A stretch of DNA of 64,000 nucleotides, taken from positions 2,108,001 through 2,172,000 of the forward strand of contig NW_027117338.1 of the NCBI RefSeq assembly GCF_038025025.1. Reading direction: 5' to 3'. The notes beneath the pieces are model-generated. The model made no database searches. It had not been told where the DNA came from and worked only from the letters and a program-made list of their open reading frames with translations. The translations under genes and the position numbers were made by a program. This DNA is from Phyllosticta citribraziliensis. Taxonomy: Eukaryota. Below, one piece after another: positions 1 to 64,000 of this stretch. Positions within the stretch are counted from its first letter, which is position 1, and each line of letters starts with the position of its first letter.

Positions 1-90
1 CTTCACAGACCAGCTTTGACTCACCTCACCCTATCTCGCCCAAAACACCCCACCAAATCCACCGCACTCATGGCTTGAAAACAACACTCA

Positions 91-1500
91 CTAAGCATCT
101 GCAGCCACCACGGTAGCAGCTTCGGGCCCACTCTGGCGCGATGCCGCCTCCTGAGCAGCACTCGCACCATTCTCTCCAGCAGCAGCAGCCGCGCCATTCG
201 CACTCGCAGCGGTGCTGGCTCTCCTCCTCCCACGCAATTCAGTCTCCAACTCTCTTATTCTCTTGCGCAGGAGCTCGTTTTCCCGCTTCGCCTCTTCAAG
301 CTCCTGCCGATGCAGCGCCGTCTCCTCGAATCGGCTCAGATGGCCACCACCAACACTGCCTCCTCCCGAAACACCCAGACTGGGGCTCCGCGCGAGCGCT
401 ACGCCGCCCGCGTACGTTGAGCTGCTGGCGCTGCTGCTGTCAAGTCCCGGAGTGCTTCCCGTTGTTGCTGCCGATGTTGGTGCGCCGGTGGCGTTGTTGG
501 AGTTGGACGTGGAGCTGCCGCCCGGCGACGAAATAGAATAGCGGTGATGCTGCTGGCCGCCAGTGTGTACGCCCACCAGCCCGGCCCCAGCAACCGGACC
601 AGCGCCGCCGCCGACGTTGTGGCTGAGAGTTGGGGGAGCCGCAGACGCGCCCGATCTCGACACGCTGCTGGACGAGCGGTCGCGCGAGCGCCGCGACGCT
701 GTGCCCGAGGGGTGCGTTGGCCCCGTGAGCGCACCGGCATGGTGCGCTGCTCCCGTGCTCAGTGGGTCGCCTGTTGCCTCGAAAAGGGGAAAGGGCGTCC
801 CTGCCGATGCGGGCGGGAGGAGATGTGCGTGACTGCCTTGCAAAGAAGCCGAAGTGCTCATGCTCGAGACAGACGTTGTGCTGGCTACAGAGGCCGAGTG
901 GGCGCGGAGCGCAGAGAGTTCGCGGGTTAAACGGTTTACCTAGGGCTTTGTTAGACATTGACATTTTGATGGTGCGGCAGAAGTGGGTAGAGACGGTCGC
1001 AGAGGAAGAATTGCACTAGAAAAAGAGCAAATACTCACAACGGCCTCCTGTTCCAACTCCAATTCGTGGTGCAGCTCCGCCGCCGTGAGCGGCCGCGGAT
1101 GCCTCATGGGCACACCCGTATCCATTTCGGGACCCGCGCCTGATCCAGTTCTGGCCCTGCCATTCAAAGCGGCTGCGGACGTAGACGACATATTCGGGCT
1201 CAGCGGCGGAAAGGGTGCGTATGTTTGTTGGGTTTGTGGGTGTGGATGTGCGGCGGACGAAACGTTGGAATGGTGGCCAAGGGGAAGCGGGGGTGGGTTC
1301 ATGGGAGAGAGTTGCGATGTTCGGCGGGAGTGATTTGGCGACGAGCGGTTCGAGGCGCTTCTACTTGTGCTGTTGCGGGACGATGATGTGGTGGGCTGCT
1401 GAGACGTCGCCAAGTGGTGGTTGTTTTGGGCTTGTTGGTGGCCGGAGGTCGTCGCCGATGACGAAGTAGCCGTGCCCAAGGAATTTAGGTCGGGAGCCAT
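91..1500 (-). CDS. Conserved fungal low-complexity protein with two coiled-coil segments (2 exons: 1500-1039, 939-91)
   Basis: A GTGAGT donor at 1038 and a TAG acceptor at 940 join the ORFs 940..1500 and 91..861 in frame, giving ...ELELEQEAV|VNRLTRELSALR.... The C-terminal coil reads ELEEAKRENELLRKRIRELE. Confidence 0.8.
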
Positions 1501-2115
1501 GGCGCTTGCGTAGGCGGCGCCTCGTTGTGAGCCGGGGAGGGATCGTGGAGGGTGACGGCAGCAAGTGTGGTGTTGGATTGGTTTGCGTGGTTGCGGGGAG
1601 GACGGAAGTGAGCAATGCAGATAGCTGGCTGGCCGCCCACCCAGGGTCCCTCCAGGCTATTTTGACTATGACGACCTGACGCAGCCACAAATGACACATG
1701 AAGCTTGAGCTTACTATTTCAATTTTCCTACTTATGAGCAAACATGACATCCTTCCTTCGTCCAATGTTCTCTGCGAACCGCACACCACTGGCGCCCAGT
1801 TGCTAGGCAGGCTCCGCCACTAGCTATGTTTGCTTGCTCATCCCCCTTGCCTGCCTGCCTGCCTGCCTGTTTAAACGCCTATTCGTGATGCACTCGACGC
1901 CCACCCCTATGTGAACCGCCCTTGCGCCCAAGCGGTGCCCCGCTTGCGATCCTCCAAGAATCAAGCCCTCGCCTTGGTGACGTACGCAACATCTCAACCC
2001 GAGGCCAGAGTGCGCTCCGAAATGCTGGGCGTGCGCTTGGAAACACAATGTCCCCTCGTCCTCCCCAGATGCGTCAAGCTTTTTTTTTCTTCTCTCGTCG
2101 TCGTTGGCACCGTGT

Positions 2116-3656
2116 CTAATACGTCCTGGACAGGTTGCGGAGGTACCAGTCTACGAGCCTGCGGCCAACCTTGGCCTCCGACACATGGATGAGGTCCTAC
2201 CAAAATTAGCATTTTGCCGAGCTTTTTTCATGTAGCGAAACTTACACCCTCCATGGCATAGTCCAAGTCGCTGCTGTTGACGACATCGCCGTCAAGCAGG
2301 CCACCTTCGCTCCACCTGACCTGCCTGCTCCTTTGCTTGTTGACCAGCAGCCAGCACCGCAGCTTCTCTGGCTCAACGTCCAAAAAGCCGGCGAGTTTCT
2401 TAAGATCCATGGTCGTGTAGAGCTTGAGGTAGCTCTTGACTGTGGGGGACCACATGTTGTTCTTGACCTCCTCCATGAAAATGCGGCAGTGGTGGTCGAT
2501 GGGGTCGACGTTGACCTCTGGGTTGTCAAAGTCGGGCGGCGTGGGCGAGATGAACTTGGGGCAAGCCTGGCGGAAGAGCTCCTCAAAGAGAGGGAGCGCC
2601 TCGGGACCGCCGCGCTGGAGGCGGTTGAACTGCTCGCCGTACTTCTCGCGCAGAGCAGTGTGGATCGTGTCATCGAGCCTCGTGGGGTGGAACGCGACGC
2701 AAATGGCAATGAGCGCATACATCTGGTCGTTCTTCTTGGTGATCGAGTCGTACTGCGCGTTCTTCTGGAAGTTCTTGGTCCTCGAGACGTAGACGAGGAT
2801 GTGGCTGAACATGCGAATGGCATCGGCGTAGCGGCGCATCATCATGTAGGAGAATCCGACATAGTAGTAGGTCGTAAAGTGGGCAGCCATGACGCGCGCG
2901 AACATGGCCTTCTTGTTGAGCTCAATGTCGTCCAGGGTCTTCAAAGCCAGGCTAAAGTCTCCGAGCAGACAGTGGACGCGGAGGAGACCAATGATGGAAA
3001 AGTAGCCAAGCATCTTGTAAAGAGGACGGTTGCCGTACTCGCCAGCGTACAGAGCCGGGTCCTCGCCGCGCTTCATGGCGGCAAGCTGCTCGCTGATCTG
3101 AGACCGCTGGATCAGCGAGTACAGGACGTTGAGCACGCTGTAGCAGCCCCACGTGTTGGGGTTCTCCCGGAGCAGCTGAATCTCATCCCCATTGTCTCCC
3201 TTGAGCGCGACCCTTTGTCTGTAGCTGCAGAAGCTGTTGAATTGGTAGATGAACTCGTCAATCACGTCCCAGGCCCAGTAGTACTGCATGTCGAGTCAGC
3301 TCCAGTGGCTTGCGGCCATTGATCCAAGCGCTGCTTACGTTGGGAACCTCGAGGTCCACGGGGCCGTCCGAGTTCAAGATGTAGTGGAAGAGGCTGCAGT
3401 AGTTGTCGTAGCTGGCGAACTTGGTCTCGAGCGTAGCCTGGTACTCGAGGGGCGTCGCGGCGGCGGCAAGCTGCGCGTGGATGTCCTGTCCACCCATTGA
3501 AGATACGCGGTCAAGGCCCTCCATGCCGTCGTCGTACTGGACCTGCTCTTTGTAGTCGTTGGCGAGCGCCTCCTCCTCGACGTCCGAGTCATCGTCGTGG
3601 ACCCGGACGGGGGCGTCCCCTTGTTGTTGGGGCGGAACAGCCTGGCGCAAGCTCAT
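2116..3656 (-). CDS. eIF3L: Eukaryotic translation initiation factor 3 subunit L (Paf67 domain); introns 3284-3338 and 2197-2245
   Basis: Typical eIF3L motifs YWAWDVIDEFIYQF, LGYFSIIGLLRVHCLLGDF and ACPKFISP. The last exon reads DLIHVSEAKVGRRLVDWYLRNLSRTY*. Both introns are GT-AG. Confidence 0.95.
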
Positions 3657-3926
3657 CTTGGGCGTGTTGGTCGAAGGGAGGGAGGTGGGTGAGATGGGCC
3701 GGTGCGAGGTGGAGCGTGGGTGTTGGCGGCAACGCGTCTCGGCGAGGTGATGAATTTCCGCTTTTTCGCTTGCGGTGCGGATGCGGAAGACTGCTCTATC
3801 GATAAGATCCGGCGGGGAGACCTTACCATTATTTGAAGCACCCCGCGCCCATGACTACTGCGGCCATTTGCATTCGTGAAAAGTCTTTGTTCTCTGCTCT
3901 GCAGTATCTGCTGCGCTCGCTTCACC

Positions 3927-4967
3927 ATGGCCTCCACGTTCAAAGTCGCCGTGATTCAGCTTCATCCCAAGGTCTGCAACGTGATCCCAAGCCCCGTCAT
4001 AGCTCAACCCCACTTATGCCACATTATAGCCCTTCCAAATTGAACAAAACTTCAATAAAGCCGCTGGATTTGTGAAAGCGGCGGCTGCGCAAGGTGCCAA
4101 GCTGGCCGTCTTGCCCGAGTACCACTTGACCAATTGGATCCCAAAAGACGAGAAATTTCTCCCCCTCTGCGACCAGTGGGAGACGTATCTCAAAAAGTAC
4201 CAAGCCCTGGCAAAAGAGTTTGGGATTTGCATCGTACCAGGGACGATTGTGGAGAGGCATCGAGACGCTGTAAAAGAAGAAGACAAGCTCCTGAACGTAG
4301 CTTACTTCATTGACCACCGCGGTGAAATTTTGGGGAAATATGTCAAGAAGAATCTTTGGGGGCCCGAACGCGAACACCTGACCTCTTCTGGTCGAGACGT
4401 GCATGATGTGTTTGATACACCACTCGGCAGAGTTGGCATGCTCGTCTGCTGGGATCTCGCGTTTCCAGAGGCAAGTATTTGACTCCATCGTATTCGGATT
4501 ACTCTAACTATTCCAGGCATTCCGTGAACTCATTTCTCAAGGAGCCAAAATCATCATCATCCCGTGTTTCTGTCAGTCTTGACTAAGGCTTCTCTTTGGA
4601 AACGAAAGCTTACACAGCCCCAGGGACCCTGTATGATTGCTCGCCAGCTGGTCTTGCGCGCAATCCCTCTTCAGAATCCCTCTTTTTGGACTCGACTCTC
4701 ACTTCACGCGCCTTTGAGAACACCTGCGCAATCATTTTTGCGAACGCCGGAGGTCCTCCCGGCAAGGGGTACGCGGGCGTCTCGCAAGTTACCGTACCCT
4801 ATGTGGGGCCAATTGCGCGGTTGGGAAGTGCAGCAGAGGGCATGTGCGTTGTTGATCTGGACATGTCCATCGTCGAGGATGCAGAGCAAAATTACAGGAT
4901 TCGTGAGGATCTGGCAAGGCATGATTGGCATTATGATTACAGGCATAGTGCAAAAGAAAAGCTGTGA
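3927..4967 (+). CDS. Carbon-nitrogen hydrolase (nitrilase superfamily); introns 3972-4029, 4471-4516 (GC-AG), 4572-4623
   Basis: The Glu-Lys-Cys catalytic triad is present: VLPEY, YVKKNLW and VCWDLAFPE. The N-terminus reads MASTFKVAVIQL. Splicing restores one continuous frame. Confidence 0.92.
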
Positions 4968-5065
4968 GCATACTCAATCGAGGGCTCTGTTCATCGATGG
5001 ATTCTAGACAATCAAGTCAAAGGAGTTGCAAGCCTCTTTTGAATCTTTGATCCGCACCACACCAA

Positions 5066-5283
5066 CACAGTGGGTGTCGAAAGAAATGCGACAGACCTCC
5101 TGGCAATATGAGTGCACTTAGGGAGCATTCATCTGCTGCTATAGTCGCGCCCAAGGAGCATTCATCTACTATTATAGTCACGCTTAGGGAGCATTCATTT
5201 ACTGCTATAGTTGTGCTTAGGAAGCATTCATGTGCTGCCACAGTTAGACCTAGGGTGTCTCATTTCTTTCTTCACCCACTGTG
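5066..5283. mobile_element. Non-autonomous DNA transposon (MITE), copy 1, 218 bp, CACAGTG...CACTGTG ends, 4-bp TSD CCAA
   Basis: Left end CACAGTGGGTGTCGAAAGAAATGCGACA; reverse complement of right end CACAGTGGGTGAAGAAAGAAATGAGACA. CCAA lies at both 5062-5065 and 5284-5287. A homologous copy is at 9215-9420. Confidence 0.88.
5117..5248 (+). repeat. 4 x 33-bp tandem repeat inside the MITE (consensus ~CTTAGGGAGCATTCATCTGCTGCTATAGTCGCG)
   Basis: Units start at 5117, 5150, 5183 and 5216. Differences between units are mostly C/T and G/A transitions. Confidence 0.9.
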
Positions 5284-5879
5284 CCAACATAATGGAGATG
5301 ACAAACGTACCAGTGCCAAAGCGACGCTCTGAATGTCTTCCGGGAGTGACGGCCAGCTTGTGAGGAATAGAAAGTTAGGATGGAAACGCTATGGACAGTA
5401 AAAGACGTGGGGCCCAATGCACAGTTTGTGTTTACAAAAATCGCCATTCAGAGATGGGAAGACGCTTCTAATGGCGGCGTAAAGAAAGCAACTCTGGGAT
5501 ACTTGTGAATTAAACATTCTTGGAGGCTCGTGAGTGCCTCCAGCAACAGGACGCCATGCCTGGTCAACGAGGAGCATCCCCGAGATTCAAAGGATCTGTG
5601 GGTCCAAAATCTGTTGTCAGAACCAAAACTCCCAGGTGCACTGAGAATCTCTCCCGGTCCCCGCCTCGAATAACTTGTCGATGTTTGGGCTCTGGCTCAG
5701 CTTCTCTGCTGTGTCCCCCGCGGTCACTAGAATCGTACATTGAAAAACGTACCATGGTGCCTCTTATTTACAGTCTCCCACCTAACCCCGTGTGATAGCC
5801 TTTGTTTTTGTCCCAAATGGCAGCCCAGCCATGAATCTATGTCGCTGATATCCAATTCGAATGCGAGACGAAACCCATC

Positions 5880-6771
5880 TTACAAAGCACCCAACTCCTT
5901 CAGCTTGGCAACCATGCCATCGACGTCCTCGACCTTCTGGCCACCCTGTCTGGTAGGGGGCTCGGTGACCTTGACCGTCTTCAACCGCTGCTTCAGGTCG
6001 ATGCCGTAGTCGTCCAGCGCCTTCTTGACCAACGGCTTCTTCTTCGCCTTCATGATGTTGGGCAGACTGGCGTACCGCGGCTCGTTCAATCGCAGGTCCG
6101 TCGTGATGACCATGGGCAGCTTAGCCTTGACCGTGTCGACACCGCCGTCAACCTCCTTGGTGACCGTCACAGTGTCGTCCTTGATCTCGATCTTGGACGC
6201 CTGCGTGGCCTGCGGCCAGCCCAGCAACCCCGCCAGCATCTGGCCCGTCTGGTTGGCGTCGTCGTCGATGCTCTGCTTGCCGAGGATGACGATGTTGGCC
6301 TTTTCCTGCTCGACCGTCTTTGCCAGGATCTTTGCTACGCCCAGCGGCTCCAGGTTGGCCGTGTCTGCCGCCTCGACGTGGATTCCGCGGTCGGCGCCCA
6401 TGGCCATGGCGGTACGCAGCACGTCTTGCGCCTTGGCCGGTCCCGCACTCCATGCAATGATCTCCTCGACCGGTTGGGCCTTGCGTTCGCGTAGGTGCAC
6501 TGCCTCTTCGACCGACAGCTCATCGAATGGGTTCATGCTGTGCTTGACACCAGCGGTCTCGATGCCAGTTCCGGCCTTGTTGATGCGCGGTTTGATCTAC
6601 AGAGCTAATGTTAATATCCAGTTACTTGAAGTATGAGCGTCCAAAGCCGAAGCCGATGTGAGACGGGTAGACGGCCGAAGCTAGAAGCCGGGAATGCTGT
6701 GTCGGAAAGGCGAGACGAACCGCATAGTCAATGACTCTCTTTACCGGAACCAGAATGCGGAGGTTGGACAT
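5880..6771 (-). CDS. ETFB: Electron transfer flavoprotein beta subunit (Cir1/ETFB); intron 6597-6720
   Basis: MSNLRILVPVKRVIDYA|IKPRINK..., SMNPFDELSVEEA, GKQSIDDDANQTGQMLA, DLRLNEPRYASLPNIMKAKKKP. Confidence 0.96.
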
Positions 6772-7237
6772 GGCGAATGTGGAGGTATACGGATGCCGAA
6801 TGCACGAGAATAGGTGTTCGAAGCGTTGAGAGGCACTGGGATATGAGGACGAGTCCCGCGAGGTTGGCTGGGCGGCGTTGTTGGAAAGTTGCAGTCGGAT
6901 CGTTCCCCGCGAACGAAGCTTGTGATGGATAGCCGAAGGCGGCCGAGCTCGGCCCCTCGCCTTGCGGTTGTCGGACCCAACAAGGTGCTCAGTGCTGTTC
7001 TGATTCTGTTCTTACTCTATTGAAGCTGCAAAACCCAACTCATACCAAACTGCAGAAGCTCATCGTCATGAATGCCTCGCTCCGATGAGCAGAGGCCGGT
7101 ATTACACTACACCCAAAAACAAGCCGACTCCATCATTCGAAGAATACAGGAAAAAAAGATCATCCTTGAAGAAATGCTCAGGGGAAACCCGCAATGCTCT
7201 AATCAGCCGAATCTCGCGCAACAACTCTTGATGCCCT

Positions 7238-8745
7238 CTACCAGTCACTCCAGCCATCCTCCTCCTTCTTCTGAGCTGCACCACCAGGTCCACCCTTCTT
7301 CATAGCTGCTGTGCCGACACTTGTTGGCTTTGGCTTGTTTGAGACATCACCAGCTGCGGCAAACTCGTCCCAGAAGCTCTTCTTGTCCGCGCTGGGTCCC
7401 TTGGGCGCTTCGCCGAACGAATCCCAAAAGTCTCTGCGCTCAGTGTCTGGTCCAGACTTTTTGGCGCCGGAGCCGCGGGGCGCTAACGTATCATCGCCCT
7501 CCACGAAGCGATTGAAGGTCTCTGCAGCATTTTTGGTGGTATGCTGAAAAGTCTGGCCAAGGTCGAGCGCTCTCTGACGAGCTTGCGCTGCGAGATCCGC
7601 TTCTGCTAGCTGTAATTTGGAGTAAATGAGCGCACATCCAGTCAAATGTTCTGCAAAGAACTCACCTTCTCCATGTTTGGCTTCACCCAGCCTTCATATC
7701 CTGTCATGGCAGTCTTTTGAACAGTCGTACTGAACCAGCCAAAGCCCTTGGTCAATGCACCCACTGGATCCTTTTGGAAATCGTCGATACCGGGAACACC
7801 TCCTTGTTGTTGTCTCTCTGGGAAGGGATCGCTGCCAAAGCCTGTGAATTTTCCACCCTGGTTTGGCGGCAGGCCATCGGGCCTGTTGGCGTTTTCCGCG
7901 CCGAGCTGCGCAAAGTATGTCTCGTTCTTTACCTTTGACGACATGGCGTTTGTGCCCAAGCTTGGTGATCCAGATCGCGCTGAGCCTGTTCCATCCACGC
8001 TTCTGTTCACTGGCGTGTGACTCCTGCTCCCGACTGCGCTACCTGGCAACCTCGATCCGCTTGTCTGTGGCTCATGCTTGGTCGGCTTCTTTTCGCTCTT
8101 GGGCTGCGGCACATATTCCTTGCCCTCAACTTTGGCGGTAAGCCTGTCCTTCCACTCTTCGCCAGCTTCGCTGTCATAGCGCTCGTTGATTGTAGAATCC
8201 TCAAAAGTGCGGCCCTCGAGCTCGTTCGAAGCGTGAGCATTGAAAAAGTCTTGCCAGGGTTTGTTGCCACCATTCTTCATGCGAGTAAGCTCGGCAGGCT
8301 TGAATGCGTCCATGGTGATGCTGCGGACGAAGGATATGTGTACGCCAAGGCCTCGATGAATGCCAGAGCATTGGAGGCACATGAAGATTCCAAATTTCGG
8401 AGAAGCCTGTGATCATAGGTCAGCACGACAAGTTATGTCGGGCATGCACTGCGAGACGCGGCGCCTGTTGCATGCGCGAAGCAAAGCCATGGGTTATGGA
8501 GTGGACGCGTACCCATTGTGGACTCGCGGCGTTGCAATCGACGCACTGATTATTGCCATTCGTCTTTTGGATCTCCAGGAGCTATAAGTATCGGCTGTAT
8601 CGTCAGCGACTGTTACTCCTCCGTTGGTCTCTCGCTATCGCGGTGCGCTCAACTAGCAGGAGCCGCCCTGTTCGCGGTGACACTATGACGGCATGGCGCT
8701 CACCTTACTCCTGGTCTCCGGATCAATCTCCCAAGATTTACTCAT
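7238..8745 (-). CDS. GCS1: ADP-ribosylation factor GTPase-activating protein (Gcs1/ArfGAP1), 4 exons
   Basis: MSKSWEIDPETRSK|LLEIQKTNGNNQCVDCNAASPQW|ASPKFGIFMCLQCSGIHRGLGVHISFVRSITMD gives the C4 zinc finger with the catalytic Arg. Also the ALPS-like LTKGFGWFS and the C-terminal GWSDW. Confidence 0.94.
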
Positions 8746-9214
8746 GATTGCGGCGCGGGCGTTTGTTCCGCAGGAGTCGATCTGGAGGGAGGCGGGCGAG
8801 CGAGACTGGAAGAGGTGTCGATTGGGCCAAGTCGGATGTCGCGTGTCGTTGACTTTCCGGGGATGAGGCTCTCACGGCTGAGAGTGGTCAGGGAATGATC
8901 TCGCGTCGAGGGATGTCCAGCGAGAGTGGCTCAAGCGGTGCGAGATGTCGAGGGGGGGGCAGCGCGGTGGATGCTGCAGCTGCTTGGACCGTGCTAAGGC
9001 CGGGGCGCCCAGAGGATATTCAGGCACGCCGACGACACTCCACTTCTCCATCACCGCTATGTCCACAAACCTGTTTCCACCCTCGACGAGCTCTTTTGGC
9101 TCCCACGCCACAGGCGGCTGCATTCCCAATAAACACAGATCTCACCGACAATGAACCGTTTCGCCTAAATCTCTCGTTTTGGATGATCGGAATCGACAAA
9201 CAGGGTGACTTGCT

Positions 9215-9420
9215 CACAGCGGGCGTGGAGAGAGATGAGACCTGGCAATATGAGTGCGTCTAGGGAGCATTCATTCTCTGTGCCGCTGCATTTGAGGAGC
9301 AGTCGTTGTTGACTACAGCTTTGCCTGAGGAACATTCAAATATGCACTGCTGCAGCTAGGGTTAGCAGTCTTTCATGGCAGACAGATCCAGGGAGTCTCA
9401 TTCTATCAACACCCATTGTG
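9215..9420. mobile_element. Same MITE family, degenerate copy 2, 206 bp, 4-bp TSD TGCT
   Basis: Starts CACAGCGGGCGTGG...CCTGGCAATATGAGTGC...TAGGGAGCATTCA, matching copy 1. Ends ...CAGGGAGTCTCATTCTATCAACACCCATTGTG. TGCT lies at both 9211-9214 and 9421-9424. Confidence 0.85.
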
Positions 9421-10484
9421 TGCTCTTCCACCTTCGATCTTGCATTGCTAAAAGGCAGTCGATAGTTGGACAAGGCGCCTTTAAGAAGCACTGCGCAGTG
9501 GCAAGCACGGTACAGTTCTGAATGTTTTAAAGCTGAGTCGAGATCACTCATAATCCATGTGGAATATCTGCACTAGGACCAAACAGAGGCTCGATCTGAG
9601 TTTGATAAAAGAGCATTGCAGGACAGTGGTCGATTAGCAGTGAAATGGCTGAGGAAAACTGCCAAGTTCTTCCAAGCCCCATTCAACACGGTTGAATCCA
9701 TCAACTCCACCTTTTCTCTCAAAGCCCGCCGTGTTGAGCAGGTTCAACATCGACTCTATGAGATTGGATCTACTGGTATCTTTAACTACGGTATCCAGCA
9801 CAGACTTGGAAACGACAGTGAAAGGCTCTGAACAACCAATCGCTTGTTTTTTCCAGATCAAACAACATGCCAAGGGTAGTCGGCGGTCGGAATTTTCGTC
9901 ACCTCCACGGTTATCGCCGGTAACGGCAGGTGCACTATCCAGCGTGCGCCTTGTAAACAACGAAGATCCTACGCCTTCTCTCCCGCTGCGGGACTGCGGA
10001 AGCCTAGTCTCGTTCCATCAATGTCACGTTGGTTGGATGTGGTGTTGGAGACAACGCTCATAGGACCGGTACAATTGCTTAGCACCAGTCAACTTCACTG
10101 AAACTTTGCACAATACATGTAAAGTCGAACCGGCGGCAAAACACGGTCCTACGCCCGCTGTAGGTCTCTGAAAGGATTCCGGGCCGCGACGCTCCAGTCG
10201 TTCAACGTGTAACAGATTACCATTTTGGGAAAGGCCAAAGATGCCTCCTCCTCCTACTAGAGAGGGGGTGTAGCTATACTATTTCCGCAGTAAATGTGTA
10301 CCGAGTTAAGCGCTAGAGTCGGAGAGGGGATTCCGGGAGCGTTTCTCCTGCGATGTCATGTCTTCTAGCCGGGAACTGGAGTATATAAGACCCTGCAGGC
10401 TCAGGCTTTGGCATTACTTCATAACAGCCATTTCCCCTTTGAAGATTCTTCCAGTATCGATCTCAAAAGACACAGCAAACAAAG

Positions 10485-11458
10485 ATGACGACCGAGACAG
10501 GCCGCAGCTATCACAACACCTCGTCGGTGTATTGTCTCCCCAATGAGTAACTATACCCACTTCATCCATCTAGAGCACAGCACAATCTGATTTCTTTGCC
10601 AGCACTGCCGAACAAGACCGCCTCGATATGCAGTCTTCAGCCATCAAGTCCACGCTTGAAGGCCGCGTCACTCTGGCGCCCCTACCTCCCAATCCATCCA
10701 AGATCCTCGACATAGGCTGCGGCACTGGGCACGCTTCTCTCGACATCGCCCGCCAGTACCCCTCGGCCCAAGTCTACGGGTTGGACATCACACCCGTGCC
10801 AGAAAGAGCCGTCTCGCAAGCGCCACCAAACCTGCACTTCCTCACGGGCAACATCTTCGACGTAGACCCCACAGCATTGGCCGGCACACATGAAGGGGGG
10901 GAGCCTTCCTCCCTCGCCACCGCACTCCAACCCTACACCTTCACGCACGTCTTCGCACGCATGATCTTCATGGGCATGAACGACTGGCCGGGCCTCATCT
11001 CGCGGGCCTGCTCACTCCTGGTGCCAGGCGGCTACCTCGAGCTGCAGGAGCTGGACTCCTGGTTCAGCGACGCGAGCGGCGCGCACATTGAGCCCCCCTT
11101 CGAGGAAGCCATAAGCACGGCGGTGCAGGAGCGCGGGATAGACTTCCGGGCCGGCTCGCATGCGGCCGAGAGGCTGCGCGCTGCTGGCTTCGTCGACGTC
11201 GAGGTGCACCGCCGTCCCTGGATCATCAAGGCGCTGCCTGGTGAGCCAGAGTCCGAGATGACGCGCTACGTCTCTCGTGCTATGCCGGCGATGGTGGAGG
11301 AGTTTCTCAGGAAACTTGTCTTGCCGCAGGCGGACCGCTGGGGTGGGGAGGATGTTGTGCAGCAGTGGTTGAGCGGTGCGAAGGATGGGGACATCTTTTC
11401 GATACCGGGCAGCCATGCCGACTACTTTGTTACGATTGGGAGGAAGCCGGAGTCGTAA
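10485..11458 (+). CDS. SAM-dependent methyltransferase, LaeA-like/TAM family; intron 10547-10602
   Basis: GRSYH...YCLPND|TAEQDRLD N-terminus typical of the family, SAM motif ILDIGCGTG, VYGLDI and LLVPGGYLELQE. TATATAA at ~10383. Confidence 0.9.
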
Positions 11459-12065
11459 AGGGAGAACAGTGATTAGGGTAGGACCAGATTGTTTTTTCGC
11501 TACTCGTTGGAAGGTGGGGCAGGACGAGTGAGAGTATTGTCGCTTAACAATCTCATGAGGTGTTGATCGTGACATGAAGCAAATGGAGATTCAGGGGTCT
11601 ACCAGCCTAGCCTGAGCATCTCCGCTGCGCAATAGCAAAATCTCTCTACTATGGCTGTACCTGAAAAACGACAGCTCGCCACAAATTGATAATGGCAATT
11701 CGGTCTATTTGTCGTTACCTTCTGGCGAGGACCAGGCCGCGTACTGTGTGTTAAGACTGGGTGCGCTGGAATGTCAATCAGCCGTCGTACCCGGGGATGC
11801 TTCGCAAAATAAACTTGTCGTTTGTAAGAAAAGCTTTACATTGCAAAAGTGGGAATTTAGTAAATAGTACGACTCCAGGTGAACAAAACACAAGTCTAAT
11901 GCTCTTTGTGTAGTACAACCACCCTACTATCAACTCCACCACCGGTCGCCACGCGTGCGCCCCAGGAGGTATCATGTGTCTCATTTACTGCTACTGGTGC
12001 CGTTTTTCGACGCCGCCCCGTAGCACTGCTGCCTGCCTCGTACGAACAACATCATTCGACCATGC

Positions 12066-13558
12066 TTAGTTGGACTCGGCGTAGTAGAAGTTCTCCTCGG
12101 GAACGCGGCCGCGCATGAATTGGGGCTCGGAACCGCGGACGTAAATGTCCTCGTAGAGGATTTTCGGGGTAGCCTCCGGCGGGGCCATCTTCTCAGCCTC
12201 GGCGACCTCGGCGTCGACGTCGGCGCGCGCCTTCTTGTCGATCGACTTGAGCTCGTCCTCGCTGGTGACGCCCCAGTCGAGCAGCCTCTGCTTGAGGCCG
12301 GCAATGGGGTCGTTCGTGCTACGCATGCGCTGAATCTCCTCGCGGGTCTAGTGCTTCGATTAGTACTTGAGCCAATTCGAGGTTGACAGAATACTTACGC
12401 GGTAGGTGGTACCGGGGTCAGACATGGAGTGACCACCGTATCTGTAGGTGACGAATTCGTAGACAAGAGGACCGTTGCCAGCAGCGCACCACTCCTTACC
12501 GTACTGGACGGCAGCCTTGACGGCGAGAACATCCATGCCGTTGATCTTAAGACCAGGGATGTACTGACCACGCTTGTAGTAGTCGGTCAAGGCGGAAGAA
12601 CGGGCAGCAGAAGTACCCATACCATACTTGTTGTCTGTGATGGAATTAGCCTTCGAGTCGACTTCCCCAGAAAGGTGACCGTACTCTCGCAGCCAAAGAT
12701 GACGGGAAGGTTCCACAGCTTGGCCATGTTGAAAGCCTCAAAGACTTGACCCTGGTTGCTGGCACCGTCACCGTACAGGGCGATGCTAATGTTCTTGGTG
12801 CCCAGGTACTTCTCAGCAAAGCCCAGACCAGCACCGACGGGAACCTGAGCGCCGACGATACCGTTACCGCCGTAGAAGCCAGGAGCAAACATGTGCATAG
12901 AGCCACCCTTGCCGTAGGCGATACCCTCCCTACGACCAAGGAGCTCGCCGATGATGCTCTTGACCGTACCTCCACGCATGTAAGCGTAACCGTGGCAGCG
13001 GTAGGCGGTGATGATCTTGTCGGCCTTGGTGACGGCGTGCTCCATGCCAGTGGCAACGGCCTCCTGACCAGTGGAAAGATGGCAGAAACCACGAATCTTC
13101 TTCTCCTTGTACAGACGGTCGGCGGCCATTTCCATGCGGCTGCGGGGAAGCCAACGTTAGCGAGGGCTTATCTCCCAATAACCAGCCCGGGCTGGCAATT
13201 GAATCAACGGAATCATCGTACCGAGTTGCAATCATGTCGTAGTACATCTGCTTGAGCTCCTTCTTGGAGGTGGTGAGGTCGTAGGAGGGAGGGTCGAGCT
13301 CGTAAGTCTCAAAGGACTCGTCCGATAGGCGGACGTCGAAGGGCTTGTCATCCTCCTGTTGTCGCGAGCGTCAGTCGTCAATTGCACGCCATCTCATCGG
13401 CCCAAAGGGCAATGGATCCAACTAACGGCGGGGACAGCGTCGCGGTCGACGTGCGACGAGGCGGCGTCGGTGGTGACGGAGCGGCGCGCAGCAACGGGAG
13501 CAGCGTAGACGCGGCGCAGCGGGGCCGCGGCCGAGGTCCTCAGGGCACGCGACAACAT
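12066..13558 (-). CDS. PDA1: Pyruvate dehydrogenase E1 alpha subunit, mitochondrial (multi-exon)
   Basis: [26 protein letters not shown] motif [19 protein letters not shown] and [17 protein letters not shown]. Arg/Ala-rich presequence MLSRALRTS. Confidence 0.97.
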
Positions 13559-14087
13559 GGCGGAGGACTGGTGGGAGGAGGGGAGAGGGTGGTAGTTGGT
13601 GGTGGAGAGGAAAGGTGGTGTGGGTGAGATGGAGCTCAGATAATTCTCTGTTGGGGTCTCCGGCGGGATCCAGTTGGGAAAAGCACAGCTCCCGCGGCGC
13701 TGAGCCCTTGATTGTCCGATCATTTCTCCGACACGGAGCGGCTTGTAGCGGCTTGTCGGGCTCTGGCATCTGGCATGCCATTCCCGTCTTCTCCTCAGAA
13801 CAATTCACGACTGTTTGCTTCTACTGCTACACATCGTCTTGGTGCTTTGCAAATGGCGGCGTTGTGACTGGCCAGCGATCGGCCCAACGGCCCAAGCACT
13901 CCCGCCTCATCAACTCAACTCAACTCGGCTTTAACCATCCCATCCTCGAAATCGATTGTTGGTATCTCAACTCTACTTTTCACGAACCCGCCCATCCAGC
14001 AATGCTAGTTATCCCAGTGACCCAGAGACGCCGCACCCAATTTGACCAGCCCAATGTCCGTTGTCAATCATGTACCGTGTCCCGTCT

Positions 14088-15628
14088 TTACTTGCGCCTC
14101 TTGGTCTCCATGACCTCGTCATCATCTTCCGACTCGTCATCCACAATTGCCTTGCGCTTCGACGGGATCGTCCTCGAGCTTCTGCCCTCGCCGTTGGCAG
14201 CCCTCTTCTCTGCAGTCTCAAGCAGCCTCTGATAGTCGTACTCGACACCACTCAGGACATGCTCGACCCTTTCCACCCTTTCGCTGGCGTCAACCTGCAT
14301 CAACTGATCGCGGTTGTGGTTGTAGAGCCTCTCCTTGACCAAGTGCCTCCAGAAATAGTAACGCCGATCGTTCGGGTCCGCTGCCTTGTGCTTACGCGTG
14401 ATGCGGGCAGGCTGACGGTTCATTGCAGGAATCTTGCTCATGGTGTGCATCTCGACCAGGCGGTGGAATTGGCGAGGCGAGATTTTGGACTCGCGTCGCA
14501 ACTTGAAGAGCACATCTTCGGGCAAGATGAGGTGCGAAGGTGTCGTGGCGTCGGGGCGCAAAGCGTCTTCGGGGACCGAGTCAGCTACGGTGAGGGATTC
14601 GAATTCAGGGTTGCGGCGAAGGCGCGCAAGGTCGCACCAGTCCCGAAGATCGTCAAACGCCTCGTTGGGGTCCTCGACCGTCACCTCGAAAACGTTTGAA
14701 TCGTTCAAGAAGCAAGACATCATGGCGTTGTAGAGGTGACTTCCATGCGCCTGGCCTTGGAATGGCGGGATGATGACGAATTGGGAAATGCGCTCGCGGG
14801 ACGGCGATTCTAGAGGGCTCAAATGCTTGGATGGATCGCCCTGCTTGCCATCTTGACCGAGGACTGACTGCGAGGGGACCCAGAGACGGTACGTGGTTGA
14901 GAAGCCGGCAAAGGTGTAGGGAGAAGTAGTGGAATCGTCCTCCAACGGGGTGACCTCATACCTGCCATGGTTAGTCGAGCAGATTCGAAGAGCGTCAGTC
15001 AGTGCCTTACAAGAGGAAAATCTTCCAGCGCTCCATGGTCCAGTCAAAGTCTTCGAGATTTTGCAGTGTGCCACCCTCGATGAACAGAGGAATCAGGACC
15101 TGCATGCGACGGAGAATCTCCCTGAGCGCGGGGTCGGCCAGAGATCCGTACCAGATCTCAAACTGCCTGTCGCCCTGCGAGTATTTGTGAAGAAGTTGGC
15201 CGGGAGGACGCCATTTGCTGTCTGCAGCCTCGTCGCCGTTCTTGGCAGCGTTCTCGGGGTGCAAGGCATCAGGATGCACGAACTCGTCGAGTATCGCCTC
15301 CAGGTCCATTGCCTTGGTCTCTCCAATGGGCACCCATTTCTTGTCGTACTTTATCTGCAGCGAGGGCTTGAGGTCGTGCGCGGCGAAGGTGAGGTTCAGT
15401 TCCAAGTCGCTGTAGCCGAAGATGGTCTCATCTTCGCCGAATATGGGGTACGTAAAGGCCGGGTTGAAGGGTTCGTCGAAGACGGGCGTTCCGTCGCGGC
15501 GCACGAGGTTGATCTGGAGAGCCTCGTTCGAGTTTGCGACGACTGGGCGGCGTTCAGCATTCGGCGTGCAATGCGGTGAACTTCTACTTACACTCCTGGA
15601 TGGCTTCAATCTCCACGCGGTCCGCCAT
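14088..15628 (-). CDS. HAT1: Histone acetyltransferase type B catalytic subunit (3 exons)
   Basis: FNPAFTYPIFGEDETIFGY, LIPLFIEGGT, RISQFVIIPPFQGQAHGSHLY (acetyl-CoA motif A), EVTVEDPNEAFDDLRD. Confidence 0.94.
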
Positions 15629-16166
15629 CTTGCAACACGTCGTCAGAACCAAGCGGTGGTTTTGGGCGTAGTTGTGTTGGTTGGTGGTGCGGCGGAAGCT
15701 CTTCCATTAGCTCCCGCGCGCAGACGCGTCGGGCGAGGCGCTAGCGCGCGGGCGGGCGACCGTGCGCAAATGTATCAGCCCTGCAGCCAAAAGTTGTGGC
15801 CACTGCCACCCCTACATCGAGCTCAGTAGACCTCACCTAGCACTAGAGGAGGCCTTGAGTGCATCCTGAGCGGGAGGATGCAGACGTCCAAGGCCAATGC
15901 TTCTGATGGACCACAAAACACTCCACATCCAGAGCTCCAGCTGTGATATATTGGAGACCCACATCTACATGCCGCAGGGCCACCATTAGCTGCCTCAACT
16001 GCCTGACCAACACCCTTCCTCACTACCTATCGCCAGACTCCCACCCGCCGCCCTCGCGTCCCGTTATCTCTCGTCCAGCCTTCCGCATGTCGTCGCCCGT
16101 TCGAGGTCGCTCCCGCTGAATTCTCCCTCAACCTCCAAGGGCGCAAGTCGCTCAACAACTGCCGCC

Positions 16167-17526
16167 ATGTGGAACGGCCTCTTCATGCTGCTCGGCCTAA
16201 GCATGATCATGGCCATCTCGTGCGTCAATCGGAGCGATGTGTCCCGCACTGGCTGATGTCTTGCTAGATCCTTTTTGGCTGGCTCTCTACCGCTCTCCTT
16301 CACCTTGTCGCAGCGCAATCTTCGCTTCATCTCGGCGTTCGGCAGCGGCGTGCTCATCGGCACAGCTCTGATTGTCATCATCCCCGAAGGCATCGAGACA
16401 TTGTATACTGCGCACTCTGATACCCACTCGCTCTCGACTCGACATATCCAATGGCACGGCGCAGGAGTTCCGCGGGCCATTGATACCCACTTGGATAACT
16501 TGAAAGGCGCAAAAAAGCTGGAGAGAAGGGAGGGTTGGATCCATGTGGATCGCAGCACAGAGAACCTCGCCGATATGACCCGACGCAACGCAGAGGCAGC
16601 TAGTCAGGACGAACAAGAGAAGGAGTCACCATCGCAAGAAGAGCATCACGAAGAGTCTCATGGTCACGAACCTCATGCGTGGGTGGGGATATCGCTAGTC
16701 CTTGGCTTCATCCTCATGTACCTCATCGACGCACTGCCCTCAGTCTTCGCCTCGACGCCTTCTCGTCCGCTGCACATCTCGCTGTCCAATCTCTCCAGCG
16801 GCCTCCATCACTCGCCCTCGCACTCGCCAGCGCTCTACCCCGCTGACGCGCCGCCAACGCCTTCCTCCAACCCTCCAGCTACAACCATTGGCCTCGTCAT
16901 CCACGCGGCCGCCGACGGCATTGCGCTCGGCGCCTCGTCCAGCACGTCGAGCGCAAAGCTCGGCATCATCGTCTTCATCGCCATCATGGTGCACAAGGCG
17001 CCGGCGGCCTTTGGCCTGACGTCGGTGCTGCTGAAGCAGGGCCTCAGCAAGCGGACGGCCCGCGGTCACTTGCTCGTCTTCAGCCTCGCCGCTCCCGTCG
17101 GCGCCCTCGCTACCTGGATCGCCGTCAACATGCTTGGCCGCGAGACGCTGGGTGGCGAGGAGGGCATGCAGTTCGCGACGGGTTGCGTGCTACTGTTTTC
17201 TGGCGGAACTTTCCTGTAAGCTGAGCCTTTCTCCCGTTTCACGCAACCAACCAACTGTACAACCACTGTTACTAACACCCGCTGCTTTGCCTCACAGCTA
17301 CGTCGCCATGCACAGCATGCAAGAAGCCGCCGGCAGCCCCGGCGCCCACGGAGCGCACTCGCCACACCGCTCGCCCCTGTCTAATGGATACGGCGGCGGC
17401 AACGGAGGGCTCCTCGACAGCGGCGACGCCAGACCGGCAGGCGGCATCAGCGGGTCCGACGTCGCCGTGCAAGCAATAGGCATGCTTGTGCCGCTGTTGG
17501 CGCAGATTGGGCACGGGGGTCACTGA
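16167..17526 (+). CDS. ZIP-family metal transporter, Atx2/ZIP9-like (3 exons)
   Basis: GVLIGTALIVIIPEG, TTIGLVIHAAADGIALG, AIMVHKAPAAFGL, LFSGGTFL|YVAMH, with His-rich loops. Confidence 0.9.
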
Positions 17527-18333
17527 CGGAGATTTCTGTCTCTAGAACACGATCTCTTCATACAGAAGGCGATCGAAGGTGCTGCTGTTGGTGGGTACGG
17601 TACGCTACGGCTGTAGAAATAGAAAAACCACCACGCTGCTTCATCTACGAGTTACGTATGCATGAGACGAGGCGGGACGGCCCGGGACGGGGCCATGCAT
17701 GTCATTGACAGCGAGCATTTCACGTTTGGTCGTCGGGCGTTTCTAAAGGGCTGGCGACATCTTTTTGCCCTGTCTGTACCGGGACAATTCAAAAGACTCC
17801 GTTGTGAATGCGGATTCTGGGAAAAGACTTTTGCTCCCGTTGCTATAATCATTAATTAGACCACGAGCGTCGGGTCGGCGGGTCTGGAGGCGGTGCAAGC
17901 GATCTTGAGACTGGTTGGGACGCACGCGGAGTTCGTAAGATCAGATTCATTAAATGCCGTGTTTCGTGAGAGGGCGTCAGTCTATGTATCAAGCGGAATA
18001 GAGCGGAGGGGAGGGAAGTTGTTGAAGAGTCTCTCCGGGTGGTTTTCAAGCAGGTGTAAGGGACAAAATCTTGGGAGAGGACGCAAGCATCGAAATATAC
18101 AAGGCGCGGGCAGGCGGATACGTATGTATGTCGAAGGTGAGCGAGGCGAAATGGCAGACAACAACGCGGAAAGGGGGGCGGCGAAATGGCATGACGCAAA
18201 AACAAGCAAAACAATCGTCTCAACGTCGCGGCATGACACATATCAACATCATAAAACATCATGAAGCAATGCAATAAGAATCCAAAAGATCTGAACAACT
18301 CCAGCCGTTCTTTACCTGACCCAAAACCCCGTT

Positions 18334-19985
18334 TTAAGCCGTCAATGCGCTGCTGATGCCCAAGATGCCCATGCCGACAAACGCAAACACCATGCACAGG
18401 TTACGGCTGTGCGTCAGGTCCATGGCCTCCTGGAAAAGAGTGAGTGCAACACTAGCCATGATGCCCGCCGTGACGGCAAACATGCCGCCATAAACGGCCT
18501 CGCCAGGCTCGCCAATGCCTGCGTGGCCGGCAATTTTGAACCAAAGGGCGGCGACGCCGGCACCGACGGGCTGGCTGGCGCCGCCCAGCAGCGTCGAGAT
18601 GACCATGGCTTTCCATCGCGAGTTCATGGCCAGGTACAGCGGCAGGGCCAACGCAAAACCCTCGGTGATGTTGTGGATGAAGAGCGCCAGGAACACGGAA
18701 AAGCCCAGTTGCGGGTTCGCGTGGTTAGTCGCGTACGTGATGAAGCCTTCTGGGAGCTTGTGGAGAGCGATGGCGATGGAGGTTTGGAGGCCGATGGAGA
18801 GAAAAGCGTTGGTGGGGACGTGGTGGTGGTGGTGGGCCATGGCGTCTGGGTCGTCGTCCGTGTGAGCATGGTGGTCGTGGTCTTGGTGAGCATGTGGCTG
18901 TGGCGACCTCGAGCGGCTGTCGCGGCTGCTATTTGTGTTGTAGTAAGAGGGATTGCTCGAAAGTGTGCTGTAGTCTATAGTGTGCGGTTCCGAGTGCACC
19001 TGTGTCAGGGGTGTCGTCTCGTCTGTTGGCTGTCGACGCATCGAGTTGTGGAATGATGCCGTCGCCTGGCGAAGTAGCGTGCCTGATCTCGACAAGGTTC
19101 CATAGGCCGATCTTGTACCCCCTCTTGCTTGCACAATCTTGAAGCAATCAACGCCGCATGGGTCGGTGTAGCCATGGCAGGGTCCGCCCTCGTCACACTT
19201 CTTCAGCAGGTACTGAGACGCCTTGTGGGCGAGTTGCATAGGGAGTGATGGTCTTCGAGAAAGTTTGGATGATTTTGGTGGCCGGAGAGAGTCCTGGCTG
19301 GTAAACATTTCACTGTGCATCGAGGCATCCAGACTGACAGGGCCACTGTTGGGGATAGATACGTCGTGAGGTCGTGAATGAGCGTCTTCATGCTCTTCGT
19401 GATGATGGGGCTTATCGTCATCGGCGTCTTCTTTCGGGGCTTCTTCGTCGTGGCTGTGGTCGCAGTCGACGACGTGGGATGGGATGAACTGATGCATGAT
19501 GCGCGAGAGAATCTGGATGCCTATCACACCTCCGAGAAAACAGGCGATGAGAATCCACGCCGCAGATTTCGGTGAGTGACCGCCTTTTTGCAGCGAACTC
19601 TTCGCAGAAGGCAGCATGCTAGATAGCGATGAGAAGAGCTATCACGATTGTGAGTTGTGATGTCATTGGAAAATTCGGATGGCGGGGTGTTTCTCACCAT
19701 GACACCGAAGCTCAGACTTAGGGAGCAGGACAAAAAGGCATTGCTGTCCTGGATCTTGAAGTTTCTTTTGCCGGGTAACAGGCGAATAACGATGTCGACG
19801 CATATTATCGAAGCTGTACGACTCAGTACCGCGCGGCAGAATGTTGGACGCGGGAGACTAACCTCCAAGTGTGCATGCTATTAATGGCAGACGTTAGACA
19901 GGGACGTGGAGCAGACGCGGGAAGCCGTACCGACACCGCTCATGGCGGTCATGATCCACCCCCTAGTATCATTGTCCAACACCAT
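18334..19985 (-). CDS. ZIP-family zinc transporter, Zrt3/ZrfF-like (vacuolar efflux type); includes a 15-nt micro-exon at 19863-19877
   Basis: HHHHHVPTNAFLSIGLQTSIAIALHKLPEGFITY, ALFIHNITEGFALALP, SLSLSFGVM. The 5' exons were reconstructed with GT-AG sites. Confidence 0.9.
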
Positions 19986-20180
19986 GGTTGCACCCCTGCG
20001 AGCCAACGAGAGGCCCTGGAGCGTCGGTTGTACGGGCGAGGACGGTGGAGCGAGAGTGTGGGGACGGCGGCAGCGAGGTGCGAGAGGCGGGTGGAGCGGA
20101 GAGAGGAGAGGGAGAATGGAAGGTGAGAGAGAGAGCGGACTGGTCGGCGGTGGGCTGGTCGGTCGAGTGGGCGAGGTTTT

Positions 20181-20195
20181 GAGCACCTTGTTGGC
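20181..20195 (-). promoter_or_regulatory. Candidate ZafA/Zap1-type zinc-response element (GCCAACAAGGTGCTC)
   Basis: CAAGGT core with a pyrimidine-rich 3' flank, about 200 bp upstream of the Zrt3-like ATG. Confidence 0.4.
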
Positions 20196-21454
20196 AGCCG
20201 AGCGCGAGAAGAGCCTGAGCCTTGTCGCCGCCGTCAAGTCCCTCCGGTCGTCAGACCTGTGGCGTCTCGTCAATGCGCCCCTCGTCATTGGCCCGCCGCC
20301 CGGTCTGGTCTCCGATCCGGCTCGACCGCCCAACCAGGAACCAGCCCATCCCACAACACCAACCAACGGCCTCAACCGCCAATCCCCACCGCTGCCACAC
20401 TCCCGTCGCCCGTCGCCCGTCGCCCGTCGCCTTGCTGAGCCCAGCTGCCGTGCAGCTCGCAGCTTGCAGCATGCACTCTGCAGCCCGCAGCCCGCAGCCC
20501 GCAACCCGCCCGTCCCTGCACCTCCCAGAAGCATCGATGCCCAGCTCCGCCGCGCCATGCTTGGACGTGGTCCCCGTTCTCATTTCCACTCTCTTCCCGT
20601 CGAGACGACGGCTCGTCATAAGGGTCTGCGCTACTCTTCCTTCCCGCCAAGCGTTGTGATGGACTGCCGTCAACTCGCCCAATGGCATGCTCGTCTTGGT
20701 CCACGTTGTGAGCTGTTTTCAAGTTGCTGTGCCTTTGTATGCGACCGGCTTCCTCGACGAGATTGAGCGCAGGACACGTGTGCTGTCGGCGACGTCAAAA
20801 CAAACAAACAAACATGGGCTGACGGGCAGCTGTCATGATTAACATGTGCCCAGGACCCTGTAGGAATGTTTGCGTGCGTTTATTTCAACATCGAGCTCCA
20901 TCGAGGCAGACGGCTGTGAGCTTCGGACAATGGAACTTGGACTACGGATGCTCTTTGCGCTCTTCAACTTGGACCTGGTCTGCTTTGCCTCTTGTTGTTG
21001 GCAGTTTTCTTGAAACGCGCCAATATTTGGTTGGCAATCATGTGTCTTGTTCTCCATCGTTGGTTGTCTCGAACGCTCAAACGAAATCGTCTTTGTCACG
21101 CTCAGCGACATTGGAACCTCTTGTGTGGTCTTGGGGTGGCGCGGGGTACCTCGAAACCACGCCGGACTTACACAACGAGCGTCTTTGCTTGATGCAAAAA
21201 ATAAAAGTTTTCAACCAGGAGCTGATGAGCTTCGAATTCATGCGCGTTGTAAATGGCACCCTCCAGTCATGTGCTTCGTCGCCATCTGGCTTCCCGCAGT
21301 CGGAATCGCGGTCGTGTGAGACTCTGGTGTTGCTGACAAACTAGGCCGATAGCCGGCGAATGGCGTCAGAGGCAGCTAGCTCGGTCACTTTTTGTTCTCG
21401 CTCAACGCCCGCAGACCATCATGAGATAGCCTGCTCTTTCACCCCTCTTTGAAC

Positions 21455-23098
21455 ATGGCCTCTCTGCGGAAGGTTTCTGCTGCCCCTCGGCAAGCAAGGC
21501 AGCTTCTGCGTTTCATCCGATCGCACCCCATTGAAACTCAAACGTCCCGGTCTGCTTACCCATGGCAAAGTTCGCGTCGCATCCACATTCAAGGACCACG
21601 AAAGATTCAGCCCGTCGCCAAGGACAAGCCAGACCCTGAAATCGAATCGACCAATCCTGCCCTAAGCTTCCCGTGCTTAGACGCCGTCGAGAGTAGATCT
21701 GCAAGTCTGCAGAAACGGTCACTGCAAGGTCCCGAGCCAACGTACACGTCCGGACACCACGAAACATTTGTCTGCAATGAGCCTATCCTGTTGGACTGGG
21801 GTGGGATTCTTTCAGAATTCAATGTTGCGTACGAGACTTGGGGCAAGCTTAATGCCGACAGAAGCAATGCCATCCTGCTACACACTGGTCTGTCCGCCTC
21901 GAGCCACGCCCACAGCACCGAAGCGAACCCCAAGCCCGGTTGGTGGGAGAAGTTCATTGGCCCCGGGAAAGCAATCGACACGGACAAGTACTTCGTCATT
22001 TGTACAAATGTCATTGGAGGATGCTACGGCTCGACAGGGCCGTCGTCCAACGACCCTGCAAACGGCGAGCGCTATGGGACGAGGTTTCCGATCTTGACCA
22101 TGGAGGACATGGAGCGGGCTCAGTTCAAGCTGCTGGACCACCTTGGTATCGCAAAACTCTATGCAAGCGTGGGATCGAGCATGGGCGGTATGCTGAGCTT
22201 GGCTGCTGGTGTGCTATTCCCCGAACGCGTGGGCAGAGTCATAAGCATCAGCGGTTGTGCGCGAAGCCACCCCTACAGCATTGCCATGCGCCACACTCAA
22301 AGACAAGGTATATAATTGGCAATTCCAAACGGGCCATGACTGACATGACCAGTGCTCATGACGGACCCAAACTGGAACCGCGGATTCTACTATGATGGAA
22401 TACCACCACACAATGGCATGAAACTTGCCCGTCAAATTGCAACAGTAACTTACCGCAGTGGGCCGGAATGGGAGCAACGCTTTGGGAGAAGAAGGGCAGA
22501 CCCCTCCAAGCCTCCTGCGCTCTGTCCCGACTTCTTGATCGAAACATACCTGGACCACGCCGGAGAAAAGTGGTGTCTTGAATACGACGCCAACAGCATG
22601 CTCTACGTGTCAAAGGCCATGGATCTTTTCGACCTGGGTCTTGAACACCGCCTTCGCATCAACAACCTCAGAGCCGAAAACCAAGGCAAGCTAGCGGCCT
22701 TTGCCGCTGGTAACAGTGCTCAGGCCACGGCGACAGCCGACACATGCAATTTGACCCTGCCCGAGGAACCCTATGAGGAACAGGAGCAATCCAATGGCAA
22801 CCAGCCTACAACCGCAGCCCAGGCATCACCCCATTCACTAAACCCACAGGAACCGCCCGCAGACCTGGTCGCAGGCATGAGGCCAATGGCAAACATCCCT
22901 ACGCTGGTGCTAGGTGTTGCAAGCGATATTCTATTCCCGGCGTGGCAACAAAGAGAGATTGCGGAGACACTGCGGCGCGCTGGAAACAGTAACGTCACGC
23001 ACATTGAGCTCGGAGAGGAAAAGAGCTTGTTCGGACACGACACATTCCTTCTCGATCTGGAACACGTTGGAGGAGCGGTGAAAAGTTTTTTGGGCTGA
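21455..23098 (+). CDS. cysA: MetX-family alpha/beta-hydrolase acyltransferase, serine O-succinyl/acetyltransferase type (Cys2/CysA), with mitochondrial presequence; intron 22308-22352
   Basis: HTGLSASSH (the serine-acylating subgroup pattern rather than HALTG), [11 protein letters not shown], nucleophile [14 protein letters not shown]. Confidence 0.85.
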
Positions 23099-24999
23099 TG
23101 AGTGGCTAAGTCTTTATTGTTTTGTACGAAATCCAGCGAACTTGCACGGACTGGAGTTGCGGGGTGTTAGTGGATTTTGGAATGATCCGGAGCTCACCGA
23201 GTGGGCCCATGCCTCTGAGACGTATACTCGAAAATAATAGGTCTGGCGTCTCCCTGCTCTCATCTACTGACTTTCCTGTGCATTTATTAATATTGCACGG
23301 GGCCCCGACTTCTACGGCCATCTTGCTCAGCTTTGTTTCCACCTGGACCTCGCTCACAGCTACCACTGTCGATGCCGACCTTTACCTCCTCGTTCGGAAT
23401 CAAGGTATTCCGTGGCCATTCTTCCCGTGGACACTGCCTCCTGAGACAAGAATGATCGCTGGGCTTCGCATGAGGGCAAGCTGCTGCTGCGAATTGGCCG
23501 CCATCGAGGCAGATTGAGAAAATTTTCGTCCATTGTTTCACGAGCACAAGATGAATCCAGGGAGCATCGCACATCATGATCCGGGGAATGTGATGTCTGG
23601 ACCTGTCACATTTCCATGGCACTGGGCCCTTTCCATTCCTGCGACACATCAGTCGCAAGCCCTAGAACGCAGGACGCTCAGTTGACTTGACCACACCTTT
23701 ACCTGGTTTCCTTCGGCCTAATTCTGGACCCAAACTGGTGACTAAAGCTATCTCTGGTCTTCTGTCCATTTTCGAGATGGAGCTGCTGCTGAACCAGGGA
23801 TTGGCGGTGCGCAAGCTATTTGGTAGGTATTCTTTCCTCTTGTATGACCAGGGCCGTACTACCAACAGCTCCCTAGATTTTGTAACGACGACTTATGCCT
23901 CACTTGTTGCCCTGTTCCTTGACCTTATCAGGCACTGGGCCGTGGATGGTTAGCATCGGTCGATCAGATATGCATGCGCAACCTACTTCCATCAAGTCCT
24001 ACGCCATCCTTCAACACCGCCACCCTATCGACTAGTGTCCATTTCTCAATCCCATCTGGACTCTTGTCGCCAAGCAAAGGGGATGCTCATCGATAATGAG
24101 GGGTGTGAAAAAATAAAAAAGGGGACCAAACCGGACGAATCACAGCTTCAGAAATATCCCAGCGCAGTTTTAGATTCCCCATCGACAGTCAAGACTTGGG
24201 CTTTGCGGCGCTCACGCACATACGAGGCAAAAAAATCCCGATCCAGTACGAATTTCGACAACCACTTCGTCGACCCAAATGCACTAATCAAAGCGTCATC
24301 GGAGTCACTTTGCAGAGCCTGTCTCGCACAAGCATCCGCACTATGACCCAAGTCACAAGTAGCCGACAATCTTTCACCTATCCAGAGACACTTTGTCCAT
24401 GACAGACCGGTCACGGACTTTCGGGAGACTCTACAGCCGCGCTTGAAGAAAGGGATTGACAACATCTGGCTCTCTGAGTAGGAGGCGGCGGCCCTTTTCC
24501 ATCGAGCTCTAGCGCCAGCATCCAACTCCTGGCCAGCACAGATGCAACCTTAACCACCCATCAGGGAATGGCTGCTTGACATCCGTGACGACAAGCAGAT
24601 CTCATCGCCTCCCGGGTAGGCGCGCCGGCCAATGGCGAGCTTAGCCGCCGCTTCCTTCCTTGACGGAGAATGAGGCATAGAAGTTGGACGCGAGCAAGGA
24701 ATTCATTGGGAGATTGGATAGGTTGTTTCAAGGCAACACACACCGGATCACGATAGGCGTCACTCAAAATGTGTGTGCCCATTCGTCACTACCAGAAGTG
24801 CGGTGTGGCATCAAAAGCCGGAGCCAAGAGTTCTCAAAATCATTTGAAAGCAGACGTCTTGCCCGCTGACGCTCTCGCAGGTTTGAGATACCTGAATCCT
24901 CTCTTCGAAAAGAAAGGCAAACCTCCAGACAATACTTCTCCTCCCTGAAAGACTCTACACTACTACCGTTCGCCGCGCAGATTGCTGGCACACTTCAAG

Positions 25000-26016
25000 A
25001 TGAAGTTGGCTGACAAGGACCTCGGCTTGCAAGAACTCGTGTCAATTGTTTTCTATTGTCTTGTGGGCACAGGGGTCATAGTTCACTGGATTCACGTCTG
25101 GCTAGGCAAACCGGACTATCGCGTGCGGGAGTTGGAAGCTCGGTTGCGGTCTCTGGAGGAGGGCGATAGGATCCGTGACGTAAGACTACTACCACTATTA
25201 TGGCAGTCTTTTGGCTTCGTTCTTCCTCGTTTTGTCCGTTTGTTGTTCCAGAGGCACACTTTGAGACTAACGACGAGACAACAATAGAAATTCGCACTGG
25301 CCAGCATGGGCGGCTTTTCGCAGTCCGTCTCGAGCAGCCGGCGAGGCTCGACGACGGCTTGCAACACAGTCGCCGGCGGCAACAACTCCATCTTCGCAGA
25401 GTCTGTGTTCCAAACGCCGCCGTTGAAGCGCCTCCGTGCAGACTCGTACTTTTCCCAGCATGGTCCGCTGTCGGAAAACGTCTCGCCGCGCGATACGACG
25501 CCACCGCCGCTGGCCTTTCCCAAACCTCCTCCTCCGTCGAAGGTCAGCCAGCCGCCGTCGCCTCTCTGCCGAAGCCCCGTTTCTCCCACCACCGCTGGAG
25601 GGGTTCCTGGCCAAGCTTTGTCCTCTCCAGAGACTCCGTACAACAGCGGCAGCACCGTGGTGGCCGCGCCTGCGCTCAACCCACCTGCTCCCCTGAGCAC
25701 TTCGAGCAACGACATCACGTCCCCTCGTGGTCGCCACAACAACAGCAACAACAACAACGCCGTCAGCGACGTCTTTGACGCAGCATCATCAGCAACAACA
25801 TCTCTCGGGGCGCGTCCCCCGTCTACGACAGCGCCCGGCACAGGCAGCAGAAACACGTCGCGCTCACGCTCGCGCTCGTCGTTCCGCTCCCACCACCCTC
25901 ACCGCTATGGCTTCCACTATCCACACCTGCCGCACCTGCCGCCTGTCAACTCGGGCGCGGATAATCGCGTCGGCCACATGGCCGGCATGGTCGGGCCCGG
26001 TCCTCTGTCTGACTGA
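25000..26016 (+). CDS. Hypothetical single-pass membrane protein: TM helix, short coiled coil, long Ser/Pro-rich tail; intron 25180-25287
   Basis: A GTAAGA...CTAAC...ATAG intron joins ORF 24982.. to ORF 25306..26016 in frame. ATG at 25000 has A at -3. The start is uncertain. Confidence 0.55.
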
Positions 26017-27057
26017 CCTTGACTTTCTTGGGTCTTGTCGTCGCCCCATGCCGCGCGCGGTCGTGGTAAGGCAGTCTGTCTGTTTTCGTAACAGCGCCGG
26101 GCGCGTGGAGCCGAGGTCAAGATGAGGTCGTGAGTTGCTGTTGCTGGCGACGGTGGTGGTGGTGTCGAAGGATGCGGCGTAGTTGATGCACATCGCTTAT
26201 GCTTGCTTTACTTATGGCTAGACTGCCGTACGAGCGGACGGGCGAGGGATTTCTCCGCATTTTCTTTTGTGTTTATGTGGTTTCTTGCAAAGTCAAGTAC
26301 ATTTTCTCCTCTCCTTTCTGTCTCCTTTTGCGTCCTTCTTTTCGGTACATCTGTCATGCGGCAGGCTTGCAGGAGCAAGGGTAGGAGCAGCGCCAGAGGA
26401 GATGTAGAAGGGGAGCGATTATTGTCAGGATCAACTGCGTTGATCGGGGACAGAAGGGGGATTCGACACGCCAGGCAGGCAGCAAGCTAGCGGGCTCTCT
26501 TTCGTTGCCGAAGATTGGACGGAGGATTGTCGAGAAGTACAGATGGAAGTCGTGAGGTGGGCCGTGAAATACATGGTGGCGAGTTATGAATAGAGCAACA
26601 GCAACACGTCTTGTCAACCTTTCCGTCGTCGCGTAGTCCAGAGACCAACCATGTCTGAGCCTTCAACACACGAAAACGCATTCCACCACTGGATTTGAGA
26701 TTGACCAGCAGCCGTGAAAATAACATTCGCCATGTCTTCTTTGGTACTTTCATCTTTTTATTCATTCTTTGCTCATGCATGCAGCATTCTATCCCAACGC
26801 TAAATCCACGCATGCTATGCAGGTGGCTCGGCCCAATCTAGTCGGTATAGTACAGATGTGTGAAGGTGTTAAATGCAAAAGAAACAAAGGGAAATGATTT
26901 ATGGGGTGCAGTCCTCCATCACCCTCATATAATGATTCGTTTCTTTCATTCTTTCGTTCTCCTTCACTTCCCTTCTCCTTCCCGTTTGTCTGTCTCGTAG
27001 GGACCCATGACATATTCAACTCCACTCAACCCCTCTCCTCAGCGAGTTCAGCGCGAC

Positions 27058-27838
27058 TTAGTAGCCGCCAAAGCCAGCGCCGGGCGTCGGCGTCGGGAAC
27101 GCGCCGGGGGTGCCGAACGGCGGGGTGCCAGCAGGGGGCGTGCCAACCGGGGGCGTGCCGACGGGAGTGCCGATGGGAGCCGTGCCAAAGTTCAGCGCAG
27201 GCGTGGGGTAAGGGGTGGCGTAGGGGGTAGCGAGAGGCGTGCCGGGCGTCGCGAGAGGAGTGCCGATGGGCGTTCCAGTGGCGCCGGCGGCGAGCTGACC
27301 GTTGTTGCAGCTGCGTGGGAGCGTTAGCAGTGTTTTCATGGATCAAAATTCGGAGAGAAAAGGATCGATGTGAAGGGAAGGTGTTCTGGCCCTTGGGTGG
27401 GGCATCTGTTGTTTGGGGTATGGATTGGGGGATTGGTAGGGGGTGTGGGGTGGGCCAGGGGGCCGTCATGTCGCAAGCAGAGTGAGGGCAGTGGCCTGAG
27501 AAATGGACTGGGCCAGACCATGTCGGCCAAAAGGTTCGGCGGCCGGCACGGCCCTCAACTCAAATCACTGCTCCCCCGGCTCGTGCGTGTTTGAGAAAGA
27601 GAAAGCTTCTTTGGACGTACATCCAGATGCTAGGGTCGTAGCACTGGGCGTTGCAGTGCTGGAACTGTCTGCCGTTTTGGATGGGGCAGAGCACCTTGTC
27701 CTCAAAACAGGTCCAGGTGCCGCTCGCGTAGGGGACGCCGCCGCAGGTGCCAGAGCTGTTTCCGGCCTGGCGGACCTTGTGGAGAGGGCCAGCGACGGCC
27801 GTGGCGGCGAGGAGGGAGAGGACGGTGAAGAATTGCAT
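27058..27838 (-). CDS. Small secreted protein (156 aa): signal peptide, 6-Cys CBM52-like beta-1,3-glucan-binding module, G/A-T-P repeat tail; intron 27311-27620
   Basis: MQFFTVLSLLAATAVA signal peptide; CGGVPY...TCFEDKVLCP..NG..QHCNAQCYDPSIW|ICNNGQL. GTACGT donor, GCTAAC branch site and CAG acceptor give an in-frame join. Confidence 0.8.
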
Positions 27839-30241
27839 GATGATTGAGTTTTGAGATATGAGTGTTGGTTGGACTTGGAGTGTGGAACGAAGGACGTTGG
27901 TGGTTGTAGTAGATGAGTGATTGAATGATAGTTGGAATCTGATGTGTACTCTGACATCCTATATACACCTACGGTCATACATGTCTTGGTTCTGTTCCCC
28001 AGTTTAGACCTGGTGCCACTAGACGGACGGCCTTGAAAATCGCTGTCATCGGCCGAAGACACGGCCGCGCTGGGGTTATGGCCAATCCACATGAGGAGAG
28101 TGAAGATGGCCCCGGTATTTCCTCAGCTGCTCACCTCTGGCCTGGTTTCGACCTGGCGCGGCGAATACATGAAAGGCAGTGCCCTGGTCAGCATGTCTAC
28201 GGAGAAAGTAGTGGAGAAGGCAACTGTCCACGACAGCACAGTTGAACCATGGCCAATCAGCGGCGCTGTGAGGCTCTTCGGCGTCCGGGCTGTGCGGCTG
28301 CCTCGCGACAGACATGGCAAGCGTCTCTTCAAGTGACGTCGTTGGCTTTTGGCCAGAAGAAAGTTGGTGGTTAGGTCGAGGAAAAGTGGCGAGGTGGGTA
28401 CGCGGCCTGTGGTGCCGTCTATTTTTGACGCGGGTGTGGCGGTGAGTGGCGGTGCGCTGTCCGGACGATTTTCAGTCGCCCATCGTCACCCGTGGTCCTC
28501 GTCTTTGGTCACGAGCGACCGTGGTCTGCAAATGACGTTGGATACCGAGAAAAAAGGCTGGGCTTGGTGGGCCGCTGGTGGAGGCGATGATTTGGCCCGC
28601 CTTCCCCGGGCCGACGACAACTTGGTCGAGAGAGAGACATGGTGTCGACCTGAGGTGCCTGATCAAAAGTCGTTGCCTTGGCCGTCCATCAGTGGGTGTG
28701 CTTCTGAGCCTCAGAAATTGCGTGTCGCGGTGCTGCTGACTTCCAGGATCACTGCGCCTTGTCAGCCTTTGAGAAACGAGGCCAGCCCGGCGACATCAGA
28801 ACCTGTCTCTGTGAGGACGCTCGACCATGCTCCGCTTCTCGTCGGCTCAGACCAGGACGAAAATACAAATATCGGGAGATTTGTTCATGCAGCTCGACGC
28901 TTGAGAAGATTTGTGCCGACTCGAGCTGATGGCCTGAGGCTCGCTGCAGCTCTTTATTACCTTTGCCAGGGTGAGTAGCGGCCTGGGAGACGTTGCTGGT
29001 CCTGTCGTGTTACTGGAAGCTCCTCGTGCAGAGATGCCACATGCGACCAGTCCCGAGGTTGCTGCTTGAGTCCGGATCTGGCCTTTTCGAACGGCCGTTG
29101 TTGCCATTGTCGCCATGCGGTCCGGGGAAGAAGCCAAGATGCCCATGGCGGATTCGAGAAAGCTGTCAAGCGAGTGAAGCGCAGAGGCTGTGCGGGTTTC
29201 TGGACCATCATTGCCCGAGTCGTCGAATTGAGCTTTCGCTTGGAGAGGCTGGCCATGGGAGGTTTAAGTTCACACCCCTCGTCACAGGGCAGACGAAACC
29301 CCTTGCACTCGACCTGAGGTGGGAACCGCGCATCCCTGTCTGTGCAACAACCAGCACAACATACGCCGCAGTCCAAGGTCGCAGCGTCACAACAATCACC
29401 CACAGAGCTTGACCAGACCACGGCCGCCCCGTCCCTGCAGGCGCTGCTGTCCCGCTGCGACTCCATCGACAGACGCGAAGTGACCGGCGTTTCCGAGGAC
29501 CGCTCCACAGCACCAAGTTGAGCCTGCGCCTGTGTGGCTCTCCAGACGTTTATATCCATCACCAAAATCAATGGCGGCCCTCGGCAGAACGGCACTGGCG
29601 TCTCGAGGCGCGGGCCGGCGGGAAGGTAGCGTCTGATTTCCGCACGGCACGCCTTTCGAGGCTATGCACAGTCATAGATTCATAACCTTATATCTACTCG
29701 CCTGGGTCCGCCGGATGGCGCTTTTGCTCCTCCTGTCTTAGTCCGCCCCATGTGCCCTCCGGAACGAGCAACTGTACGTTACACTTGTGCAGAATCTGGT
29801 TCGGTAAGCTTATACATTCTTTCCCAGAACATCAGGAGACGCCCACGGTCATCAGCGCTAAGGGATGCGTGCGTGCATTGACTCCCTTTGCAGCGATTCC
29901 TGACGGCCCATCCGTTGCGCGCGAGCACTGCCAGACCCGCAAGACCCATATACTCCCCCGCAATCCTCCAATCGTCCGGCCTCGCGTCCAATTGCTCTCC
30001 TCAAAAGTCATTACACTCTGCGACAGCCACTGCCCGTTTGAGCCGTCAGCTTATGCCCCCTCCAGGTCCTCTTCGCCCATGCCGCGCGAATAAGGGCTCA
30101 TCTGGCGTACCACCAAGACCCATAAATCAAGCATCGCAACGGCAAGACGAGAGCGGGGTCAAAGGGCCATAAACTGGAGGCAATCACCGGTGTACAAGAG
30201 GATAGAACCGCGAAGCCCGCGCTCTCAACTCTGGAGCATCC

Positions 30242-31006
30242 ATGCATCCCGATAGCTCGTCGTTTACGGCCCTCAACATAGCTGGGTCCGCCGTACCAGA
30301 ATGGATGGGCTATTTCACCTTGTCCGCGCAGCCTAATACCGACCTCTGGCGCAAACCGCCGCGCAATGACACGTCTACGGCCCCCATTCTATACACCGCC
30401 CTGCGCAACCCTTTCATAGCCGCTGAGGTGACGGTATCGGCGGACTGGCAGCTCGAATGGGATCAGGCCGGCCTCGTTATATTTGCAGGATCACCTCCAG
30501 GCCGAATCGACAGCTCCAGTCCGTCGCCTCTTTCAAACGATCAGCAACAATCCCCGCAACCGCAACCTCAACCTCGACCGCCACAGCAAAACGCCCCTCC
30601 ACCCGCCTACACGTCTGCTGAGCCCGCTCCCAAATGGGTCAAGCTCGGCCTCGAGTTCAGGAACAATGAGTGCCACGCTACGTCAGTCTGTGCTACGTCT
30701 GATGGGGCAGATTGGGCCATGACGGCGCTGCCGCCCAGTCGCACGCGCCGCGCCGACCTGCGCGTCAAGATGGAGCGCATCGGCTACGCCCTGTGGCTGT
30801 GGTACGAAGACGACCACGGTGGCTGGAAGAAGCTGCGCGAGGTGACGTGGTTCTTCTGGGGCGTCGAGAGCAAGGCGGTCCGAGTTGGCGTATACGCCTC
30901 TCGGCCGGCAAACCTAGCCGCGTCGCTGTACGAGCGTCAACATGGCGGTCCAAGAGTGACGCAACGCAACTTGGTGGTGGAGTTTGAGGGGCTTGAGATA
31001 TTCTGA
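30242..31006 (+). CDS. DUF1349 (Ree1-like, concanavalin-type fold) protein
   Basis: PNTDLWRKPP, WQLEWDQAGLVIF, KWVKLGLEF, LREVTWFF, VGVYASRP. Confidence 0.85.
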   Translation: MHPDSSSFTALNIAGSAVPEWMGYFTLSAQPNTDLWRKPPRNDTSTAPILYTALRNPFIAAEVTVSADWQLEWDQAGLVIFAGSPPGRIDSSSPSPLSNDQQQSPQPQPQPRPPQQNAPPPAYTSAEPAPKWVKLGLEFRNNECHATSVCATSDGADWAMTALPPSRTRRADLRVKMERIGYALWLWYEDDHGGWKKLREVTWFFWGVESKAVRVGVYASRPANLAASLYERQHGGPRVTQRNLVVEFEGLEIF

Positions 31007-31610
31007 GGAGTCGTGTTGTCCTTGGCATTCTTTCTCGTCGTAGCGTTCTAGCTTGCCGTGGGGGTCTCTAGTTTGGCGTTATCTGCGCTCTGCTTGGAAA
31101 ACAAGGTGTCTTTGGATGTTACTGCTTTTGCTTCCAAATTACCAGTGGCCTGTTCTGCTGGAATTGCGAACTACTAGGGACTCACGGTCAAGATGAAAAG
31201 AAATTAACTCTGTCATCTTTTTTCAAAGTGGTTTTCGAAAGGGCAACTGCTCGACACTACGTCTAGACTTCGGGAGCTGTTGTCCTCTACTATGACTGAA
31301 TGTGGAATCCGTCGCCCACAACTATTCATACGCCAGCGGGACTGTGATTCAACACCGGGAAGATGAGCTCAGGGAGCCGACATATTCTCTCAACACCTGC
31401 TGTGGTCTATTTCTACCCTCATATCAATCTACTTCATCATCTAGTCCATTCAAATCTACAAAGATAGCTCGCTTCATGAAGTCTCATTGGCCTGACAATT
31501 CGGAGTCTACTGGTTTTCTTTGACCGCTTCTAATTTTGACTAAGGCATCAAGTCCTAAACTACACCCTCCTTCCGCTTCGCCTAACAAAAAGAGAACAAC
31601 AACACAAAGC

Positions 31611-31800
31611 AAAAAGCAAAATGGCAGAACGTTAGCGAAGGCCAGAGTTGAACTCTGAACCTTCGCTACCGTCCCCCAGCCAAGTACTCATTATTAGACA
31701 ACCGAAGTTGCCGAGTACCCATGAGCAGTGTTCAGGTTTGCGTTTCCCAGGCTAGGATAACATCCGCAAGCTCTTACTCGTCGTACCGGTGCCTTGGGAT
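31611..31800 (-). ncRNA. Candidate structured ncRNA (~190 nt), probably Pol III-type, class unassigned
   Basis: TATATAAA at 31825-31818, an internal GAGTTCAACTC B-box-like motif and T4/T5 runs at the 3' end. Stems include C(UUCG)G and a 9-bp TAGCGAAGG/CCTTCGCTA helix. The G-U pairs work only on the minus strand. Confidence 0.6.
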
Positions 31801-32292
31801 TGAATTCGCTTTTTGGGTTTATATAGGCAATAAATTGGTCACTTGATTTCGCAGTGCAGTCTGAGCTTGAACCCTTCTTGTGTCCATCCACTGTTAGTAC
31901 TCTTGAAATCGATGCCATTCCGCTCCTGCTACCATGTAGGCGTATATTTTGTCACGCCCAGTGTTGTACCTGGTGCATGGTCACTCTCACCTGCACTGCA
32001 GTCCATGACTTTGGCCAACGGATGACTTCCATTTGTAGCAAGTCTAGCAGCACACGTCATCCAATTGTCTCTCTCACAGGGCAGCATTATCAGTTCACTG
32101 TCCTCATGACTGTTAGCCCGTTCAGAAAGAAAGCTGGCCTTGATCGGCGAGGCCCTGCTACCTCTTATCTCCCACATTGACGGCAAGCAACCCAGACACT
32201 GCGGTCCACCACCAAGTTTCTGCCAAATCTCTTTACACAAATCCCTCAACCTGTTGTTCCTGAAATCACTTTCTACACTCTTGATATCAAAG

Positions 32293-33459
32293 ATGAGATT
32301 CAGGACGCTACGGCTTTGGCATATCCTGCTGTCCCTCCTCCTGCTCCCTCTTTTCGCCGCTCTGGCCGTCTCGCTCTACCTGCTCCCCTTCAACAACACG
32401 ATACCCTCAAGTCTCTCACCTCGAGATGATCACAACATGAGCAACAGCTGGAACGACTCTCCAAATCTATCCGACAGCCCCTCCAGCGTCGAGAGCAATT
32501 GCAGTACACATCCAGGGCCAACAACCATAACAGCGCCCACCTCTCAACCCAGCGCCCCATCAGCAATTCCCCAATGCCTCTTCAACGCCACCGCCTGCGG
32601 CGCCATCTTCTCTCTAGTCCAAACTTGCCACGACGAGCTCTTTCCTCCCACCGCCGACAGCGGCAGAGCGGACGACCCGGGCAAAAGCCTCACCATCTCG
32701 CCCACCAACCCGGCGCAAGCGGCGCGGTTGCGCTCCTGCATCTGCTCTCCCTCCTCGTCTCCGTCCTCGGCCGCGGACAAAAACGCAGCCTGGAGCCACT
32801 GCCAGTCCTGTCTGCACAACGACCTTCACGCGTCGCAGGCCAGCCTCGTCGCGCAGACGCGCGCGCTGCAGCGCTTCTGCCGCGCGCCTGGCGTCCCGGA
32901 CGCGGTGGGCTGGCTGCGCGGGTTCGAGCTGTGGATTAGAGAGCTCGCGCCGTGTGCAATAGGCGGCGATGGGAGTGGAAGACGTGTCTTGAGCGGCGGC
33001 GTGACGGGCGTGTTGAGTATGACGGCAACGACAACAGGCGGCGTCACTGCTGCCCAGCAGACGCTGACTTGGTCGTCATCGACGACGAGGACGACGACGA
33101 CAGAGGAGGGTGGGACGCACACGGATGCCCCGGCCGCCAGCGCTGTGACGAGCGTCTACTGGGCTGACGGGCTGACGACGCTGCTCATTGTGATGCCTGC
33201 GCCCTCATCCTCGCCCGCGGGCGGATCCACAGCTGAGCATATGCCGAGCGGAGCTGCCTCTTCATCCTCTCGCTCTACCGCTGACAGCACGGCAGCCGCG
33301 AGTACGGCTGCGGCTACGACAACGACGGCGGCAGAGCAGGCCAGTGCAGCGGTCAGGGGATTCCAAGCACCGCCGGTTGCATACGGAAATGTGGCGTTTG
33401 TGGTGGGTGTGGGAATGTTCTTTGGCTTGGGAGTTGTGCGGTTGGTTTTGGATTGGTGA
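32293..33459 (+). CDS. Secreted or membrane-anchored Cys-domain plus Ser/Thr-rich protein (possible GPI or TM anchor)
   Basis: N-terminal hydrophobic segment, Cys pattern C..C..C..CIC..CQSC..C, a Thr/Ser/Ala-rich stalk and a C-terminal hydrophobic tail. Confidence 0.75.
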   Translation: MRFRTLRLWHILLSLLLLPLFAALAVSLYLLPFNNTIPSSLSPRDDHNMSNSWNDSPNLSDSPSSVESNCSTHPGPTTITAPTSQPSAPSAIPQCLFNATACGAIFSLVQTCHDELFPPTADSGRADDPGKSLTISPTNPAQAARLRSCICSPSSSPSSAADKNAAWSHCQSCLHNDLHASQASLVAQTRALQRFCRAPGVPDAVGWLRGFELWIRELAPCAIGGDGSGRRVLSGGVTGVLSMTATTTGGVTAAQQTLTWSSSTTRTTTTEEGGTHTDAPAASAVTSVYWADGLTTLLIVMPAPSSSPAGGSTAEHMPSGAASSSSRSTADSTAAASTAAATTTTAAEQASAAVRGFQAPPVAYGNVAFVVGVGMFFGLGVVRLVLDW

Positions 33460-33823
33460 GGCGCTAAGGGGAAGTGGCGATTTCTTTTCTTCAAAGGCGG
33501 TTGTCTTTTCATGGCAAAGGGCCGGTCAAGCATGGCGAGTGGCGGATGGAGACAGTGACACGACAGGAGGGTATCCTGTCGCGTCAAATGGAGTTTGCTC
33601 ATTGGGCTTTCGAGGTCTCTACTCACTGCTTCTGGGTAGTCCATTTCTTTCTTCTGGCGAGAGCCAGGGTGTAGGATTTATCATACAGACCATCATTCAT
33701 ACCACGTGCTCCTCCTCGAAGATGAAAACGAAAGATTGCTCAAGAATGCTCACACCGTCGCTAAAGTGCTGCAAACGCCGTCGTGTGTAGGATATCAGAG
33801 AAAGTAGAGCAGGCTAGGTTGTT

Positions 33824-34948
33824 TCATCTTCTTTTCTTCGTCCACGTCTTGATGAAGTCCGCCTTTTCTTTGACTCCAAGCCCCACCCTCTTCACTCTTC
33901 CCAAGCGCGCCAAGTCCTCGCCGACGCGGTCCAGCACCTTCTGTTCTTCGGCCGATAGTTCTCCGTCAGCATCTCCGTTTCCTAGCAGTGAGCCATCGAG
34001 CCCATTGGTTTCGGTATAGTCTCCTGAGCGAGGGCTGAGGTCCCGGCCACTAGCAGTTGCCGATTGCTTGGAGGAAGCGCTGGTGTTGAACACGGCCTCT
34101 GCAATGCGGACGCGGATACAGTGGGTTGGCTTGGAGCAGAGGTTCCACAAAAAGTCAAAGTACGTTTGGGGAATGGGTGTCGTGACATCCCCGGGAGAGT
34201 ATCGCAACGACAAAGGAAATATCTTTGTCCTTGCCGGTACCGTGAGCAGACTGGGGCTGAAGGGCAAGATTCCACGTCCATTGGTCGTAGTGCACTCTGG
34301 CCAGACCACGATGCTCGTGTCGGGGTTTTGCGCGATCAAGGCTGCCAAGGTAGTGAGCTTGGCATTTGGAGGCGGCTGGGTAGTTGGCGGCGCGAGTGCG
34401 TGAAGAAAGGCGCGAAAGAGGTTGACGCGCTCGACCAGGCGGGTGTTGGGATACGAGATTGTGAATACCGGGTCAAAGATGGCCGCCAGGTACAGGGCAT
34501 CGAGAGGCGAGGTAAAGGAGGACGCGATGACGGTTCCAGAGGAAGGAAGTCGGTTCTTGTGGTGTTTTGCCAGCGAACTGCCATCACGTCAGTTGGAGTG
34601 ACAAGGCGCATGAAAGAAGATGTCATACCCCCGTCTCACGCCGTCAATTTGAAGGTCAATCCACCAAACACCAGGGATCCCCAGTATCAACCATAGCGCA
34701 GCCTTTCTTACCAGCAGGCCCACAGACAGCCAGCTTAGCAAGAGAAAATATATAGCGGAAGCTCCCAGCAGTAGAGGTAGTCGGCACGCGAACAGGAAAA
34801 CGTGCAAGGGAAGCGCGATTCCGGACGGGTCAGGGCGAACGGGGAAGAAGGGCGCGATGCCAGAGCCTGTGCTATCAGTAAGTGAGCTGTCGTCGCGTGC
34901 GCAGCTGAAAGACGCACCTCGATCGCGATACTGGGAGTATTTCTCCAT
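33824..34948 (-). CDS. LOA1: Lysophosphatidic acid:oleoyl-CoA acyltransferase Loa1/Vps66 (3 exons)
   Basis: MEKYSQYRDRG|SGIAPFFP N-terminus, FTSPLDALYL, WPECTTTNGRGIL, LARLGRVKRVGLGV. Confidence 0.88.
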
Positions 34949-35424
34949 GGTGGATAGTGGCAGATGTCGAAGTCGTGGCGTGGCGGGCGCTCTTCGATGA
35001 GACTAGACAGAGCGCAACACGCTCCTCTGGGACAGGCTGGCGTCGAGGCGAGCGCGCGGCTGGTTCCTGGAGGGCGAGGGCACAGAGGCGTTCAAGTGGC
35101 CAGGATGGTGACGCATGTGAAAGCGTCGGTTCTGCCGGCCGGGGTTCCTTCGCCGCCTCCGCATCCGCTCAGGTTTTTCCGCTCCGAATGTTTTGGCCCG
35201 CCCTGGCGTCCTGTTTACGCTCCGCCAACTCTGGGATAGCAACCAGCCATTGCGCCAACCAGTGATCCTGCCCTTCACGTCAATCGTCTTGCTGCTCGTT
35301 GCGCCCACCATCACCGCCGCGCCCTGCGAATTCCTATCGAACCCTTGCGATGAGAAGGGCATAGCTCGTTTTGTATTCCCGCGTCCTTGTCGTCTACTCC
35401 CTCCGTCGCATTGCTTCCTTAGCC

Positions 35425-38400
35425 ATGGATTCCCAAGACAGCTCGGTGCGCCTCTGCCCACTCGCTCTCCAATTTGAGGCCATGCTAAGAAGTGTTGCAA
35501 TAGAAGCCATCCGGCATTCGCCCACCAAGCAAGCTTCCTGCGCCGGCGGGAGGTCTCCCTCGAACCCTCCAGGAAATATCCGCGTCCGATAACAACATGC
35601 GCGCATTTCCAAACCCCTCAAGCCTCGTGCCCTCCAAGAACAAGGCCTCCGGCCGTACGTATATGCCAGTCCAGCAACAGGATATTCAGCAGCTCATGCC
35701 GACTACAGTACCGGAGCCGGCCACGAAACGACAGGCATCCGGAGAGATCAAGTCCAACATTGCGCCTCCAAGGCCAGTCAATAGCACAGTCAAGGCTACC
35801 ACCGCAACGGGCGTCCGTTCGTCCAAATCATCATCGGTTTCTGCTCCATCGACTCGCTCTCGCCAAAACTCGACCCCCTCCTTCGCCAGCAGCTACTCCC
35901 ATGGGGCCAGATCTACCAAAGACAGTCGACCGCACACTTCCATGTCTAGGCACCGTTCTCAGACTCCTGCCAACCGACCGGCGACATCTATGGATAACAA
36001 CAACTCCTCTTCTGGAGGAAAGCGTCCGCAGGGTACAGTACCGCCTTCTCTTTCAACGTATACTGCTTCGAGTTCCAATCCTTCGACTTCCAAGCACAGT
36101 CTTCGCAGAGCACGCAGTCAGGATAGCGGCATGGGCCAATCATTCCACACATATGACAGATCAGTTTCAGCGCATTCTTTTCAGCAACCCCATTCTGGTC
36201 GACTTGTTAAAAAGGCTTCTTGGGATGGTTCGATGGGCTCCATGGAACCTTTTCGCTTTGCGCAGGCTCCTGGATCATTTGATACAATCCCGGAAGATCC
36301 TGAGCCTCCTGCGACCCCTTCTCATATTCCGCGTCTCCAAGTTCAACCCGTTCAGCATTCTGGTCCCTTTGATTCTCAATCATCAGCGTTTTCTCTTGAG
36401 CAAAGCCAGGCCCTTCATTTTCGTTCAACTTCTCCTTCGAAGACCCCCAAGACGTCTCCTTGCAAAGATGTTACGACTCCATTTCTGAACAAAGACTCTA
36501 ACTTGCGTGCTCCACTTCCAGCTTGGGATACCAAATCCCGCCTCGACGAGATGGAGGCCCTTTACGGCGAGCTTCGGCAACAGATGACATCCACGGCGAA
36601 CGAGCGCGAAAACATCGAAGAAAAAATCGAAAATCACAAGGCCAAGAGTATGTCTCTTTCAATCATGGACATTCGATGTGCAGTTTTTGAGCTTGTTTCC
36701 ACGCGATACATGACGACCAGAAAAGGATTGAAGTTAACCCTGGATTTTTTGATTGCAGTCAACGAACTTGAGGCTATCCGATCCCAACTCTCGTCCAAGA
36801 ACGACACGATCCGCAGCGAATTAGAGTCGACAAGGCTGAAACTCTCGCAAACAGAGGTTGCTCTCGAGAGCCTCAAGAATTCTCACAGTTTTGAGCTCAA
36901 AGACTTGAGAAGGCAGCACGAACACGATGTCAAAGACATGCAATTTGCGCACGAGCGTGAGGTCACAAAATTGCGCCTCGAATCGGACAGAAAGGCGGAG
37001 GAGCTGCAGCGGAGTCTTAACCATCAGACCAAGGACGTCAAGAACGAATATGAGGAAAGATTTGCAAGTCTAAAGAGGGATATGGAGGCCCAGCTGGATC
37101 AAGAGCGGCAACGACGCGTCAAGGAGGTGTCGGAGTTGCAAACACAGGCGGAACTCCACGCTCAGAATGCTGGCGTAGATATGGAAAAGAAAGACAGGGA
37201 GCTCCTCGACCTCCGCCGCGAAACCGAGCAGCTCAAGGCCGACATCGAGCGCAAGACTACCCTGGAGAAGAATTTGCGGGACAAGCTTTCAGAGTCGACA
37301 GCAAACAACATGACGCTCGAATCGGCAAATAGCGCCATGAGGGCCAAGATTAACTTTCTCGAGTCTGACAGCCAGGCACAATCTACGGCTTTTGCGGAGC
37401 TCCACAAGCGCATGCAAGAAGCCGTTGATGCAGCTGAAGAGACAAAGGCCAAACTTCGTGAAGAGGAGACCCTTCGACGTAAGCTGCACAACCAAGTTCA
37501 AGAGCTCAAGGGCAACATTCGCGTCTTTTGCCGTGTTCGTCCACCGGCGGAAATCGAGGCTGCAGAGGCTGCTGAGATTGCTTATCCTGACGCTGGAAAG
37601 GACAGCAAGGAAGTTGTCCTTCAGGGTCCTGAGCAGAGAAGCGCCATGGGCAATGTGACTCGCTCCACGAATCCCTTTTCTTTCGACAGGGTCTTTGGTC
37701 CAAAGTCGCAGAATGGAGAAGTATTTGAAGAGATTTCCCAGCTTGTCCAGTCCGCGCTCGATGGATACAACGTCTGCATCTTCTGCTATGGCCAGACTGG
37801 CTCCGGAAAAACGTACACTATGAGTTCACCAGACGGCATGATTCCCCTCGCGGTCCAGCAAATTTACAACACCGCGCAGGAGCTCGAAGAAAAAGGCTGG
37901 CGCTACAAGATGGAGGGCCAATTTGTCGAAGTGTACAATGAGGTTTTGAACGACTTGCTCGGCAGCGCGGAGGAGTTTGACAAGAAGAAGCACGAGATTC
38001 GGCATGACCCGCAAAAGAAGAGCACCGAAATCACTGGCGTCACATCAGTGCCTCTGGACAGTCCTGACAAGGTGCAGTCGATGCTCTCGAACGCCTCGCG
38101 TAACCGTAGCGTCGCTGCGACCATGGCAAACAGCCGCTCTTCGCGCTCCCACTCCGTCTTTATTCTTAAACTCAAGGGCGAGAACTCGATTACTGGCGAG
38201 CGCAGCGAAGGCACCTTGAACCTCGTCGATCTGGCAGGTTCTGAGCGTCTAAGCCACTCGGGAGCTACCGGCGACCGTCTCAAGGAAACGCAAAACATCA
38301 ACCGCAGTCTGAGCTGCCTTGGCGATGTCATCGCTGCGCTGGGCTCGGGCAAGGACGGCACGCACATCCCGTACCGCAACAGCAAACTCACATATTTGCT

Positions 38401-38607
38401 GCAATATTCCCTCGGCGGCAACAGCAAGACCCTCATGTTTGTCATGATCAGTCCTCTGCAGGCGCACTTGCACGAGACTTTGACCAGTCTGAAGTTTGCT
38501 ACCAAGGTAAGGCTCACTGCGCAAATGCTGGTTTTCGTAGCTGACATGTCTAGGTGCACAACACGCACATTGGCACGGCAAAGAGGCAGGCCAAGGTCAA
38601 GGAGTGA
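35425..38607 (+). CDS. klpA: Kinesin-14, C-terminal minus-end motor (KlpA/Kar3); introns ~35446-35503, 36648-36758, 38507-38553, plus optional 36033-36521
   Basis: Neck LRRKLHNQVQELKGNIRVFCRVRP, P-loop GQTGSGKT, switch motifs SSRSH and DLAGSE, and a long coiled-coil stalk. Confidence 0.96.
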
Positions 38608-40642
38608 ACCTCTGCTTAAACTTGTACCCACTCAGACGAGACCCGTCGCGCCTCGATTATCTGCGCGAGACATACTGTACAGAATCCGCTCCCAAAAGAG
38701 GACCAGGACTTCCGGCACAAAGGTGAAGAGTCTTGCTTTCTTGTCTCTTTTCCTTCCATAGCGAGACGACACCTTTCCTATTCCCAGCTCGGCCCCAGCT
38801 CGGCTGGCCGGCCTTGCAACGGACGTTACTTATGACCGGTGTCTGAGGTGTTTTGGCGTTGATTTCTTCTTACTTTGCTTTTCTATTCTCTTTTAACTCT
38901 TCGGGCTTGGCGCCTCTTAGACGCCGCGCCTTGTCTATCCAGTCGTGGCGCATGTTCGTCACCCTGGCTGTCTGCACTTGGAAATCCAGACCAAGCTCAT
39001 AGGCTCGGGTATCGCGACGATGCAGTATACGATTCCAACCCTTTCTTCCGTCATGCCTTGGAGCAGTCGGACGGGTTGTTGAGTGGGCGGTTTTCTTGGT
39101 CGGATTATTTGGATTGGAGTGTACTGGGTTTGGAGGAGTAAGGCGATGATGGGAAGGGCCTGGGGCTGGAAAGGGCGCGGATGGAATCGGGATCTAGGGT
39201 AACGCTGCGATTGAATTGAATTGTTTGATCTTGTTGTACCTATTGACCAATGGGTGGTGTCGAGAACCGGGGTAAGATTTGGTCGAAGGCAAATTGAAAA
39301 ACATGTTGCAATGCGAATCGATTAGAGAGAGCAATATAGAAGGGCAAATTACTGTCCAACTTCGTCGAATTCATAGGCTTGGAAGCACGTTAGGGGAATC
39401 GTATTCTCTGGATGAAGGATGTACCGTTTTGGATGTATGGAGTGCGTCTGACTGAAATATGAAGCTTGGCATCTGGAAAGTAAAGGACGTCCTCCCCTTG
39501 GTTCCGGATTCATCTGCTTCGATTGGAATCAGACTCGAGTATCCTTCTGCAGCATACTGATTTTGCATTTGGGAAATGTTCGCACAAGTCAACCTCTTCT
39601 GCGGCTCCATTTGACTTCTTGAGTTGTAACGAGCTCTTCAGCTTCCTTGCCGCCAAAGCATTCCCGTTTCTTGGAGCACTTGTGAATCAGAAACTCCCAA
39701 TGATATCTGAATGGTAGATTAAAAGTTAAAGAGATCACTCAACGATCCATCCCGCGCGATGTTTGTGGGTCGGCCTAGGATTGACAGACCTGCCTAATCA
39801 GGCTAGCGTTGACGACGGTCTCATCTACATGATTTCTCTCCGCAACGCGTCTCGTCGTGCTGCGACTGATTGCCATCGTCAAATGCAGCTTTTTCCGAGC
39901 TTCGTCGGCCGAGTGCTAGAAGATTGATGCGGTCGCTTAGAGAACACAGGGGCTGAAATCGTTGTTGGGGAAACGCTCGGTGGGACGGGTCGGCAAGCGA
40001 GGCTAGAGATACGCGAGTACGCGAACAAGACAAGCGAGTCTGGAGTTTGCTCTGATGCGCGAGGTCGGTCGCAACGCCATCTTCAAGCCAGGTTACAGGT
40101 GGCAAAGCATGTGTGCCGTTGTTTGTGAGCAACGGGAGGTGGCGTGGAGAAGTGATGTTCAACTACAGGATATTCCACCTTTCGAATACATGGACTGTAC
40201 CCGTTCCTATGCAGCGAAGGGAGCTACGGCTCGATTGAGTGAGCAGGGAACAGTGATATGCCCCGAGAACATTGTAAATTGTGGAAAGCCAACTCAGGGG
40301 GTCATCCATCTTGCGCACCTCCTTTCGAATCGATAACCCATGTACATACGCCGTGAGATAAGCCTTTCAAAGAAACCTGGCCTTCTCAGCATCCGTCACG
40401 CGTGCTTCCGCAGCCGGAACACATGGTCCACAAAGTTCTGCGGGTAGGTGGACAAAAAGGGGTCAAGGGGACCTGACTTGCGGATTATGCGCCACCCCTT
40501 GATCCTGCAAGCTTTTCCTCTTGCCCCAAGGTTCTTGACGATGTCTGAAATGCTGGGAGAGGTATCGTACCCCGCAAAAATAAGTGGAAACCAAAACAAA
40601 TGAAACTCAAAAGAAATAATCGATCTTGCTAGATCAGCTTCC

Positions 40643-40740
40643 TAGTCCCACCGAGGATCGAACTCGGGACCTTTCGCGCTCCACTAGGCTATCAGAAACC
40701 CGGTTGTGAAGCGAACGTCATACCACTAGACCATAGGACT
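40643..40740 (-). tRNA. tRNA-Val(CAC) with a 26-nt intron (40679-40704)
   Basis: Acceptor stem AGTCCTA/TGGGACT, D arm, anticodon stem TTCGC/GCGAA with loop TT-CAC-A, T arm CCGAG-TTCGATC-CTCGG. Mature length 72 nt. Confidence 0.95.
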
Positions 40741-42663
40741 TGTTGAAGAAAGAAGCAAACTAAACCTAATATGAAGTGTGCTAACTTCAAAAGTTGAGAG
40801 CTTGGGGACCCATGGGAAGCTTTCCCGGCCTTCCTAGGGTTACAAAGAACTCAGGAGGCATCAAAAGTGTGTGCAGGGACTGTGTAAGAGAAGGTAACAA
40901 GTCTTATTTTGAAAAGTATGGGTTTGGTGGGCACCAAGGGGTTTTTGGAATTTTTTTCTACTAGAGTGCAAATGTGACGCTACGAAACGCGTGTGGGCCG
41001 ATGCAAAACCACGTCTGCTATCAAGCCCATCTGAGAGTCCATCAAGAAGGCCATACATCCGAAAATATCGGAGACAGCCCATTGGGTCTCCCGGGGATCA
41101 GGGGGTTGAAAGGGGCCGCCACACTTCGCCGCAGCTCAACACTGCTACTTCGGCCCTATAATCTCTTGTCTGTTCGAAGTGTACAATGCCGATCCCAGAA
41201 AAGACCGACGAAAGTTCTTTGGCCGCTCTCCCACATCTTTACTATAACGAAGATTCCCTTAAGCCAAATTCAGTGGTTCCAGCCAATTTGACGATGGCAA
41301 ACCGACCCCGAGTTGCTACAGACTCGAGATTTGATCCAAGTGATACAACTTGATCATTCTTATTTCTTGTATACCCTCGGCCTTTAGTGGCAATGTGTCA
41401 TTCACTTTTTTTCTCACCCTCCGACGGTGTTTTCGAGTGGAACTTTGATCGAGAGGTCAAAAACTTATAGCCTGTAGAATTACCGCACAGTGAAAGTCAC
41501 AGAGCTTGAGCTAAACCATCGTGATCCAGACTGCTGAAATACGTGCGAGCGAGCTAGCGCTGCGAGACAATCGGTACAGGTAGTCGACCATTTACCGCGC
41601 TAGCCAAATGAGGAAACTCAGGCACTAACCCGCGAGGACGACCTTCACGCAATTCCAATCGCACTGTGAATTCGTTTTGGACGAGGGCAGCTCATGTTAG
41701 CGTTCAATGAGTTTGAGGTAGCTGTTAGGTCTGACTGCAGCTTCTCCATTTGACCTGCATGATCTATCCACCTTGAGGTTCTCCGAGGGTTTGACCAAAA
41801 CATTTCTGATTTTCACTCAGGATATTCCTTACTTACCTTTTCAATAGGTCGACTGGTCAACTAAATGTTTCCACATTCTAGTACCAGTATAAAATTTCTA
41901 GATCATGCAACACCAGTCGCGTCATAGGCCATCGCCAGTCTACTATACTCCCCGACCGACATGATTCTCCCGGAATCCATGCTCATTGAGCAGACCAGCG
42001 GCAAGCAATTCCCGGATTACGATTGGTCTTCTCCAAGCGCAAACCATATTGCAACTCTTTCAACCAGCCAGAGGTAAAATGACTCTACGACGTGTCCCGT
42101 CGTGACTGATGAGATTGGTCATTTCCTGCGAGCAAGTTTGTCGCCCAAGCACCAATGAGCTCGTACAAGACTGCGGGCTCCAATGGGAGATGAGCCGGAT
42201 GAAGAGCAGCCTCGGAAGATTGCATCAATTGGCTCCGTGGCTCTGGAGGATTCAATAAAGTGTACCAAGCCAGCGGATATGCTGCAAAGCAGCGGCTCGG
42301 TAAACAAACATGGCGGCCGGCAAGGAGCAAAGAGCAGAGTCACCGGTACAGGGCCGCTCACCGACAAGAGGTTCAAGGGTGAAAACAATGTACCGATTCC
42401 GATTGTTCCGTCCTCAAGTGGAGCAAGCTTCGACTCATCCATTGACCAATATGAAGCTGCATATACGCCCTGCATGAGACGGATCCACAGCTCTTCGCAG
42501 ACGTCTGGACAGGGTTGAATTTGTTTTTGCAAATCGCCAACACAGCAAAAGCAAGCGCATCTTCAGCAAATCCTGCACCAGATGACTGAGAAAAAAAGCA
42601 GACAGCAAGTGGAGCGAGGGGCCAGGTGGTGTTGACTGTTCGGCGTTGGGGAATGTCGAGGTT

Positions 42664-42673
42664 CCGATACCGG
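42664..42673. promoter_or_regulatory. Leu3/LeuB-type CCG-N4-CGG site upstream of ILV3
   Basis: CCGATACCGG about 200 bp upstream of the ILV3 ATG. Confidence 0.55.
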
Positions 42674-42868
42674 GGACGCAGCTAGACAAGCTCCTGCACT
42701 AGTCCACACAGGGCGGCCAAAATAATTATCTCGACAGCCATTCGCTGAGCTGCTTGCCGCAACCCAAACTGCTGCTGCGAAATTTCTGAGGACGTCAGTC
42801 GACTCATACCTACCATTGTGCATACAAATTCGCCGAGGGAGCTGCTGTTGTTGTAAGACACAATTGAG

Positions 42869-44760
42869 ATGCTGCTCCCAAAGCTTGCTGCTGCCGCGGC
42901 GCCGGCGCGGTTGACGCGGGCTGGCAGCTCGCAATGGCGGAACATGTCAGTATTCCACCTCCAGCACAACTCTCTCTCATGTCCAATTGACTCACGCCTC
43001 GCAGCCGCTCCCTCTCCTCGACCGCCCGCCGATATGAAAAGGACACCGCCCTCAACAAAGTCAGCCGCAACATTACGCAGCCAAAGTCGCAGGGCGCGTC
43101 GCAGGCCATGTTGTATGCCACCGGGATGACTGAGGAGGACATGAACAAGGCGCAGGTTGGCATATCGTCCGTCTGGTACTCGGGAAACCCTTGCAACATG
43201 CACCTGCTGCAGCTCAACAACGCAATCAACAAGAGCGTCGTCGAGGCTGGCCTGGTGGGCATGCAATTCAACACAATTGGTGTCAGTGACGGCATTTCCA
43301 TGGGCACAAAAGGCATGAGGTACTCGCTGCAGTCAAGAGACTTGATTGCCGACTCGATTGAGACGGTCATGAACGGCCAGTGGTACGATGCAAACATTTC
43401 GATCCCCGGATGTGACAAGAACATGCCCGGTGTCCTCATGGCCATGGGTCGCGTCAACCGGCCCTCGATGATGGTCTACGGCGGCACCATTGAGCCCGGC
43501 TGCGGCCGCATGCCCAGAAACCCCAAACTCGACATTGTCTCTGCTTTCCAAGCGTACGGTCAATTCATCACTGGTGAAATCAACGAGGAGGAGCGCTTCG
43601 ACATCATCAGACACGCCTGCCCCGGCGGTGGTGCTTGCGGTGGCATGTACACGGCCAACACCATGGCCAGCGCCATCGAAGTCATGGGTATGACTCTGCC
43701 GGGCTCGTCGACCAACCCTGCCGTGTCCAAGGCCAAGCAGCTCGAGTGCATGGCTGTCGGCAACGCCATCAAGAACCTCCTCAAGGAGGACATTCGCCCC
43801 CGCGACATTCTTACCAGGGAAGCATTCGAGAACGCCATGAAGCTCGTCACCATCACCGGCGGCTCGACCAACGCCGTCCTGCACTTGATCGCCATTGCCG
43901 ACTCGGTCGGCATCGACCTCACGATTGAAGACTTCCAAGCCGTCAGCGATTCCACGCCCTTCATTGCCGACCTGAAGCCGTCTGGCAAGTACGTGTTTGC
44001 CGACGTCTACGACATTGGTGGTACCCCATCGCTCATCAAGTTCCTCCTCGCCGAGGGCGTCCTTGATGGCAACCAAATGACGGTCACGGGCAGGACGCTC
44101 AAGCAAAACGTTGAGAAGGCGCCGTCTTTCCCCAAGGACCAGCAAATCTTCAAGCCTCTTTCCAACCCCATCAAGAAGACTGGTCACCTCCAGATTCTGC
44201 GCGGCAGCCTGGCGCCAGGAGGTTGCGTCGGCAAGATTACGGGCAAGGAGGGCCTGCGGTTCGTCGGCAAGGCGCGTGTTTTCGACGCCGAGGACGACTT
44301 CATCAAGGCGCTGGAGAGGAACGAGTTCAAAAAGGGCGAGAAGACGGTGGTTGTGATCCGGTACGAGGGCCCCAAGGGCGGACCGGGCATGCCGGAGATG
44401 TTGAAGCCCAGCTCGGCCATCATGGGCGCTGGACTGGGCCACGACGTTGCGCTCATCACGGACGGACGTTTCAGCGGAGGTTCTCACGGGTTCCTGATCG
44501 GCCACATTGTGCCAGAGGCGCAGGTTGGCGGGCCGATCGGGCTCGTCAAGGACGGCGATCAGATCACCATTGATGCCGAGACGAGGGTGTTGGACCTCGA
44601 CATCAGCGAGGCGGAGATGGAGACGAGGCGGAAGACGTGGGTTGCGCCGGCGCTCAAGTACAACAAGGGCGTGCTGTTCAAGTACTCGAAGCTGGTCAAG
44701 GATGCCAGCTCGGGGTGCATAACGGACGCGCCCGACGAGCCGGCCAAGGTGGAGGGATGA
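42869..44760 (+). CDS. ILV3: Dihydroxy-acid dehydratase, mitochondrial; one intron at ~42946-43003
   Basis: [53 protein letters not shown]. Confidence 0.97.
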
Positions 44761-45511
44761 GGAATCTTGTTTACTGTCGGTTGAGCTGTACGATTGAGGC
44801 GTTCATGGGCGGGCGGGGGGGCAGGATGGGAAATGTTTCTATTATAATTCATCAGAGCAATCACCGGTGTGGTGTTGATCCAAATCTCTTGGCGGTGGCA
44901 GCAGCCGAAAGGCAATTTGCAAGCTTATCTGGAGCTTGGGGTCTGGAGCGCAGGTTACGTACCTCGTACCGGTGGTTGAGGGTCAGGAGGGAGCAGGGCC
45001 GGGCGGGCGGCCGAAAGCAGACGGGGTCGGTGCGTGCAGCAGTGTCATTGGGCGTCGAGGCCCTGTAGCCGCCCGGCTTGGAGTTGATGGCGCCCTGGCT
45101 TGGCCATCGCGACGCGACCGACGGCCCGCAGCGGCACGCTATTCGACCAAGAGTCCAGGGTTGATTCGTTCGATTCGATTCGAGCCGCCAGCATGGAGAC
45201 GCATGATTGAGTACCAACTTGCAGACTGTCGGTCTGCAGTCACTGAGAGATTCCTTCTCCGTCTCCGTCTCCCTACTGTACGTGCCGGCACTGTTGTCCG
45301 CTCCACTCGTCGCTCGCAACCACCTCAGCGCGCCCACGCCCACGCCCGCCCGAACCCAACACCCACGCCCACGCCCTCGCCCACGCCGCGCCGCTCCGTT
45401 ACCAACATCCACCCCCCATCCCACCTCATCTTCTCACGCTCTTTTCTTGCCCTGTTGTTTCTCAAACCTTTGCATCCCCGTCCCGCGCGCCCTGGCCACC
45501 ACCTGCACACC

Positions 45512-45678
45512 TGCCCTGCTCTGCCCTGTCCTGCCCTGCCCTGCCCTGCCCTGCCCTGCACCTGCACAAGCTCGGCGTCCATGTCCGCATAGCACAACGC
45601 TGGCTGTACCGCACCGCACCGCACCACGTCGCCACGCCTCCCTGTTTTTTGAACAAGTCGCTGCGCTGCTGGCTGCCG

Positions 45679-45709
<31 letters not shown>
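45512..45709 (+). repeat. Microsatellites (CCCTG)n and (GCT)n upstream of the phosphatase gene
   Basis: Read directly: about 9 imperfect CCCTG units at 45512-45558 and about 9 GCT units at 45681-45707. Confidence 0.85.
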
Positions 45710-45710
<1 letters not shown>

Positions 45711-46159
45711 CTTGGTCGTCCAGCGTTTCGTCACTCCCATCGGTGCTGTCTTTTGGTGGTCGAGGGCTGCCGTGACTGGCTGCAAGACTCATTTCGGTTA
45801 GCCAGCTTAGCCGTCGTCTCTCACTCTCTCGGAGCATCCCAGCCTCTCCCAACTTCCCATTGCCTCGCGCAACCCACCTGGCCATCCCGTCTCAACTCCC
45901 AAACATCGCCCTGCACCGAGCCACGACACTGCCGGCCCGAACCTGCAGCCCAGGACAGCTGCCGCAGCGAGCGCGACACGCCTAACCGCCGTCCATTTCG
46001 CCCCGTCCTCGACCTGCTGCCTCCGCGCCGCTTGCTGTTTACGGAAGCGTCATTACTCGACGCCCACACCTCTTCACGCGACAAAGCAAGGAGCACTTCC
46101 GTCAACATTCCCTCAAAACTCCCGGAGCCTCTCGACACTGACGCTTCCATTCGCCCCAC

Positions 46160-48179
46160 ATGAGCCAAGAAGCTGTGCGGTCGTCGGCAGATCCGTCGCC
46201 TGCGAGCCAGAAGCCGACGGTCAACGACAACGGCCAGGCCGTCGCGCCCCAGGCCAACAACACCTCTGGTATACTTTTCCCCTGTCCTGCTGCTCAACCA
46301 ACACTCAATCCCACCTCCGCCACCAAACTCTCTTTCATTACTAATGGCCCCCTCCCTAGCTCAATTGGCCCCTTCCTCTGCTCCCGTCGCCCCCTCGACC
46401 GACGCCCCCGCGACAAACAATGCCAGCGTAGCCGCCGACGCACCCACACCCCCCCAGGCCTCTGCCCAAGCTCAATCCTCGCTCAACGTTCCTCCTGCCC
46501 CTGCCGCCAAACCCGTCGAAGGGGCCTCTGCAAGCGCGACTGGACTGAGTGGCGCCACCGTTGGCGAGGGCGCCGAGAGCCTGGGAGCAGGGTCAAAGAG
46601 GAGTTTTTTGGGCAAGAGACGGCCTGGGAGCACCGCCGGCAGCAAGCGCTCAAACAAGCCCAAGGCTGCGACGACCGAAAAGGCCGCTGAAAAGGCACAG
46701 ACTTCTGGCGAGGCCGGCTCTGGCCCCCAGGAGCAGCCCAAGAAAAAGGGCGTCAGGAGAATACTTTTGATCCTCAGCTGCTGCGGCTCCTCGGACAAGG
46801 CGGGCAACCATGAGCCAGAGGAACCCTCAGAGGCACCCAAAAAGCCCGCCAAGCTGCGCTCCGTCCGCAAGACTCAGCCAAAGCCGTCTGCTCAAAAGGG
46901 ACCAAAGGACGTCAGTGCTGCCGAGTCGAGCACGGCAGAGTCAAAAGAACAGACTGGCGAAAAGGAGAATGCTGGCGAGGGTCAGGCCTCTACGGCCGGA
47001 AATCTAGCAAGAGATGGGCTCGATAGGCACGGGGATTCTCAGGCGGACAAACCAACCCAAGAAGCTGCAGCAGCCTCGGAGCCTTCTGAAAACAAAGAGA
47101 CATCTGGAGCTACCCAACCGGAGCGTCTCGATATCGGTGCCGCGATGGCTGATTCCAGTCCTCAAGTCAATGTTCAGGCGCCTACCCCCGTGGCGCCCTC
47201 GGAAGAGCAAGCCATTGCTGACAGGACGCCAGAGCAGGCGGCGCGGGACACGGACATTGAAATGACTGACGCTGGGCCATCGTTACCGCTTGCCGCCAAC
47301 GAAGTTGCCGCCGTCCCCGAGGACCAAGCTGTGCAGCAAAGAGACGCGACGCCAACGAGAATTGACCTGCCACCTCCCCCGCCACTTGCAGACCGCCAAG
47401 CGCAAACATCACCTCCTTCTGGCTCCACTCCACAAAGTCATGAGTCGTCGGTCGCTGTAGGTCCTACCGACCAACCACAGCAAAAATGGCTCCTCCCGCC
47501 TGCCAGGCCCGAGTTCAAAGGAAAGAAATGCCTGGTTCTGGACTTGGATGAGACACTGGTGCATAGTAGCTTCAAGGCAAGTTTATCCCATTTGGTACCC
47601 GCTCTATACTGACTTTCGCAGATCCTCCACCAATCCGACTTTACCATCCCGGTTGAAATTGAGGGGCAGTACCATAATGTATATGTCATCAAAAGGCCCG
47701 GCGTCGATGCTTTCATGAAGCGCGTTGGTGAATTGTACGAGGTTGTCGTTTTCACTGCATCCGTTGCCAAGGTAAGACAATTGGAACAAACCGCTGCGGC
47801 TCCGTCTGACTGTCTCAGTATGGCGATCCTTTGCTCGATCAGCTCGATATTCACGGTGTCGTTCACCACCGACTATTCCGGGAGAGCTGCTACAACCACC
47901 AAGGAAACTACGTCAAGGTGAGACCTCATTTTGTATCGCTTTCAATCGGCGTGCTGATTGCATCAGGACCTTTCCCAAGTCGGACGTGACCTCAAGGACA
48001 CCATCATCATTGATAACTCGCCTACCTCGTACATTTTCCATCCCCAGCACGCGGTACCGATTAGCAGCTGGTTTTCCGACGCACACGACAACGAGCTGCT
48101 CGACTTGATCCCAGTACTCGAAGACCTCGCCGGCTCTCAGGTCAGCGACGTCAGCTTAGTGCTCGACGTGGCGCTGTGA
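46160..48179 (+). CDS. PSR1: Psr1/Psr2-like FCP/SCP (NIF-domain) HAD phosphatase, 5 exons including GC-AG intron 47577-47621
   Basis: [16 protein letters not shown] (DxDxT), [36 protein letters not shown], and an internal SCCG palmitoylation-type motif. Confidence 0.93.
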
Positions 48180-49522
48180 GAGGAAAACGATCAGTTACAA
48201 GACCTTCTTACTCGGGCTGGATGGCAACGCGCCACAGCAACACTTTCCATTGGGACTGATCAAAGGCTGCGGATACCCAAGCACGTTGACAATGTACGCG
48301 ACGTGTCTGAAAAGACTGCTCGAACGTGGCCTTGGCGCCTGCCGGTCTCACCAACATCATTGATACACCTGCCGATGCGTCCTCTTTTGGATGCATTGGC
48401 GTAGATTGTACTTCTAATGCCTGTAATCTGCATGCTAGGGAAGAAGGCAGCCTTTGTTCCTGGCGAACGAGAATTTTCTCCATTGCATCTTGACCCGGCG
48501 TCAATGGCTGTCTTGCCTCGGGGACCACGTCAGCCCGCAGGCCCCTGTCCATGCAGATACAGCGCGCCTTTTCTACACTCGGCTTGTCAAAAAGAAGCGA
48601 TTGGCGGCACACACACAAAGCAAAATGGGCGTTTTCTTTTTCTCTTTTCTTCCTTCTCTTCCGCTTCGCGGCTCTCTTTTCTTGCTCGTTGCTGTCCTCG
48701 AGAGGACATTGCATGACGTGGTCTCTGCGTTTCCTGTTGGCTAGCATTGCGGAGCATTGGCATTGGCACGTTGTCTGTCTTTTGGTTGATTCCCTTTTCC
48801 TTCCCCTCCCCACCACAAGACACCCCTTTTCTCTACTTGCAAGCGCTGAAGCCGTCGTCTTCCCGCAGTACACATGATTGAGCTCTCTTTCAAGAGGGCG
48901 CCTCTTGAGCATATATTAATGCTTTGCCCCGACTTGACACTCGACTCATCCGACACTCTCCTTTGTAACATTTCCTAACTTCAATTCTTCCTATCCCGCT
49001 TGCTGCTCAGCCCTTTGTTTCCTTGCTGCTTTTCTCTTCTTGTTTTGATACCACGGCTTGTTGGCTTACTTGTGCTGGGCAGCCAGACAGCGAGAATTAA
49101 AACAACTCTTCTTCTTTCGCGTAGGCAGGAAGTCTTTTCTGCGGCAAAAAATTAATGGCAAGTTGGGGTGGAAGTGGTTGGCAAGGTGGCCGCCGTCTTT
49201 TTTGGTAGCTGCAAAAGAATGGATCACAAATTCCCGGGAGGCGGATTGACAGCTCACAATGGTGTAGTGACTTCATGTTGTATATGAACGACATTGATCC
49301 AAGCGGTGAGTAGGAGCATGCCTGACTGACGTCGGCGAGCTCGTGATGCGGCTGCGGGGCCAGGACGTCATCCGACGGCAGCGCGCGCCCAAACAAACAA
49401 CCAGTCCAAACCAGCCCTACGCGACCAGGCAAAACGACGTTAGCCACGCGACTTGCTGCTCGACTTCACATGCCTGCAACGCCCTCTGCCGCACGTCCGC
49501 AACACCACACCTTCGACCCACC

Positions 49523-51017
49523 ATGACCGACGAGCACCATCAAGATCCGAGCGCCACTGCGCACGCCCTGAATCACACGGACCCCGCCCCCGCGTCGCCA
49601 ACCGCTCAAGATTCGAGTGCGGCCAGTACCCAGACCAACAACGACAGCAGCACCCTCGGCGCCCAGCTCCACGCCACGACCATAACCATGGACGACGCCG
49701 CCACCCAGCAAGAACACAATCCGTCGCCAGCGCGCAGCAACAAGAGCGGGTGGGATGGCAAACTGAGGCTCGAAAAGAAGCCCATCATCACCAATCCCGA
49801 GGCGCTCTCCGACCCCGAGTACTCAGACGAAGATGCACCTCCCGTGGACGTGATTGATGCCGACGAAGGTGTGTGGGAACACGAGATGGCTCCTGGCGAG
49901 AGAGGCTGACGTTGTACGGTCTGTAGATTTGTTGGAAGACTACGAAGAGGATACAGATGTGAGGATACCGTCCTGATTGAGTGCTGAGACACCAGCTAAC
50001 ACTCGAGAGTAGCAAATCGACCTCATCCACTGCAAAATCACATCCATCCCCGCCCTCCACCTCGACCGCTTCAAGAAGCTCGAGCGCCTCTCGCTGCGCC
50101 AAAACCAAATCTCAGACATTGATTTCCCACAAGAAATTGGCACGACGCTGCAAGAGCTGGACCTATACGACAACTTGATTGCGCATATTCGCGGGCTGGA
50201 ACAATTCGTCGAGATGAACAACCTGGATCTCTCGTTCAACAAGATCAAGCACATCAAGCGCGTTAACCACATGAAAAAGCTGCGCGACCTCTATTTCGTG
50301 CAGAACAAGATTAGCGCGATTGAGAACCTCGAGGGTTTGACGCAGCTGCGCAACCTCGAGCTCGGCGCAAACAGGATCCGCACGATTGAGAATCTCGAGA
50401 CGCTGACGGGCCTGGAGGAGCTCTGGCTGGGCAAGAACAAGATCACGGAGATCAAGGTACACCTGCCTGTCGACGCGAAGTCTGCTGCGGATGTCAAGCT
50501 AACATACGGCACAAACAGGGCCTCGACACGCTCCAAAACCTCAAGATCCTCTCCATCCAATCCAACCGGCTAACATCGATAACGGGCCTCTCATCGCTGC
50601 CGCAACTCGAAGAGCTGCACATCTCTCACAACGCGCTCACGTCGACCTCGGGCCTCGAAGGCAACGCGAACCTGCGCGTCATCGACATCACGGGCAACCC
50701 CATCGAGCACCTGACGGACCTGGCGCCGCTCGCGAACCTCGAGGAGTTTTGGGCCTCGTACTGCCAGCTGTCCGACTTTGCCGAGGTCGAGCGCGAGCTC
50801 GCCGACAAGGAGAACCTCGAGACGGTCTACTTTGAGGGCAACCCGCTGCAGACGAGGCAGCCGGCCTTGTATCGCAACAAGGTCCGCCTGGCGCTGCCGA
50901 GGGTGAGGCAGATTGATGCGAGTGAGTTTTGTCCCTTCCTTCCTTCCTTGCCTGTGTCTGATAATGGATCCACGCATGCGTACTGACATCGCCTGTTCAG
51001 CTTTTGTGAGGCTTTAG
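49523..51017 (+). CDS. SDS22: Protein phosphatase 1 regulatory subunit Sds22 (leucine-rich repeats), 5 exons
   Basis: LRRs LSLRQNQI, LDLYDNLI, LDLSFNKIKHI, LELGANRI and LWLGKNKI. C-terminal cap VYFEGNP...YRNKVRLALPRVRQIDA|TFVRL*. Confidence 0.95.
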
Positions 51018-52292
51018 CCCGCTACTCGTCCGCTTCAGCGCGCCGTCGCCTCCCTCGTGACCGTCCCTCCCGGCGTCTTCGTTCTCGACACTTCTACGTC
51101 CATGCTCCCTCCCCCCTGACTGCATGCACGCCCCATTCTCCACGACGACCTGCACGCCCCCACGACTGCATACTCCTCGCCCGTCTGTCTCGTCATCACC
51201 GCCGTCACCTCCAACGAAGCCTGCCTGCATCCACTGGCGCTGTGGCCCGGCCGGCCCAATTTCCTGCTTGCTTTGCATATTTCTGGGCATAGGTAAGTAA
51301 GTGTCTTGTATATAGACAGAACAATGAATAGCAAATGGACAAAAAAAGAGAAAGAAATACAGTTCTTAATTGACATTAAGACGCTGACTGCGTTGCTCCT
51401 TGCTGCATGATAGCATCTGTCTTCCCATACGAACCGCGTGTAGAGCAGTGTTTTGCGTTGCGATCAGCTTGATCAATGGCGGAAAAGAAGCTGGCAGTCA
51501 TATGTGCATGTAAGAGTGAATTCAGAGTCTATATCTAAAGTGCAAATGGTAGGCAGGTGGTAGCCGCCGGTGAACATGGTCAGCAGCCGACGCGGAGCAG
51601 CAACTCGCGTCGCTACAAGTGGATCGATTCAACCACGAAACAAGACAGGTGCGTCTGACAGATCAACGTGAGAAAGAAGGAAAGATGATTTTTTACAGCT
51701 TCTCGCCCCGGCCCCGCCATCTGGACGTCAGTCGTGGCGTGCGTTCAAGTTGTTTATTTGGTCCGTATGTCGTCGAGACGTAATGCGTCCATCCGCTCGC
51801 GAGACGGCAAGAGGGAGGGAGGGGCGGAGAAGAGGATGGAGAGGAGAGTTGAGAATTTTTGTTTCGCGGCTCCCAAAATCACAACAACAACAGCACGCCA
51901 GGTCAGACCAGACCACGCCGCGCACATAAGACTCCGATGGAATGCTGAAAGAGCTTTGGAATCGCCAGACCAAAAAACAGGAGACAAAAACAAGTTGACC
52001 AGGCAAAGAGCTCGATATTCAAAACAGGCGGCAGAATTTGGATCAGAAGTTGTGGACGTAGAGAGAGATGGTGGGATCAAAAAGGTCGTTGGGTGTGGAG
52101 TTGGATTCGCGACCTCTACTACGTACGTGTGTAGAAGACGACGGAGACGGAGCGCTGGATGCCATTGGCGCGCTTTAGCGCGAGTGGATGTCCATGTGGC
52201 TGGTCGTGGGATGGGAGAAGAGGCGATATTAGGAAGAAGAATCAGAACCTGCTCGCTGCCTTTCCGAGGAGGGCGGCCCAAGGCACTGGAGC

Positions 52293-53019
52293 TTAGAAAA
52301 AGGTTTTGCGAATCATCTGGGGTATGTTAGCAAGACTGAAACCGGCGATTCCGTCCAAGGAAAGGCTTGGTGTTTCTAGGGTTTAAACTTACCGCCCAAG
52401 TGCCCGCCACACTGGCCACAATTGCACTCGAAATCGCCATGGGCTTCAGCCCTCTTGTGCACTTGAAGACCGCGCCACTCATGGCACCTGCGAGAATGCT
52501 GTTGGTGGTATCGTGCTTGCCACGGTAGTGGCCAATGGTGGAGTTGAAAATGTTGTAGACCATGGCGACGATGCCGGCGCTGTTGCCCAAGAATGGTCCG
52601 CGCCGCGTGACGGCGTTGAGTACGGCGTTGAGCTTGAGGCGCGGTGCCATGTTGGGCGTCGTCTTGCTCAGGCCTTCTGCCATTCCCCACGCGCCTCCCA
52701 ACGACAGCGCCGTCAGGTACGTTGTGCCGGTGCCATAACACAGATCATCGGACCAGCCGCGCGAGGGCAGGGCGCCATGCCGCGCGCCTGGTAGGTCGGT
52801 CAATGCCCCCTCTTCGATTGTCAAGTAGTCAAGCGTGTCCTCGTTCAGCCCTGCGAGCGGGTGCAGCGATGATGGGTCAAAGGCGCCGGGCGTCGAGAGG
52901 AATGACGAGACATCGGGAGCTGCTGGGGAGGCATATGAGGATTGGGAGGCTTGCGAGTCGGGGCTACTGGTCGCGGTCGAATGGGGCTTGGGGCCCGTGA
53001 AAGCATCCCAGATGGCCAT
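52293..53019 (-). CDS. TIM23: Mitochondrial inner membrane translocase subunit Tim23; intron 52317-52392
   Basis: LHPLAGL, LPSRGWSDDLCYGTG, LNAVTRRGPFLGNSAG, RGKHD. The last exon reads MIRKTFF*. Confidence 0.95.
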
Positions 53020-53509
53020 GATAGCAGTAGTGGTGGTGATGAGGTGGGCAGCAAGCTAGGAATCAGCCAAGAAAGTGCTGCTTTGGAGCTCAAAATTGAG
53101 GGCGGTGTGAGGAGATGGCGGTGTCGCAGTGGTGGCGCAGGTGGAGAGCAGCGAGGGGTGATGTCGGATGGCCGCTGTCGTCACGGTGTCAACGAAGGCT
53201 CTTTGGGGCGGTGATGAGGTCGAGAATCGGCGGTCCGGCCAAAATTATTTCGTAGCAAACCCGGCGCCAAGCCCGCCGCTGCTCTACAGGGATCCCGTCC
53301 CGACGCCAGTCCCGTGATTCCAAAATTTCCGACGGGACCTTACCGTACTGGCACTGGACAACTCTGTACTTTAGACGCGTCGCCAATCCATTAAACGCGT
53401 AGGATCTGCTCTACAACTTTCTCGTCGCGAGGAGACGACCGCGACCTGAAGCGACGAGTGTGTCGCGCGCAATCGGCCTTTTGGCCGCTTCCATCTCCAA
53501 CTACCCAAA

Positions 53510-56500
53510 ATGGCATCTTTTGAAGTCCCGCTGCCGTTGAACGACCTGCGGAAACTTAGCCATGAATTGAACCTTCATATCCCGGCTGCGGGCGCCGTCA
53601 CGGACCAAAGCGCAAAGTAAGAGGAATTATCCAGAGTCCGTGGCAGAGCCTCGACAGCACCAAACAAATACTGATTTTTGAACAAAGCCATCTTTCTGCA
53701 TTGTTAGACGCGTTGCTCAATACTGCCCATCTGATTCATTTACCAGCATCTCACAAATCTGCCGCCTGCAATCCTCTCTGTTCGATCCTGGAGAGGTGCA
53801 AAGGACATGAAGACGAGAGAATCAGAGCACTGGCTAATGTCACAGTGTTGAGCAAGCTGTTTGACATATATCTCGAGACATTCGACAATGCAAAGCCAAA
53901 GTCCATGAGACAAGTTCTGCTCACATTTTGCTCTCTGCTCCCAAAGGGACCCGATTCCGAGGAAAAGCAAGTGATTGTTGGCATCACCAACACGCTTTTT
54001 GGCATCCTCTTCCACGAGGCCGATAATTCCAAAGCGAAGCAATCTCTCCAGGCACTCTCCTATCTTGTCCAGAAAGATGTCTACTTTGTCGACGAGTTGA
54101 TTATGCTTGCCGACCTGGGGCGCCCGCCTACAGGCAGGGCCTTTCTGTCTGCGCTTATGGAGTGGGTTGCGCATCAGGACACTGCACAGACCGCAGGCAG
54201 CACAATTTGCGTCATCCTAGACTACGCAAAGCGCCAAAAGAGTGACTTGTTGAAGCCAGGCACGGACGGATGTCCAGTCTGGGTCCAGCCAATTCAAGAA
54301 AGCCTGTCAAAAAGACCCGGCGCGCTTGTCAATTTCAGGAGCCATGTCTTTCCAGATTTGTTCAAGTCATCTCTCTCCGATTACCTGCGTTTCTTGAAGG
54401 AAATGCGCCTAGAAAGCCACCTTGGCTTGAGAAGCATGAGTACGAAACAGGGTGACATGGAGGTCTCGATCCTCTTCACTTCCCTACAGGTTGGGAAAGA
54501 CATGGGAATCGTCCAGGAAGTTGGTACGTCAATTTTCCCATAGCCAAAGAGATGAAAGCTGATCGCCTCAGATTATCGATTCAACAAAAGCATCGAGATA
54601 CGAGACGGCTTGGTTCTGGTCCCAGACAAGCTGCTAGGAAGACTGCTGGCCCATGAGCGCCCACAAACACGGCTCTGTGCACTTGCTCTGTTGGTCTCTT
54701 CTTCTGCAGTCACAAGGCCCCTGTCATTTGGGACATTCGAAGCCCTAAAGCAGAATCTCTACCACTTTCACGCGGATACCGACGCAAACTTCCGTGGCGA
54801 GACTATGAGCTTGACTCTGGCTTTGCTCGATCGACTTCGGGCTGCTACGTACACCCTGAACCGGAACTTGGTGAAAGAGAGCGGAATCTCAGCGCAAGAT
54901 TTGTTGGAGGATTCGTCTATCCGCGGGTCAGAAACCATTGATATCCTAAGAGCGCACATTGACTTTGTCCAATGGCACTTGAGATTCTTGAGTTCTGAGC
55001 TCATTCCCACGGCGGCGTATCAGAGGCACATCTCCGCTCTCAAATCACTTACGCTGATCATGAAGTCTGGACTTGAGCCTTTGGTGCCCACAAATGTTTT
55101 GTCGAGGTCAGCGCAGGGTCAAGCCAAGTGGCCATTCGTTATCGATGTCCTCAGCCGGAGTCTCGTCCGGCAACTGTTTGACCTCATCATGGACCCTTTT
55201 GATGACGTTAGACACGCGTCTGCTTTCATACTCAAGCTTGGATCATCAGTCCAGGCCCAAGCAGACCAAGGATGTGCCCAGTTTCTACTGAACGGGGAGG
55301 ACATGATGCTGAAAAGTGGACGAGCTGATCACGCAGATGGTGTTGCGCGTGTCTATGATCTCGTGTTTCAAAGAAGACAAGAGGCCATAGCGCCTGGCTC
55401 CGAGGCCATCAAGACGCTTCCCGAATGGATGCACAGCCAGCGTGGTATTATTGAGCATTTGATATCCCGACTCGACCAAACCATTGCTGCAGCAAAACAA
55501 AACATGTCCATGGCTGTCAACGCATACCCCATGCATGGCACCCTTTCAGCCTTGAGGTAAGGAGTCAAGTCTTTCGATCGACTAGTCTGACACGAGTAGG
55601 TACATTGTCGAGCAACCAAAATTCTATCCATCTATTGCTGCCATGGGTTCTGAGGACTTGCAGATGTGGAAAGCTTTGCACGACCACATCCTCTCCAATC
55701 TTCGAGAGGTTTGGGACTGTGTCAAAAGCGTTCTCTGCGTCGACGCCCCCGAAGGATATGTCCCAGAAGACATGGAAGAAGAGCCGGATCTGACCACTAA
55801 AGACATTCTTAGCTACTCGTGGAGAGCTCTCAAGGAAGCGAGGTATGGAGCCGATCAATCTCGCCTCTGGCTGGCATTTGCTAAATTCCCCCAGCACTCT
55901 TCTGCGTGTCATCGTAGCCAAGGCACCTTTTGAAGTGGCTCAAGCTGGCATCCTCAGCCGGAAAGAGTTTGAAGATCTGGGCAAACTTTGCTTTACGCAG
56001 CTGGCGGAGCTGAGGCATCGTGGCGCGTTCTCAACTGTTGCCCAAACTTTCGCTGCTTTCTGTCTGCGCTGCAGTCGCTCCCAACACCAGGACATCAAAG
56101 CACTGCTGGATGAGTGGTACGGAGAGACGCTTCGTTGTATCCTTGACAAAGGATCTATGATCACCCGTCGGTCAGCTGGTCTGCCATCATTGGTTACTGG
56201 CATCCTGAGCGCTGCGCCTGAAGGTCCGCTGTTCAATAGGGTTATGGGAGACCTCGAAGCAGAAGCTAGCAATGAACCGACTGAGAATGCGAATATCGAT
56301 GGCAGCCACCTCCCACAAGTCCACGCTCTGAACTGCCTGAAGGATGTGTTCACCAACACCAAGCTGTCTCAAGTGTCAGAGCCCCACATGGGCGAAGGAC
56401 TTTCCCTTGCTGCGAGCAAACTCGAATCAAACGTGTAGGTATTTCCAAGATCTGCATGCTCGCTTGACTGACTCAAATGTAGTTGGGCCATACGCAACTG

Positions 56501-58998
56501 TGGCTTGATGCTCTTCCGCGCCCTCATAGACCGCCTACTCGGAAGCGGGACCACGCAGAATTGGAAGGAGACCGATCACCTGAGAATATCACGCCTCTCG
56601 TACAGAAAATATCCAAACCTCCTCGAAATCATCATTTCACTTCTCAGTCCTAGGTCGCGCGCCGGTAGTCGAAACGAATTGACAAGCACAGCTCTGGAAG
56701 GAGTGTTCCCGGCGTTGCAAATTCTCCAACGAGCAAAGCCACCCCCCGAAAGGAAGGAAGAAATCCAAGCCCTTGTTTTCAAACTGACTGCAAGCTCACA
56801 CTGGCATGTACGAGACATGGCTGCTCGTACTATTGCGTCGCTCCTGGATCCCGAGGAGAGAGTGGAGTGGTATCTCTGGCTGCTAGAGTTGCCTACCCAC
56901 AGGAAGAATGCCTTGCACGGAAGGCTTCTTGCGGCCCTTTACTTGGTAAAAGAACATGTCAAGTACATGTCGGCAACATTCAACAAACAAGATTTCATGG
57001 GTGAGCACAGCACGAACCAAACATTCTTGGGGAACGCTAACCTTGCAGACGAAATTGACCTCCTCAGCTTCGCTCTTCAGGAGCATTTCGATCATTTATA
57101 TGGCAGTTTCGACCGCCAGGCTGGAGTCACTACCCCTGAAACCCAATGTCCATTCACCAGGGCTGCATATATGGAAATTGCTGTCATTTTGGAAATGGCA
57201 TGGCGAGCGGCCTCGAACGGTACGTAGAATCAAGGGAGGCCCTGAAAGACCCAACTAATAGTGACAGATTATTCCTGGATAAGCGGTGGAGCCATGGGCA
57301 ATGATTTCAATCGCAAGATGATGGCATACCGCACAAGAATAATCACACCTGGCCCGGAAAAAATAGATCCCGGAGAAGCACTCTTACGACGCGCAGTAAT
57401 TCTGCAAATATTGTTGACTACGCCGTGGGATGGAGACCTTACTCCATTTGATCCATTTGGCGATTTTTACAAGCGAATTGCTCACAGGGATCCAGACACA
57501 TACCGCTCCTGCATTGAAATCCTGCTTCCTTTGTGGTCGGATCGCACTCGCGACATTACGAGTCAACCGCACGACGCCAACTTTGGCCGGTCGATCGGTC
57601 TTATTCTGAGCAAGTCGACTCTCAACACTGGAGATGTGGAGATACATTCGGCTATCCGTCAGGCTGTTGCTGAATTGGTCGACCACGGACTGCCGCTTGC
57701 TTCAACAATGCAGGGAGATGTCATGGTTGAGTTGTACGAGTGGAAGAGCAAGGGCTTTGGATCTCCGTCCTTGCAAGAAGCAACGCTGCGTCTCCGTGGA
57801 GAAATACTGGATCTGAGGCTAAAAGAAGAGGAGGATTGGCGGACGCTTGCGAGGGAATATGTGCTCTTCAACAACACGGTTGCTTGTAACCTGGAGGAGA
57901 CCATGGTAAGATTCCAATACTGTGAAACATTCAAGGAAGGTGATACTAATACAGTGATAGCCCTTTTCAACCAGATTCGCTGCAGTCTCTGCCCTGTCGT
58001 CTCTTCGTAGCGTCTGGCGAGAACCTCTCCATCTTCCTCAAGACCAGGCGCTCCCTCGTCTTCTGACGCTCTTGTCTCTCATCCAAACGACCTACACGGC
58101 GCTCAATGACGACGATGACGAGATTCGCGACAAGGCCACCACAATCGTCGCGCGCATCGTCGGCGCGTCGAACCCAGACACCGAGTTGATGCCCTCAATC
58201 GTTCCTCTGGCAGCAGCAGCCAAATTGCTGGCCCACACAGCCCAGCTCGTCGCCTCCTTCTCCCCTTCCTCGCTCCACAGCGACTCTCAGCTCCCACATC
58301 CAAGTCCCGTATCCATCGTCAACACGTTTGCGGTCTCGCGGCTTCTTTCTGCGGCCTCGCCTGCGCCCCCTTCATCCACCCCCTCGTCCTCGCCCCTCTC
58401 TGCTACACCGCACCTCAAGCCGGCCGCAGGCGCATTATCACCGCAGCAGCTCTTCAACGAGCCGCCCATCCCCGACCTCCTCGGCACACCCTTTTCGACG
58501 CTGCTCTCGCTTGCCGCAAAAGAGGACACGGCACTGTTTGCCGCCGAACGGCAGAACCTCTTTGTCGATCCGCTGCGCGAAATCACGCAGTGGTCGGCCT
58601 TTGTGTCCACGCTTCCCCTGCCGCCGCTCCCAACAAACTCATCACCAAAACATGACGAAGTTTCCTTCGCTACCGTCTCCCCCGCACTCGCGCAAGCACT
58701 CTCGACTTGGACGCTTGCCGGCCTCGACGCGCTCACGTCTCTCGCCCGCAGCCAACCGGACTCGGTGCTGGGATGGGGCAGCCAAGCCAAGATGACGACG
58801 CTGGCGTGGGCGGTGATTCGCAGCGCCGGCGTTGCACTGATCTGGCGGGTCCGTGGCGTGCGTGGCGTGTGCGGACGCGGCAGTGAGTGGATGCGTGCGC
58901 TGTGGGGGTTGAGGGAAACTTTGGAGAAGGCGGGCGCGCCGGCGTGGCTGAGTGAGGGTGTAGAAGAGGTGTTGTCTGTTGGTGTGAAGGAGACATAG
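53510..58998 (+). CDS. TRM732: THADA/Trm732 armadillo-repeat protein (DUF2428), cofactor for tRNA C32 2'-O-methylation; multi-exon
   Basis: ELRHRGAFS, ITRRSAGLP, LPQVHALNCLK, WAIRNCGLMLF, HWHVRDMAART, LNDDDDEIRD. Confidence 0.88.
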
Positions 58999-60003
58999 GC
59001 TGAGGGTTGTTTCCGGGAGGGGAAGGGATGCGGCAGGGTTGTATACTGGTTGGTCTGTAGATGGAAAATACGTGAGAAGGTCCTTTTTATGGGAGTCTTT
59101 CACTTCAGCAGCTACAATATTCTCCCTGACCCAGAGCGGCAGTGATAGCATATAGACATGGATTGAAAAGAAGTCAGATTATCGATTACAACTAGAGGTC
59201 CGAAACGACGCTGCTGTCCTCGTCGAGCATAAGAGTCCGTGCATATCCCAACAGGTCAACATCCGAAACCGCATCTATTCCGTACTGCAAGTCAGCCGGT
59301 TCCGCTGCCTCATGGAGTTTTTACACCTTTACGTCCCGTACCCTATCACTTTCTTCTATCGTCGTCTCACATCTCTCCCGACTGCCGATCATTCAGGACC
59401 AATGCTGCCTGCCCCTTGTCACGCCGATACCACGCCACTCCATGCCACAATCGCCCATAGTCTTGACCAAGAATTCGATCGCTGAATTACTGCTCGTCTG
59501 TCGCTCATTCCAATGTGTTTCCCATCGTCTTTCCTCTAAAAGTGAAGGATAGGAAAAGAGGAGAGGCATAAAAGCCCCCCCCAATGTGCCACCATGCACA
59601 TGCCAACCGGCCCAAATGCATGCATTCATACCATGCTTGCCATGCCATGCCATGCCATTGTGCTCCGTCCATTCATTCCCATCTCTTCTTAATCGTTCGT
59701 TCGTTAGGAATACTACTAAAAAAGTGCGAGTAAGGATTACAAATCTGAAAGCCCAAAGTGGAGAGATACGCTGCTGCCATGCTGTGCTTGGAAGACAAAA
59801 AACTGGGAAGACGAAGAAGAAGAAGAGAGAAAGGAAAGCTAGGGGCGTGAACGCGATTGAGCTCACTGGCTCTATGCTGTGCCTACCGTCATGCGCCGTG
59901 TGAGCGCGGTGTGATGAGCGTATCGTGACGCCACTACCCAATACTCGTTTATCCACAAGAGCATTTTGTGGGCCAGGTGCCACGCGAGCGTTGCAAGCGC
60001 ACC

Positions 60004-61646
60004 TCATGGCAAGACCTCGGACCAAATGTACGGGAATATGACGACGCAAGCCTTCCAGAAGACGCCAGCGGAGCTGAGTAGGGCCCAGGGCTTGAGCAAC
60101 ATCGGAGCGGTTGCAACGCGCAGCCATATTGCGTAGAGGGCGACGCTGAAGAAGTGGTAGAAGAGGACGAGGGGCTGGCGGATGATGCCGGCAAGTAAGC
60201 CGACGGGGCCCGAGACGCAGGAGCCGCCAAGGAGGAAGTACTTGAAGCAGCCGAGCTGGAGGGCTTTGAGAGCCGGATCTGTAGGCTCTTGTGTTAGTTG
60301 CAAATGGAGATTGGGGTGAGGAAGGAGATGGCGTACCGTCTGCGGCAAACAAGGCATACAGCGCCAGCGCGAGAATGTTGATTACGGCGGCCCAGTTTTT
60401 GCGCCGCCAATGAAACGACTTCATCTGCTTGAGAACAGCATTGGTGTCGGAAAGCATCGGAACTTTTTCCGGGCTCAGCAGTTCAGCAAGCAATACTACG
60501 TCGTTGAAAGCAACCGTCATGCCGCCACCAGTCAGTGGGTGCCGCATGTTCAAGGCGTCCCCGGCGATGACCAGGCCCGGGGTCCGATTTGTCGCGGGCG
60601 GCAAAAACGAGTTGGGCATGCTTCGCAGCTTGCCTGCTTGCAGAGCGCGCTCGAAGCTTGGCTGGACACATTCCGGCATCGCAGGAAGGACGACATTTTG
60701 CAAATGGTTCTTCACGCCGCCGTTCTTCACAGAGGCAGAGGGCAAGCCCTCGGGCACGTCAATGAGGGCGCGGGTTTCGTGTGTTCCAATCTGGTAAAGA
60801 AGTACCGGAGGACCGTCCAAGAGCACGACATGACCGTGATAGGGATTGGGAAGCTCGGCGTCGATGAGCTCCAGCGCAAAGAACTTGGAGCGGACTTGCG
60901 GGGTATGCGGATGGTGTTGCTTGCGGAACTTGGATGCATAACCGTCGGCGACAAGGGTGATGTGTCCGAAGTACTGGAAACTTTTAGGTTAGCAGCAAGT
61001 CTAAATGCTATTTCAGCTGCAGGGGCGGTGTTGAACGTACAAAATCTTTCTCGCCCTTGGTCGAACACTCAACACCCAACACCTGGCCTGTCCATCCATT
61101 TCGAATCACGTCCTTGGCCTCTGTCTCGACGACCGATACGTTAGGCTCCTTCATGGCAGCCTCCCGTAACCGCTGAATGAAGCGGCCGTGGTGGAAACCC
61201 CGCCCTTCCGGCTTTTTCGGCTTCTCATCGACCTCTTTGCCGTTGCCTTCGTCCACTATGTTGTGCGGGTAGGGAATATGCACCCTATCGCCGTGGTATA
61301 TGACCTCGTATCCGTGGCATGGAATCGCGTCAATCTCGTCCATGCAGTCCTCGAGACCCAGCTCCCGCAGCGCCTGCACACCACCAGGCTGCAATAACTC
61401 GCCGACGATGCGGTCAGGCATTTTGAGGCTCTTTTCGAGCAGGATTACACTGCGGCCCTGGCGCGCAAAGGCGACGGCAGCGGCGCTGCCCAAAACGCCG
61501 GCGCCAATGATGACGACGTCGGCATCGTGGTGAAGGACACGGCGTTCTTCCTTGGCGTCACGGAATTTGCGCTGGCCGTTGCTGGCGTAGGTCGACGAAG
61601 ACGAGGCCTCTGACGGAGAGGGCGAACCGTCGAGAATCAGTGGCAT
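60004..61646 (-). CDS. ERG1: Squalene epoxidase (3 exons)
   Basis: GAGVLG FAD motif, PDRIVGELLQPGG, GFHHGRFI, GDALNMRHPLTGGGMTVA, LFYHFFSVALY. Confidence 0.96.
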
Positions 61647-62416
61647 GGCGGTGGGGCGTTCGGCGCTCGTGTGCGAGGGTGGTGTGACGTTGGAGTGGCC
61701 GGCTTGGAGGTCCAGAAGGTTGATTGGACTTTGCGGCAGGCGCTGGTGTTGAAGCAGAGGGTTCGCCAGAGTCGGGGCCGCGCAGGGACTCGAGGGATCT
61801 TGACTTGAGCGAAGTAGGAGACGAAGTCTTTGGACGCGGGATATTGGCGTAGGGTGAGGCTGCCAATAATAAGGTTGCGATTTGGTGGCGCACCAATTGG
61901 CTGTGCAAGGGGCTTCCCCAAGGCGGTCTAGCATTCGCGCTTTCACATGCGGCTGTTCGGGCTTGCTGCCGTAAGTGGTTGCCTTGTTTTTCGCCCGCCG
62001 AATGTGCAGGGACCGGCCATGCTTTGTTTCTTTTGCCTGATGATGCGCCGTTAGGCCGTTGGACGATGAAATCACCACAACCACGTGCTCATCAGACCAT
62101 GATGCGTCCATGTCAATACTACAAGTCTACTCTTCTCCCGATCCAGCACGCTGTTCGAAAAGGACATTACATTATAAGAAAAAAATATACCTACCACCGC
62201 TGAGGCCACAATGAAGTCAAACCGGTCGTGTGAGCCTCAGGCGCTCGTCGACAATCCCAAGCCAAACCCCTGTCCCTCTTGCCGTGGTCCATAAGCCATA
62301 TCAAACGCATCCAAGAAGCCACAAGAACCAATTGTTCTGTACAAGTCTTTCTATCCCATTATAATGTTTGCCAAGCCATCGCATGTTGCCTGTCACCCAC
62401 CAGATTGACCACCCCA

Positions 62417-63955
62417 TCACAACGCCCTTCCCACCGGTGCACCCCGTTTGCTATTCTTCGGCGAGAGCCTCGGCGGCATCATTCCTGGCGAAGGAGCCCT
62501 CGTCATTTCCGACAATCTTGACCCCTTGGCCACGCCGGCTCCACCCGACAGGTCCAGCTTCTTGTCAAGGTCGGAATGGCTCTGATTGAAGTAAGCTTCG
62601 AAGAACTCGCTGAGGTGCGAGCCATCTGGGCTTCCAATCGGGAGAGATGTCTCGAGCGTGCTGGTGCTGAAGCTGTAGCGACGGCTCTGGGCGCTGGTAC
62701 TACGGGATGAACACTCGTCCGTCATGGTTGTCGTGTGACCTGGGAATGGGAAGCCACGGTCGATGGTGCTGTCGGACAGGTTGCGCGAATGCCGAGAAGA
62801 AGTGCTGCTCTTATCACTCTCGGAGCTATAAAGGGACTGTCTCGTCATGTAGACGTTTGTTGGGAATGTGTAGTTGGGGATTTGAGCATTGGAGGGCTGT
62901 GTCTTGAATTCCGACTCTGTCGAATGACTTTAGCAACCATGGCAAATCTTGAGTCGCTCGAGAAGCTACTCACGAGTAGAGTACTTCTGCGAACCAGCCG
63001 GCGATAGGGACCGAGACTCGTCTTGAGAGCGTTGTGGCACATAGTGGGAGATGATTTTCGACGGCGAAGGAGGCCAGTTGGTGGGAGACGCAGGGTCCGA
63101 CATACTGCTCCCGCCAATGGTAAAGTCAACCGAAACAGCCATCGACTTTGTATTCAAGTCTGATTCGGATCGAAATGGTGCCATTCGCGGTACCCGTTCC
63201 ACAACCGGCTGGTTCGTAGGGTCGTGCATTTTGCGGACCGGAGCCAAGGGATCAGGGGACACTCTGAGGATAGAACTCTGCTGTCCATTGCGGTTGGTTG
63301 CGGGGTAAAAAGTGCTTTCGGGAGCGGCCGGCGATGGGGGCACATCCATGCTCATGTCGACTCCGCCATGGTTCTTCCTGCCATTGAGCTCCGCCTCGGA
63401 CGGCTGCAACTTGAGCGACGACGATTTGTTCCGCAGAATTGAAGGCAAGCTCTTGCCCGAGTCATTCGTCTTAACCCGAGGCAGCTGCGTCACGCTGGCT
63501 GCGGGAGAAATGAGCTTCGGCGTGGAGCTGGTTCCAACCAGAGTGTTGCCGCTGATGGAAGTGTTGCGCGAAGTACATGTCGAGGTCGGGCGGGACTGAG
63601 ACACTCCACCAAAATAGCCCGCTTCCAGCGCGCGGACGCCGAACAGATCCCCCTCGTCCTTGGTCCTTTGGGCGAATGCGAGACGGGGGTTGTCGAGACG
63701 CAATTTCTCCGATTTCTCAATCGACATCTTCTCCAACCTAGTCTCAACATTAGCTGGACACGACTTGAGCACAACTGCATAACAACTGACTTTGATCGAG
63801 TAAACAGCATTTTGATGGCACCGACGACCAGAGTCGCTGCGATCAAAAGACCGAAGACGAAGCTATGTTGTGGGTCAGCTCAGTCAAAGGCAGTGAAGAG
63901 TGGAAAATTGTTACGTGTATTTCCATGCTAAGCCAAGGCTGCTCCAGAAAGACAT
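62417..63955 (-). CDS. Pezizomycotina-type single-TM protein with EGDLFGVRALEAGYFGGVSQS motif and Ser-rich tail; introns 63863-63914, 63738-63790, 62917-62973
   Basis: Splicing gives MSFWSSLGLAWKY T FVFGLLIAATLVVGAIKMLFTRS K LEKMSIEK.... All joins are in frame through to ORF 62417..62848. Confidence 0.8.
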
Positions 63956-64000
63956 GATGAGCAATGTGTCCGTAGGGCTGGAGAAGGGTACAACTTGGAC

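Follow-up and report, generated by a model that had tools for sequence, protein, structure and literature searches.

Chapaev transposons have been described mainly from animals. In CACTA transposons, the subterminal repeats bind the transposon protein, and in mimp elements a TA duplication lies directly at CAGTGGG. The hallmark of Chapaev, as given in PMC4079192, is a target-site duplication (TSD) of 3-4 bp together with invariable 5'-CAC...GTG-3' termini. Chapaev is grouped with CACTA/EnSpm, Mirage, Transib and their allies in the CMCT clade, which PMC12730594 characterizes by CA..TG termini and TSDs of 2-5 bp. For Ginger, PMC10741241 gives 5'-TG...CA-3' termini, inverted ends of 40-270 bp and TSDs of 4-6 bp. 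According to the fungal survey in PMC5751038, the fungal entries of the CMC group (CACTA/EnSpm-Mirage-Chapaev) in Repbase come only from Basidiomycota and Mucorales, yet a 'broader distribution' was observed there; this record counts against a CMC reading of the family described below. CACTA/EnSpm is listed in PMC4522978 for the dothideomycete Mycosphaerella graminicola.

In this study, we analyzed a MITE family in a fungal DNA stretch of 64,000 nucleotides (the 64-kb window, meaning the whole stretch that was analyzed). The papers listed in full-text literature searches contained no description of a CACAGTG-ended fungal transposon or of a Phyllosticta MITE. A search of the same kind of literature for CACAGTGGG combined with inverted repeats returned only papers on the recombination signal sequence (RSS) of V(D)J recombination.

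Results

Two copies in the window

The better preserved of the two copies, copy A, comprises the following features:

5062..5065, no strand: left TSD of copy A, 4 bp, CCAA; absent together with the element from one contig of run X2 (record 17)
5066..5283, no strand: copy A, a non-coding MITE of 218 bp with the ends CACAGTG...CACTGTG
5066..5093, plus strand: left terminal inverted repeat (TIR) of copy A, 28 nt, forming an inverted-repeat pair with 5256..5283 and aligned to the family consensus
5117..5238, plus strand: internal tandem array of copy A, 3.7 units of 33 bp, core GGAGCATTCAT
5256..5283, minus strand: right TIR of copy A, 28 nt, forming an inverted-repeat pair with 5066..5093
5284..5287, no strand: right TSD of copy A, 4 bp, CCAA

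The preliminary description of this DNA had claimed inverted ends of about 28 nt, CCAA on both sides and four 33-bp internal repeats, and this structure was confirmed. The TIRs lie 162 nt apart, are 89% complementary (25 of 28 positions paired) and both start with CACAGTGGGTG. With at most one mismatch, this 11-mer occurs in the 64-kb window only at the two ends of copy A and at the right end of copy B (9410-9420). Tandem Repeats Finder assigned the array at 5117-5238 a period of 33, 3.7 copies and 78% matches; the core, whose reverse complement is GAATGCTCC, occurs four times, once with 1 mismatch. By analytic estimate, 3.7e-5 inverted repeats of this quality are expected in a 64-kb window; demanding a 4-bp flanking repeat as well lowers the figure to 1.4e-7. 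In single-stranded form, the DNA of copy A is predicted to fold through its ends (-38.7 kcal/mol, z -4.25). An Rfam search of positions 4500-10000 gave no match.

A BLAST search of copy A against the window detected copy B and thus brought the family to two copies in the window. Its features are as follows:

9211..9214, no strand: left TSD of copy B, TGCT
9215..9420, no strand: copy B, an older, decayed MITE of 206 bp with the ends CACAGCG...CATTGTG
9421..9424, no strand: right TSD of copy B, TGCT

Copy B runs from CACAGCGGGCG to CACCCATTGTG, and its interior holds about three degenerate units of 32-33 bp. Its ends align to the family end consensus and are visible in alignments only; the inverted-repeat search missed them on account of their advanced decay and of an indel between them. 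Next to the left end, on its inner side, the two copies have in common an exact 17-nt subterminal block, CCTGGCAATATGAGTGC (5098-5114 in copy A, 9240-9256 in copy B), outside which they are about 78% alike. This block may be a candidate second protein-binding site.

Copy A lies between a PAF67/eIF3L ORF (3261-3854, minus strand) and an electron-transfer-flavoprotein ORF (5883-6596, minus strand), and copy B between an ArfGAP ORF (7645-8412, minus strand) and a methyltransferase ORF (10574-11455, plus strand). Both copies are therefore situated in gene spacers of a gene-dense region. The dihydroxy-acid dehydratase encoded in the window is 99% identical to a protein named from Phyllosticta citrichinensis and 96% identical to one from P. 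capitalensis. The window is therefore from a Phyllosticta-like dothideomycete, and the ascomycete host assumed in the preliminary description is correct. Elsewhere in the window, ZIP zinc-transporter domains are encoded by two adjoining ORFs of opposite strand (16257-17216, plus; 18337-19638, minus).

Dispersed copies and an empty site

Logan contigs of four public runs (X1, X2, X3 and X10) were compared with positions 3500-10500 of the window. In each of the four runs, the summed contig depth over 4904-5371 was far higher than in the bins around it; two bins of this interval reached 3025 and 1576 in X10 against 41-354 elsewhere, values that are not to be read as a copy number. Likeness to the window started exactly at 5066 in at least 10 contigs of X1, at least 33 of X10, at least 7 of X2 and at least 6 of X3. 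Among the contigs listed for the four runs, the start was at 5066 in 56 and at 5068 in 3. The flanks of the contigs starting at 5066 were mutually unlike (consensus agreement 0.37-0.52). At the right end, at least 6 contigs of X10 ended at 5283 and at least 7 at 5284.

In one contig of X1 (record 4), a copy that shows 4 differences in 196 nt is followed by 322 letters that were not placed on the window. It reads as a near-identical copy (~98%) at another locus, and the family has therefore been mobile recently. The X1 contigs otherwise equal the window (0 differences in at least 7 pieces) and may be its own source, so that they do not count as independent support. In X10, family members show joints within 5103-5245 at which 45-79 nt of the tandem array are skipped or repeated, so that copies differ in how many 33-bp units they hold.

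The preliminary description had pointed to the empty site in a related strain as a check on the insertion, and such a site was found in X2. Record 17 of this run, 1856 nt long, matches the flanking sequence of the window at about 94% identity. It covers 3505-5061 and 5284-5606, which meet at its adjacent positions 326 and 325, and so joins 5061 to 5284. Exactly 222 nt are missing from it, i.e., the 218 bp of copy A plus one 4-bp CCAA. A second contig of X2 (record 21) covers 9250-9493, so copy B is present at the same site in the X2 organism and is therefore older. The insertion of copy A postdates the split from the X2 organism, and the older copy B is common to both. The identification of copy A as a MITE was likewise sustained by the TIRs, the TSD and the precise empty site, and by an element that is small, non-coding and multicopy. 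Copy A is almost certainly a real and recently mobile member of a MITE family that makes 4-bp duplications.

Related elements in metagenome contigs

Metagenome contigs were scanned with a loose end pattern, which matched at 38 loci against about 30 expected by chance (a rough estimate). In a BLAST comparison of these 38 loci with copies A and B, matches did not exceed 31 nt. Three of them (L010, L013 and L018) were inspected, and a real element was found in L018 only. It is a related element of 225 bp (L018:1155-1379) in a fungal metagenome contig, with 26-nt ends that are 77% complementary and with GCTG on both flanks; the neighboring ORF encodes a fungal rhodopsin-domain protein (PF20684). 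The forward GCATTCAT core of the tandem units is absent from this element, but a single inverted copy of the core lies close to the right end. Ends and cargo thus seem to evolve separately in this family.

At L013:1678-1703, the sequence CACAGCAGGTGACGATAGAAATGAGA is close to the end consensus. No partner end was found within this 2949-nt contig, and the locus, which may represent a solo end or else a copy that has been truncated, was left out of the TSD count. L010 was rejected as a chance match in coding sequence, and the remaining 35 loci were set aside as chance matches. The strict end pattern gave 0 matches in the metagenome contigs, and the end-pattern scan of prokaryote genome contigs also gave 0. 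The single match in viral contigs did not extend past the pattern and was dismissed as chance.

Ends of the family

Seven termini were aligned, and the resulting end consensus of about 27 nt is CACAGTGGGTGTCGATAGAAATGAGAC. Invariant in all seven are CACA (positions 1-4), G9, G11, AGA (17-19), TG (22-23) and GA (25-26). The contigs of the public runs include the end variants CACAGTGGGCG and CACAGTAGGTG. The first seven positions read CACAGTG twice, CACAGCG twice, and CACAATG (the right end of copy B), CACAGTA and CACAGCA once each. Both instances of CACAGTG belong to copy A; the exact RSS heptamer therefore characterizes copy A rather than the family as a whole.

The preliminary description had noted that no RSS nonamer is visible at 12/23 spacing, and this was the case at the left end of copy A, where a 12-nt spacer is followed by AATGCGACA and a 23-nt spacer by CCTCCTGGC, neither of them an A-rich nonamer. 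The likeness of the family to a recombination signal looks superficial, consisting of a CAC start and a variable heptamer. It should not be over-read, as only CACA is conserved across the family in this motif.

Length of the target-site duplication

The claim of a 4-bp TSD held for every element with both flanks readable, with CCAA in copy A, TGCT in copy B and GCTG in the L018 element (3/3). No length above 1 other than 4 fits all three. The direct repeat of copy A has two longer readings, CCAAC and CCAACA, since the first two bases of the element happen to recur past the right CCAA; symmetric ends of copy A are compatible only with a 4-bp TSD. The empty site gives no help on the register, since its length does not depend on which one is chosen.

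The base just past the right TSD is C in each of the three elements (5288, 9425 and L018:1384), the same as the first base of the element (p ~0.02 by base composition). The right flanks past the TSD read CAT, CTT and CAT, and there is no mirror-image preference on the left. The recurrent C could be due to chance, to a target preference or to a slightly asymmetric cut.

Discussion

Because the 218-bp element is non-coding, the family must depend on a transposase supplied in trans, and its insertion duplicates 4 bp of target DNA. This enzyme would recognize the TIRs of about 27 nt; more likely than not it belongs to the CMC group and is Chapaev-like. The 33-bp repeats and the 17-nt subterminal block are putative extra binding sites, or equally mere cargo. 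The fit to the Chapaev/CMC hallmark put forward in the preliminary description persisted when more ends were included, with CAC in 7 of 7 termini and 4 bp in 3 of 3 elements. Judging by the CAC...GTG termini and the 4-bp TSD, both read from sequence, we lean toward a CMC-group, Chapaev-like enzyme as the one that mobilizes the family. Overall, for this multicopy family of cut-and-paste MITEs in a Phyllosticta-like dothideomycete, a Chapaev-like CMC partner appears reasonably probable. Among the 102 ORFs of at least 150 aa in the window, 53 were scanned and gave no Pfam match to a transposase, all matches being to housekeeping families. The scans of metagenome, prokaryote genome and viral contigs returned no long element with the ends of the family.

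Another superfamily with 4-bp TSDs, such as Sola, Academ or an undescribed group, may instead move the MITE, in which case CAC...GTG would be coincidental. Sola, a group with a DDD transposase, combines a 4-bp TSD, the length seen here, with very variable termini in the account of PMC10741241; termini are thus no discriminator, and structure alone cannot separate it from the present family. The survey in PMC5751038 records Academ from most fungal taxa, with a low copy number, and gives single occurrences of Sola1 in Dikarya, and the 53 scanned ORFs hold no transposase to decide the matter. However, Sola is rare in Dikarya according to that survey, and seven termini out of seven that start with CACA, together with a 4-bp TSD, match a group in which CAC...GTG is an invariable hallmark, which argues against Sola and Academ. 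We regard such a superfamily as an unlikely source of the mobilizing enzyme.

The preliminary description had stressed the RSS and Transib, an emphasis that our results do not support. If a Transib/RAG1-like transposase moved the family, its ends and the V(D)J RSS would be genuinely related. CACAGTG stands at both ends of copy A, and the right end of copy B, CACAATG, equals the Transib consensus heptamer given in PMC1131882. Transib also falls in the same CMCT clade as Chapaev (PMC12730594), and RAG-mediated transposition sometimes yields 4-bp TSDs, as stated in PMC1131882. However, CACAGTG was found at only 2 of 7 termini and positions 5-7 of the heptamer vary within the family; an A-rich nonamer is lacking behind both a 12-nt and a 23-nt spacer, and a 5-bp TSD with symmetric ends occurs in none of the three elements. 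For fungi, PMC1131882 names Transib from soybean rust only, and the genome survey in PMC5751038 scored it as absent. An enzyme of this kind is thus very improbable here.

The ends of the family contain CAGTGGG from position 3, and this motif resembles the start of the impala/mimp ends of Fusarium. The element might accordingly be a mimp-like Tc1/mariner MITE that starts at CAGTGGG and whose TA duplication has mutated; Tc1/mariner is the commonest superfamily of DNA transposons in fungi in the survey of PMC5751038. However, CA precedes CAGYRGG in all seven termini and is therefore part of the element, and a TA flank is found in 0 of 3 elements. The empty site lacks 222 nt (218 + 4) rather than 216 (214 + 2), and the contigs listed favor a start at 5066 over 5068 (56 against 3). 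The flanks and the empty site refute a TA duplication directly before CAGTGGG for copy A, copy B and the L018 element, and a mimp-like origin of the family is extremely improbable. That no transposon is involved, only a chance inverted repeat around a local minisatellite, is a negligible prospect: the window holds only two copies, but 3.7e-5 such inverted repeats are expected per window, sharp-ended dispersed copies occur in four runs with a precise empty site in a relative, and a third element in an unrelated metagenome contig has its own 4-bp TSD.

The partner enzyme of the family could belong to an uncatalogued and still active lineage of the CMCT clade in Phyllosticta and other Pezizomycotina, with the family as its footprint. 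We propose this tentatively and consider it possible rather than probable. Such a lineage would be Chapaev-like or stand between Chapaev and Transib, with CACAG ends and 4-bp TSDs, a placement that we offer with equal reserve. Its boldest sub-case, a true Transib/RAG-like enzyme, would be a great surprise.

The family attests to recent cut-and-paste transposition in a fungal genus to which pathogens of citrus belong. Copies A and B are located in spacers next to housekeeping genes, where such insertions could alter gene regulation, and the insertions provide simple presence/absence markers between close species. A Chapaev-like partner enzyme, if present, would extend a mostly animal group into the Dothideomycetes and would provide the clade ancestral to RAG1 with a fungal branch.

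In comparison with named systems, the family resembles the mimp/impala elements of Fusarium in that its members are fungal MITEs, measure about 200 bp and contain CAGTGGG in their ends, which are about 27 nt long. It differs from mimp in that CA precedes CAGTGGG as the start of the element and in that its TSD is 4 bp long with no fixed sequence. The likeness to Transib and the RSS lies in CACAGTG or CACAATG at 3 of 7 termini and in the CA..TG ends that PMC12730594 gives for the CMCT clade. In contrast, Transib as described in PMC1131882 has a 5-bp TSD and a 38-bp end made up of the heptamer CACAATG, a 23-bp spacer and an A-rich nonamer, whereas the present family has a 4-bp TSD, no nonamer and no conservation of heptamer positions 5-7. 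Ginger was rejected on account of the CA...TG termini and the ends of 26-28 nt. Plant EnSpm/CACTA elements are similar in their short inverted ends starting with CAC and in the repeated motifs inside these ends. Their termini are CACTA or CACTG and their TSD is 3 bp in the account of PMC10741241, unlike the CACAG and 4 bp seen here; a strict EnSpm/CACTA assignment was rejected on the basis of CACAG/CACAA termini with a 4-bp TSD. Chapaev3, for which PMC4079192 gives the TSD as TWA, differs from the family with its CCAA, TGCT and GCTG. Compared with Chapaev, the host is a dothideomycete fungus, the Phyllosticta family has a 33-bp internal tandem array, and the 53 ORFs scanned include no Chapaev-type transposase, so that membership is putative. 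The likeness to Chapaev is found in the ends and the TSD: CAC...GTG termini with a TSD of 3-4 bp in PMC4079192, and CAC at all seven termini with 4 bp in all three elements in the family described here.

Follow-up and report, generated by a model that had tools for sequence, protein, structure and literature searches.

A 64,000-nt window, as we call the whole stretch of Phyllosticta citribraziliensis DNA that was analyzed, carries a structured element on the minus strand (31800-31611) that, judged from its letters and its relatives, looks like a gene rather than a chance sequence. We give about an even chance to the reading that the element is an independent minus-strand gene of the same kind as the Pol III-transcribed milR loci of Neurospora crassa, and probably of the same family, with milR-2 as the closest locus; the proposed kinship comes from short primers compared by eye. 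The element is intergenic: a plus-strand DUF1349 gene occupies positions 30242-31006, and the product of the gene at 32140-33459 is a protein rich in Ser and Thr that starts like a signal peptide and has no Pfam match. The parts of the element are the following.

31825-31818, minus strand: TATA box TATATAAA, read from the sequence, about 18-25 nt 5' of the predicted start
31800-31611, minus strand: predicted primary transcript of about 183-190 nt, with both ends predicted
31799-31745, minus strand: 5' domain, an irregular hairpin in the predicted fold, not significant on its own
31768-31764 and 31741-31737, minus strand: two 5-nt words read from the sequence, potential closers of a junction
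31744-31721, minus strand: linker, mainly unpaired and mostly open in the centroid fold
31720-31682, minus strand: middle hairpin of 9 bp, a one-sided 7-nt bulge and 5 bp under UUCG
31677-31624, minus strand: 3' hairpin, its 22 bp split into three blocks below a small apical loop, T-runs directly after it, the candidate pre-milRNA
31655-31645, minus strand: B-box-like 11-mer in the apical sequence of the 3' hairpin
31621-31618 and 31615-31611, minus strand: candidate Pol III terminators T4 and T5, with a T/G-rich tail next to them

The start of the transcript was predicted 25-30 nt past the TATA box, where the alignment of related copies stops (31798), and its end was set at the T4 and T5 runs. 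T4 starts 2 nt past the last paired base of the 3' hairpin and T5 follows another 2 nt on; a comparable T/G-rich tail (T4, T4, T5) is present at the only tRNA gene of the window. The B-box-like word agrees with the invariant positions of the tRNA T-loop. All motifs listed in the initial annotation, namely the TATA box, the helices, the B-box-like apex and the T4/T5 runs, were found again at their places on the minus strand, and the Pol III-like signals that it had recognized are real, as TATA box, B-box-like word and T-runs are present and the TATA box and the T-runs are retained in related read copies. It had also described a closed junction in the structured body; the closing 5-nt words are there, but the minimum-energy fold does without that junction and pairs 31799-31795 with 31749-31745. 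A 74-codon minus-strand open reading frame (31694-31918), which overlaps the element and crosses the TATA box as well as the conservation boundary, was taken as chance.

The minus-strand fold of the 190 nt between 31800 and 31611 reaches -72.6 kcal/mol (z -3.95; 1 of 200 shuffles equally good), and a second shuffle set for the minus-strand body gave a z of -4.42 with none of 300 shuffles at this level. For the plus strand of the same stretch the values are -57.5 kcal/mol and z -3.08 or -2.65, depending on the shuffle set, which leaves the minus-strand fold better by 15 kcal/mol. The share of G-U pairs (7 of 67) is in keeping with the earlier statement that the G-U pairs favor the minus strand. 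According to the z-scores the signal is located in the 3' and the middle hairpin: the former has -33.6 kcal/mol (z -5.5; 0 of 300 shuffles equally good), the latter -13.4 kcal/mol (z -3.9; 1 of 300), with -6.7 kcal/mol and z -2.45 for the middle hairpin on the plus strand. Between 31799 and 31745, in the 5' domain, the fold does not reach significance (z -1.3; 37 of 300 shuffles equally good). With its 22 bp the 3' hairpin could provide the duplex of about 20 nt that is expected of a stem-loop precursor. If leader and trailer are added, the fold improves to -83.3 kcal/mol (z -4.55), and the leader (31830-31801) forms a duplex of -14.9 kcal/mol with the trailer (31622-31593); this stem was not retained, since 19 of 76 A-rich windows form an equally good duplex with the trailer.

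Using Rfam 15 at gathering scores across the whole window, no family was placed on the element, and at E-values up to 10 there was none on the element within 31300-32100, where one unrelated weak match lies at 31356-31378, and no match at all within 31595-31835. The Rfam check proposed in the initial annotation thus returned no known family. ARAGORN did not call the element as a tRNA either, and both results are in line with the initial judgment that it is not a tRNA and lacks the hallmarks of 5S, U1-U6, SRP, RNase P and MRP RNAs. The defining motifs of U1, U2, U4, U5, U6 and U3 RNA, of the SRP Alu domain and of RNase P/MRP are absent by eye, as are those of H/ACA and C/D snoRNAs, the TPP riboswitch, the telomerase template and a solo LTR, and Rfam concurs in all these cases. 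In detail, by eye we saw no convincing A box 30-60 nt ahead of the B-box-like word and no C/D or H/ACA boxes in proper order, and no Sm-site form is preserved in the U-runs of related copies. Atypical snoRNA and AU-rich hairpin motifs did not fit, and Li and Breaker's SART-1 antisense motif (PMC5640933) was rejected because the context is wrong, the gene at 32140-33459 coding for the Ser/Thr-rich protein. Nothing comparable to the element is contained in the A. fumigatus RNomics paper, a literal literature search with three words of the window returned unrelated human-gene papers only, and metagenome scans with two patterns made from motifs of the window gave 0 loci each.

The comparison with Neurospora is a by-eye reading of the 20-33-nt primers printed in PMC3547838. 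According to this paper, inhibitor treatment, knock-down of rpc5 and ChIP of RPC7 show that milR-1 to milR-4 rely on Pol III, and milR-1, milR-2 and milR-3 are among the four loci that jointly yield 92% of the Neurospora microRNA-like RNAs (PMC3547838). The same paper describes pri-milR-1 as an intergenic unit of about 170 nt with a TATA-like element that is required for RPC7 binding and whose mutation lowered the binding of RPC7 (Pol III); it further reports RPC7 on the milR-2 locus, a drop of pri-milR-2 under Pol III inhibition and a T cluster directly 3' of the milRNA, and the legend of Figure 2 names putative A and B boxes in milR sequences (PMC3547838). The element is intergenic and has a TATA box and a predicted length of 183-190 nt compared with about 170 nt for milR-1, and T4/T5 lie next to the arm that would bear the milRNA. 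In contrast to milR-1, for which the authors state that no A or B box is predicted (PMC3547838), the element has a B-box-like word.

By eye, exact runs of at least 8 letters (12, 9+2, 8 and 8) are common to the element and four of the eight printed primers for milR-1, milR-2 and milR-3, and they lie at colinear places; in the 14 printed primers for milR-4 to milR-10 no run of more than 7 letters was seen by eye. By arithmetic, a 12-letter run is expected by chance at about 2e-4 per primer; 8-letter runs occur by chance at about 0.09 per primer, and weight was therefore given only to the 12-letter run, the 9+2 run and a match of 16/20 letters. The 12-letter run, in the reverse primer of milR-2, by eye equals the plus strand at 31644-31655 and thereby includes the B-box-like word that sits in the 3' hairpin apex. 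The forward primer of milR-2 has 8 consecutive letters in common with 31803-31796, the predicted 5' end, and milR-2 also has a T cluster after it. By eye the two primers agree with the element in about 12-16/20 and 18/20 letters, with gaps, and are thus not identical to it, so that the element would be a paralogue of milR-2, or an orthologue in another species. The milR-1 primer for the TATA-like element ("mut2") shares 11 letters, 9 in a row and 2 beside the mutated base, with 31822-31811, and the milR-1 "R" primer matches the linker at 31730-31713 in sense direction with 16/20 letters and a 2-nt gap; the match of the milR-1 forward primer is weak (about 11/17 letters), all of this by eye. 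For milR-3, the forward primer, again by eye, agrees in 13/20 letters with 31681-31665 at the start of the 3' hairpin (runs of 6 and 4), and the reverse primer has 8 letters in common with 31660-31653, beyond which the apex seems to be different. As read here, the milR-3 alignment would give an oddly short amplicon of about 43 nt.

The initial proposal of a milRNA precursor draws qualified support from the primer runs shared by eye with milR-1, milR-2 and milR-3 and from the anatomy, and the parallel proposal, a new class of fungal ncRNA, would lose ground if the milR homology holds. In the literature covered, to which Lee et al. (2010) does not belong, we found no description of milR-1, milR-2 and milR-3 as a family and none of orthologues outside Neurospora. 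We tentatively put forward, at appreciably less than an even chance, that these three loci are paralogues of one family of multi-hairpin Pol III RNA genes of about 185 nt, which would also be multi-copy and under purifying selection over the whole length in other filamentous ascomycetes, and that the element is a member of it.

Based on the sequence and on the published work on the milR-1 promoter, we assume that the upstream TATA box would recruit Pol III, probably with the help of the intragenic B-box-like word, and that the enzyme would start near 31800 and stop in T4/T5, which would give a transcript of about 185 nt. In the modeled structure this RNA would consist of a 5' domain that is loosely folded, a conserved linker that stays open, the UUCG-capped hairpin and, up to the U-tail, the terminal hairpin of 22 bp. 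By analogy, the terminal hairpin may be the pre-milRNA and could be cut either by Dicer or, as in the reported case of milR-2, by the Argonaute QDE-2 through its slicer activity, and exonucleases might then trim the product to 19-25 nt, with the 3' arm beside the T cluster as the most likely source. Production of milR-2 is reported to be Dicer-independent and to need the slicer activity of QDE-2 (PMC3759863; PMC6428129). The 22-bp stem of the element is long enough for Dicer.

Sequencing reads indicate that the element is conserved and has relatives. When 32 exact 31-mers were sampled, fractions of 0.38, 0.38, 0.22 and 0.09 were common with runs labeled as organisms B, C, D and E, respectively. 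A contig of organism D covers 31302-32117 with 85 differences and 15 gaps over 816 nt, and as it spans the element together with its flanks, the element is found at the same locus there. About 7 of the 32 words are intact in organism D compared with about 0.6 of 32 calculated under uniform divergence, which means that some block is far better kept than its surroundings. Furthermore, one contig of run X2 (record 3), under the organism label of the window itself, can be aligned with 31613-31699 (10 differences, 2 gaps), and its flanks are unlike; judged by this alignment, it is a second, diverged copy of the element under the same organism label. The part that this copy shares with the element includes the 3' hairpin, and in its middle hairpin the apex is swapped for a different, longer sequence and the base of the helix is retained. 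In run X3, parts of 31605-31830 are represented in at least five of the listed contigs (records 6-10), and there are additional loose ends with unlike flanks. Two of the X3 contigs diverge upstream of 31798 and still carry the TATA word at equal distance, loose ends at 31719 and 31722 go on with the same 12 letters and the linker at 31733-31722 is kept, and one contig (place 31636) has an altered 3' side of the stem beside the B-box-like word and keeps the covered part of the word. Downstream, T-runs are present in 3/3 loose ends of related copies, which are otherwise dissimilar. A rise of X3 depth over 31608-31811 was considered as a sign of 6-10 copies and dropped, because four different contigs cover the flank too and summed depth does not equal copy number.

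As far as the sequence comparison goes, the conserved body and the kept linker are more than a pre-miRNA hairpin needs, and as the apparent conservation takes in the whole body as well as the hairpin, a role in addition to the production of small RNAs is conceivable. It is possible, if somewhat unlikely, that the element encodes a stable and structured Pol III RNA with a main role other than silencing, for example as RNP scaffold or as guide via the open linker, and that small RNAs are by-products comparable to fragments of vault RNA, Y RNA and tRNA. The apparent conservation of the whole body, with word shares of 0.22-0.38 in other organism labels and diverging flanks, is consistent with such a role, as are the retention of the unpaired linker at 31733-31722 in related copies and a middle hairpin with variable apex and kept base, as it is found in functional RNAs. 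A re-analysis of fungal milRNAs cautions that at many loci reads fall beyond the hairpin as annotated and that decay produces short RNAs from loci that are expressed (PMC9757828). However, no partner, target or protein can be assigned to this RNA, no Rfam family matches it and the fold of its 5' domain is not significant, and the primer-level likeness to loci with abundant QDE-2-bound milRNAs would argue for purposeful processing of the hairpin.

The reads also bear on the question of whether the element is part of a longer transcript, either as the antisense image of a long 3' UTR of the DUF1349 gene or as the 5' portion of a Pol II ncRNA that is read from the minus strand and has at least 800 nt, both of which taken together we regard as quite unlikely. 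None of the runs recorded as RNA contains the stretch. Record 1 of X2 (836 letters, 0 differences) covers 31200-31827, extends below 31200 and continues with adapter directly after 31827, and in X7 record 13 runs from the DUF1349 gene through 31439 and record 14 covers 31481-31618; contigs of the two runs extend beyond both predicted ends of the 183-190-nt unit. The adapter type is identical at all three contig ends, which, under the usual dUTP protocol, would fit a stranded library and plus-strand RNA. Contigs that run far past the T-runs and an adapter end at 31827, upstream of the TATA box, are at odds with a clean Pol III unit of 185 nt. On the other hand, X2 and X7 are RNA by guess only, for which reason their uncovered parts were not counted as evidence, and the read contigs give no strand, ends or level. 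The better fold of the minus strand (15 kcal/mol) and its 7 G-U pairs also speak against this explanation, and the TATA word and the T-runs are kept in copies with unlike flanks, for which a UTR would have no need. In addition, a start at 31827 would put the TATA box within the RNA.

Finally, a low-copy mobile or repeat element without a function of its own, either a SINE driven from a Pol III promoter inside it or a MITE whose ends are inverted, seems very unlikely to us: more than one copy with unlike flanks, the B-box-like word, the leader-trailer pairing of -14.9 kcal/mol and the possibility of short, low-copy forms among fungal SINEs (PMC5063351) would be compatible with it, but a tRNA- or 5S-like head is absent (Rfam to E 10; ARAGORN), the leader-trailer pairing is at the level of composition, organism D has the element at the same locus, where it is better preserved than the flanks, the best-conserved body does not include the promoter word, and in place of the many degenerate copies that the initial annotation had named as the mark of a SINE there is no second copy in the 64-kb window and no flanking direct repeat of at least 6 nt.

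Returning to the reading as a relative of the milR loci, the position of the hairpin directly before an oligo-T terminator is shared with the viral Pol III pre-miRNAs of bovine leukaemia virus and murine gammaherpesvirus 68. The units of the former are single hairpins of about 55 nt, and those of the latter have a tRNA-like head. In these viral units, Pol III termination fixes the 3' end of the pre-miRNA. Two papers mention them as parallels (PMC3547838; PMC12498455). They are viral and not cellular, whereas the element has about 120 nt of other conserved RNA ahead of its hairpin. A cellular candidate for comparison is milR22 of Cordyceps militaris, an intergenic hairpin that is reported as conserved in 15 Sordariomycetes and has many reads outside the annotated hairpin (PMC9757828); the main text of PMC6362416 gives expression values only. 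Reads outside the hairpin would fit a larger RNA like the element, and a relation between the two is a possible lead.

Fungal microRNA-like RNAs are commonly regarded as species-specific and of doubtful standing. The re-analysis from 2022 finds little conservation of fungal milRNAs between species (PMC9757828). If the element is a true relative of the main Neurospora milR loci that is retained at one locus in different species and preserved better than the sequence around it, these loci would form a gene family with a common type of promoter and a common architecture, which could be traced across genomes and would be open to covariation tests and to knock-outs in more than one species. It would then be either the first deeply conserved family of fungal miRNA-like genes or an older structured RNA that is harvested by RNAi, comparable to the fragments of vault RNA, and the question would arise whether the approximately 120 nt before the hairpin are a processing platform or a real functional RNA.

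The candidate small RNA gene (31611-31826, minus strand) sits in the gap separating two plus-strand genes, the first of which encodes a DUF1349 protein for which an atlas look-up points to Ascomycota. Each feature listed in the initial annotation was found at its coordinates on the minus strand.

Features of the element and its neighbours (basis in brackets)
30242-31006, plus: DUF1349 gene
from 32140, plus: Ser/Thr-rich gene
31825-31818, minus: TATA box TATATAAA (sequence)
between TATA box and element body, minus: A-rich spacer (sequence)
from about 31800, minus: predicted start of the element body (sequence)
31799-31745, minus: loose 5' domain (fold)
31744-31721, minus: largely open linker (fold)
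31720-31682, minus: middle hairpin of 9 bp + 5 bp, UUCG-capped, with 7 nt bulged on one side
31677-31624, minus: 3' hairpin of 22 bp
31655-31645, minus: 11-nt B-box-like word at the 3' hairpin apex (sequence)
31621-31618, minus: T4 (sequence)
31615-31611, minus: T5, with a T/G-rich tail beyond (sequence)

The 11-nt apex word (31655-31645) fits the invariant tRNA T-loop and B-box positions. A 74-codon ATG ORF on the minus strand (31694-31918) includes both the promoter and the element's first 100 nt; it is probably due to chance, as it runs across the position beyond which related copies are no longer similar.

The 190-nt element folds with -72.6 kcal/mol compared with a dinucleotide-shuffle mean of -54.8 (z -3.95; z -4.42 and 0 of 300 as good in a separate set of shuffles), whereas the plus strand of the same stretch gives no better than -57.5 kcal/mol (z -3.08 or -2.65); G-U pairs account for 7 of the 67 pairs. 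This signal stems from the two hairpins, namely the 3' hairpin (z -5.5, 0 of 300 shuffles as good) and the middle hairpin (z -3.9, 1 of 300), and the 5' domain folded alone does not stand out significantly from shuffles (z -1.3, 37 of 300). The closed junction proposed initially could form, although it is absent from the minimum-energy fold. No Rfam 15 family was found on the element, neither window-wide at gathering scores nor with E up to 10 in the surrounding 801 nt, which contained one weak unrelated match elsewhere; the 241 nt of the element alone gave 0 hits with E up to 10, and ARAGORN under bacterial settings reported no tRNA there. A second copy was not found within the 64-kb window.

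ARAGORN under these settings did not report a minus-strand tRNA gene at 40643-40740 whose anticodon arm contains 28 inserted nt (Rfam tRNA, 52.5 bits; anticodon by eye Val, CAC). Its 3' flank carries T4, T4 and T5 in a T/G-rich tail resembling that of the element, and its 5' flank only a weak TATA-like word.

The element is conserved, and this with more than one locus. Runs of four other organism labels have exact 31-mers in common with 31540-31880 (0.38, 0.38, 0.22 and 0.09 of 32 sampled). For one of these relatives, organism D, a single contig extends across 31302-32117 with 85 differences and 15 gaps in 816 nt, which places the element at the same locus there. About 7 intact words were seen versus about 0.6 calculated under evenly spread divergence, indicating that part of the stretch, presumably the element, is much better kept than the remainder. 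The listing of differences leaves out 124 rows, and the rows it gives include none between 31565 and 31841. In another run (X3), no fewer than five of the contigs listed (records 6-10) match portions of 31605-31830, each with 7-13 differences, additional loose ends have unlike flanks, and the downstream flank is covered by four different contigs. As this sample clearly comprises several related genomes or haplotypes, and in view of the four contigs over the flank, its summed depth was not taken as copy number. X3 contigs also join across 31389-31564 below the element, where 176 or 149 nt are skipped, and across 31831-31916 above it, where 86 nt are skipped, so that some relatives lack parts of both flanks yet retain the element.

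In the run under the window's own organism label (X2), a second contig matches 31613-31699 with 10 differences and 2 gaps and is unlike beyond, continuing with the same helix base and a different, longer apex. Its divergence and unlike continuation make a second, diverged locus very probable. Upstream of 31798 the likeness of related copies falls to about 60% (hand count), yet they retain a TATA word with unchanged spacing. On the downstream side all loose ends have T-runs right after the hairpin and are otherwise unlike. One related copy has an altered 3' strand of the apical stem, and the B-box-like word is kept where the loose end covers it. Such a pattern is that of a small gene family equipped with a promoter and terminator of its own, and not of a UTR or a retroposed copy.

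According to Yang et al. 2013 (PMC3547838), the Neurospora crassa microRNA-like loci milR-1 to milR-4 yield 92% of the milRNAs of that fungus and depend on Pol III (inhibitor ML-60218, rpc5 knock-down, RPC7 ChIP), with a T cluster directly 3' of the milRNA at all four loci; pri-milR-1 is intergenic with about 170 nt, and RPC7 binding at milR-1 requires a TATA-like element. We compared the qPCR and mutagenesis primers printed there with the window by eye. The milR-2 reverse primer has 12 consecutive letters equal to plus strand 31644-31655 at the hairpin apex, with about six of the eight others matching when gapped, and the milR-2 forward primer has 8 consecutive letters equal to 31803-31796 at the predicted 5' end. 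In the TATA region, the milR-1 'mut2' primer and 31819-31811 have 9 letters in a row in common, plus 2 across the mutated base, and the milR-1 'R' primer, read in sense direction, agrees with 31730-31713 at 16 of its 20 letters. For milR-3, 8 letters of the reverse primer are common with 31660-31653, and 13 of 20 letters of the forward primer match at 31681-31665. Against the element, none of the 14 printed milR-4 to milR-10 primers had a run >7. By our own arithmetic the chance per primer is about 2e-4 for a 12-letter run and about 0.09 for an 8-letter run, and therefore only some of the matches carry weight; they are colinear with the anatomy of the element. As no printed milR-1, -2 or -3 primer matches the window in full, the locus is none of the reference-strain genes milR-1, -2 or -3; it would represent a paralogue or the orthologue of another species. 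Membership of the element in the milR family is our leading reading, held at about even odds.

The suggestion of a milRNA precursor or a new ncRNA class is partly supported, the primer likeness favouring its first half. What the analysis shows are the anatomy, the fold statistics, the lack of an Rfam match and conservation with more than one locus, and all biochemical steps are ones that we infer. TBP/TFIIIB at the TATA box, assisted by TFIIIC on the B-box-like word, would position Pol III for a start near 31800, and T4/T5 termination would leave a U-tail immediately after the 22-bp hairpin. This hairpin would be the pre-milRNA, cleaved by Dicer or the Argonaute QDE-2, and exonucleases would trim the product. 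Reviews describe milR-2 as Dicer-independent and requiring QDE-2 slicer activity (PMC3759863; PMC6428129). Conservation appears to extend over the entire body and the open linker, a sign that the leading 120 nt are of importance too and could act as a processing platform; the same conservation speaks for our second-ranked reading, in which the RNA could have another main role.

A further rival is coverage of the region by a long 3' UTR of the neighbour or by a longer transcript instead of an own gene. None of the runs sharing element words is recorded as RNA, X2 and a further run, X7, are RNA by guess only, and contigs carry no information on transcript ends, strand or level. X2 and X7 contigs run well past the T-runs, one contig terminates in adapter at 31827 just upstream of the TATA box, and three contig ends carry an adapter type that would suit plus-strand RNA under the common dUTP protocol. 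These contig features form the chief case for this rival. However, related copies keep the TATA word and T-runs between unlike flanks, which is not the pattern of a UTR. A plus-strand AATAAA (31829-31834) lies just beyond 31827, where this X2 contig ends, in the wrong order to act as poly(A) signal if a plus-strand RNA stopped there. A SINE or MITE is unlikely, since the element has no tRNA-like or 5S-like head, no flanking direct repeat >=6 nt was found around it, the locus is shared with organism D, and the leader-trailer stem (extended fold z -4.55) was rejected as no better than composition gives, the trailer pairing as well with 19 of 76 A-rich windows as with the leader.

Elsewhere in the window, a 33-nt unit is present three times in tandem at 5099-5274 (5117-5248; 74-76% likeness over a 66-nt reference), and an adjoining 34-nt word recurs 4 kb off (9241-9274, 91% identity). 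A plus-strand open frame (35504-38761, 1085 codons stop to stop) resembles, by eye only, a kinesin motor domain in its C-terminal part with a coiled coil before.

In a re-analysis (PMC9757828), the milR22 hairpin of Cordyceps militaris is conserved in 15 Sordariomycetes and has many reads outside the annotated hairpin; it is a possible member of the same family as the element. If the homology holds, the element joins the known Neurospora-type milR genes. In a wider reading, which our literature search did not find in print, the founding paper lying outside its coverage, the main Neurospora milR loci would be one conserved multi-hairpin Pol III RNA family.
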